Source of the DNA: Eledone cirrhosa
Lineage: Eukaryota
Assembly (NCBI GenBank): GCA_964016885.1
Contig: OZ024741.1
Location: 300,080,001-300,144,000, forward strand
DNA length: 64,000 bases
Direction: 5' to 3'
A program made the position numbers and the translations under genes. The notes beneath the pieces were generated by a model. That model was not told the DNA's origin. It did no database searches and saw nothing but the letters and a program-made list of their open reading frames with translations. Positions 1 through 64,000 of this stretch are shown one piece after another; within the stretch, counting starts at the first letter, position 1; the number at the start of each line of letters is the position of its first letter.

Positions 1-185
1 TTCTTTGCCAGGGAACGTTTCCACGAACCAAAGTATCGTCTTCCTGTCTTCCTCCGGTTGCAACGTTTTTTGAAATATCCACTTCTGCGTTTACAGATTG
101 ACTTTGTTAGTTTCAGAAGATCCCGTTAAGGGCGAAAGCAGCGATTCTTTGCTTAAACTTTAATCTGTTATTTTAATAAATATTT
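1..185 (+). repeat. 3' terminal segment of a dispersed repeat (probable PLE 3' end), second copy inverted at ~44648-44828
   Basis: 1-180 is the near-identical reverse complement of ~44648-44828, which is the end of a decayed PLE; both are followed by AT-rich/(TA)n sequence. Confidence 0.7.
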
Positions 186-258
186 GCTCTACGGTTCTTA
201 TATATTTGATATATATTTATCCTTATCTTTGGATTTTAGTCTTCAAATTTATTATTAT

Positions 259-344
<86 letters not shown>

Positions 345-675
345 GTGTGTGTGTGTGCAATGTGACGTATTTAGAAGGATGGGCCAATGTAATCGTTTCA
401 TTTCACATCATACAATTAACGTTATTCCGTGAAAAATTAGTAGAAATTGCTCTTAGGAATAGTATTTCATCATAAATAATTCTATAATTATTATCTAAGT
501 ATATCGCTATCTATATATATGTGTGTGTATGTGTGTGTGTGTTTGTGTGTGTGTGTATGTGTGTGTGTGTGTGTGAGTGTGTGTATATATGCATATGTGG
601 TACCAGGAAAAACAGGAAGTATATATGCATATGTGTTACCAGGAAAAAGGCAGAAAGTATTTGTCAAAGGGAGAA

Positions 676-1563
<888 letters not shown>

Positions 1564-1577
1564 GTATGAATGTATGT

Positions 1578-2166
1578 CTTTAGTCCTGCAGGATGTCCAA
1601 AATCACCCTCCTCACCAAGAAACCTTGGTGGGGTTGCCAGTTTAGTCGCCAACGACCCGACGTTGGACATCCTGCATGACTAAAAACAAAACCTGTCAAA
1701 GGGCAAAGGAGCTCTGAAGAGTCAATGGCCATCCAAAATCACCGGGAGAGATGACCTATTAACCTTTTTCAAGCCAGAATTCTAGAAGGAAAACTCTGAT
1801 ATAACACCTGTAACCCTGATGGTATCCAATGATGTTGACTTGTTCTTCTTTTTGGTAAATATCATCTTGGTTAAGAGAGTGGGACTGGCTTTGTGCAGTG
1901 CCTTTGCTCACTATAAAAGCTTCACGGCACAGGCATTGCTTTGTATCTGGAGATCTCTCTGCACTTGTCGTCACATGGTACCATGAGCCCAGCATTATGT
2001 GTCAATAATTGTCACAAGTGTAGTGTTTGTACCAGAGTGTTTAAGTCGCTGGCTGGACTAAAAAGTCACACTCGTTCAGCGCATCGTAGGGCCTCTCCTA
2101 CATGGATATAAAGTAGTGGCCGTACTCGAAAACGAGTTGGCAGCCACCATGTATGTATGTATGTAT
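1578..2166 (+). mobile_element. RTE-type LINE remnant (3' end with C2H2 finger and (ATGT)n tail; 5' part probably inverted)
   Basis: ~2019-2090 translates CSVCTRVFKSLAGLKSHTRSAH; 3' hairpin ctcgaaaacgag then (atgt)n; hairpin ttagtcctgcaggatgtccaa/ttggacatcctgcatgactaa at ~1580-1683. Confidence 0.55.
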
Positions 2167-2189
2167 CATTATTTAATAGCTTATGTATC

Positions 2190-2378
2190 ATTGGATTGAC
2201 AGTATCGGTAGAGGGTCGGATCTGATGCTTTGATGCATAGAGTTACTGCTCTTGTCATTCTGAGTTCAAATCCCACCGCGGTTAACTTTGCTTTACATCC
2301 TTACGGGGTCGATAAAATAAAGTACCAGTAATTCACTGGTAATTGCTGACCTTGTGCTAAAAGTAGAAAGAAAAAAAA
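2190..2378 (+). mobile_element. tRNA-derived SINE
   Basis: A-box-like tgacagtatcgg, B box gagttcaaatcc, core catccttacggggtcgataaaataaagtaccagt; same family at 25778, 30108, 54203, 59621 and 61570. Confidence 0.8.
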
Positions 2379-2384
2379 AATTTT

Positions 2385-2670
2385 ATAGCTTATGGTATTT
2401 ATAATTATGAGCATTCGGCTGACGAAGCTAATTTGCATACAGAGCACAAAAGCTGGTGGACTCCAATTAATGAGAGAGAGTGATGTTTTGAAATAGCATG
2501 GTGGATTTGTGGCTGGGGTTGTATATGATAAATATACATCTCCAGTGACGTACCAATCATACTATGTCAGAGCATTGCTACCTCTCATTTATTAGAATAC
2601 GCCAGCTTTTGTTCTCTATGCGAATGAGATTCAGTAGCCGGCGTTTTTAAGCATAAATACTATGAGCTTT
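2385..2670. repeat. Imperfect ~285-bp fold-back (MITE-like)
   Basis: agcttatggtatttat...cggct..gcatacagagcacaaaagctgg pairs with ccagcttttgttctctatgc..agccg...ataaatactatgagct. Confidence 0.5.
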
Positions 2671-4107
2671 TAGCTTATTTTCTTCCTGGCATCAAAGCGG
2701 TGTTAGCCCCTCTGGATACGGTTAAAGAACTGGAAACGGCCGTTAGAGTGCTCTTTCTTATTTGCTAAAAACCAGTGGTAAAATTCACCATTTCCAAAAT
2801 TCACACCAAGGCTAAAAATATGTTTATTTACCTGAATCTTTTGTATTAGGTTCAATATACAATCGGTATGCCAGAGCATCACGGCCTCTCTTTAATTGGA
2901 GCCCGGCAGCTTTTGCTTTAATATTTTATTTCAACGTTGTAAAGTTGCTATTTTTTTTTTCATTTCCATAAGCCGAGATTAAAGAAGGCAATTTGTTTTG
3001 CGGTCTGATATGATATTGTGCCTGACGTATTAAGTTGGAAAAGATACTGCACACATTAATTACATTCTTAATCTAACACGCCAAAAACATTAACAAACGT
3101 GCATGTAAAAGATTATTTACGCGTAACATTATACCGGATTTTGATATTTTATTAAGATAATTTGCTATCTACATAATTTGACGAAATTACATATAATACT
3201 ATACTTACAAATGTTGCTTTCACTCATAGCGATGACACTATTTTATAAACATGTTAAAAAAGGTATACTATATAAACAGTAAGTTCTTGTTTTATATTTA
3301 TATTGATTCATTGTAATTGTGAATTCAGTCATTGCAACTGAGACAGTAAACCGGTGTTGAGGTATCTTCATAATTATCTTATTTAACATACTTCAATAAT
3401 TACGTTACACACCATTTCCTAATTTAAAACCACCTATAAACTTATATACTAGATCCAACATCGATCCAATTCTACTTTATATACATAGCAATCTGAGCCA
3501 TGTTTTCCATAAAACGGAAACAAGTTTCCCGAAACTTAAAATATCTACATCACTACATATTCATACATCTCTCTATATCACTTAACTTTTGTTTTGTAAA
3601 TCATTCAAACGTAAAATCTGTAAAATTATTCGTAAATCGTTTTAAAGACTCCACATGTATTTTCAAATTCTTTTCTCTATATTTCTACGCATGTGGGATA
3701 TAAAATCCTTATGTTCTTTTATATATATACTACTAAACTCTGTGACTATATGATGACAATCGTGATGATAAGATAAAGGCAGCTGTTGTGAAAAGCTGGA
3801 GACACATTCGAAGAATGGGCGAAGGAATAGCATTGTTGAGAATTCACCACTTATTTTTAATTAGTGTTATAAGCTAACATGAGTGATCCTATATGATACC
3901 AGGAAAGGTACTCACTCTTACGTAGGGTGATCAATCGTGTTTTTAACAGGATATATTAATTGGACTTTTCAGATGCGAAAATAGTCACCGAAAAATTAGG
4001 TGTGGTAGAGTAAGAGATTTTAATGGTATTTAAACATCGCATACCATATAGCTAGTAGTAATAAAAGGAAGATTAATAATTATTTCCAACTAATTAAAAC
4101 ACAACAG

Positions 4108-6062
4108 GTGTTAAATTTAGTACCTGTAAATCCTAGTAGTAATACTAGTAATAATGGTAATAGCACTAATGAAATCAATAACAATAGGAATGACGACCAT
4201 CATTACCATAATGCTAACCCTAGCAACCAGACTTCTACACAACATTGTAACCGGCAAGCAAACATCCAGAATAAATGTGACTGTAGAACTAATAAAAATT
4301 GCCCCTTAGGTAACAATTGCTTAACCAAACACATCATCTACTCATGCACTGTCAACGCAAACAACTCTTCTAAAACATATATTGGCACTACTTCGAACTT
4401 CTTCAAGAGGAGAAACAACTCGCACCTCCACTCTTTCAAAAAACAAAATCTAGCCAACTCCACTTTTTATCTAGCTACGCACACTCTCTGAAAACTAGAA
4501 ATAGACTATTTACACTTCAATGGGAAGTAGTGGGTAGGGCTACATCGTATAAACCACCGAATAAATTGTGTAACCTCTGTCTTCTAGAGACCCGTACTAT
4601 AATCGTTTCGAAACTAGACCTCCTAATAGAACGTCAGATACATTTTCCTCATGCCAGCACCTCTACCGACACTCGTTCCATAACTTTAAACCTAACTGCT
4701 AGTATATAACAATGACGGATTTGAATTCCTCACCACCATTAACACTTCACATCTAGGATTACCAGCCCCCACAGCAACACACTTTTTCATCAGCTCTTCC
4801 CTCTATACAACTCCTATTTATCTCTAACCTTGTACTCTACAATAACTGTTATAATTAAGCATAAATTACCACCTGTTTATATAACTAGTATAGCTTAATT
4901 ATATTATATGCAGTAATGGATATATATGTAGAGACATTTAATGTAATATGTAATAATAAATTATATATACATTTATAATTAAATATTTAAATTAATAGCA
5001 TGTATATAAGGGATTTACTTTTAACACAATATAATAATAATAAATTACATATACAGATATAATTAAATATATAAATTAATATCATTGTATATAAGGGATT
5101 ACATTTTAACACAATAATGTATATTATTACACAAATGATATTTGGACATGTAAACAGCTATACAATTTTTCCATAACATATATCTTGTCCAGTAATGAAT
5201 AGATAACAATCTAAAGAGACCTTTAATGTATTATAGGAACATTCACTGTATTTAGAATTAAGTATAAATATATAACATTATGTAATAGAGATTCACTTGT
5301 ATCACATTATAATGTGTATTAAAGCAAATAATTTTAATAATTGAATTTAATTAGCTAGTTACCTCCCTTTACACATTAGTTCGCCTTAATCTTAGATCTA
5401 ATACTCACTTCCGGAGAATAAACCGTTGGAAAAACTACCTGTTGAACAACTCTAATCCATGAATAAGAATAGAATAAGACCAATTTTCAATCCATTGCTT
5501 TAACTAATTTAAAACATTCAATATAAACATTAACTAAAATATAATTGAACATATGTAATGGACAGGACTACAATAACTTTGATTTTCTCAACACACACAA
5601 ATCCGAACACTATCAACATACTACATCCACCATAAATGTTAATACATTAACATATCTGCTTACCATACAGTATTTGTATATTTATCTATATATGCATAAT
5701 ATCTTTGCTTATTTCCTTCTCATATATATGACTAACGCATGTGCACTTTCTACACGCTGGCACATGTACTGCTAATGTACTCTTTCTTTCTCAATGTCTC
5801 TTGTATTATCTGTTGCATGTATTCCAATCTGTGCTTTTAAATTGAATTTGAATTATTGTACAATTTTCGTATAATATATGTCGCATCCAGTACACCCTGT
5901 AAATACGAACCTGTTGTTCACAACGTCAATATATATGTATCTATATGATTGTTCAGTTGAATGGGAGGTTAATTACATGTACAATGATGACCTCAAAGAA
6001 AAGTTTGGAAGAAACGATTGTCAGCTATTAAATGATTTGAACACAACTTTGATAATTGTCTA
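4108..6062 (+). pseudogene. Penelope-like element 3' portion (Neptune-type GIY-YIG endonuclease remnant and AT-rich 3' region)
   Basis: KCDCRTNKNCPLGNNCLTKHIIYSC...TYIGTTS, then frameshifted CNLCLLE; decayed HHR-like atgatga..gaaacgattgtc at ~5984-6025; ends in (TA)n. Confidence 0.75.
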
Positions 6063-6310
6063 ATATATATATATATATATATATGTACACAGTCCATCGA
6101 CGTTCGTCAAATCATAGCTAGAAAATTTTATAGGAAAGTTAACAAGGGATCTTTAAAGAATCTCCCCACCAATGTTAACAAAGAACGTACAAGATCTACA
6201 AATCCAAATTGTAAAACTATAATATTATAAAATTAAATTGTTTAAAACTACAAGTGAAGTCATATTTTACCTTTTTTCCATACTGTACCAAGTATTTCAC
6301 ACATTTCCCA

Positions 6311-6341
<31 letters not shown>

Positions 6342-6373
6342 CATACATACATACGCACACATACACACATATA

Positions 6374-6478
<105 letters not shown>

Positions 6479-6686
6479 ATATGTATATATATATATATAT
6501 TGGTAAACGGAAAAGAAAATGCTGACAAATTGTTCACAGTGAAAAATAGTTTAATTAGGAATAAGTGAGAATTAGTAATAGCATTGGTTAGTATTCAGTT
6601 TTGGTTTTAAGTTTTACCGGTTGCGCATTTCTAATGCTTTTCAAAAATAATTTTGAGATAGAGCGTCCGTGATGTTTGCTCTAATC

Positions 6687-6846
<160 letters not shown>

Positions 6847-6899
6847 ACCACAACATAATTTAAATAAGACTACATCTCTTAAAAGGACAAATAATACAA

Positions 6900-8195
6900 T
6901 CCTTCAACCTGGAAAACACAACCACCCAAATCACCAACACAAAAACAACATAACACAAAATCATAATACAACCCCAGCACTAAATCATCCACCAAGCAGC
7001 ACTCATTCTCTCTCTAACATTAATTACAATAAGAATAGCTCAAAGATTAATGAGAATTATGTAGGTACCTCCAACAACCATCTTACGTATGGTCGTAATT
7101 GCAGAAATAGAAGCGCTTGCCCCTTAAATGGCAACTGTTTGATTAATAATGTTATATATAAATGCACTGTGTCTACTAATAACTCCAACAAATCGTATAT
7201 AGGATCTACATCGAACACTTTTAAGAAAAGCTATTACGCACACTCCAGTAGCTTTAACAATACTAAGCTAGCTAACACCACATCCTTAGCTGAAGCAGTA
7301 AATGATTATAAAAATAAAGGAATAGATTTCAAACTATCGTGGAATACCATTCTACAAAGAACTCCATATCTTGGGAAAAGGAGTGAATGCAGATTATATT
7401 TCGGCGCCATCTTGGAAATTACTAAATCTAAAGATGATTTATTGAACAAACGACAAGATTTGATTATAGTTTGTAATCACCGTATACGAAAAACATTTAA
7501 ATACTATAAACCTAACTAAGCATTTCTCTTAAAATCTTTTAAACTTTTACTTTTTTAGCTTCCATAGATGCATGTGTTACTGGCTATTTTATTACATTAT
7601 ATTATATTAATATATTATTGTATTTAATTATGTTATTATAATTTTAATATTTTAATGTACTATCCTTCCTAATTATGACCATTATCTTACGTATCTATAT
7701 TTATTCTAGTTATTTCCGTATATCTCATATTTATTTATTTATATTCACCTAAAAAATTCCATTCAACACAGCTCAACATAAAAATATTTTAAAATTTCAC
7801 TACACCAACTGCAATCCACTATTAATACAATCCCCTTTCTCTATTAGTAATTCTATTTTTAACACCTTTCAACCATTCCTTAGCTAGAGTGGTTTTTATT
7901 TCGTTTTAACATCATTTGGCAAAATACCATTTGATCGGTTTATTCTTCGACAGCCTCCAAATAAGGTCACTAAACCCAATTTAGTACTGATATTGAATGA
8001 AATTCTTTATTGCATTTGACAACAGATGATGATATACAAGTAGGTAAATATTTACCTTATCTGTTATTTTGTAATTAACCATGCATAGATCGATAACGAA
8101 ATATGCGTACGATGTATTATTATCACCTAGAAATGATCGTAAAGCAGTGAAGTATTTTCCTAATGACTTGAATTTTTATTTCATTATTTTAACTT
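6900..8195 (+). pseudogene. Penelope-like element 3' portion (Neptune-type GIY-YIG)
   Basis: [23 protein letters not shown]...SYIGSTS...[11 protein letters not shown] (ORF 7139-7519), flanked by (TA)n. Confidence 0.75.
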
Positions 8196-8212
8196 ATATA
8201 TACATATATGTA

Positions 8213-8340
<128 letters not shown>

Positions 8341-8343
8341 TAC

Positions 8344-8376
<33 letters not shown>

Positions 8377-8377
8377 A

Positions 8378-8531
<154 letters not shown>

Positions 8532-9808
8532 TAACGTTAGTTATATAAAGGCGCCATGCCAGGCACGTTCGCTTCGTTAGTCCCGAAGACCAGCTTGTTC
8601 AACTTGTATCAATGAAAATGAACCGGAAAATGTTTACTAAAAAATGAAAATACAGAACAAAGGGAGATGGGCCCAAATCAAAGACAGAAAATCTGGAGAA
8701 TCTACGGGAGTCAATTTTGCAGAAAAGACGCAAGCAAACGACAAATTAGCCCAATAAAATTGAGGGGGTTAGAAAAAATCGATAGATTTAGAATGATGTA
8801 AATCAATATTTAGGAGGCCTGTTCATTAAATGATTCTTAGAAACGTGAGAAAATCGCGAACTCTATAACATCTATAAGTTGTTTATTATTGTTGTGGGGA
8901 TTATCAATATCCGTCATTTCTCGTCACTATAATCTGAAGCCCTTGAACCCATTTATATATTGTCAAAGTTTTTCTAGTATCTTCCATTTGATTGAGAAGT
9001 GTATGTTCATGTCTGTGAATTGGAATATTAAAATGAGGAGGTGGAATCACATTTTTCTTTCATTGAAAACTGCTAGTGTTAATCCAGATTATTGAACGCA
9101 GTGCACCTGGTCCTCTATATCTCATATTCATCTTCTGATTAAATATATACGAATTATATCAAATTATGAATTAAATGAACACATTATTTCAGGGTCTTCA
9201 ATGATTAGATGGCGACCATTCTGACGTACCATCTGGAGCGTAGTTGAAAAGACGTAGAGATCATAGACTGGGGAATCTGTACCGAGTCGATACCCATATA
9301 ACTAGTATGCTGAGCGAGCATTAACCATTAAGGTATGTAAATGCTTCAATGTAAATGAGTATAATAAGAGACGATTACTATAGACAATAGTCAAGAAATG
9401 CGGATAAATTACCCTTCGCAACAGAAAGGTGTGGACAGAAATAACTGCGAAGAAGCAAATGGACTGGCTAATGCATTAACTATTACTGTGATGGATCATT
9501 GACCAACAATTATTGTCTTTTAGAAGATGTCTTGTCTGTAGTTAGGAAGTGAAGACTTACGGTATGAACACAAACCACACACACAAATATCCATGAAAGT
9601 ATATATGATATGCTTTAGCAATTTACGTCTACCAAATTTCTCTCAGTAATACAACACAGCATGAGTGACTTACGAGCTACAGGGTTGCACAATTAATATC
9701 GACCACCTTAACTAAACAGCTATGTATGTGTCTGGCTGTGCCTAACTGCCAGTACACACACACAAACACACGCACACACACACAGACAAATACACACACA
9801 CATGTATA

Positions 9809-9869
<61 letters not shown>

Positions 9870-10521
9870 GTATTGCATGTGTGAGAAAATGTATATATAT
9901 ATATGTTTATACAATTGGTGGGATGTGTAGCTTCATGCATTTTGAAGGAGAATTATTTAATTTGCCACACCGTTGATTCTTACTTCTGTTATCGACCACA
10001 GAAGTATGAAATAGCAAAGCATCCCTAGACGGGATTTAAATGTAGATGAACACGGATGTAACTAAAAACCGAATGAAAATGTCTCCACTGCACCACTGAC
10101 TCTGCAAAATCACTCTTTCCTCATACGCTCAGCTCCATGATCATAATGAAACATATTGTTGGCATGTGTTACTGATAGGGGAACACATCTTTCTTGTAAT
10201 CTACTCCTATATACTGATATACTCTATAAATATGCGGTTCTATATACTATCCGCCTGCACACCATATCAATTATAGCAACGTTGACGAATATAAATATAT
10301 AAATATGATACAAAGTTATTCAGAAATATATTGCCATTCCGATATTAACCAAGCAATAAGATAATCAATAAATGAAAGCACATTTTTTCTCGGCTTTCCG
10401 CGTATAACACACGAGGATAAGTCAATGGAAATTTTGATTACGTTGTGATTACCATTATTATCGAGCCTAAATGATAGCAAGTTAAATTTAACAAGACAGT
10501 TATTTGAACTTGAAATGATCG

Positions 10522-10600
<79 letters not shown>

Positions 10601-10624
10601 AAATCCACATCTATATCTATGTAT

Positions 10625-11478
10625 GTTATCTCTTTCTCTTAATTTCGAGTATATTTTTTTGACGGGCCACCTTCCTGGTGGCAAAGTTGTAAAAGAAAAG
10701 AAATTGTCATCCCTTGAATCACAAGAATGTTTTGCAAATTTTGAAGGTGCCAGCTATCGCAGCCATTTGTAGACTATGAATTAGGGAGCTGCGCTTTTTG
10801 CCCGCAAATCCAAGTTCAGTCATACTTTGGTCCAAGCGGGTTGGTATATAACCCGTAGCTCCAATAATGATGGGTATGAAGCTAAAGTTGTATTTTGGAT
10901 ACTGGATTTGTAAACTCCTCATCAATGGTAGTAGATGTCCTTCTTCTCCTGTATTTTCTGACAACGTTTACATCAAGTGGGCAGAACACGTTTTCAATGT
11001 GTGGTCCCAAACTACAATATCAGGCCGGTTGTGCTTTAATTTGGTGGCAGTTTTTATTTTCATGTTCCACCAGTATTCCTTAGTGCCATCTATCTCAATA
11101 TATTCTTCCTCGTTTGTTGTTAATTGTGTTTTCCGAAGTGCGTTCCAGATCGTTCTAGCTATCCCATCGTGTCTCATGGGGAGGTAGTAGCAAGATGACA
11201 TTCTTTCGTAGCTGGCAACAATGTGGCTTATATCCTCGATCTTTGTTTTACATAGCCTACATTTATTGTCAGCTTTTGGCCCTCCTCTTTTGTGCAGCAG
11301 ATATTTGGTAGGGAGTTCTTGTTCCTGTATTGCATAGAGCTATCGCTCAAGGTGTGATGTCATAAACTTGTGGGAACTCCATGCCAGGCTTTTTGAGTGG
11401 TTTATCCCCTCTATGGTCTGTGTTTTACGTATCAAGTATCCATGCACAACTTTTTCTGTAAATTGGTCATTGTTTTTT
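10625..11478 (-). pseudogene. 5'-truncated R4/Dong-type LINE copy
   Basis: Highly similar to 32564-33430 (RHDG..RPDIVVWD RLE region and 3' UTR); (tatg)n at the 5' junction and tatgtatg at the 3' junction. Confidence 0.9.
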
Positions 11479-11972
11479 ATGTATGTATGTATGTATGTGT
11501 GTATGTATGTATGTATGTATGTATGCATGTATGTATGTATGTATGTATGTATGTATGTATGCATGTATGTATGTATGTATATGTAGGATATCCGTAGATG
11601 AAAGAGAGCTAATTTATTCTAAACCAATGTTACATACACTAATCCTTATCAGGGTTTCGGAGTCTAATTATGGACACCACTGCATACGTGGATGAATAAA
11701 TGAATAGGGAAGATATTTCCACCGACAATTTTCTCTCTAAAAAGACAGGAACGTTTCATATTTGAAACAAGGGATGTAATTCTGAATTGGAGATTAAGGG
11801 AGTGAACCTTTGCGGCTGTTGACATTTCCGCTAATTTGTAGATAGCTAAATAATTAAAATAAAACATACAAATACTGATATGTATACACACACTAACAAA
11901 TATATAAACATTTAAAATATGTATATTTATGTATATATATAGACATAAAAACATACATAAATATACGCAAAC

Positions 11973-12083
11973 ATTCTCCAAACACTGAAGCTAAATTTCG
12001 AGGACAAAACCATCGGCCTATACCGCGACGACGGTAATTGTTTGGCCAACTACTGCAACGGGCATGATATAGACAAGTTCTGA
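11973..12083 (+). pseudogene. Short PLE reverse transcriptase fragment
   Basis: Reads ILQTLKLNFEDKTIGLYRDDGNCLANY; GLYRDDG is the catalytic motif typical of Neptune-type PLE RT. Confidence 0.6.
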
Positions 12084-12145
12084 TTGTAAAGATCTGATGA
12101 TCACTTTTGGCACCCTATGACTTGAATCAATGGTCGCGCATGCCT

Positions 12146-12182
<37 letters not shown>

Positions 12183-12185
<3 letters not shown>

Positions 12186-12345
12186 CAAAGAAAGTGTGCT
12201 AAGATACCAAGTGGACTATGTCTCACCAGCGTACTCGATAATTACAGTAGTAGAGTGGGTAATGGAAAATGATTCAGGGGCCCCGAAGGCCGAGCTCCGG
12301 CCGTTTCGACATGCAGAAATACAGGACCCCTGGCAGCATTATGTC
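12183..12345 (-). repeat. Short dispersed repeat related to 25263-25452, with partial hammerhead (GAAA-stem III-TC)
   Basis: Shared gtactcgata..gtagtagagtgggtaat..cggccgtttcgaca block in opposite orientation; no intact CTGANGA. Confidence 0.5.
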
Positions 12346-12784
12346 AGAGTGCGTGTTTCCTTATTTATAAATGTCTACATATATATGCAAGACGAAACCT
12401 ACACGTCTGAGGTGCAAATGACAACAAAGATACTCGGATATATTCCTTGTTGCTGTATATTAAATGCAATGATATTTGTTCTTTACAACATAATTATTCT
12501 CAACTTAAATAAAAATACAATTTCCCTGTTATAGCTTAATTGCTATGAATTATTGTTTTGTCTTGTGTCTTACTCCATGGGCAGTGTTTGGGATTGTACC
12601 AGACACTGTGATGCCGGTTGTATCGGCAGTACGGTTAGTTCGAGTTGAAACTGGCAACGTTCATCGCAATCGTTGAAGACTCTGGAATTATATTTTCAAA
12701 AAGTAATTTAACTTGAAAATATTTTCTACATTTTGCTTTGTTTGTTTTATTTTCTTTGTTATTTCACATGTGTATCTATTTTTT

Positions 12785-13211
12785 TCTAGGGCGGGTTAAA
12801 TTCTCGAGATCCATCGACGAGTTCTCTCCAGCGGTCTCTGTCCATCATTATCGCTGCCATGTCCTGCATCTCCAACAGACCAGTGTCTGTCCTTAGGGCA
12901 TCAACATACGTTAACCTTGGTCTTACCCTTCCAGCGTGATCATGCAGGGTGCCCACAGGAGCTCTTAGTGTAGTGTCAACGCTTGATGTCGGTGAGCATG
13001 TCCAGCTAACCTCAGTCTCCTCTGTGTCACTTTTGAGCTGACTTTTGGGAGGCACCCATACAGCTCTGAGTGTTTCATCCTCAGTGTATACTGATTAATG
13101 TTCAGAGCCATCCTCCGCATTCTTGTGTAGCACCCATCCACCATCTGAGTGAGTTTCTTGGTCAGTGTCCAAGTCACAGACCCGTACAGCAGCACAGACT
13201 CCACTACAGCA

Positions 13212-13214
<3 letters not shown>
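12785..13214 (-). pseudogene. LINE (RTE-like) 3' RT-thumb fragment
   Basis: [16 protein letters not shown]...DGCYTRMRRMALNI...RRLRLAGHAHRH...GRVRPRLTYVD...DRDRWR. Confidence 0.75.
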
Positions 13215-13300
<86 letters not shown>

Positions 13301-13305
13301 TATAT

Positions 13306-13468
<163 letters not shown>

Positions 13469-13729
13469 CATTTCCAAAACATCTAGTTTACCATACCGTG
13501 GATGATCCGCAGAAGGTGAAACATTTTTTCTCGGTAAGGTGAACTAACTGTTGTGGAACTACTGCTACCAAACTTGTCCCATCGACTGAGTGCTCTACTA
13601 CTACGGATATAACCCTCCAGTTTTCTACTATTATATATATTATTATATATACTATTATATATATATATTATATATACTATTATATATATTATTATTACTA
13701 TATATATATATATATATATATAGATATAT

Positions 13730-14874
<1,145 letters not shown>

Positions 14875-14876
<2 letters not shown>

Positions 14877-15316
14877 AAATTGTGTGAGATCCTTCTTACA
14901 GTTAGGTATATTTGAATAAAAGGAAAAGAATGATTTCACTTGTAGTTTTAAAAAATGTTGGATTTAATTTTATAATATTATAATATTATGAGTTGGTAGA
15001 TCCAGTAAGTTTTTTTTTTTAACTTCGGTGGGAAGAATTTTAGAGATTCTTGGTTAACTTGAGCTGGAGAACTTTCTCGCATTCGTCTGTCTGTGGCGAT
15101 TGTCAAACTGAGATCTGTTTGACAAACGCCACAGACAAACGAATGCGAGAAAGTTCTCCAACCCACGTTTACCAGGAATCTCTAAAATACTTCCCACCGA
15201 AGTTAACAAAGAACTTACTGGATCTACCAACTCATAATATTATAATATTATAAAATTAAATCAAAAGTGTTTTAACACTATAAGTGAAGTCATTCTTTTC
15301 CTTTTATTCAAATATA
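14875..15316. repeat. ~200-bp-arm fold-back of a dispersed repeat also present at ~6090-6312
   Basis: 14907-15108 is the inverted, diverged copy of 15117-15316; the right arm aligns to ~6150-6280. Confidence 0.8.
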
Positions 15317-15322
15317 TATATA

Positions 15323-15970
15323 TACAAATGAATATATGAGAGGGATGAACAATGATTCAAGTATACATGTGTTGGAATTGCAAATGACTAAGTTAGGTTG
15401 AAAAATACTAATTTAAAGTAATATGGTTTGCCTGACTCGATTTAAAATAATAAATCAATAAAAATAACAAACCTATATTGGTAATGGCCGTGATACCCGG
15501 ACAAATTCTATATTTGTTTCGCAACAATTATTAAGTGAAAATCACTATTCCTGTGCTATTCTGCGGGTATCCAGAAAATTGGGACCTTTCACTTCAAAAT
15601 ACTTAAGAAGACTGGGAGAAATGTGTTGTTTAACACACATGTGTCACAGCGCCTAACTCGTCCCATACTTGTGCCGCTAAAAATAGCAGCCCGTTTTATG
15701 CGACTAAAATTAGCTCTACGTATTGAGCCAACAATATTATATATTGAGTTATAAACTCGAAATAGTCGTTTACAATTAAATAGCTCAAAGAAGGGAATAT
15801 TTCCGAGCCGTGTAATACAAATAAATATATGACAGGGATGAACACTGATACAAGTATACATGTATTCGAAATGTAAATGACCAAGTTATCTAGGCTGAAA
15901 ATACTAATTTAAAATAATATGGTTTGCTGCTATTTTTAGCGGCACAAGTATGGGACGGGTTAGGCGCTGA
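15323..15970 (-). mobile_element. Non-coding ~493-nt unit with terminal redundancy, short inversion and decayed hammerhead
   Basis: Direct repeat 15323-15431 / 15816-15927; 15926-15970 inverted versus 15647-15691; minus strand gatacccg-CAGAATA-gca..tgc-GAAA-caaat..atttg-TC-cgggtatc at 15492-15571. Confidence 0.6.
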
Positions 15971-16029
15971 GTATCTATTCTATCTCTAATGTCAAAGAGT
16001 TAAGGTTAGGTGGATAAAGAGTAGTCTCC

Positions 16030-17353
16030 CTTTAAAAGTGGTTGTTGGTTTTTTTACATGCCTGTTTAAGTGTGTGGGAAAATGTGTGAATGTGTAAGTA
16101 TGTGCGTGTGTGTGTGAGAGTGTGAGAAGATATGTCTATACGTAAATGTGGCAGGTAGATGTTTCTCGTGTTAGAACTGGTCTTTGTATGTGTGTGTGTG
16201 AGATATAATAAGTGGAGGTGTAAGCGTGTGTGTGTATGTGCGTGTGTGGGAGGGAGGTGTAAATACGGGGCTAGATGCTCTATCAAGTTATAAATTGGGT
16301 GTTGAGTTCTAGTCTATTATTGATTGGTGGTTGCGTTTTGTCTATAATTAGTGCTTCCTTAATTCTAAGATTGCCGAGGTTTCTTTCCTTAGTTTCTATC
16401 CTAACTGTTATGGTTTTGTCTGTGTTTTTGCATTTAACTAGGTGTTTCTTAAATGAGGAAGCGTTAGTATCGAGGTGTTCTTTTATTCGTATGTGAAGTG
16501 GTTTGGTGGTGCTACCTGCGTAGAAGTTGCTACATTTGTCGCACTCTAGTCTGTATACGACGGAAGCCTGGTGGCATAGGTCTGTGTCGTTGATGGGGCA
16601 GTTGGCTAGGCTGCAGCGGTTGTCATGTCTGGTGGAGTGTCTTTTGGTTAGCTGTTCGCGTAGAGAAGGACCTGAGTGGGCCAGTTAGATATCTAATCCC
16701 TCTCGTTTGATAGCTCTGCGGATGGCTGTTGTTGTTTCGTCACTGAAGTGTGGGAGCTTCAGGAAGCGAGTGTTAGTGCCTCGGATGTGGTGTCCTCTGT
16801 TCCTTCTGGCACGGTTTGTGGTGGATGTCGTGTATCCGTTCAGTTTGAGTACTTCCAGGAAATGTGTGGTGGGTGTGTCTCGGTCTCTAGCGTCGGTGCA
16901 TTTGTTCCGGATACGTGTTAGTTCGTTCCTTATGTATCCGAACTTAGCGCCGGCTGGGAGGGCCGATCTGAAATGTAGAAACAGGTCCCTGCTGGCGGCT
17001 TTTTTATAGAAGCAGGTGTGGATGTTGTCTTCCTTTGTTACCCTGAGTTGGAATTCCAGTAGGGATAGGGATCCGCAGTCATCGGCGTGTTCCATGCTGA
17101 ACTTTATACTGGCGTCCATGCTGGAGAATGTTGTGTATAGTTTTTTCCGCCTCCTCGCGGGATGATGTAAGAATGAGTATGTCATCTACATATCGGGTTA
17201 AGAAGGTATGGGAATGGCAGGTGTTGAGGGCTCGGCATTCTAGCTGGTTCATATAAGTGATGCCAGCAGGCCCGATAGGCTGGATCCCATGGGTAATCCT
17301 GTTGTCTGTATGTATGTGTGGTGGTGGAAGGTGAAGTACGTGTTGTCCACTGT
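16030..17353 (-). pseudogene. Penelope-like element (Nematis-like) RT plus GIY-YIG, disrupted
   Basis: RYVDDILIL, IKFSMEH, FYKK..LHFRSALP, LNGY; past an in-frame TAA: CSLANCP..LC..VVYRLECDKC..YAGST..LHIRIKEH..IKEAL. Confidence 0.85.
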
Positions 17354-17380
17354 GATATATATATATATATATATATATAT

Positions 17381-17862
17381 AACGGCGATGAATTAGTTTT
17401 GCGAGGTTTTTGATATGAAATCGTGTGTCGAAACAAATATTGTTATACTTGGGGAGGATCATATTTGTGTAATAGTATTGCCAGAATTAATAACAGAACA
17501 CACTCACTGTTTGGTTGCATACAATGCAACGGGAAGAAACATAATAGCACCAGTGACGGTGTTGCAGATGTGCAGCGAAAGAATTTTGATATATATATAA
17601 AACATGAATGGAATAGCAACATCACAACTTACAATTAAGGACAAAATGAAAGCATACAGACACACACACAAAATGCTTATATATGTATGTATGCATGTAT
17701 ATATATTTGTTTGTGTCAACATCGTATCTGTATTTTTGACCGTTGGTCAGCCAATGGCAACATTGAGGACCGAATAAATTAAATTAACCAATATAAAAGA
17801 CACAGAAGCGAAAACCAACCAAACAGTGAGTGTGTTCTGTTATTAATTCTGACAATACTATT

Positions 17863-17868
<6 letters not shown>
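17381..17868 (+). mobile_element. PLE pseudo-LTR with 5' inversion (family of 13730) containing a captured ~110-bp fragment
   Basis: Same termini as the 13730 unit; decayed HHR gtgacgg..gaaagaatt; 17597-17705 is the reverse complement of ~18706-18811. Confidence 0.7.
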
Positions 17869-17899
<31 letters not shown>

Positions 17900-18108
17900 A
17901 TCTAAAACTTTTTAATAGAATTCGGAGGAAAATGCCAAAACCCAGCATAAAGAAGCTGTTAAAACATCAAAATGCCCTCGAAACGATGTTGGATAAAGCA
18001 TGACTTCGAAGAAGAGAAATCGACCAATTGATAGGAAGAAAGGCATATCACTTTTTTAACTTCAAAAAATTATTCTTCGTTTTGACATGCTTGTATTCTT
18101 TTCATTGT

Positions 18109-18152
<44 letters not shown>

Positions 18153-18172
18153 GGGGGGCTGGTGTTTTATTC

Positions 18173-18202
<30 letters not shown>

Positions 18203-18203
<1 letters not shown>

Positions 18204-18639
18204 TTCGTTTTTGAATTTGTTTAGCAAGATTCCTCATCTGCAAAGGTGTGTTGAAACCGATATTGTTATACTTTGGGAGGGTCAATGTTACCAATAAGGA
18301 ACCAATAAGAAATGCACACACCAGTGGTTTCCACTTCAATTTATTACACATTTCCGGTTGGTTTCGTTGGTTGGTTCTATAACCGGATGGTTGTTCACAT
18401 ATTGTCTAAGTTCTTTCGTCACACAGTCTGTGACCTCTTCAGTGACAGGGGATTCTTTTCTTTATTTTATATTTTATGCCTCTCATTTGTTCTGTCCTAC
18501 GCCATCTTGTCTGTGTGTGTGTTGTCTGCTTAGTTTGCGCATGTGTTACATCTGGGTGTCTGGGTGTGTATTTATTTGTTTTTATTTATTTATTCATTTG
18601 TTTATTTACATGCCACTAGTTGGTTGTTTGTTCTATGTG

Positions 18640-18709
<70 letters not shown>

Positions 18710-19290
18710 GTGCATACATACATATATAAGCATTTTGTGTGTGTGTCTGTATGCTTCCATTTTGTCCTTAATTGTAAGTTGTGATGTTGCTATTCCATTC
18801 ATGTTTTATATTTAATTTCGGTTGGAGTTCATTTATGTTTATTCCCTCTGCGATTTGTCTAAACATTGCGTCTTTTCTGTGTGTAGATTCAATTTTTATC
18901 TCTATGTTCTCTAATTTGCCCTTATATTCTATTTATGCATGTTGGTGTTGTATTAACGAGTCTTTTTTTATTTTGGAGTTCTCGCCAGTGTTCATTTACT
19001 CGTTCTCCTATGCTACGACCTGTCTCACCTATGTACAGTATATTCTAATTTTTACATTGTCCCTCAGTACATCTTATGCTATATACTATGTTTCTAGTTT
19101 TACAGTTAATTTGGGGGCTTAGTTTACAGATTATCCATTTCTCATCTATACAGAGAGGTATTTGAAAAGGTACGTATTACTAATTAGGGTTTTTATGGAG
19201 GTACCTGGTCCTTCCACTATCTTAATATTTAGTTTAAGTTTATCTAGGGCCCTTATAAATGTGTAAGCTAGTTCCCCTCTAGGGGTTGTA
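18203..19290 (-). pseudogene. PLE 3' fragment (GIY-YIG plus pseudo-LTR), diverged copy of the 46.6-kb family
   Basis: Aligns by eye to 46640-47570; HHR at 18403-18447 (CTGAAGA-g-gtcaca..tgtgac-GAAA-gaac-TT). Confidence 0.85.
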
Positions 19291-19384
19291 TATATATGTA
19301 AAAGGTAAACAGATATAACAACACAATCGGTACAGTATATGGAAGGGATATATTAGGTTATCGCTTGATAGAGCAGGAAGAGAG

Positions 19385-19420
19385 TCCTAACGTTTCGGAC
19401 GCTAGTTCTTCATCAGAAAG
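19385..19420 (-). ncRNA. Minimal type I hammerhead motif
   Basis: cttt-CTGATGA-a-gaac-tagc-gtcc-GAAA-cg-TT-agga; ACGT palindromic stem III typical of PLE minimal HHRs. Confidence 0.6.
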
Positions 19421-19439
19421 ATGAGAAATAAGATCGATT

Positions 19440-19740
19440 GAGGTGATGGGTGAGTTGGAATTGTAAAAATGCCTTTAGATAAAAATAACAGGTCCATTCA
19501 TGCAAAAATGTTGGTGCTGGCGTTTTGTGTATGATTTATCTTTTAGAAAATTGGATGATAGCGCAGGTCTACCTGAAATGCAAAAAAACAACCGTTTTAG
19601 TGATTTCGTTTGTCTTTTACTTTTGATTATTTTGTGTGTTTCAAGTGCTTTTTCCATTCTTGGGTCTTGTTTCAATAGTAGGATGTTCTTGTGAATAATG
19701 TTGTATGCTACCGCATTTCTTGCGTTGTGTAAATACATTA
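19440..19740 (-). pseudogene. PLE RT-EN linker fragment
   Basis: KNILLLKQDPRM..IIKSKRQTKSLKRL resembles the PLE KRQPxNL linker; immediately upstream of the HHR. Confidence 0.45.
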
Positions 19741-20317
19741 CTCACCAATGCCAAATTACCTACCCCAAACCCACAACCAAATGTCAAAAGATGCGGTCGC
19801 TCTAATTGCGGAACTTGCACTCACCTCCTTGAGGCACCATATATACATTACAATCAGGCCAAAATTTTGTTGTAAAAAATCACTTCACTTGCTCATCAAA
19901 AAAATTTGGTTTATGCCATTATGTAAAGGATGCCATGAAGAATGCTTATTCACGTGACTGCATCAACCAACCAAATTTCACTCGTATATGAGAAAACAAT
20001 CTGAAAGCCCCTATCCTTTTTTTTAAATGCATATACAATAAGAACTTTGTAACGCGAACTGATGCGAAATGTATTATACTTATTCACGTGATAGTCATCA
20101 ACCAACCAAATTACTTTTCTAAAAAACGTGGCATTTCAAGCCACTCTTTACCACATAAAACAGAAGTAACATTCGAACATCACCCAGGTCTGAGGGAAGC
20201 CACAAACTCTCCATTTCAAATCTACTTTTGAAAAGGATAAGAACTGTGAAACCGGTAATGAAAACAAATAAATATTCTGAAAAAGACTCCAGTTGTATTT
20301 TCGATTTCATCTTCTTT

Positions 20318-20320
<3 letters not shown>

Positions 20321-20398
<78 letters not shown>

Positions 20399-20417
20399 AA
20401 TATATATGTGTGGGGTA

Positions 20418-20481
<64 letters not shown>

Positions 20482-20722
20482 TGGGTGGGTGTGTGGGTGG
20501 GTGTGTGGGTGTGTGTGTGTGTGTGGGTGTGTGTGTGGGTGTGTGTGGGTGTGTGTGTGGGTGTGTGTGTGTGGGGGGGGGGGTGTGGGTGTGTGTGGGT
20601 GTGTGTGTGGGTGTGTGTGTGGGTGTGTGTGTGGGTGTGGGTGTGTGTGGGTGTGTGTGGGTGTGTGTGTGGGGGGGGGGGTGTGGGGGTGTGTGTGTGG
20701 GTGTGTGTGTGTGTGGGTGGGT

Positions 20723-20767
<45 letters not shown>

Positions 20768-20778
20768 TGTGTGTGTGA
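20321..20778. repeat. (TA)n plus (TG)n/(TGGG) compound microsatellite
   Basis: Direct reading. Confidence 0.95.
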
Positions 20779-21240
20779 GACCAGTAAAAATGTGTTTATC
20801 CGCGTTAGCTGGGTTGTGATTTGGTAAAAATCGGAGTAAGCACAGCAAAGCACTCTACATTCGTAGTGTGTAGTTACCATGGAAATTCACTATAAGAATA
20901 ACATTAAGAAAGGTGTTATGTTTACATAAAGCGTTTATTCATTGTAAGTATTTCTATGTCGTCTCATATAGAGTCAATGGGCAGTAGTTGCTTCGATTGC
21001 AACTACTGCAACTGGTACGCGTGCGATGTCAGGCCCACAGGAAGACGAACACGTTTTTGCCTGCAGAATATCACATAAACGTAAATTCATCTGATGACGT
21101 CGTACCCGTTGAAGCAGCAGATGCAACAAATGCAGCTTGACTGCATGTGGGACGCGATAGAAATAATTATAATGAATAAAAGCTTTATGTAAACATAGCA
21201 TCTTTCTGAATGTGTGTGTGTTTGTATGTAATTGTGTCTT

Positions 21241-21281
<41 letters not shown>

Positions 21282-22110
21282 GCAGAGAGAGAAGAGAGAG
21301 AGAGAGAGATACATCGATACTCAGACACATAGGTATTCTATATTTTAATCCACAATTAAATGCGGAGTTATACAAGGCTTTTATATTCAATTTTATAAAC
21401 AATACAGCTGTTTCAAGGATATACGTAACTACGTCTTTATTACAACATTGGTTGAATCATTTAATAACTATAAACCTATTTGAACTGAAAGTATTCACAT
21501 ATACAACCAATACGTTTTGGTGATATTGCCAATCTACCGTATATTGAGAATTATCATGTACGTAGGCTTTCCGGTTCCATAAATCACTTTTATAATATTT
21601 AATAAACTAAAAACCTGCAAATATACACCCGCATCCACCCAGAGTCAAACACAATCAGAAACACACTCGTAGGACAATGCTCATTCAATGAAGGATGTTT
21701 TAATATTTGAAATAAGTTCCATATTCTATACGCAATACGTAATTCTTTTCAGAAGTAAATCTATTGCTTTGAGGGAAAGGAAATCATATTTCTAGTTATG
21801 CGTATAATCATGGAAATATGCGTATAGCATATAATCTCAGTACAGAATATTTCCGGTTACCGGGTACGTACATTGTTCTACCGACATGGAAAGTTAAATA
21901 ATCGGTAACGCTTGTTGTTATCCTATTATACCATGCCTTATTGTACTCTGACTATTTCCTTCTCTTGTAATGAAAGTCAAAGAAACTGCATAAACAAATA
22001 TTTCTAAGAATTTATGTCAAAGTATCACTAAATATTGTTTAAAATATTTACATGCTAGCTAAAAAATCAGTGTTATACAAATTCCAAGAATTTTCAAAGT
22101 ATTTGTAAAT

Positions 22111-22240
22111 CAATAATAACAACAACAACAACAACAACGACGACGACAACAACAACAACAACAACAACAACAGCAACAACAACAACAGCAGCAGCAACAA
22201 CAGCAACAACAACAACAACAACAACAGAAACAATAATAAT
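22111..22240. repeat. (CAA)n trinucleotide repeat
   Basis: Direct reading. Confidence 0.95.
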
Positions 22241-22621
22241 ACGGGAATCTAAAGAACATAGAGATCGAAAGAGAAATTTTCTGAATAACATTAACATACA
22301 TAGGAAAACGTATAATAAAATTGAAATGACATATTCTGATTCTAGATGTACCATCAGTTGTTGCCTATATAATGGGTCCATATCATAACAAATACGTTTA
22401 ACTGTCTTTGTTTTAACATATCAATGAAATATATTGAGATTGTTTCATAACTTCGTTAACCAGTAGCATTGTCATTCATATAAATCAAAGGGCAATTTAT
22501 ATGTGCTTTTCAAGATATAAACACGTATATCTGAGGAGATGTCGGGGGAATGTCGGCCCACGGTTATTATTATTTTAGCATAGTCGATATTGACTTAATT
22601 GTAAAATACCAATAAAGTTTA

Positions 22622-22975
22622 TATACGGGGTAGCACGTAAATATGGAAGCAAATAAAAATGCTTTTAATAGAAAAACTACTAAATTTATTGACCAGTAAC
22701 ATATATGCAATTATACATAAATATCTTTAGAATACAATGTATAGAGTTTGTTCAAAATGACTCCCACGAGCAGCAATAGCAGTCTCTAACTTCCGTCAAA
22801 CATCTTTCACGAAACATTTTGGGGAGAATTTCTTTCCAAGCGCTTAGTAAAGCTGCTTTTAAATCATCGACTGTCTTAAAGACCTTTGAATAGGCTTTCT
22901 CTTCGTGGATGGATCATACTGAAAAGTTCATAGAGTTTAAATCAGGCGAAAAACAAGGCCAGATCTCATCACAAA
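22622..22975 (-). mobile_element. Tc1/mariner transposase 3' fragment with one TIR
   Basis: WPCFSPDLNS...VDDLKAALLSAW...IAARGSHFEQ (WPxxSPDLNP motif); TA-CGGGGTAG terminus at ~22624. Confidence 0.75.
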
Positions 22976-23167
22976 TACTTACTATCTATTATAACGTTTA
23001 CACCCCCTTTCTCCCTTACGTGTTTTTAATAATTGTTTTTATTATTTTATTTCACTCTTATTTACCCACTAGGTGTTAAGTGTACTCACTTAAGGTTGTA
23101 TGTGGGTGCATATGTAGACAGACTTATGTGTACTTACATATATTATATACGTGTTTTTATTTATCTG

Positions 23168-23251
<84 letters not shown>

Positions 23252-23259
23252 ATGTGTGT

Positions 23260-23361
<102 letters not shown>

Positions 23362-24191
23362 GAGTGGAACAAGTAAACATTAAACAATTTTTTAGATAAT
23401 TTAAAATACGATTTAAAAATGCACCTGTTCTAGTGCTGTGACCGACGGTTTCGCTTATCAAAAGATTGGAAATTCAGAGAATTTCCAATGGAAAGAATCA
23501 GCTCTTCAGACAGCTATTTCCAAACCACAGGGCATAAAGCCTCGTGGCTAGTAAATATATCGCTTTCTGCCCAATGTATGAGGTCAGGCCGTTAAAGTGA
23601 CACACACATAAATAGGCCGTAAGAAAAAGATATATATGTATGTGTGTTTGTGTGTATATATATATGTATTTATAGATATGTATGTATATATTTGTTTAGA
23701 TATATTTTTATTTATGTATGCATGTGTTTGTGTATATATATGTTTGTATATATGTTTATATATGCGTGTATGAACTTACGTATATGATAATTTGTATGCG
23801 TGTGTTAATTTCTTATTGCGTGAGTGTGTGCGCACGCATATGTGTACGTATGTACTTGGGTTGTGTATCTTTGAAATTCATTTATTCATTGTATTTTGTT
23901 GTATGTGTATGCATGTGGATGTGTGTGTTTTTGCATGTATGTATGTGTGTTTATATATGCGTGTGTGTATGTGTGTGTGTATATGTGTTTATATATGAGT
24001 ATATATAGGTAAATGAATACACATGTGTGTGTATGTGTACGTATATCTATTTTATAAATATATATACACATATATATGCGTGCGTGTTTGCATGTGCGTA
24101 TAGGTATATATGTATGTTTATGTATATGTGTGTATGTATGTATATATATATATATATAGTTAAAAGAATAGAGGTGTAACACACAAGTTAT

Positions 24192-24418
24192 TATATATTG
24201 GTAAACGGAATAGAAAATGCTGACAAATTGTTCACAGTTGAAAAATGGTTTAATTAGGAATAAAAGAGTATTAGTGATTGTATGGGTTAGTATTCAGTTG
24301 TGGTTTTCACAACTGAATACTAACCCATACAATCACTAATACTCTTTTATTCCTAATTAAACCATTTTTCAACTGTGAACAATTTGTCAACATTTTCTAT
24401 TCCGTTTACCAATATATA
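24192..24418. repeat. Near-perfect 111-bp-arm hairpin of a repeat end also seen at ~6500-6610
   Basis: 24192-24302 and 24308-24418 inverted with one mismatch seen and a 5-nt loop; TA-rich flanks. Confidence 0.9.
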
Positions 24419-24461
24419 TATATATATATATATAACAAGATATGTATATATATATAACAAG

Positions 24462-24513
<52 letters not shown>

Positions 24514-24644
24514 TGTATATTTGTTCATATTTAAGATGTTTTTACTTTCTTACCCCCCCCCCCCCCTCACACACACACACTCACACATATCGTTGTCAAC
24601 ATGTCCCACCCTTCTTTTACTTTAATTTGTTTTATCTATATATA

Positions 24645-25202
24645 TGTTTCTGAATTTGTTTAGCAAGATTCTTTATCTGAAAACGTTTGTTGAAACCGAT
24701 ATTGTTACACTTTGGGAGGGTCATGTTGGCAATAAATAACACATGTACCAGTTGCTTTCACTCCAATTTATTATAAATTAAATTTTTTTTTTTACTATAA
24801 ATTTCCGGTTGGTTCGTTGGTTCCACAACCGGACGGTTGTTCATATATTGTCAAAGTTCTTTCGTCACACATTTTGTGACCTCTTCGGTGACTAGGGATT
24901 CTTTTCTTTTTTTGTGCCTCTCCTTTTGTCTGTCCTACGCCATCTTGTTTTTGTGTGTGTTGTGTGCTTAGTTTGCGCATGTGTTAATTCCGGGTGTCTG
25001 TGTGTGTTTTTATTTATTCATTTATTTGTTTATTTACATGTTACTGGTTGGTTGTTTGTTCTATGTGTGTGTGTTTTCAACCAACCAACCGGAAATTTAT
25101 GAAAAAAAAAAATTGTTTTTAATTTATTATAAATTGGAGTGAAAGTAACTGGTGCGTCTGTTTCTTATTGGCTACATGACCCTCCCAAAGTATAATAATA
25201 TA
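24645..25202 (-). mobile_element. Solo PLE pseudo-LTR with inverted copy of its 3' end
   Basis: 24645-25075 matches the 46640-47030 family; 25079-25202 is the inverted end; HHR core mutated (CCGAAGA) at 24849-24893. Confidence 0.8.
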
Positions 25203-25212
25203 TATATATATG

Positions 25213-25262
<50 letters not shown>

Positions 25263-25267
<5 letters not shown>

Positions 25268-25452
25268 AAAAGAGTCAGCACCCCGACAGCTAGGTCCGAA
25301 CTCGGATCTAGCGTTGGGATCTAGCTGTCGAAACGGCCGCAGTTCAGCCGTCCGGGCCTTGACTCTTTTCCTATTACCCACTCTACTACCCTAAATATCG
25401 AGTACTCTGGTGCGTTATCGTCCACCTGGTTCCTTACCACACTTCTTTCGTT
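25263..25452 (+). repeat. Short structured repeat with partial hammerhead and terminal inversion
   Basis: gacagctag..ctagctgtc-GAAA-cggc..gccg-TC; ataggaaaagagtca / tgactcttttcctat inverted. Confidence 0.5.
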
Positions 25453-25777
25453 ATATATATATATTAGGAAAAATAAGATAAAACAGAGGTCCAAGTTTAA
25501 AATGTACGACGGAAGTTTACTACATGGATGAAATTTATAGTGAAGCAAATGATTACTGCACGAAACAATATAGTCTATTGTGTGTATATATACACCAAAT
25601 CTACCGACCCATAGAAATATTTATTGAAGAAGAAAAAATAGCCCAATTTCATAACTAGCCGGGTTCATTCAAATATATGTAAACAAATTGTAAGCAATTC
25701 TTTTAATTAAATGTCGTCACTCTATTTAAATGACTTTGGAAAAATGTTATCTACCTCCCATAATCTACTTTCAAAGG

Positions 25778-25966
25778 GCGGTGGAATTGCAGTATAAGTA
25801 GAGGGTCGGACGCCATGCTTTACAGCAAAGTGTTACGACCCGTTATGGTCTGAGTTCAAATCCCGTCGAGGTTAACTTTGCCTTTCATCCTTACGGGGTC
25901 GATAAAATAAAGTACCAGTAATCATTGGATAATTGCTGGCCTTGTGCCAAAAGTAGAAACTATTAT
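25778..25966 (+). mobile_element. tRNA-derived SINE
   Basis: B box gagttcaaatcc; core gcctttcatccttacggggtcgataaaataaagtaccagt. Confidence 0.8.
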
Positions 25967-26569
25967 TTCAAATATTTACATAATATTTACAAACATTATC
26001 AGAAATATTGTGTAAACCATGATATTATATCGGACATTGCTTTCACCAAAATAAATACTATATTTTCAAAATAATAGCTTTCAGCATACACGCGCGGAGA
26101 AAGATACAACTAAATAGATGGACTTCAAACAAAGTAATAATTTGAAAGCCTCACCCGAAAATAATATAATGGTGTTTGACAATATTTGTATCTGTTTACA
26201 TTCAAATACGTCTAAGTAAAAAGAGAATGACCGAACAGACTATATAATTTGAAATGATTGTTTCATTTGTGTTCCGTATATTAACCAGTAGAGAATTAAT
26301 TTACATATATAAAATTTTTAATTTCGTAATAATATACTAAGTTTGCAAATATTGAGTCCAATCCAGAAACCTATGTTATTGAATTTAAAGAATTTCAGCG
26401 ATGTTTCACGCTGTGTTCTTATCTGTAAATACAGTATTCATCAGAAGGTTAATGCCGCATATAACTATATATTATTTAAATATATATATATAAACATTTA
26501 TATATATATATATATATATTCTTCAATCATTCCCGGTTGAAAAAAATATATATGTATATATATATATAT

Positions 26570-26697
<128 letters not shown>

Positions 26698-28059
26698 GTG
26701 GAGGGTGGGTTATGTATGTATGTAATATAAAAGGTATTGTTAAAAGTTAATTATATCACTATCTGATATAGAACACAATACAAAAAGTAGAATGAAATAT
26801 ATATATTTTTTATAAGACATTGCAAAAATTACTTATAAGTTTCGCAGATAAGCCATAGAAACATGACTTTACAACACGATACTAGTTTAAAATTGGAATA
26901 AGGAAATACAAATTCCTTTTTTAGGCAAATATTTCATTAAAAGTGTAAACAATCGCTACTAATGATTACACACTCGGTTTGGAGGTAAATAAGCTGATAA
27001 CGTCTACATACTTTGTCAGAGTTGAAGGATAAATATACATGGAAATCCTATTGTATATGGTCTTTTCACATGCTTAAGGATGTAGCTGTGATATGATTAA
27101 AGCCTACAGTATCCACAGAAAGATCCATATATAGTGAGGGCCGTATTTCTTTCAAGGCCCCTACAAACTTGGCTTGTGGTGCTGACTACGTAATCTTTTT
27201 ACAGAGACACATCAATACAGATGTGTTGTTTTAACAAATGCTTTCAAACGCTGGGTACACCCCCACCCCACCCCAACTGTGGAATTTTCATTGTTATAAT
27301 TTTATTGTTATTTTTTATTGCTTATATCGTTTTTAGTCGATATTTGGAAAACCCCACTGTCCCTCTTTTCTCTACTGTCCTGTTTATGTCGGCCCTTGTA
27401 GCCATAAAGTCGTTATTTCTTAGTTATATAGTAGTCTTACAAGGAATACTCAGTGCCCCTCTAGCGAGACAGATGTAGGTAAATTGTTTTATAATTCTAA
27501 TTCCGTGATCAAGTCGAATAGCGGATATCTTGTTTACAAAACATAGTAATACTGACCGTATATTCAATTATAAGGCCTTTCTAGCGATAGTTGCAAACAA
27601 CGCCAAACAATAATTTCCTGATATGACGGCGTTTCCACCCATTAAAGCTTGTGTGTATGCTGTCTTTATCACTAATAAAATAATATTGTCTCCTTATGGC
27701 AGTATTACATTTCTGTGCTTTTTTGCATCAAAGAAATAATGTTTATGTTAGTCATTTATTTTGTTGCGAGTGACTGCGTCTTTGCTCTAATTTTTCCCAT
27801 ATGGTGGGGGTGTACTTTCCAATTCATATTCCCGTGGATGCCAAAATCGTCGAAGAAAAAGCATTAAATTGCAGAAAACACCCACCTTACTTATTCGTTG
27901 TGGTTGTAGGAAATTCCACACGTCAACACATCCTTTTTTTTTTAAACGGTGTGAAGAAACTATTTCGCATTCACATTGAATCTGTTATCCAAAACATGTA
28001 AATGATAATAACAGAAACAAATATATATAATACTGTCTATATCTCTATATTTTATATTA

Positions 28060-28800
28060 TTTATGTTCATACACAGAATAACAAACGCTATCTAAGGATT
28101 CAAGGTCCAATTATGACGATCTCCAGAGATGGTGCATGGGGTGCAACTGAATTTGACTTAGTCATCAGGCCCTTGAATGAGTATGAAGATAGTATATCAT
28201 CGCGGTTGATCAAATCATAAAGTTATACACCATCTAATTCAGCGTAGGGTGATGTTGTCAAGGTTGTCTAAGTTTGCGATATTTTTAATTCTGGGATGTA
28301 TTGTGCTCACCATTTAGTTGCGGTTTAAGTTGGGATACTATTTGAAGTATTCTACTAACGCAGTATTTCTCCGTCAGGGTTATTATATGTTTTATTACAT
28401 TCTATATCGTCATAGAAATGTTTCTAACGTCAGTTGTTGGCAACTACCAAAGATCAGCGCTTCTGTTAATACATTATAATCCACCCTAATATTTTCCACT
28501 GTTTCGCTTAAACAGAGGCTGTAGATATTAGAGACCCCACAGTAGGAGGCACGTTTAGTAACTTCGACCCGTCTAGTGAGTATTCAGTCTTTCCTAACTT
28601 AATTTTCCAAACCAGCTCAGAGAAAGCACTGCGCATACGTTTCTCTATTGTTAATTTGGTCAACGTTGTTCCTACATAAATATATGATGTGTTGCAGATC
28701 GTGACCGTACAATCAGAGGTGAGGATATTTTAGAAGGTATATATTTTTCAACGGCCATTTGCTAGTCCCTGCAGTTGCATGTTCTCTTCGACAACCTTGT
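28060..28800 (-). pseudogene. Heavily decayed Neptune-type PLE GIY-YIG
   Basis: Across frameshifts: RTCNCR..WPLKN..CTVTICNTSYIYVGTT..SAFSELVWKIK. Confidence 0.5.
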
Positions 28801-30107
28801 ATCCACAATAGAGTGTTTTTTTTGTGAGATCGAATCATTTCATCCCATGTTCCTGCTCCAGTTGGTGGGCGTGTATTTGCCGTTGCCCCGGACTACCATC
28901 CCTTGCTTCGTTCATGCCATCTAAAGTAACACAATCTTCTACACAACCAATACTCGACACTGTAACATGGCTAATTCACGCATCAAATATTCTAGCAAGC
29001 TGAAATTCATTAATGTTACTCAAACCGCATACAACATGCCCAACATATTTAACATCCAGTATCGAAATATATAAAATCGATTACATACAACTTTTTTACT
29101 GTCCAAAATGAATGAACGGATCTCCGTCACATTCTGCTAAGAGTGTTCCAGTTGTTCACACAACGGAACAACCTGCTCACGAATTAACGGATAAGTGACT
29201 GAACCTTCCACAGAAATGTGTAGCCGTAACTTAATTCTCAGGGAGATTCAACTTGACAGAATGTTACACTGTTGACATTTTGAATTACTGGCAAATTCCA
29301 TCTGACGTAATTCGAATGAATTTTCTTCTACCCATATTGTCCCACAAGGCTTGCTTTGATCCCAAGCTATGATCACTGCCATGGTCAAGGTGTCATACAG
29401 TAGTTGATCCATACCCTATTGGTCACAAATCCAGATTATTCACCCAAGAAAATAACGCAACACACACTATACACAAACTAAATAACAGAATACATATTGA
29501 ATAACGCTATAAACAGAAAATTAAAACTCATAACACAAACAACTGCTACAGAACACTATCATGGAAATATAAAAAGATATGATGCAGATAGCCCAGGAAC
29601 AGATATGTACACCTGGTGCTGAAGAAGATACTCGCATGAAACTTTTGAAAAAAATATGTTAATGATTTTATTACTATTAACATATAATTCACAAATTTTG
29701 TTTACTAGTTGAAAGTTAATGTATATTATTTTTTAACCTCTAGTTCATTCAGACCTAACCGGCATGTTAGACGTGGTTACATGTAATTACATCAATAATT
29801 TTTCTTTTTGTTGAAATTGAATGCTTTATACGTTGTTTGGTTTTATTTCAATTTAATTTTATACACACACACGGATATATATGTACATATGTAATGGGAT
29901 AATTGTTGGCCTCGTGCCAAAAGTAGAAACAATTATTTAATAAAGAAATTGTTTCTGCAGGGCAAGAAAGGGTTTATTCTGATAAAACCGTCAAGAATGA
30001 AACAGTTCTACGCTTGTAAACGATATATACCTGGATATAACTGTAGATGATATGAACAGAGGTTTAATGAGCTTTTTACTGATGAACATTATATATTTAT
30101 TGATAGT

Positions 30108-30296
30108 AGGTGGATTGGCAGTATCGGTAGAGGGTCGGACGCCATACTTTGACACACAGAGTTACGGCCCTTGCCATTCTGAGTTCAAATCTCGCCGAGG
30201 TTAACTTTGCCTTTCATCTTTACGGGGTCGATAAAATAAAGTACCAGTAATGCATGGGTAATTGCTGGCCTTGTGCCAAACGGTAGAAACAATTAT
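30108..30296 (+). mobile_element. tRNA-derived SINE
   Basis: A box tggcagtatcgg, B box gagttcaaatct, same core as 2190. Confidence 0.85.
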
Positions 30297-31877
30297 ATAT
30301 TTATTGATAAACATTTATATATATTTAATGTGTATTGATTAAACCTAAATCACACATTCTATAACCTCTTCAGTGCCTATATTTGGTACTTGTTTACTCT
30401 ACTTTGTTCTGGGTTATGCCATCTTAGCTTTGTGAGCTGTGAACCTAGACTGCAATGGCGTAACATCCTGGCGTTATTTTTCTACCCTTTCCTTTTTCTA
30501 CTGGTCACTAGTTTTTTTCCTGATTCTTACATTCTATATGTTTGTATGTGTGTGTATGTGTGTTTATGTGTGTTTATGTGTGTGTATGTGTTTGCGTGTT
30601 TGTGTGTGTATCTACGTGTCCGATTATTTATCTTATTAGGTTTGTTGTGTCTTTAAATTTTCCTTAGTGATTATGTTGCGAGGTTTTTACTAACCCATAC
30701 ATGCTTTCTATGTTATTGTGGTCGAACTAAATTTATATTTTTTTCATCTATCTATATATAGCGTTATCCATTTGTATACCTATATAGTCATGTTCTCTAT
30801 CGAGTTGCCCCTTCCACACAGTCACAGGTATTTAGTTCAATCAATGACGCAAGCTACGAAACTACGTGATGCATACAGTGATCGATCATGTTCACCGCCC
30901 CATAATTTCTGCCTATACTACAGCTTCAGCACATAACTGCACAAATTCAACCACAGAATAGCGAAAGATCACGTAGTTTGTATTTCGAGTAATATATCTA
31001 TCTTCCATAACAAGCAAAATAAGGAAACTCTCATCTGAACAAATAACATTTATGCAAAATGAATGAAACTATACATCCTTTGGTCGGCTTTAGCTGACCT
31101 ACTAGAAATATGTTTTCTGGATGATAGTAACGTCCTCCCATTTCCTTAAAGTCCAAAAGACTAATTCAAAGCATCCAGTAAGCTCCTTAACGGGATCACA
31201 GTCCTAGTAATGTAATTGAACACGATTCTCGTGAGGCCGTTGTGCAAGGCTACTTTTGTCCATTTCCGTGTACCCCAAAGACTCTAAATTCCTCAAGGAG
31301 CAAAATGTACTGCAGTGATGAAAGAGTACACGAACAGAAAGTACATGTCATGAGAAAAGATAAAGATAGAGTTATGTATAAGCAACGAGACGACAGCACT
31401 GTTCCTCAAAAGGGGTCAACCTCAAAGACCGGCTTTTGTTTTAGTTGAACTCTGTAATAGTCTTAATTCGCGAGCAATATTAACTTATCTGCATTCGCAA
31501 TTCTTTTAATACAGTAAAACTTCAAAAAGAACATTCTTTTGAATGTAGTCTTTCTATAATTGTCATTATCAATCTATCTAGTTATGTTTCTTTATTCACA
31601 GAGATAGAAATGGAATCGATAATATTCTTATTATGAAATATACTGGATAATCATTTAACATTTTCAAGTGTTAAAAGTTATATTATATATATGTGTGTTT
31701 GTGCGCGCGCAAGCACATGTGTGTGTGTATGTATATATACCGTGCATATTTCCACATCCAATTTTACTAATTAGTATCCTAGACATACATACATAATACA
31801 CACACAGACACGGGGAGAGCGTGCGCGCACACACACACATACATTATATATATATGTGTATGTATATATATATATAT

Positions 31878-31954
<77 letters not shown>

Positions 31955-32644
31955 TACATATATATATATATACACACATATACATATATACACACATATA
32001 CATATATACACACATATACATATATACACACATATATATATATACTATGTATGTATGTTCTACCAATAGAGAGAAAGTCGGTTTTTAACACAGACACACG
32101 ACTCTCTCATTGGAATTTACACAACGTCAACTAGGTAGATATGTATGTATGCATGCATGTGTAGATATGGATGTTATTGTATGTGTGGATGTGGATGTGA
32201 ATGTTTTGAATTGTATGTGTGCATGTGTATATGCTTTGTATCTGTACATGTGTATATACAGTTATTAGATGCAACATTTTTGGAATGTTTTACATATTTT
32301 TACTGTCGCATTAATGGATTGTACTTGTAATTTCCTAACTAGTTGTGTTCTTTCTGTTCCTTTCCTGTGAAGCCTAGCTTCTCAAGATTTGTATTGAGGC
32401 AGTTACTAACATATTCCAGTCCCCAATAATCACAGGCATACATCTGAAGGTGTAATCAGGGTGGAGTATCTACAGATTTCTCAACAGTTTTGCATAAATA
32501 TTCTCCTTTTCACTTATCTTTGATATTATAATGGCATCTGCGGGGTGTATGTATGTATGTATGTTTTCTCTTTCTCTTAATTTCGAGTATATTTTTTTGA
32601 CCGGCCACCTTCCTGGTGGCAAGGTTGTAAAAGAAAAGAAATTG

Positions 32645-35041
32645 TCATCCCTTGAATCGCAAGAATGTTTTGCATATTTTGAAGGTGCCAGCTATCGCAG
32701 CCATTTGTAGACTATGAATTAGGGAGCTGCGCTTTTTGTCCGCAAATCCAAGTTCGGTCATACTTTGGTCCAAGCGGGTTGGTATATAACCCGTAGCACC
32801 AATAATGATGGGTATGAAGCTAAAGGTGTATCTTGGATACTGGATTTGTAAGCTCCTCATCAATGGTCCGTAGATGTCCTCCTTCTCCTGTATTTTTCTG
32901 ACAACGTTTACATCAAGTGGGCAGCTGATCTCCACAACAGAACACGTTTTCAATGTGTGGTCCCAAACTACAATATCAGGCCGGTTGTGCTTTAATTTGG
33001 TGGCAGTTTTTATTTTCAGGTTCCACCAGTATTCCTTAGTGCCATCTGTCTCAATATATTCTTCCTCATTTGTTGTTAATTTTGTTTTCCGAAGTGCGTT
33101 CCAGATAGTTCTAGCTATCCCATCGTGTCTCATGGGGAGGTAGTAGCGAGATGACATTCTTTCGCAGCTGGCAACAATGTGGCTTACATCCTCGATCTTT
33201 GTTTTACATAGCCTACATTTATTGTCAGCTGCTGGCCCTCCTCTTTTGTGCAGCAGATATTTGGTAGGGAGTTCTTGTTCCTGTATTGCATAGAGATATC
33301 CCTCAAGGTGTGATGTCATAAACTTGTCGGAACTCCATGCCAGGCTTTTTGAGTGGTTTATCCCCTCTATGGTCTGTGTTTTACGCCTCAAGTATCCATG
33401 CACAACTTTCTCTGTAAATTGGTCAATTTTTTTTTCTTGTTTGAACATTGAATAGGATCTTCCGATTTCTCTGGGTGAGAGATTTATATCAGGCTTTATT
33501 CCATATCTCTCCTCCAGATCAGTCGCTATTCTAATGATATTTCTTTTTTCATGCTCATAAACCTGAGCAAGATGGTCGCCAACCTTTTTCCTCTGTTGAA
33601 GGTGTTGCTTCAGTGTTACTATCCGGGTCTCATATGTTGTTAATATTGATTTTAGACCCCGGCCACCTTCCTTGCGTGAGAAGTATAGCCTATCCACATC
33701 ACCATTGATGTTAAAGTTCCCAGTAACACTGAGAAGTTTTCGAGTTCTAACATCCATCTCACTTAGTTCTTGCAATGACCAGTTCAGTAGGCCAAATGTT
33801 GGCATTAGAATTGGCACAGCATAGGTATTGTGGGCAATGTATTTGTTGTATGCTGACAGTTCTGATGACCATATTTTTTTTACTCTTCTGAGGTATTCAG
33901 TTCTGGTTCTCTCCTTATTTATGGGTCCATCATATCTGACATTCTCATCCTGTCCAAGATATCTGTAGTTGTCACCTGACTGCAGAGGTTGTATTGTCAG
34001 GCCGTTCATATCTAGATTTCTACAGGAGGGCACAGCTCTTCCACGTTTTACTTCCAAATATGCACACTTGGACTCACCAAATTTCATTTTGATGTCGGTT
34101 GAAAATTGTGTAATGAGGTCCAATTGTTTCTTGATGTCATTGATATTTGGCCCATACAACTTCAGGTCATCAACAAAGAAAAGATGGGAGATACTTCTGG
34201 GCCCACTTCTTTGTCCACCTTGTTTCCTGAGTAGGTAAGATAGTGGATTCAGTGAGAGAACGAAGAGTAGTACTGACAAGCTATCACCCTGAAAGATGCC
34301 CTTCTGGTAATGTATCCTATCAGTCTTAACCTGCTCCTTCTCACCTCTAAGGATCAAATTGGTGTACCAGTTCTTGGTCAGGCGTTCAACAGCAGCTACT
34401 AATGGTTGTGGGACTTTAGCTAACTGTAAAGCCTTAATAATCCACCCATGAGGTACACTATCAAATGCTTTTTGATAGTCCAGCCACACGACAGTCATGT
34501 TTCTGCGATTCTTTGTTGTTTTTTCCTGAATCATTTTGTTAGTTAGTAGGTGATCTATGCAACCCCACACCTCCCTCTTTCCACCAGCTTGCTCAGGTGT
34601 TATGATGTTGTTGGTAGCACAGTGATCCTGTAAGAACAGGTTAAGGCACCCAGTATATAATTTATACATGATGTTTTGGCAGGCAATTGGGCGGTAATTT
34701 TTAGCAAGGGTGGTTTGGCTATTTTGGGGAATGAGGAGAGTAGTGGCAGTTGATAACCATCTGGGCAGTTCTTGTGTGCCCTTAATGGTTTCTGTAAACA
34801 GCCGTATGAGATCTTGCCGATAGAAAGTGAAATTCTTCAACCAGTATCCTGTAATGAGGTCTGGGCCTGGCGATTTCCTATTCGACATTTTCTGTAGAGC
34901 TGTTTCCAGTATTGACCCATCTATGTCATATTGTTTTGTCTGGACATGTTGGCAGTAGTCCTGTTCCAGTTGTCTTAGTTCAATTAGCTTGTCTGTTGAA
35001 TCCGTCATCCGTTTCCCATACAGATCTCCAGTAGTTCTCAA
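32645..35041 (-). CDS. R4/Dong ORF C-terminal part: RT, zinc knuckle, restriction-like endonuclease
   Basis: KSPGPD, NYRPIAC, DYQKAFDSVPH, GIFQGDSLS, FVDD, YRYLG, CRLC..H..C, RHD, RPDIVVWD..VEISCP..EK. Confidence 0.92.
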   Translation of the reverse strand: MRTTGDLYGKRMTDSTDKLIELRQLEQDYCQHVQTKQYDIDGSILETALQKMSNRKSPGPDLITGYWLKNFTFYRQDLIRLFTETIKGTQELPRWLSTATTLLIPQNSQTTLAKNYRPIACQNIMYKLYTGCLNLFLQDHCATNNIITPEQAGGKREVWGCIDHLLTNKMIQEKTTKNRRNMTVVWLDYQKAFDSVPHGWIIKALQLAKVPQPLVAAVERLTKNWYTNLILRGEKEQVKTDRIHYQKGIFQGDSLSVLLFVLSLNPLSYLLRKQGGQRSGPRSISHLFFVDDLKLYGPNINDIKKQLDLITQFSTDIKMKFGESKCAYLEVKRGRAVPSCRNLDMNGLTIQPLQSGDNYRYLGQDENVRYDGPINKERTRTEYLRRVKKIWSSELSAYNKYIAHNTYAVPILMPTFGLLNWSLQELSEMDVRTRKLLSVTGNFNINGDVDRLYFSRKEGGRGLKSILTTYETRIVTLKQHLQQRKKVGDHLAQVYEHEKRNIIRIATDLEERYGIKPDINLSPREIGRSYSMFKQEKKIDQFTEKVVHGYLRRKTQTIEGINHSKSLAWSSDKFMTSHLEGYLYAIQEQELPTKYLLHKRGGPAADNKCRLCKTKIEDVSHIVASCERMSSRYYLPMRHDGIARTIWNALRKTKLTTNEEEYIETDGTKEYWWNLKIKTATKLKHNRPDIVVWDHTLKTCSVVEISCPLDVNVVRKIQEKEDIYGPLMRSLQIQYPRYTFSFIPIIIGATGYIPTRLDQSMTELGFADKKRSSLIHSLQMAAIAGTFKICKTFLRFKG

Positions 35042-36155
35042 CCTGTTCTTTTGAAGGGGTGTCGTTTACAGGGATTGAGCTTTTGCCACCGAAGCTGCGA
35101 TAAACTGATTTAGGATCTCTGGCAAACAATCTATTTAGCACTTGTCGTTTATGGGCTGTTGACTTATATTTTAGTCTTTCTGTTGTAGCTGTGAGTTGTT
35201 GTTTCAACTGGTGTAATTTGGAGTTCAAAGTTTTTAATTTGGTATCTCCAAATCGTCTCTCTAACTTTTTCTTTAGGTCTTCCTGGTGTCGTGTGAAGTT
35301 TCTCTCTATGTTGCATTTCATAACGACTGCGATGTGTGAGATACTTCGTCTCAGGGACAAAATTTTGGTTTTTAAATTTCGCATCCACGCTGGTTCAGGC
35401 TTTCTGTTTGTATCTTGATTGCATGGTTTTAGATGTGTGTTATATGATAGCAATGTGACAGCTGAAACATATAACAAAACATTGAGCGTTTCAAATGTCG
35501 TTTCTACACCTTTAGATCGTATAGCCTTCAGATAATTGCCAGCTATTTCGTTCACCGCTTCCAATTCCAATTTAGTGGGTTCTTTACTGACTCTAGTGTT
35601 GTATGGTCTGTCACTCACATTAAGGCTGTGTATCTCTTGAAACATATCGTTCCATATCACTTGTAGGGTGCCCACAAGTTTTTGGTGCTCTGTTTGTTCA
35701 GTAGAGTCATGAATTGCAGCCTCGTTGTTGATGTGGTGACAATTACTACTAGAGTCAGCTGACCTTTCTCGCTGTTCTTCAGTGGAAGTGGGATGGATTT
35801 CAGCAAAATTGTTGGTGAGCTGTTCACTGTTAGATTTAGCTGGCCATTCTCTTTGTCTGTCAGTGGAGGTGGGGTGGTTGTCTACAAGGGCTGTATTTGT
35901 AGTATCACTCGATTCCGTTAGATGTATCAATTTACATCTAATGATACGTTTTGCCTGTTCATTTAGATGCTTTGGAGAAAAGTCTAATTCTGGGTGTTTG
36001 GAGTTCCATAAAGTTTTTAGCCTTTGCATAAAACCGAACTTTTGGGGTTCAGATTGTTTGTATGCTTCATATAATTCTTTGTTAAGCTCGTAGCTCCACT
36101 GTATACAACGGTTGTAATTGCGATTTGGTCGAAGGAGACTTGTACTTTTTGCCAT
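34980..36155 (-). CDS. R4/Dong ORF N-terminal part (joined to RT by one frameshift at ~34980)
   Basis: W..ELN..Y..S.P...G...RL...W N-terminus, P.W..NL, N.LF..DP..VY, P....V..YW..VW motifs upstream of the RT. Confidence 0.8.
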   Translation of the reverse strand: MAKSTSLLRPNRNYNRCIQWSYELNKELYEAYKQSEPQKFGFMQRLKTLWNSKHPELDFSPKHLNEQAKRIIRCKLIHLTESSDTTNTALVDNHPTSTDRQREWPAKSNSEQLTNNFAEIHPTSTEEQRERSADSSSNCHHINNEAAIHDSTEQTEHQKLVGTLQVIWNDMFQEIHSLNVSDRPYNTRVSKEPTKLELEAVNEIAGNYLKAIRSKGVETTFETLNVLLYVSAVTLLSYNTHLKPCNQDTNRKPEPAWMRNLKTKILSLRRSISHIAVVMKCNIERNFTRHQEDLKKKLERRFGDTKLKTLNSKLHQLKQQLTATTERLKYKSTAHKRQVLNRLFARDPKSVYRSFGGKSSIPVNDTPSKEQVENYWRSVWETDDGFNRQAN

Positions 36156-37539
36156 GATGAGTTCGTCTATTCACTAATATTTTGTATTTATTTTTTTTAA
36201 ATAGTCGATGATCTTCTTTAAAAGTTACGACAAAGTTCTGTCAGAATCAAATTTAAAGTTATTCACAGCTTGGGTAATATTTCTTTTCAGTTAGTTTTTA
36301 ATTCTACAACTGTGTTTTAAACGTTGTTCTTGAATCGTTTGAATCGAGAACAAAAAGAACCGATACTTAGTATATTCCTTTACGAATGTAATATAATATA
36401 ACAACGCTGTATTTATATGTTAAAGTTTATGTATCATTCATATAAATAGGTGTTCTACAACATATTCACAACATTCACAGTTCAAACACTTATATTTTTG
36501 CTTCTGAATCGAAAACGTTACTTTTATATTTCTTTATAAATGTAATATAACAACGTTGCATTTATATGTTAAAGTATATGTATCGAGTTGGTTACTTATG
36601 TTTGACGTGTAGCAGGCGGATTCTGTTTTGTGTGTGTGTATGTATGTATGTATGTATGTATGTATGTATTTTGTGTGTATGTATGTATGTATGTATGTAT
36701 GTATGTATGTATGTATGTATGTATTTTGTGTGTATGTATGTATGTATGTATGTATGTATGTATGTATGTATGTATGTATGTATGTATGTATGTATGTATG
36801 CCTAGGATGCTAATTAGTGAAATTGAATGTGAAAAGATGTAAGTTGAAAGTAATTAAAATGAATTCTAACAGATAGACATAAGAAATGTTTAAATTCTTG
36901 GCGTTATGAAATTTCTTCATATCAATATAATTTTCCGTTTCATTTAAACCCTGATAGATATAGTCGAGGACAATTAGACGTATTTGCAATTCAATAGTGA
37001 TATGTTATATGAGCTTCAAGAATTTGCAAGGAATCTTATTGAATACATTTTCTCAATATATATATATAAACTAATACATAAGCAGTACGCTGATTTAGTG
37101 AAATGGATGAATTGTTTAGCATTTAATTATTAGAGCAACCCCCACCAACTTTATTCTCCATGTTTTATTTCCTTATAGACGTAAGCAGTAAATGCCGTCT
37201 AATTTCATAAAACAAAGTCAGATTTTGTATTATCACTGATTATTTGGGTGATAGCAAAATGAAAGGAAAAATAGATAACAATAATCGTATTACCCTGTCT
37301 AGGAACAGTACTTAAAATATAAGAATACAAAGAATCATTTATTTTATAGGACAAATTAAATGTATGCATAGTTTCGTTCTATTTGAGAATATCTATTATT
37401 TTGTTTGATATTATTGTATACACACTTGTCTCTCATTGTCAGACAATATTTCACTGCAATTAACCTCACCATCTTGCAGGACTGTTTCGTAATTAATTAA
37501 GTGATGGAGATTATTTAGCTTCTAGACATATCTCATGAA

Positions 37540-37810
37540 ATAATTGTTTCTACTTTAGGCACAAGGCCAGAAATTACCCAGTGCATTACATGAAATGATG
37601 ATATCACATTTTGGAAGAAACCCAGTAACACAGGGAAAAGAGGAAATCGATTGGATGGACCTGAATGTAGTATTGGTAGATTATGTTGTTGCTTCGAGAA
37701 GGATGGAAGGCATAGTTAACCTTGGGTGATGTTAACTGTACGTAAGGATCAGAAGTTAATACTGCTAGGTATTTTCCGACCCTCTAATTTCTCAGTCAAT
37801 CCACCGCCTT
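37540..37810 (-). mobile_element. Decayed tRNA-derived SINE
   Basis: aattgtttctactttaggcacaaggccag is the reverse complement of the SINE tail; ccgaccctcta..caatccaccgcc is the reverse complement of the head. Confidence 0.6.
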
Positions 37811-38480
37811 ATCTTATGTATAATAATGGTTATCTTTCTTGTGTGACATCTTGTGAGAGTCAAATGTTCTTTTCATAACCTACTCTACATAATGATATTT
37901 GACAGATATATTTCAGATAAAGATAACTTTCAACTTACCGTTTTAAAAAATGATCTAACATACTAAGCGTTTCAATTTGTTTAAGGAAATACTTCATAAA
38001 ACACCTTACATGCACTCATTCGGGTTATTTCATAAACATTCATAAACACAATGCTCAAACAATTTCGTAATAAAAATGAAAGGACGGAATGGACATCAGT
38101 CAGACTTAACAATGTGTTCCATTTCCTATCTCGATGAAACGGCTTACTCATAAATTTAACAAGATCACATGTAGTCAGATCGAAGTCTAATGATTGAAAA
38201 GCAAACTTCTTAACCATTCGGTAGTGCTGCATCAACACTTGAAGAAGTATTTAAATATTGAATATATTTCAAAATGTTCAAATTTACATGCTGTGAATTA
38301 TTAATCTGCTAGTAAAATGATTAATTCAAATATAAATAACTTTACATAACAATAACTTAGTGCCATCGTACGTAAGTGAAGCCTTGTTATATCTGTGTGA
38401 ACATCTCAAATATCATATATATAAATACATACAAGACTATACTTACACTTATGCACTGACATAGAGGTATAAGCACACAT

Positions 38481-38623
<143 letters not shown>

Positions 38624-38706
38624 GGAGGTGAGTTTTATTGTAGTACAATAAAGCAATGCAGATATCGGATAAGAAGCACTCTACAGTTTGTGGGACTGGA
38701 TTATGC

Positions 38707-41700
38707 ATAATATAAGATCAAAAGATGGTTAAAGGAGTTCCATATATTTTATTATGCGCATTTCAAAAACAAACATCATCAAGCAATAATATTTGTGTTT
38801 TCATCAGATAAAACAGGAGAACATGATATGAAGGCTAAAAAAAACTTGTGGATAGTGCAGTTTTAAATCAACATATGAAAAATGGTTTTAGATTGATGTG
38901 TGATATTGGGAAAAATATTTTATTTAGAGAGGGGGGGGAGGATGAAAGGGGAGGAGATGAGAGGGAGAGATGGGTGATAGAGAGAAAGAGATAGTTTTTA
39001 TAACTGAGAGGAGATATATTTTTTACATAGAGAGGTTGAAAACCGTTGGAAGATACTGTATAAATTAAAAATTTTGAAAATTAACGAAGGGAGGATATGT
39101 GCGAGGAAAAATATTTTATTTAGGGAGGGGTGGGAGGATGAAAAAAAGGGGGGAGGAGATGAGAGTGAAGGTGGAGAGGGAGAGATGGGTGATAGAGAGA
39201 AAGAGATAGTTTTTATAACTGAGAAAAAGATATATTGTTTTAATATAGAGAGGTTGGGAACCGTTGGAAGATAATGTATAAATTAAAGGAATTTGAAAAT
39301 TAACGAAGGGAAATTATGTATGAAGATAGAGAGAAAAAAATAATAATTGTGGGTGAATATTCTAACGTCAAAAGAAGAAATGTATGTATTGTGGCAATTT
39401 CAAAATTAGCGAAGAGAAAAATTGTTAAGGTTTGTGTGTAGAAGGATTTGAGAAAAATAATGTGAAGTTAAAGTGTGTATATGATATGTGCGAATAAAGA
39501 GTTAATATGTATTAATAATGAGTTCGTTGATGGGGAGAAAAAAATAATAATAAATTAAGGATGAAATTGAGATTAAAAAGATTTATGATAGAGAGAAAAA
39601 ATAATAATGATTGCGGATGAATATTCAAATGACAAAAACAAATGCTATGATTTTACGAGAAGATAGAATGAGGGTAATGAGTAAACGAGTATTATAGAGT
39701 GTATAATGCCCTTTAAAGTAAGGTAGATGGGTATATTTTAAAGAGGTGTATGTATATGTGCCTTTGAGAAAAGATTCTAAATTGATAAAGAATTGAACAT
39801 TAACTGTATACTTTATGAAAAGTTCTATGGAATGTATGCAGGCAGATAGAAAACAAATCTGAGCGTCTATTTATTATAGAATCTAGGTTAGAGATAATGG
39901 TAAATTTTTCATTTAGGCAGAGATTACAGATTTTAGATAGAGAGCTGTTCAAGTATGAGGATGCAGAAGAAATCTTCTTCCAAAAGATGGTATATTTAAT
40001 GTTTTTGTCTTTTAAGGACCATATGAGTTGTGAGAGAGCAGTGTTAGTTCTTTTAAGTTTGTATTTGAAAGATGAATGATGATTATAGAGACAAGCTTTA
40101 AAAGAGGTGGAAGTGGAGCCAAAATAGGTGAAGGAATTGGTGCTAGTTATAATTTTACATTCATAAATTAAGTTTTTATCGAGGCAATGGTTGTTGAGAG
40201 GACATTTATTTTTAATGCGGCAGTTGCAATTAGAGAGATTATTAATGAGTGATCTAGTGTTATCTATAGAAGGAATTGGATTGGAGAAGTTGTTTGCGAT
40301 AGGAATAATAGGAATAATAGTTTCTTGATTTAGAGTTGCATTATGAACATTTAGCGAAGTTGTGTTTGACGTTGTATTTGGGTTTACAGAAGTTAGCCTA
40401 GGGTTTACAATGACGTCGTAAAAGAACTAACACTGCTCTCTCAGAACTCATATGGTCCTTAAAAGACAAAAACATTAAATATACCATCTTTTGGAAGAAG
40501 ATATCTTCTGCATCCTCATACTTGAACAGCTCTCTATCTAAAATCTGTAATCTCTGCCTAAATGAAAAATTTACCATTATCTCTAACCTAGATTCTATAA
40601 TAAATAGACGCTCAGATTTGTTTTCTATCTGCCTGCATAAATTCCATAGAACTTTTCACAAAGTATACAGTTAATATTCAATTCTTTATCAATTTAGAAT
40701 CTTTTCTCAAAGGCACATATACATACACCTCTTTAAAATATACCCATCTACCTTACTTTAAAGGGCATTATACACTCTATAATACTCGTTTACTCATTAC
40801 CCTCATTCTATCTTCTCGTAAAATCATAGCATTTGTTTTTGTCATTTGAATATTCATCCGCAATCATTATTATTTTTTCTCTCTATCATAAATCTTTTTA
40901 ATCTCAATTTCATCCTTAATTTATTATTATTTTTTTCTCCCCATCAACGAACTCATTATTAATACATATTAACTCTTTATTCGCACATATCATATACAAA
41001 CTTTAACTTCACATTATTTTTCTCAAATCCTTCTACACACAAACCTTAACAATTTTTCTCTTCGCTAATTTTGAAATTGCCACAATACATACATTTCTTC
41101 TTTTGACGTTAGAATATTCACCCACAATTATTATTTTTTTCTCTCTATCTTCATACATAATTTCCCTTCGTTAATTTTCAAATTCCTTTAATTTATACAT
41201 TATCTTCCAACGGTTCCCAACCTCTCTATATTAAAACAATATATCTTTTTCTCAGTTATAAAAACTATCTCTTTCTCTCTATCACCCATCTCTCCCTCTC
41301 CACCTTCACTCTCATCTCCTCCCCCCTTTTTTTCATCCTTTCCACACCCCTCCCTAAATAAAATATTTTTCCTCGCACATATATCCTCCCTTCGTTAATT
41401 TTCAAAATTTTTAATTTATACAGTATCTTCCAACGGTTTTCAACCTCTCTATGTAAAAAATATATCTCCTCTCAGTTATAAAAACTATCTCTTTCTCTCT
41501 ATCACCCATCTCTCCCTCTCATCTCCTCCCCTTTCATCCCCCCCCCTCTCTAAATAAAATATTTTTCCCAATATCACACATCAATCTAAAACCATTTTTC
41601 ATATGTTGATTTAAAACTGCACTATCCACAAGTGTTTTTTAGCCTTCATATCATGTTCTCCTGTTTTATCTGATGAAAACACAAATATTATTGCTTGATG

Positions 41701-41770
41701 ATGTTTGTTTTTGAAATGCGCATAATAAAATATATGGAACTCCTTTAACCATCTTTTGATCTTATATTAT
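38707..41770. mobile_element. Neptune-type PLE 3' end with ~1.35-kb near-perfect inverted duplication
   Basis: 38707-40055 is the reverse complement of 40419-41770; minus strand ~39800-40235 encodes CNCRIKNKCPLNNHCLDKNLIYEC..YFGST..CNLCLNEK..INRRSDL..CLH. Confidence 0.9.
41662..41732 (+). ncRNA. Type I hammerhead motif (mirror copy 38745-38815, minus)
   Basis: tgttttat-CTGATGA-aaacacaaatattatt/gatgatgtttgttttt-GAAA-tgcgca-TA-ataaaata; palindromic stem III. Confidence 0.75.
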
Positions 41771-41820
41771 ATATATGTATATATATATATATAGGTTTAC
41801 ATATACATAAATTAGACAGA

Positions 41821-41895
<75 letters not shown>

Positions 41896-42079
41896 TTTTG
41901 GCAACCATTCACAGTGTGGCTCAGTGACGAATTAATTAATTAAATAATCAACAATCAGAACAATATATAAGACAGTAAATCCATAGAATCATTTGATAAA
42001 ATATATACACTATTTCTCCTCCCAATCAGCATAATTAACCACACAAAAAAATGATTCTATGCACTTACTCTCTTACTCT

Positions 42080-42134
<55 letters not shown>

Positions 42135-42966
42135 ATATGAAGGCGTATATGAAGATGTATAGCTGTAAACACAGTCGATTACTATAAATAATACCTAAGG
42201 ATATAGGTTCCAAGCCACCAGAAAGTGGCCTGTGGTCGCTACGAAGGATTTACCTTCGTACCTCTGAAATCCCGGCTGAGCGCTATTTATTTTTGAGTAA
42301 AAAGAGCCCTAAACATCATCACGAATAAAAATATGAATGAAGATGCCCCATAGAATTCAGAATAATAGAGTATTTGATTAATTCTCCAGTTATTTTATCC
42401 TAACAATAGAGAAATAACCTTAAAACGTGCGCCACTATAGACTTTTTCCTTTTCATGTTTCCCGTGAGTTGGAAGGTCAGATGAAGCTGTATTATTCGCT
42501 GTTGACCGCCACAACGCTTTCGTTATCAAGTTCTGAGTTACGCAGTTGAAATATAACGCGTTGAATCTGCCTCTTCATTCTCCATCCATTTGTTTCTAGT
42601 ATTCTTTTCTATCTTCCTGTTTCTTAATTTAAACATTATAATAATTACTCTGCATTTAAGACTACATAGTTAAAACATTAGACCACATAGTTGAAAACAA
42701 ATATCTACCACAGGGCTAACTTGTTTACAATGCATGTAGATAGTAGATTAAATTTATCAAATTTGTTTAGTGCTTATTCATGAGTTGAATACGTTTTCAT
42801 TTTAACAAAAGCCTTTGGTCTACAATATGTGAATAGGGCTTCCAATTTACTACCATTTGAAATTACAGTTTGTTTATAACAGATGTATAAATGTATATAT
42901 ATATGTCCCAAGGCTCTGATACCATCAACACTATAAACAGAGAGCTGTCATATCTAAGAACTACTA

Positions 42967-43022
42967 ACTGCCTGATGAGGTCATAGCCATTCAATGGCTA
43001 TCATCGAAATATATATAGCAGT
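42967..43022 (+). ncRNA. Type I hammerhead motif in a ~165-bp insert between (TA)n tracts
   Basis: actgc-CTGATGA-ggtcatagccat-tca-atggctatcatc-GAAA-tatata-TA-gcagt. Confidence 0.8.
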
Positions 43023-43065
43023 AAATAAAGGATTATGAGTTCATGCAATATTGACTTATGTTTCG

Positions 43066-43094
<29 letters not shown>

Positions 43095-43103
<9 letters not shown>

Positions 43104-43612
43104 TGTATATATAGTGTATTCTGCAATATCAGCTTTATCTCCGCCTGTTTTGCTGAAAATTTAAAGTAAGTGAGACTGTCACTACACTAAAACAATAGCA
43201 TAAGGTCTTCGAAATGCTTTTAATTAAGCATACAGTGTATTACAAAATACACTATATATACATTCATATATACATAGCTATTTCAGAGCGTCAATTCTAA
43301 TTTTCAATTTCTGCTTGACCGGCAACCGCTCTGTACAATCAGTTCCTGATTATTACTAGAAATTCTATAAGAATCAAACATTCATGATTTTCAGCAAACA
43401 GGTGGGGTTTGATAAGTACCAATCAGTACGAATCATAGCTGTGTCAGCTTTATTTCCCACTGTTTGCTGAAAATTTGAAGTAAGTGAGACTGTCACTACT
43501 CTAAAACAATAGCATAAGGTCTTCGAAATGCTTTTAATTAAGCATACAGTGTATTGCAAAATACACCTTATATACATTCATATATATAGCTATTTCAGAA
43601 CGTCAATTCTAA
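43095..43612 (+). mobile_element. Non-coding 315-nt-period tandem unit with short 5' inversion
   Basis: 43129-43302 repeated at 43444-43612; 43095-43128 is the reverse complement of the unit's internal tattgca..atacactatatatacattcat; contains GAAA-tgctt..aagca-TA-cagt. Confidence 0.65.
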
Positions 43613-43621
43613 TATATATAT

Positions 43622-44575
43622 ATATAAATGAAAGTTAGAGTTAATAACTCTTACTGAAACCCTGTAATCAATAAGCTCCAAGTATAAATACTGAGCATTA
43701 TAATAATAATATATATGTAGTAAGAAACACAGTAAACCGTGTGTCTAATATTACGAGGGTTGAAAGACTACATTTGTTTGAAATATCTAACCATGAAGCA
43801 GACAGAATGATAAAATAAAATAAAATTATATTATGCAAACCGCCTCAATAACAATTACATCTCTCGGACAGATTAGGGATAATCTGTTTCGCCCTGAGTG
43901 TGATTGTAACAGATAATCCTGGGCATCATCAGCGAGAGATTCTGATTAAATGCGACAAACACCTCCTACCAACGTTCACACAGAAAGATGAATTTATCAC
44001 CTCGTGCGCCATAAGTCAAAAGTGGTATGAGTGTATTGGTTAGAAACAACAGTCCAACACACGCAACATAATAAGCTTAATATACATATACATCATTATT
44101 ATAATGTTCAGTATTTATACTTGGTGCTTATTGATTACAGGGTTTCAGTAAGAGTTATTAACTCTAACTTTCATTTATATTTCGGCTCCCTCATGAGGTG
44201 AGCTTATTAAGTTGCGTGTGTTGGACTGTTGTTTCTAACCAATGCACTCATACCACTTTTGACTTATGGTGCACGACTGGATAAATTCATCTTTCTGTGT
44301 GAACGTTGGTACTAGGTGTTTGTCGCATTTAATCAGAATCTCTCGCTGATGATGCCCAGGATTATCTGTTACAAACATACTCAGGGCGAAACAGATTATC
44401 CCTAATCTGTCCGAGAGATGTAATTGTTATTGAGGCGGTTTGTATAATATAATTTTATTTTATTTTATCATTCTGTCTGCTTCATGGTTAAATATTTCAA
44501 ACAAATGTGGTCTTTCAACCCTCGTAATATTAGACACACGGTTTACTGTGTTTCTTACTACATATAGATTATTAT
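43622..44575. mobile_element. Inverted pair of circularly permuted ~475-nt non-coding hammerhead monomers (retrozyme-like)
   Basis: Left arm is A(43622-43707)+B(~43700-44077); right arm is rcA(44095-44180)+20 nt+rcB(44201-44575); (TA)n flanks. Confidence 0.85.
44338..44419 (+). ncRNA. Type I hammerhead ribozyme with complete stems (mirror copy 43859-43940, minus)
   Basis: atctctcg-CTGATGA-t-gccc...gggc-GAAA-cagatta-tccc-taatctg-TC-cgagagat; 8-bp stem I, 7-bp stem III; predicted GUC cleavage after 44411. Confidence 0.9.
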
Positions 44576-44647
44576 ATATATATATATAAATTGAAACAAA
44601 ATGAAAACGAAATATATACATGCATACTTACATATATATATATATAT

Positions 44648-46430
44648 TTATTAAAATAACAGATTAAAGTTTAAGAAAAGAATCGCTGCTTTCACCCTTA
44701 ACGGGATCTTCTGAAACTAACAAAGTCAATCTGTAAACGCAGAAGTGGATATTTTAAAAAACGTTACAATCGGAGGAAGACAGGAAGACGATAGTTTGGT
44801 TCGCGGAAACGTTCCCTGGCAAAGAACGGGAAAAAACGAATATAATACGTCATTAATAGGAGCGGTGAAAAACAATTACGCGCAAAGACAGAACCACGTT
44901 TATGGTATAAAAGAAGTCATAGACTAATGTTCTCTTAGGTGGTGCATAGAAACGTTCTCTGGCAATGAACAGAAAAAAACGAAGATAATACGTCATATGT
45001 GGAGCGTGGAGACAATTGCACGCAACGATAAAACCACGGAAATGGTATAGCTGAAATCGTAGACTAAAATTCTAACTAGGAAACCGAATGAATCTCTGCT
45101 TCAGAGTTAAGAATAAAGTAAATAAAATACAATACAGAGGTAATAGAAATTAAATAAATACATACACACATGCAAATACGTACATACACAAGCATACGCG
45201 AAAACACTTGCCATAGGTATACAAAACCACGCACATATAAATATGTGTGTGTGTGTGTGCGTGTATACAAATAAATAAATAATTAAATAAACGTATATAA
45301 ATAACTAAATACGTATATAACAAGCGCACACACATATCTACATGTAAATACACAAATGTTCGGAGACGTAAGTCAACCAAAACATGCAGTACACATATAC
45401 ACACACCCTACATACGTACGAACCTGCATACTCACACAGACGCAATCTCCCGTATACACTTAACCAAACCATATGTACAAGAATATATTTAAAAATATAC
45501 GCCATAACATATACAATCAAATATACGTACGAGAAAGTATCCGTACCTTCACAAAACATACAGGTAATATATACTTACCTATGCAAATAAGTAATGGTAT
45601 AAACAAAACATATACTTAGCTACCACATCTAGACGTAAAATATTCACGTATAGATTGTACTATCCGTCAGTGTATAACGTGGGGCTGTAATACAGGAAAG
45701 TTTTGTGCAATTTATGTTTACAAGCCGGAATTGTCTCAGATTTTTTGTTTAATATGCAATAAAAACACAGGTAAAAAGGTTATAAGCAAGGTGTACAATG
45801 CAGGAGTCAATACAGTCAATAAGGCATGCATGAGGAAAGAGTTACAATGTAGTTGAAATAAACATATTTTGTGTGGGGTATTAAAGGATGTTATAATTGT
45901 TATAAATGTTTAAGATTGTGTGCAATTTGTTAGAGAGGCATGTAGTGATAATGTAGGTATATGTTATGTAAGGTGTAATGCAAAGCACGTGATAGAGTTG
46001 GATATGTCACTTTCATTTCAGTGTTTTTGTGTTGTAGTTCGTATGTATGTGTATGTTTTGTTTGTTACTCACAGCTATTAACCATGGGATTATTTTGAGT
46101 AGTTTATAGTCAATAGGTGTTTGTTTGTTAAATGTAAATTCCGCCGAATTACTGGCCATGTTGTTATTGTAGGTATATTATTTTATGCATTTTTTATCTA
46201 CAAATTATCTTTTCTAGGGTTTGTAGTAACCGTTACTAAGCTGTTGGTAAACCGTTAGGTTGCTTAATCTTTTTTGCTTGTGCTTTTTAATTATAACTAT
46301 TACACTTCCAACCAGTGGTGCATGTAATTGTGTTCTTTCAAGCAGAACATCTTTTTAATTCCTGACTCTCCACATGATGCCTATAATACTAACAACAATT
46401 ATGTACCCTAAATGTCCTAAATGACTAGGA
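44648..46430 (-). pseudogene. Decayed Neptune-type PLE 3' region
   Basis: LNKKSETIPACKHKLHKTF at ~45690-45755 (minus), resembling the LNxRSE..CxH C-terminus; 3' end matches window positions 1-180. Confidence 0.5.
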
Positions 46431-46549
46431 TTTTAGTAACGTGCTTCGACATTCCATATGCGCCAATGATTCCAGACTTCCCTCTGGAAGAAAAAATTGT
46501 CAGCAAATAAATTTTCCAAACTAAAATTTGATCGTTTTAACACTTTGTG

Positions 46550-46639
<90 letters not shown>

Positions 46640-46645
<6 letters not shown>

Positions 46646-49199
46646 ATACTTTGGGAGGGTCATGTTGCCAATAAGAAACACACGCACCAGTTGCTTTCAC
46701 TTCAATTTATTATATATTTATAAATTTATAAATTTATAAATCTATAAATTTCTGGTTGGTTGGTTGGTTCCACAACCAGATAGTTGTTTATATATAGTCA
46801 TAGTTCTTTCGTCACACACTCTGTGACCTCTTCAGTGACTGGGGATTCCTTTCTTTGTTTCTGTGCCTCTCCTTTGTTCTGTCCTACGCCATTTTGTTTC
46901 TGTGTGTGTGTTGTGTGCTCAGTCTGCGCATGCGCCACATCCGGGTGTATGTGTGTGTTTATGTTCATTTATTTATTTGTTTATTTACATTTTACTGGTT
47001 AGTTGTTTGTTCTATGTGTGTGTGTGTTTTCATTTTGTCCTTAATTGTAAGTTGTGATGTTGCTGTTCCACTCATATTTTCTATTTAATTTTAGTTGTAA
47101 TTCTTTTATGTTTATTGCCTCTGTAATTTGTCTAAACATTGCGTTTTTTCTGTGTGTAGATTCTATTTTTATTTCTATGTTCTCTAATTTACCCTTGTGT
47201 TCTATCTTAGCATGTTGGTAGAGTACAGATGATTCTTTATTATCTTGAAGGTCTCGCCAGTGTTCATTTATCCGTACCCCTACACTACGAGCTGTCTCAC
47301 CTATGTACACTATATTTTTGTCTCTACATTGTCCTTCAGTACATCTTATGCTATACACTACATTTCTAGTTTTACAGTTAATCTGGAGGCTTATTTTACA
47401 GGTTATACATTTCTTATCTATACATGGGGGTCTTTGAAAAGGGTATGTCTTGCTAATAAGTGTTGTTTTTACGGAGGTACCTGGTCTTTCTACTATCTTA
47501 ATATTGAGTTTATGTTTATTTAGGGCCCTTCTAAATTTGTAAGCTAATTCACCTCTAGGGGTTGTATTGATGAACATTACACTCTGGTATTTATTGCTAT
47601 CATACCATGAGTTTATTCTATTAGCCTTGTTCCTAGTTCTTTCTATTCAATTACAAAATTTGCTCCTATACAAGGGGCAGGTCCCATTTATGTCATTATT
47701 TACCATTTTTTCCCATTTGGTTCTGGTTGCTCTATACACTCTGATATTATCTCTCTGATTGTAGCCAGAGAACTGCATACGGTGGATGAAGTGTTGTATG
47801 TGTCTCTCTAGTTCTTCGGGGTTGCACATGCGGGACACATTTCTCATCACCCGTACCAAAACCGCAATCAGTATGTTGGTTTTGGTATGGTCCGAAATGG
47901 CCGAGTTTCGATGGATCAGATGTTTGGAAGTTATGGGTTTCGCATAATGGGAATGGAGGATTTGTTTTTTGTTGTTAATGGTATCTAACCAGAGCTCTGT
48001 GTCTAGTACAGGTAATCGATGGTTGGGGTGGTTACTTGGGTAGTCTATAGTAACTCTAATGCTCTGGTGGATGGAGTTTGCTATTTGCTGGATGCTTTCC
48101 ATTGTGTTTCTCTCTAGTTCCTGACTGTTCTCTAGTGGGGGTGTCTTAACTACGACGTTTATATCATCTACGTAGCGGGAGTACATTATCAGGGTTAAGG
48201 GGTCTTATAATTGTTCTTTAAGTTTAAGTTTAAGTCTACTGTCCCACCATACCATGAATAAGTTAGCTATGTCGCCTGCAATGCTAACACCAATGGCTGC
48301 TTCTTCCTCTTGGGCATATGTTTTTTCATTAAATTTGAACATATGTTCCTTAAGGGTTAGTTTTATGCTGGCCCCTACCGCATGTGCAATCATTTTCTTC
48401 AGTTCATCGTGGTTTTCGGGTGTCCGTATGGCTCTGGTCCACCCGTTAGATCTATCTGTGTGGGTTTTCTTGGCCATTGGGGTAATGGTAGGTGGTCTGC
48501 CTCTTGCTGGTCTTGTAGGGCACAGGTTGCTAAGGTCATATGTGTCTAGGTAACTATTACTATAGGTAAGCTTAAGTAGGATGTATTAAGCTCACTGGTA
48601 TCAATCCCACGGAACTCAACCTTGCTCTCACTGATCATTTCTACGCATTTCTCCACCGCAAAATCCACGTCAATAGATGGATACAGGGACACAACATCCA
48701 TACTGCCTATTATGCAGTTTGTTAGGTCCCCAGATCGGTTACTCACGCCGATTCTGCTGAGGAGGCCCTCCGTGCTGTCACATACATCTGGGGACATTTC
48801 AATGATGGTGCGTATGATCAGGGAGAGGAAGTAGGACAGTCTGTAGTTACTAGCAATGTTAGCTCCACAGACTGGCCGTGTTGGTGGTCCCGCGACAGGG
48901 TTACAGCCCGTTTTATGGTCTTTTCGAAGCCCATACAACGCCGGCACGTCATTGTTCCAGGCCTGGAAGTTGTTGGCATTCCTTTTGTTGGGCTGCATTA
49001 TATTCGTCCACATCACCATATGGGCATTGAGGGCTTTTTCTCTATCCTCATGCTCCTGTGGTGTTACCTCTCTTGTGTTAGTGATGTGGGGTTGAATTGC
49101 CTGGATGTAGTTTGGCAGGATGTCAACTGACATTCTGCCAGACTTGTCTGTTGGAAAGCATGCTATCTCTCCATTACGTGAGCGCTGCATGAGCTTACA

Positions 49200-49200
<1 letters not shown>
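46640..49200 (-). pseudogene. Penelope-like element (Naiad-like) RT, GIY-YIG and pseudo-LTR, several frameshifts
   Basis: PTDKSGR, LYGLRKDHK..PPTRPVC, SMDVVSLYPSI, AIGVSIAGDIANLFMVWWD, RYVDDI, LPVLD; EN C..C..C..NVVYSIRC..C..YIGETAR..R..EH..LNRKYEW. Confidence 0.9.
46796..46840 (-). ncRNA. Minimal type I hammerhead in PLE pseudo-LTR
   Basis: agtca-CTGAAGA-g-gtcaca-gagtg-tgtgac-GAAA-gaac-TA-tgact. Confidence 0.75.
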
Positions 49201-53785
<4,585 letters not shown>

Positions 53786-53866
53786 GATATATATACATAT
53801 ATATATATATAGTAATAATAATAATACATACATATATATATACATATATATATAGTAATAATAATA

Positions 53867-53940
<74 letters not shown>

Positions 53941-54622
53941 TTATATATATACAGTTCAAGAGTAAACAAATCTTAAAGAGAGAAATGGAAATAGGAGAGG
54001 AGATGACATATTGGTGAAGGTGTTAGAAGCCAAAAGCGTAAAGGCATGTGCTCGATGCGCAATAAGCAGTAGAAAGCATCTAGAGGGCTTGGTTCATGCA
54101 GAGATTAGGTGCACAGAGCTGGAAATATTCATTAGTTAAGCAAAATAAGACCACAAAATTCACAAGGGAGACCTGAGTTAATTATCATTATTAATAATAT
54201 TATCCCGCCGAGGTTAACTTTGCCTTTCATCCTTACGGGTCGATAAAATAAAATACCAGTAATGTACTGGTTAATTGCTGGCCTTGTGCCAAAAGTAGAA
54301 ACAATTATTAATATTATCATTATAAAGCCTTTTAGATGACTGGTATTAGTGTATATATTACTTGCAATAATATTAAAAGTAATATGAATGGCTGGTTCGT
54401 GTTTGTACAATGTTTTATATCACACGAGTCAACAATAACACAATAGAAATATTTACGACATGTCGTGATGGTGTAGTTGGTGAGTTGGTCTCGACTCCAT
54501 GACTGGAGCGTATAAAGAAGAAAGAGAGAAGACAGGGGTCATCTCTTCATAGGCAGAAGTCAGCTCCAAAATTATGCGTCTTGTCTGTTCGGAAATAGCA
54601 GCCGGACTGTGTATTATTTTGG

Positions 54623-54643
54623 TGACGTCAGTTTGTGACGTCA
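54623..54643. promoter_or_regulatory. Tandem CRE palindromes in LTR U3 (also 59543-59563)
   Basis: TGACGTCA-gtttg-TGACGTCA, identical in both LTRs. Confidence 0.5.
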
Positions 54644-54913
54644 GAGCTATGTGCAGGTAACACTGCATAGCTGTTACACGTCAGGTATCGATTCGCTACA
54701 TATAGCCCTCCTCCAGATGATCAATCGATGAAGAAGTAAACATATGTAGTGAGAAGCAAGGCAAAGATAGGTAATAAATAAAAGAAATGTTTGCACAAGC
54801 AGCAAACAAAAGGCAACGCACGCACAAATGTAACAACATAAACATGCAACACAATCAATAAAATGCAACAAAGCGTAAGAAAAACAAAAGCAAAGGGCTG
54901 CAACAAGGGCAGC

Positions 54914-57900
54914 TTAAATGTACACAGTTTGACACAGTTCTTTGGGCCAGTGGACCCTCCGACCGGAACGGGTCGTGGTCTTGTATCTTGGTGATGGGGG
55001 AGGGGTCAAAGAAACAGGTATGTGTGCAAAAGAGAAAGATGGAGGCGTATGTGGCTCAGGTGTGTGAGCATCTGTGTGGGCCCGTTTAAGTCTATCAACC
55101 TCAATGGTCTTTCTGGATCCCTTAATGTCTACGGTGAAATGTTTAACAGAACGAGCCAACACACGATAGGGTCCAGAGTACGGTTATGTGAGATGTGGTC
55201 TTACAGCATCGTTTCTTACGAACTCCTGGGTCCACGAGGCAATATCCCTCGGGACTGTAGATTTTACAGTTTGTTTTCTCGTATCCATCGGCGGCAGGTC
55301 CTGAAAATAAGAACGCAGACGGGATACGTAGGAAAGCGGATCTTCGGCCGGGGAGAACCCAAGGTTCACCTTTATTGATGGCCGAATCCCCAACAACACA
55401 ATAGGGAGGTACTCGCTCCAATGCGTAGAGTCAGGAGAAGTCCGGAGAGCGGCTTTTAGTTGTCGGTGGAAACGCTCCACCATTCCGTTAGATGCAGGAT
55501 TATATGAAGTTGTTCTATGCGTTTAGCACCCATGATCTTCGTTAATTCGTAGAAGAGATTCGATTCAAACTGTCTTCCACAGTCCATTGTAATCGTGGTT
55601 GCCACTCCAAAGCGGGCAATCCATCCTGATACAAGGGCACGCGCTGTCGTTTCAGCAGTGATGTCTTTCCAGGGGATGGCTTCAGGCCATCGCGAAAAAC
55701 GATCAATAACAGTCAATAGATAAGTATGACCACCACTGACTGGCCAAGGTCCCACGATGTCCACATGAATGTGCCGGTAACAGGCGTCCGGTGTACTGAA
55801 CCTACCGAGCGGAGCCTTAACGTGTTTTTGGATTTTCGATTCCTGGCAAGCGATGCAGGAAAGGCCCCAAGCCGTAATATCGCGCCTCATATTTGGCCAG
55901 AAGAATCTGGCCGTTATGAGCTTTACTGTGGCAGAAGATTCTGGGTGGGAAATGCTGTGTAAAGCAAGAAACGCAGTACGACGATGGTTTAGCGGGACGA
56001 ATGGTCGCGGTGAATCCACGGAAACGTCGCAGAGAATTATTTGTCCTTCTGCAGTGGGCAATGGCAGGTATTTCAAATTACTCGTCGCAAATTCGGCTGA
56101 TGAAATATCCAACGATTCCAGTGCAGGTTGGTCTGCGGCCAAGTGATTTAAATCGATGTCGTGGGATAACGCAATCGAACTGATCGGCAATCGAGACAGG
56201 GCGTCAGCCGCTGTGTTCAATGAGCGTGGAATGTGTTGGATGTCGTTTGTGAATTGCGAGATAAAGTCGAGATGCCTTGTTTCTCTGGGCGAGTTCTTGT
56301 CGGACATTGCCCTTAAAGCGAAGGTCAAACGTTTATGGTCGGTATAGATTGTAACACACCTTCCTTCAAGCATATGTGAAAAATGTTTCACAGAAAGGTA
56401 GATGGCTAACAGCTCCCGGCCAAAGGTGCTACAGCGAGTTTCTGCAGGTTTCAACTTCCTGGAGAAAAATTCCAATGGTGTTTGGTGATCGTCACTGCTC
56501 TGTTGTAAGACTGCACCCACTGCAGTATCCGACGCATCAACAGAAAGCGAAAGCATGGCATTGGACACTGGGTGGCCCAGCAAAGATGCACTAGCCAATA
56601 CTTTTTTGAAAATCCTCGAGCTGAGTCTGAGTCAAGGAGATTTCCTTGTTCTTCTTGCGGCAATTTTTCAGAATCTCAGTAAGAGAGAAGAGTAGATTAG
56701 CACAATGCGGAACAAAACATCTATAGAAATTTATTAGTCCTAGGAATTGTCGCAACTGACGAAGTGAGGTCGGCGGAGGCAAATCCTCTATAGCCTGAAC
56801 TCGTTGAGGGAGGGGTCGAATACCCGCGGGGTCAATGACATGACCTAAAATATTCAGTGATTCCGCACCGAAAACACATTTTGTGGGATTTATTTGAACA
56901 CTGTAATCTTTGAGTCGACAAAACAAAAGATTCAAATGGCGTATATGTTCTTCTCTGGAGGAACTAGCAATAAGCAGATCATCAATATAAGTGTAGACGA
57001 AGTCTAAACCACGAGTGACCTCATCCATGAACCGTTGAAAGGTGCTAGCAGCATTCCTAAGTCCGAAAGGCATTGTAAGAAATTCGAATGATCCAAATGG
57101 AGTCGCAATGGCCGTTTTCGGAATATCTTCTTTCTTGACAGTAATCTGATGATAGGCTGCACCAAATCGAGCTTCGAGAAAATGTTACATCCCTGCAACG
57201 ACGATGCAAAATCTTGCAGGTCTGGAATGGGGTATCTATCCGGGACAGTTATAGCATTTAACTTCCTATAATCCCCAGTGGGTCTCAGTCGCCAGAAGTA
57301 TTGGGTACCATGTGTAACGGAGAAGCCCAAGGGCTCGTAGAAGGGCGAATTATGCCTAGCTGCAGCACATGGTCGAACTCGGACCGTGCTGCCTTCAATT
57401 TGTCCGCAGGCAAGCGACGAGGACGTGAAAACACTGGGACGCCAGTTGTAGAGATAAAATGCACTGTTGTGTGAGTCCGTTCCGCGACTCGAAAATTTCC
57501 CTGAGTAAGCTGTGATAAAGAATTCAACAATGCATGATAGACATTCCCAGCATTAGCGATGAAGGAGGTCAGGCTAACCATTGGAAAATTAGCTTTCTGG
57601 CCACGAAGACAAAAACCAGTAATGCCGTCTACTAGGCGTCAGACACGGACGTCCACCGTCAATGCAAAATAGTGTAGAAAATCCGCTCCCAAAATCAGAT
57701 ATGGTAGGTCAGCAACCGTAAAAATTCATTTGAATTCTCGTCGAAGATTTCTGAATTGCAGAGGAAGCGAGATGTGTCCAAAAGTCCGTATCGGTGAATG
57801 ATTGACAGCTTGTAGATTCATTGATGACTCAGGAGGAGTTTCTTTAACAAAGTTCACTGGCCAAATGCTTCAGGAGGCACTCGTATCTACGAGGAAAGAT

Positions 57901-57950
57901 CTTTCGGACAGGAGGTCCTCAGTAAAGAAGTGGCGGTTTGCATATGTAGC
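54914..57950 (-). pseudogene. pol: Gypsy pol (protease, RT, RNase H, integrase), frameshifted
   Basis: FLVDTSAS; SPWASPLH; DYRKLN..DRYPIP; [12 protein letters not shown]; DAS..VGAVL..RELLA; [31 protein letters not shown]. Confidence 0.92.
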
Positions 57951-57957
57951 ACAGAGA

Positions 57958-58755
57958 TCAGCTGCCGCTTTCAGTGACTCTGGTATGCGTTCCCCAACGT
58001 TGAATAGTTACACGGTGGCCGGCAGTGTTTTGCATTATCAGCGAAGGTGGTCTGATACCAGAACAAAGACGAATTGATGGCGGGCAAGCTGGCGTTACGG
58101 CATGAAGTCGCGAAGGACGCGAACGACTTCTTGGCCGCCTGGGAGATGGCCTACTCACCCTACATAATTTCGCGGCTTGACGCGTCAATGCGTCAATCGC
58201 CTTCAACATGGCCTCCTCGTGTGTCGAGACGGGCTGGTTCGGAAAGGTCGAAGAGGAGACAAGCGAGGTAGCTTTCCTCGAGAATTCCACAATTCGATCG
58301 GCAGACGCAGCGATCTGCTCCACTGAGTTCGAGTCCGCTATGATAGCCAATATAATCTGGACATTGATTGGCAAGCGAGAGAAAAATAGCTTTTTGATAA
58401 ATGAACTATCCTCATCGGGCGATTCACTGAGATCCCGAATGTGGCGTAAAAATTCAGTCGGCGACCTGTCGCCTAAACACTCGTCCTCCAATAATGCACG
58501 AAACCTACTTTCAGCAGAACAGCAGTTTCTCCTTAATATCTCTGTCCTCAACGAATCATACGAAAATCCGGTTGGCGGGTCCGTTATTAAATCTTTCACC
58601 GTGGAGGCGAGCGACCACGGTATACCACTAATCAAAACATTGAGTTTCTGCTCTGTTTCAATTCCATTTGCAGCAAAATATGCATCTAGTTGCGCAAACC
58701 AGAGCTTGGGATCACTGGAGAACGCATGTAAATTAGGATTACTCATCATTAGCAT
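57958..58755 (-). pseudogene. gag: Gypsy gag
   Basis: DPKLWFAQLDAYF, LGDRSPTEFLR, LFFSRLP; frameshifted C.WYQ..F...A..C..PC (CHCC-type) motif. Confidence 0.85.
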
Positions 58756-59799
58756 GTATCAGTTCCACATAAAAAAATACTAAATTATAACCAAGTAAAG
58801 AAATGCCACGCGTGTTAGATGTTTGGAACAATGGGAAAACAACGCAAATTTCCCTCGACATCCAAGAAGAAAGAAGAAAGCAAAAATCTGGTGAATTTGT
58901 AAAATCCGGAATCGACAAGTCACAACATTTCATGGCAGAAAAATTAAATATGTTTTTATTTTTATTTTCTCTCTTTAAATTGGAGGAGATGGAATCACAT
59001 GATGCGTCTCAGCCAATCAGATGGCTGCATTTCGGAGAAGAAAGACAATTGGCGGACCAGTCAGCCATTGTGAATTTTTTTTTTTTTTTTGTTAAACGAA
59101 CAATTTTCAATTTCGTTTTTTTTCGCATAGTTGCAAGAAATAAAGTATTAGTTTCGTCATCAATTTTTTTTTATATGTTGTATGTTTCTCTAGAAGTTTT
59201 TAGAAGTCTTTTAGAAGGCTGTGTAATGCATAATCAGGATCAACCACTTTAGATGACTGGTATTAGTGTATATATTACTTGCAATAATATTAAAAAGAAT
59301 ACGAATGGCTGGTGCGTGTTTGTACAATGTTTTATATTACACGAGTCAACAATAACACAATAGAAATATTTTACCACATGTCGTGATGGTGTAGTTGGTG
59401 AGTTGGTCTCGACTCCAAGACTGGAGCGTATAAAGAAGAGAGACAGACGACAGGGGTCATCTCTTCATAGGCAGAAGTCAGCTCCAAAATTATGCGTCTT
59501 GTTCTTCTTCGGAAATAGACGCCGGTGTGTGTATTATTTTGGTGACGTCAGTTTGTGACGTCAGAGCTATGTGCAGGAAACTCTGCATAGCTCTTACATG
59601 CCATGTCTCGCTTCGCTACAGCCTCGTTACGGTCTGAGTTTAAATCCCACCTAAGTTAGCTTTGCCTTTCATCCTTTTATGGGGTCTATAAAATAGGCAC
59701 CTGTAATGCACTGGGGTCGATTTATTCGAAGTTCCTTTCCCCTTCAAACTGTTAGCCTTGTGCCTAAAGTTGAAACAATTATTATTATTGACCGATGTG

Positions 59800-60900
59800 T
59801 GAAGAAGCGTAATTATGAGCTCGAGTACGTTTTTCGGTTTATGTTGGTTATAAAGTTATTTGTTAGATGATTTCAAGGAAGATATAAGACAAAGGCAATT
59901 GACCTCAAGAAAGGAGACTCCATAATGTTGAGCACGACGTTGTCGTGATGGTGTCGGCAACTTCTTACAGGAAGATGAAAGTTTGACGCAAACAATGTTC
60001 AACATGGAAAATTCGGTGAGGTTGCAGCTTGGTTTTTGAAGAGGTAAATCCATACCGTTCAACATTATCGTCAGGTGCTTGTAGTCTGATTTGGGCGAGA
60101 TCTCCAGGTAGATGAGAACCTGAACGTGGTAACGAGTAGAATAACCTCTCACACCTACAATTGGGCCGAGAGGAAGCTATGTCTGAAATTGCTGGTAGAG
60201 GAAGTGAACACGTACTTCGCACCCGTTATCATTTATCGCCTGAAAGTCCTACAATGCCCCCGTTCGCAGCTCACCACTTTGGGACGGCTTCTCTCCAACT
60301 TCTTGTAGATTACATTTGTTAGGAAATGCATCTACCGTCAGCATCTTCTACGCTGAGGGCTACATATAACGTAGCTGATGATGCGCAAAGATGCGCTGAG
60401 GCTACGGCATTTTCAGATATTCTTAGACGGTTACAGTTTATGAGTCAAATCTTTCTGCAGTTCCTCTATTTGACTGAGCTGCAATCCAGGTCAAGAAGTG
60501 ACCAAAACTGGGCACTTGGCATCTGGAGTGTTGCCAGACGCTCACCGCCCTCTGCCTGTCGATCATTGCGGTCAATGGAAATCACTCTAGAATTTTATAG
60601 AGGACTAGTGGTGGGAAAGTGTGACAACACTCTGGGAGAGGCTCTGAGACTCGACCGACCAGTCTGTACCAGAGGACTTTGAGCCGTGGACTATTGTAAA
60701 CTTCTAGAAACCTATCGCTTTGCAGTGCTAACAGTCGTATCTGTCGGTTTGATATAAACTCTACAGGCACGGAGGTGTGGTCAGACGGACTTATCCGAGA
60801 TGCACTAGAGAGACGAATCTGTTCTGCAAGCACTCGTCCAGTATCTGCGCAAAATGATATATTGTGTTGATACCGACAAAGTGTACTTTCCATCAAAGTG
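59800..60900 (+). pseudogene. Highly decayed LINE RT (RTE-like)
   Basis: GC-richer block with VADDA at ~60371 and weak downstream thumb similarity. Confidence 0.3.
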
Positions 60901-63003
60901 TACTTTCCATTTTATTCTACCGTGGGTATCGACAATAAAGCACCCGTCAAATATAATCTACACTATTCTCTGATATAATCTATAACTGTATGTATTTTTC
61001 GTGTGGTAGTGTGCATGTCTATGTTAGTTACTGTATTGATTGGTGTTTGAATTTGTCTCTTAGTAAAGATTGCCGATATTCCTATCCCTGGTTTTGATAG
61101 TACTGTAATATCTTCATTTATGTCCATGGACGTATCTACATGTTTCCGATGTAACATTTGCATCACGTGGTTCTTTTGATATATAATACAGAGTATATCC
61201 GTAAGCATATATCTATGTTGCAGATGTTTCCGCAGTGAAGTGTCAGATGGTCCAAACGCATATTCAATCACCCTCGGCAGCTGCCCCTGAGGATAACCAC
61301 GATTATATTGTTGAAATGTAGCAACGTCAGTAAATAGGTGTTGGAAGTGTTTTATGCTACCTGGGTTTCGGGCCTTGAAGATGACTTGCTGTGTATGCTG
61401 TATAATTGTTGGCCTCAATCATAAAACTATTAAATAAATACATTCACATTACAATATATATCTATGAATATCCTAATGGTGCAATATGTTTTAACATTGC
61501 TTAATATTGTTGAAGAGAGAATTATTCATTTTAACTCTCAACAAAATATTAATAGAATTGCAGGGTGCTAGATTGGCAGAATCTAAATAGTCTCGGACAA
61601 AATTATATCTAGTGTTAATTCCGACCGTTTACAATATGAGATCAAACTTCGCTAAGGTGTACTTTACCTTTCATCCTTCCGTGGTTCTAGACAATCAAGT
61701 ACCAGTCATATATCGGGGTAAATATTATAACATTTTCACTCCTCCACATTTGCTGGCCTTGTTATTAAATACAAACATATATACGACTTTGGATTTGCAG
61801 AATCGTTAGAATATTAATCAAATGGTGAGCATTATTTGTTCCATTTCATTTTCTTCTGACTTCAACGGAGCCATTCGTATTTTGGAGATCGATAAAATAC
61901 AAGATCTAATATATTTGGACCGATAAACTATTATAATAATATAATTTATTTAATTTCAGGCGTTATATGGTTAACTTTCAAATGAAAATATATAACACAA
62001 CAAGTTCCAGCACCTGAACTCCTAAGAGTAACAAATATTTCAAATTTTAAACAACTTATATTTAAACAATATCTATAAAAAAAAAACAGAACACCCAACA
62101 TAGCATAATTTCACTATATAATGGACGCCATTTGAGAAAGATATATTTTGTATGTAGCGATGTGTCATTCAATAATTGTTTCTAACATACATACAATCTC
62201 ATATATAGTAGGTGAGTAGGAATGTAAACTAGTTTTTCTCCAGTACATATTCTATCATCAAGAGAACGATGAATTGAAATGTCAAACATAGCATGATTTT
62301 AATTAGTAACATAGAAACCTAGCTAAATATAACACAATATCAAGTGATCCATGCATACGACTAACTATAGTAGGAATGAAGTTGGTTATATAAGCAGTAA
62401 TATATGAATCCTGATCGTATTTTTTCATCCAAGAAATGAGATTTGAACTTTAAGCGTAAAAAGTCTAATTTAAATGTTACAGGCCAATTTCGTGATGACC
62501 CCAAAGACTCTGCCATTTCAAACATTATGAAAGGATTAGTGGAAAGTTTCTGCGGTACAAAGAACGAGATCAATAGAAAATATCTAATATGTTGATATAG
62601 AGCATGCATATATCTTATATCACCATGCATACACATTACAGAAAGGGTCTATTTTTGAGAGATCTAGCTCATATGGCGCATATGGCTACAGCCAATTATA
62701 TTTTGCACCTGAAAAGTTATTATTTGCTTCCAGATTATATCTCACCAGCTTGAAATAGCAGTTATTTCGTTTGCAACTGAAGACACGCTACGTAGCTTAG
62801 AAGACAAATATCCTACCAATCCCGTCCTGTTCAGACGGTGAGCGTGAGTTTGACGTATTGTCACGACAAGCAAATGCATTATTTGGAGAATTTCACTACC
62901 ACGTATTGTGTAGATTAGGATTGGTTATCAAGCACGTGTCACTTGTTAATCATTTATCAGACATCTCTATCAATAATTCATTTTGGAATTTTTGTACCAT
63001 CTT

Positions 63004-63128
63004 CTAAGAGTTTGCGATGAAATGAGACATGCTGGCCTCCGGTACGTTTTGAGAAAGAGACAGATTGCTGAGGTGCATGGACATAGGTGGTCTTAAGGAA
63101 GAGCTTGGTTGCCGGTCCTCTCCGAAAT
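63004..63128 (-). CDS. Possible terminal coding exon of an unidentified host gene
   Basis: Pyrimidine-rich tract plus cag acceptor at 63129-63131, then (D)FGEDRQPSSSLRPPMSMHLSNLSLSQNVPEASMSHFIANS*; non-repetitive context. Confidence 0.3.
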
Positions 63129-63919
63129 CTGTATAAGTCAATATGGAGTGAAATAGAATCTCTCTCTTTGGGGACACCTAAACGATAGAATTCCCAATTT
63201 ATTACTTTCATATCACACTCAGTGTAAAGTTCCCACCATTATAGTCTTTCATTCATAATCATTGTATGCTTAATAATTGTGGACATAAAAGAAATCAGTT
63301 TTATTTTGTCATTAGTATACTTTATAATGCCTGCTTTCGCTTCCTGTGAATATGGATTTCTCTGTACTTCAGAAATATACAATGTATTGAAAATAATCTG
63401 CATAACACAGATGCAGTGCTAATCACATCTATTTTCTATATATGTGTACATCGTGAGTGCTGCGGATGTCGAATATATAAACGAAAATATTTATTATGTG
63501 GTTTATGTTAATTTCATAGAGTATACGCTGTTTTCTTCAATAGAATATGTATTGCATGAGTTTATGTATGTCCTGTTTGCCAGTGGTGCGCTGTTTGTAT
63601 TCTATTGCAATTCAGATGTCATTTGTAGAGTGTAGGGTATATAAAATATAGCAGGTTCATGGTTTGGACTATGTGTATCATTGTGAACACTTGCATGATT
63701 TGCATTACTTTCTTTATTTTATATAATGTATGGTATCACGATTACTATTTGAATTGGTTTTACATTCATCCTCAGAAGAACTGTTCTGCTAGCTAGAGAA
63801 CGGGTAACAGGTGAGGTCTAACGATACGGCCGCCAGATTTGAAGGCTAGTTGTGATATAAGTGGACACCTTCGGACGAATACGCAACCCTGAACCAGTAA
63901 GTGAACAATGGAGGGGATT

Positions 63920-64000
63920 TCCTCTCAAGAAACCTAGGCAGTGCACTCTGCATGTGCTTGGAATTCCACTGAAGTAGGAAGAGAAGTTCAAGTATCTCGG
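63920..64000 (+). pseudogene. LINE RT fragment (RTE-like), cut by window end
   Basis: QCTLHVLGIPLK*EEKFKYL. Confidence 0.5.

What the first reader, a model, noticed from the sequence alone, without database searches (positions are those of the whole stretch)
43622..44575. Circularly permuted ~475-nt hammerhead RNA inserted as an inverted pair: candidate retrozyme/circular RNA replicon
Seen: both arms are the same non-coding monomer in different register (minus arm reads B-A, plus arm reads A-x-B), in (TA)n. Each arm carries a full type I hammerhead with 8-bp stem I, 7-bp stem III and a GUC site. Known: non-LTR retrozymes in metazoans are non-coding hammerhead repeats that give circular RNAs and are thought to use PLE RT. 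Inference: the permuted junction is what a circular or multimeric RNA template would give. The stable stem III means it could cleave as a monomer, unlike minimal PLE HHRs.
Basis: partly seen in the sequence, partly recalled or inferred. Interest (0 to 1): 0.85.

Follow-up and report, generated by a model that had tools for sequence, protein, structure and literature searches.

The report
Hammerhead retrozyme riding Penelope-like retrotransposons
This is one insertion of a roughly 475-base non-coding repeat family that carries a hammerhead (self-cutting RNA) motif and lands as head-to-head pairs with two fixed ends, the same footprint as the Penelope-like jumping genes of this genome, so it is likely a retrozyme copied by their enzyme from a predicted circular RNA.

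Summary
In detail: two 96%-identical arms of a 476-nt non-coding unit in different register, each with a complete type I hammerhead, inserted in (TA)n. The unit belongs to a family of probably several hundred loci with 450-490-nt subfamilies and tandem arrays. The register is not a random permutation. In 207 loci, 310 of 344 arms end at one of two UA-rich sites about 85 nt apart, and 5' ends vary. In 101 of 104 inverted pairs with two such ends, one arm uses each site. Coding Penelope-like elements (PLEs) here do the same (11 of 11), the known one-sided PLE 'tail'. No coding parent was found. Arms read through the cleavage site (4 of 209 passes stop there), so the template was circular or uncleaved. 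Two loci join a retrozyme arm head-to-head with a Neptune-like PLE arm, which hints at the driver. Cleavage, circles and expression are untested. Verdict: a new member of the known non-LTR retrozymes, useful as a test system for PLE mechanism; 'replicon' is unsupported. The scan had no look-alike by sequence; by words it noted analogous PLE-type insertions in other genomes.

The parts
43612..43621 (.). left (TA)n target remnant; boundary with the arm is ambiguous by a few bases
   Evidence: sequence
43622..44077 (-). minus arm, 5'-truncated, m119->476->98; its 3' end is the distal (D, tailed) site
43859..43940 (-). type I hammerhead of the minus arm; predicted cleavage between 43867 and 43866; active fold 4.2 kcal/mol above the minimum
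44078..44082 (.). 5-nt filler at the head-to-head junction, next to a 6-nt palindrome
44083..44579 (+). plus arm: one full unit (44083-44558) plus 11-21 nt, ending at the proximal (P, tail-less) site
44083..44180 (+). segment A: P site (m1-25), about 85-nt tail, D site (m90-98, 44172-44180)
   Evidence: 3' end mapping over 207 loci
44181..44200 (+). segment x (m99-118), an ordinary part of the unit
   Evidence: present in other full-length copies
44338..44419 (+). type I hammerhead: stem I 44338-45/44412-19, CUGAUGA 44346-52, extra U 44353, stem II 44354-57/44384-87, GAAA 44388-91, stem III 44391-44410, GUC 44409-11
44533..44558 (+). hairpin just 5' of the P site, shared by subfamilies (740 genome matches to a 29-nt pattern at <=1 mismatch)
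44571..44588 (.). right (TA)n target remnant, merging with the P end
   Evidence: sequence

Best explanation
The locus is one insertion of a non-coding 450-490-nt hammerhead-bearing repeat family (a non-LTR retrozyme) whose copies end at two fixed sites, and it is likely copied in trans by the reverse transcriptase and endonuclease of a Penelope-like element from a predicted circular RNA. Shown: unit, family, ends, architecture, read-through of the cleavage site, absence of a coding frame. Inferred steps: (1) a copy longer than one unit is transcribed; (2) two hammerheads cut out a monomer that is ligated to a circle; (3) the PLE endonuclease opens both strands of a (TA)n tract; (4) the two target 3' ends prime cDNA at the UA-rich sites P and D, one each; (5) both cDNAs stop at random, often after more than one turn, and join head-to-head by short homology or filler. 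Long arrays partly grew later by unequal exchange. The best candidate driver is the abundant Neptune-like PLE.
For: 3' ends: D 162, P 148, other 34 of 344 arms in 207 loci. TA run follows 119 of 123 D ends and 104 of 117 P ends (162 loci). Of 119 tail-out pairs, 101 are P+D, 3 P+P, 0 D+D, 15 have a non-canonical end; the pattern holds in all six selection groups. Coding Neptune-like PLE pairs: 11 of 11 tailed on one arm. In 34 of 76 two-piece pairs the P arm is too long to be a fold-back copy of the D-arm cDNA, and arm lengths are uncorrelated (rho -0.02). Stops at the cleavage site: 4 observed against 3.2 expected, 4 of 209 passes. 99 of 344 arms exceed one unit; among loci picked only by 3'-proximal patterns, 24 of 76 have such an arm. 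16 arms carry tandem hammerheads at 424-487 nt spacing. Arms of one locus are closer to each other than to other loci (mean quantile 0.115, n=55; second against first pass 0.148, n=55). Circular fold z -2.1 (window unit) and -4.4 (L080 unit). Longest stop-free frame in the plus arm is 63 aa. Hybrids L132 (PLE arm tailed + retrozyme P end) and L189/L190 (PLE arm tail-less + retrozyme D end). PLE family: 10,677 candidates, open frames up to 1,407 aa.
Against: No cleavage, circle or expression data. The hammerhead stems show no compensatory change in 12 aligned copies; they are simply invariant. Lower divergence in the hammerhead is significant in 1 of 3 subfamily contrasts (p 0.0014, 0.086, 0.21) and is biased by selection patterns. 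Read-through and more-than-unit length fit an uncleaved transcript of a homogeneous array equally well (L170 has 457-nt units with 0 differences between the last two passes). The hybrids are 2 of 95 free 5' ends (46 without a TA run), could arise by deletion between neighbouring insertions, and a third join (L047) is with another PLE family. The unit has no detectable similarity to the Neptune-like element (best E 0.017 for the window unit, 24 nt). 5' ends in register within 10 nt are in mild excess (10 of 90, expected 5.0, p 0.025), so some pairs may form by fold-back.
Confidence: 0.72

Rival explanations
1. Same family and PLE-type insertion, but the template is a linear uncleaved read-through transcript of tandem source arrays. 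The hammerhead is slow, blocked or vestigial and no circle is needed.
For: Homogeneous arrays exist (L170 about 7 units, L080 5.6 units). L080 units 2 and 4 are identical and units 2-5 share a stem II change absent from unit 1 and the inverted arm, which points to DNA-level expansion. In circles of L080 and L170 units stems I and II are predicted blocked (P 0.01), and loop II holds a mimic of the stem III 3' strand. Li et al. saw cleavage in only 1 of 9 tested elements (bioRxiv 10.64898/2026.07.22.740005, Results read).
Against: The active fold is the minimum-energy local fold in 4 of 7 copies tested and within 0.7 kcal/mol in the window's plus copy. Subfamilies 79-87% identical keep the core and stems. 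A multimer offers several P and D sites, yet P+P or D+D pairs are 3 of 104.
Confidence: 0.17
2. The unit is the terminal repeat or a deletion stump of a coding PLE that my sampling missed or that is extinct, and the copies are ordinary truncated ends.
For: The layout tail - 5' part - hammerhead - P end mirrors a PLE without its ORF (L224). Li et al. found 24 of 57 Xenopus retrozyme families homologous to TEs, nearly all PLE termini (Results read). Only part of the family was sampled (207 loci; 740 matches to one motif).
Against: The unit closes on itself seamlessly in 99 arms. Of 83 free 5' ends, the only one joined directly and in sense to a PLE was L047, through a short shared word into another family's 3' UTR; 12 further free ends gave no such join to the PLE library. 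No 3' continuation into a PLE ORF start was seen at 34 non-canonical ends. No similarity to other PLE ends in the masked loci.
Confidence: 0.07
3. A viroid-like RNA replicon that copies itself RNA-to-RNA and is only occasionally integrated.
For: Size, circular fold and several subfamilies that differ by many indels.
Against: No hammerhead on the antisense strand of the unit. Antisense folds are weaker (z -1.5 and -2.0). Hundreds of genomic copies explain persistence without RNA replication.
Confidence: 0.04

Closest known systems
Metazoan non-LTR retrozymes (Cervera and de la Pena 2020, PMC7229834; Li, Clavereau and Pollet 2026, bioRxiv 10.64898/2026.07.22.740005)
   Same: Non-coding, AT-rich unit with a type I hammerhead that has a real stem III; monomers, dimers and multimers; self-paired predicted circle; co-occurs with coding PLEs.
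   Different: Unit 450-490 nt, above the 170-400 nt given for invertebrates but inside Li's 51-972 bp. Stem III is 8 bp against about 2 bp described there. Most copies are dispersed 0.1-1.7-unit insertions with inverted arms, two fixed ends and (TA)n targeting, which the parts I read of these papers do not describe. No PLE parent found, unlike many Xenopus families. Cleavage and circles are not shown here.
Endonuclease-bearing Penelope-like elements with inverted pLTR and one-sided tail (Arkhipova et al. 2013, PMC3846280; Craig et al. 2021, PMC8557442)
   Same: 5' truncation, partial tandems, inverted 5'-truncated arm, tail at one end only, microsatellite targeting, tail continuing into the next unit.
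   Different: No ORF. Tail about 85 nt against 30-40 bp in the papers (coding PLEs in this window have about 60 and about 90-95 nt). Hammerhead is full, not minimal.
Non-autonomous Chlamys PLEs such as MRC1 (PMC8557442, passage)
   Same: Non-coding PLE dependants with head-to-tail insertions.
   Different: Those resemble autonomous families at the 3' end and are tied to a clade that mostly lacks hammerheads; this unit has a hammerhead and no matched autonomous 3' end.
Viroids and viroid-like circular RNAs
   Same: Size, hammerhead, predicted self-paired circle.
   Different: Genome-encoded, ribozyme on one strand only, no evidence of RNA-to-RNA copying.

Membership tests
non-LTR retrozyme | type I hammerhead with canonical core in the unit | tested here: met
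   no Rfam hit
non-LTR retrozyme | head-to-tail units, at least two consecutive hammerheads | tested here: met
   16 arms in 162 loci, spacing 424-487 nt. Met by the family, not by this locus, whose two hammerheads face apart.
non-LTR retrozyme | non-coding, low GC | tested here: met
   longest stop-free frame 63 aa in the plus arm; no tRNA; surrounding 2-kb bins 32-34% GC
non-LTR retrozyme | no LTR, PBS or PPT | tested here: inconclusive
   no LTR-like layout in 207 loci; PBS and PPT not searched
non-LTR retrozyme | self-paired predicted circle | tested here: met
   z -2.1 and -4.4, 1 and 0 of 40 shuffles as stable
non-LTR retrozyme | self-cleavage in vitro | not testable with these tools
   folding only
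non-LTR retrozyme | circular RNA accumulates in tissue | not testable with these tools
   no RNA holder listed
non-LTR retrozyme | loop 1 - loop 2 tertiary contacts | not tested
   not examined
non-LTR retrozyme | target-site duplication longer than 4 bp, when present | tested here: inconclusive
   ends merge with (TA)n
autonomous Penelope-like element | ORF with RT and GIY-YIG endonuclease between the repeats | tested here: not met
PLE-type integration footprint | inverted 5'-truncated arm, tail on one end, microsatellite target | tested here: met
   119 of 207 loci tail-out; 101 of 104 canonical pairs use both sites; same in 11 of 11 coding PLE pairs
viroid-like replicon | ribozyme on both strands or evidence of RNA-to-RNA copying | tested here: not met
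   no antisense hammerhead in the both-strand scan; RNA copying itself could not be tested

The most novel reading that the evidence does not exclude
A parentless 475-nt ribozyme circle has two dedicated UA-rich priming sites, each behind a hairpin, and is inserted by twin priming from both strands of a (TA)n break by the Neptune-like PLE protein. The hybrid loci record single events with one arm from the retrozyme RNA and one from the PLE RNA. That would be genomic evidence naming the enzyme that moves an animal retrozyme, and it would explain the PLE tail and inverted repeat as products of two-site priming on a circular template rather than of self-priming on an antisense RNA.
Probability: 0.35. 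Interest if true: 0.75.

Novelty: new member of a known kind. Interest (0 to 1): 0.52.

Why it matters
How animal retrozymes move, and how PLEs make their inverted repeats and one-sided tails, are both stated as open in the papers read (PMC7229834 Discussion; PMC8557442 passages; PMC3846280 passages; Li et al. 2026 Discussion). This family is short, non-coding and abundant, leaves the full PLE footprint, and sits beside a PLE with long open frames. It therefore offers a minimal template for a PLE priming assay, with clear predictions: priming at P and D, one each, and read-through of a ligated hammerhead. The class itself is known, so the gain is mechanistic rather than a new kind of element.

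Tried and rejected
Rfam: no hammerhead family matched. RNA evidence: no RNA holder listed. The three runs of unrecorded kind laid on the plus arm are contigs that show unit-to-unit and strand-change joints, but they cannot show expression, ends or circles. A pile-up of 5' ends at the cleavage site seemed visible by eye but failed the hazard test (4 against 3.2; m326-345 12 against 9.4); the lowest bin was m351-364 (p 0.005 before correction for 34 bins). A dimeric-circle reading of the alternating variants in L080 was dropped for later unequal exchange. Pure fold-back from a D-primed cDNA was rejected as the general route. Covariation: none to count, the stems are invariant, so no covariance model was built. 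The stem III loop differs as UCCC or GGGA, which is a loop inversion and can arise without selection. Search for a coding parent: PLE protein hits near 30 of 119 loci were, on inspection of distances and TA spacers, neighbours in shared (TA)n targets, apart from L047. Pfam and solved-structure searches with the full PLE frame L224 gave nothing useful; the Atlas gave RT and GIY-YIG clusters at 0.96-0.98. Literature searches that returned no retrozyme paper with these features: 0 papers; 0 papers; most subscription papers are not in the library and bioRxiv supplements were closed, so Li et al.'s family tables were not seen. Scan notes by sequence and by place were empty.

Full report
OBSERVATION. 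The described structure is in the sequence. Two inverted matches of 375 and 98 nt at 96% make up the locus. Taking 44083-44558 as a 476-nt unit (m1-m476), the minus arm 43622-44077 reads m119->476->98 and the plus arm 44083-44579 reads m1->476->about 11-21, with a 5-nt filler between them and TA runs outside. Each arm has a type I hammerhead: 8-bp stem I, CUGAUGA, one extra U, 4-bp stem II, GAAA, 8-bp stem III counting the A-U pair, and GUC. An unpaired base before stem II is reported for PLE hammerheads and some canonical ones (PMC4209133, passages). Rfam did not detect the motif. The plus copy folds as a hammerhead (z -2.5); the minus copy's best fold is different.

FAMILY. The window lies in a 3.0-Gb genome. 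A DNA search gave 1,710 candidates, 40 scored. Pattern counts: 51, 58 and 154 for three window-type words, 740 for the hairpin before the P site, 212 for a sister hammerhead word and 115 for a third variant, each with 0 control matches. Loci carry one to several matches, so several hundred loci is my estimate. I analysed 207 distinct loci. Dropped before counting: 27 duplicate loci, further duplicates among L241-L271, L190 (an extension of L189) and the PLE loci L210-L225. L099, five tandem copies of one insertion, was counted once. Sister subfamily B (L080, 472 nt) matches the window unit at 391 of 476 positions, has an extra A instead of U, and its stem III loop is the reverse complement of the window's. 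Other subfamilies lie at 80-88%. Sixteen arms have tandem hammerheads 424-487 nt apart. The longest arrays are about 7 units (L170) and 5.6 units (L080); the variant pattern in L080 points to later unequal exchange. The plus arm has no stop-free frame above 63 aa and no tRNA gene.

ENDS. Of 344 arms, 162 end at site D (m98), 148 at site P (m4-25) and 34 elsewhere. A TA run follows 119 of 123 D ends and 104 of 117 P ends. 5' ends are spread over the unit. 119 loci are tail-out inverted pairs, 87 single-orientation, 1 tail-in. Among the pairs, 101 have one P and one D end, 3 have two P, none has two D, and 15 have a non-canonical end (binomial p 7e-20 at the 78 to 3 stage). All six selection groups show it. 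This is the one-sided 'tail' and inverted 5'-truncated arm described for PLEs (PMC8557442 and PMC3846280, passages). The control in the same genome agrees: 11 of 11 tail-out pairs of a coding PLE carry the tail on one arm. A second coding PLE in the window (38621-41766) shows it by eye.

TEMPLATE. A self-cleaved linear monomer would begin at m330. Arms do not stop there in excess: 4 observed against 3.2 expected, and 4 of 209 passes (162 loci). 99 of 344 arms exceed one unit. That figure includes 37 loci picked for full length; among 76 loci picked only by 3'-proximal patterns, 24 have such an arm. Both arms of a locus, and both passes of one arm, are closer to each other than to other loci (mean quantiles 0.115 and 0.148, n=55 each), which fits one source variant per event but may also reflect subfamily structure or conversion. 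The unit folds better than shuffles as a circle (z -2.1 window, -4.4 L080). The template was therefore a ligated circle, as proposed for PLEs and shown for other retrozymes (PMC4209133, passages; PMC7229834, end of Methods, Results and Discussion read), or an uncleaved multimer. Genomic data do not separate the two. The near absence of same-site pairs favours a template with one P and one D site, but coding PLEs show the same rule, so it may be a property of the protein.

HOW THE PAIR FORMS. A fold-back of D-primed cDNA needs the P arm to lie inside the D arm. In 34 of 76 two-piece pairs, including the window's, the P arm is longer than that allows, and arm lengths are uncorrelated. Two primings, one from each target strand, fit better (inference). 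A mild excess of junctions in register (10 of 90, expected 5.0, p 0.025) could come from fold-back in some events or from two cDNA ends annealing at palindromes. Arkhipova et al. 2013 proposed self-priming on an antisense template and called for further tests (passages).

DRIVER. No coding parent was found. Free 5' ends numbered 83 in 181 loci plus 12 in 26 more; 46 lacked an adjacent TA run. Two join head-to-head and without spacer to a coding PLE arm: L132 (PLE arm with tail, retrozyme P end) and L189/L190 (PLE arm without tail, ending about 15 nt short of its usual end, retrozyme D end). Both obey the one-of-each rule, but two cases are weak, and deletion between neighbours can give the same picture. 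L047 joins in sense to another PLE family's 3' UTR through a short shared word. L097 and L207 have PLE ends nearby with a spacer and were not counted. The candidate family has 10,677 first-look candidates. Copy L224 has a 1,240-aa frame with RT motifs, a CX4CXXC linker and a GIY-YIG motif between two hammerhead-bearing repeats; the window's fragment has a weak Pfam GIY-YIG hit (E 9e-4, below the curated cut-off) and the Atlas lists RT and GIY-YIG clusters. 'Neptune-like' rests on the linker motif (PMC8557442, passages), without a tree. 'Hydra-like' for the other family is a recalled label. The unit shares no significant sequence with the Neptune-like element.

RIBOZYME. In 185 copies the core words are kept in 175-178 and GUC in 176, with selection bias. 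Stems are invariant in 12 aligned copies, so there is no covariation. The active fold is the minimum-energy local fold in 4 of 7 copies, 0.7 kcal/mol above it in the window's plus copy and 4.2 above it in the minus copy. In circles of two B-type units stems I and II are predicted blocked, and loop II carries a conserved mimic of the stem III 3' strand. These could keep a circle from re-cleaving (inference). Cleavage is untested, and Li et al. found it in 1 of 9 elements.

COMPARISON AND NOVELTY. The element meets every sequence-level criterion of non-LTR retrozymes that gave a clear result; the RNA-level ones are untested. It is not an autonomous PLE. That animal retrozymes depend on PLEs is proposed in PMC7229834 and argued from distribution and phylogeny in bioRxiv 10.64898/2026.07.22.740005 (Abstract to Discussion read; 'tail' and 'priming' have 0 occurrences and 'inverted' occurs only in a reference; supplements not seen). 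Searches showed no paper that describes two-site ends, inverted arms or PLE hybrids for a retrozyme, within a library that lacks most subscription journals. PMC7761336 was seen as passages; the other listed papers only as listings. Earlier scan notes describe analogous PLE-type insertions in other genomes, none by sequence.

VERDICT. New member of a known kind; interest 0.52. Best explanation 0.72, uncleaved linear template 0.17, stump of a missed coding PLE 0.07, RNA replicon 0.04.

Noticed in passing
window 42905-43069: Short insertion between TA runs with a minimal PLE-type hammerhead (42967-43022, +, palindromic stem III); probably the stump of another PLE family.
   Followed up: no
window 43070-43613: Element directly left of the finding with a 170-nt direct repeat at 314 nt spacing and an inverted piece; it has a GAAA-stem-UA arrangement but no intact CUGANGA. 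A relative abuts the retrozyme in L070.
   Followed up: partly
window 46643-50489: Neptune-like PLE with RT and GIY-YIG fragments, inverted arms, hammerheads at 46840 (-) and 50229 (+), and a tail of about 60 nt on the right arm only.
   Followed up: yes
window 38621-41766: Second coding PLE as an inverted pair of GIY-YIG-like 3' ends with hammerheads at 38815 (-) and 41662 (+) and a tail of about 90-95 nt on the left arm only.
   Followed up: partly
window 44644-45760: 3' end of a further PLE family on the minus strand just right of the finding; the same family's 3' UTR is fused to the retrozyme in L047. No hammerhead was found in it by the scan.
   Followed up: partly
L005, L008, L012, L029, L037, L041, L074, L119 (around m10-23): A SINE-like repeat has inserted repeatedly at the P site of the unit, a hot spot. 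From recall it resembles an octopod SINE; untested.
   Followed up: no
L099:3508-4466: A two-arm retrozyme stump (195 nt with its TA flank) repeated five times in tandem, a minisatellite born from one insertion.
   Followed up: partly
family-wide, m317-320: The stem III loop occurs as UCCC, as its reverse complement GGGA, or deleted to a short palindrome (7 copies), with the stem unchanged.
   Followed up: partly
window 32645-36170 (-): Near-intact non-LTR retrotransposon with an 806-aa frame, Pfam RVT_1 and zf-RVT.
   Followed up: no
window 55456-58783 (-): Broken LTR-retrotransposon-like frames (gag-, RT-, RNase H- and integrase-like by recalled motifs).
   Followed up: no
window 23435-23514 (-): Another hammerhead-like motif with a long stem II, next to a microsatellite.
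   Followed up: no
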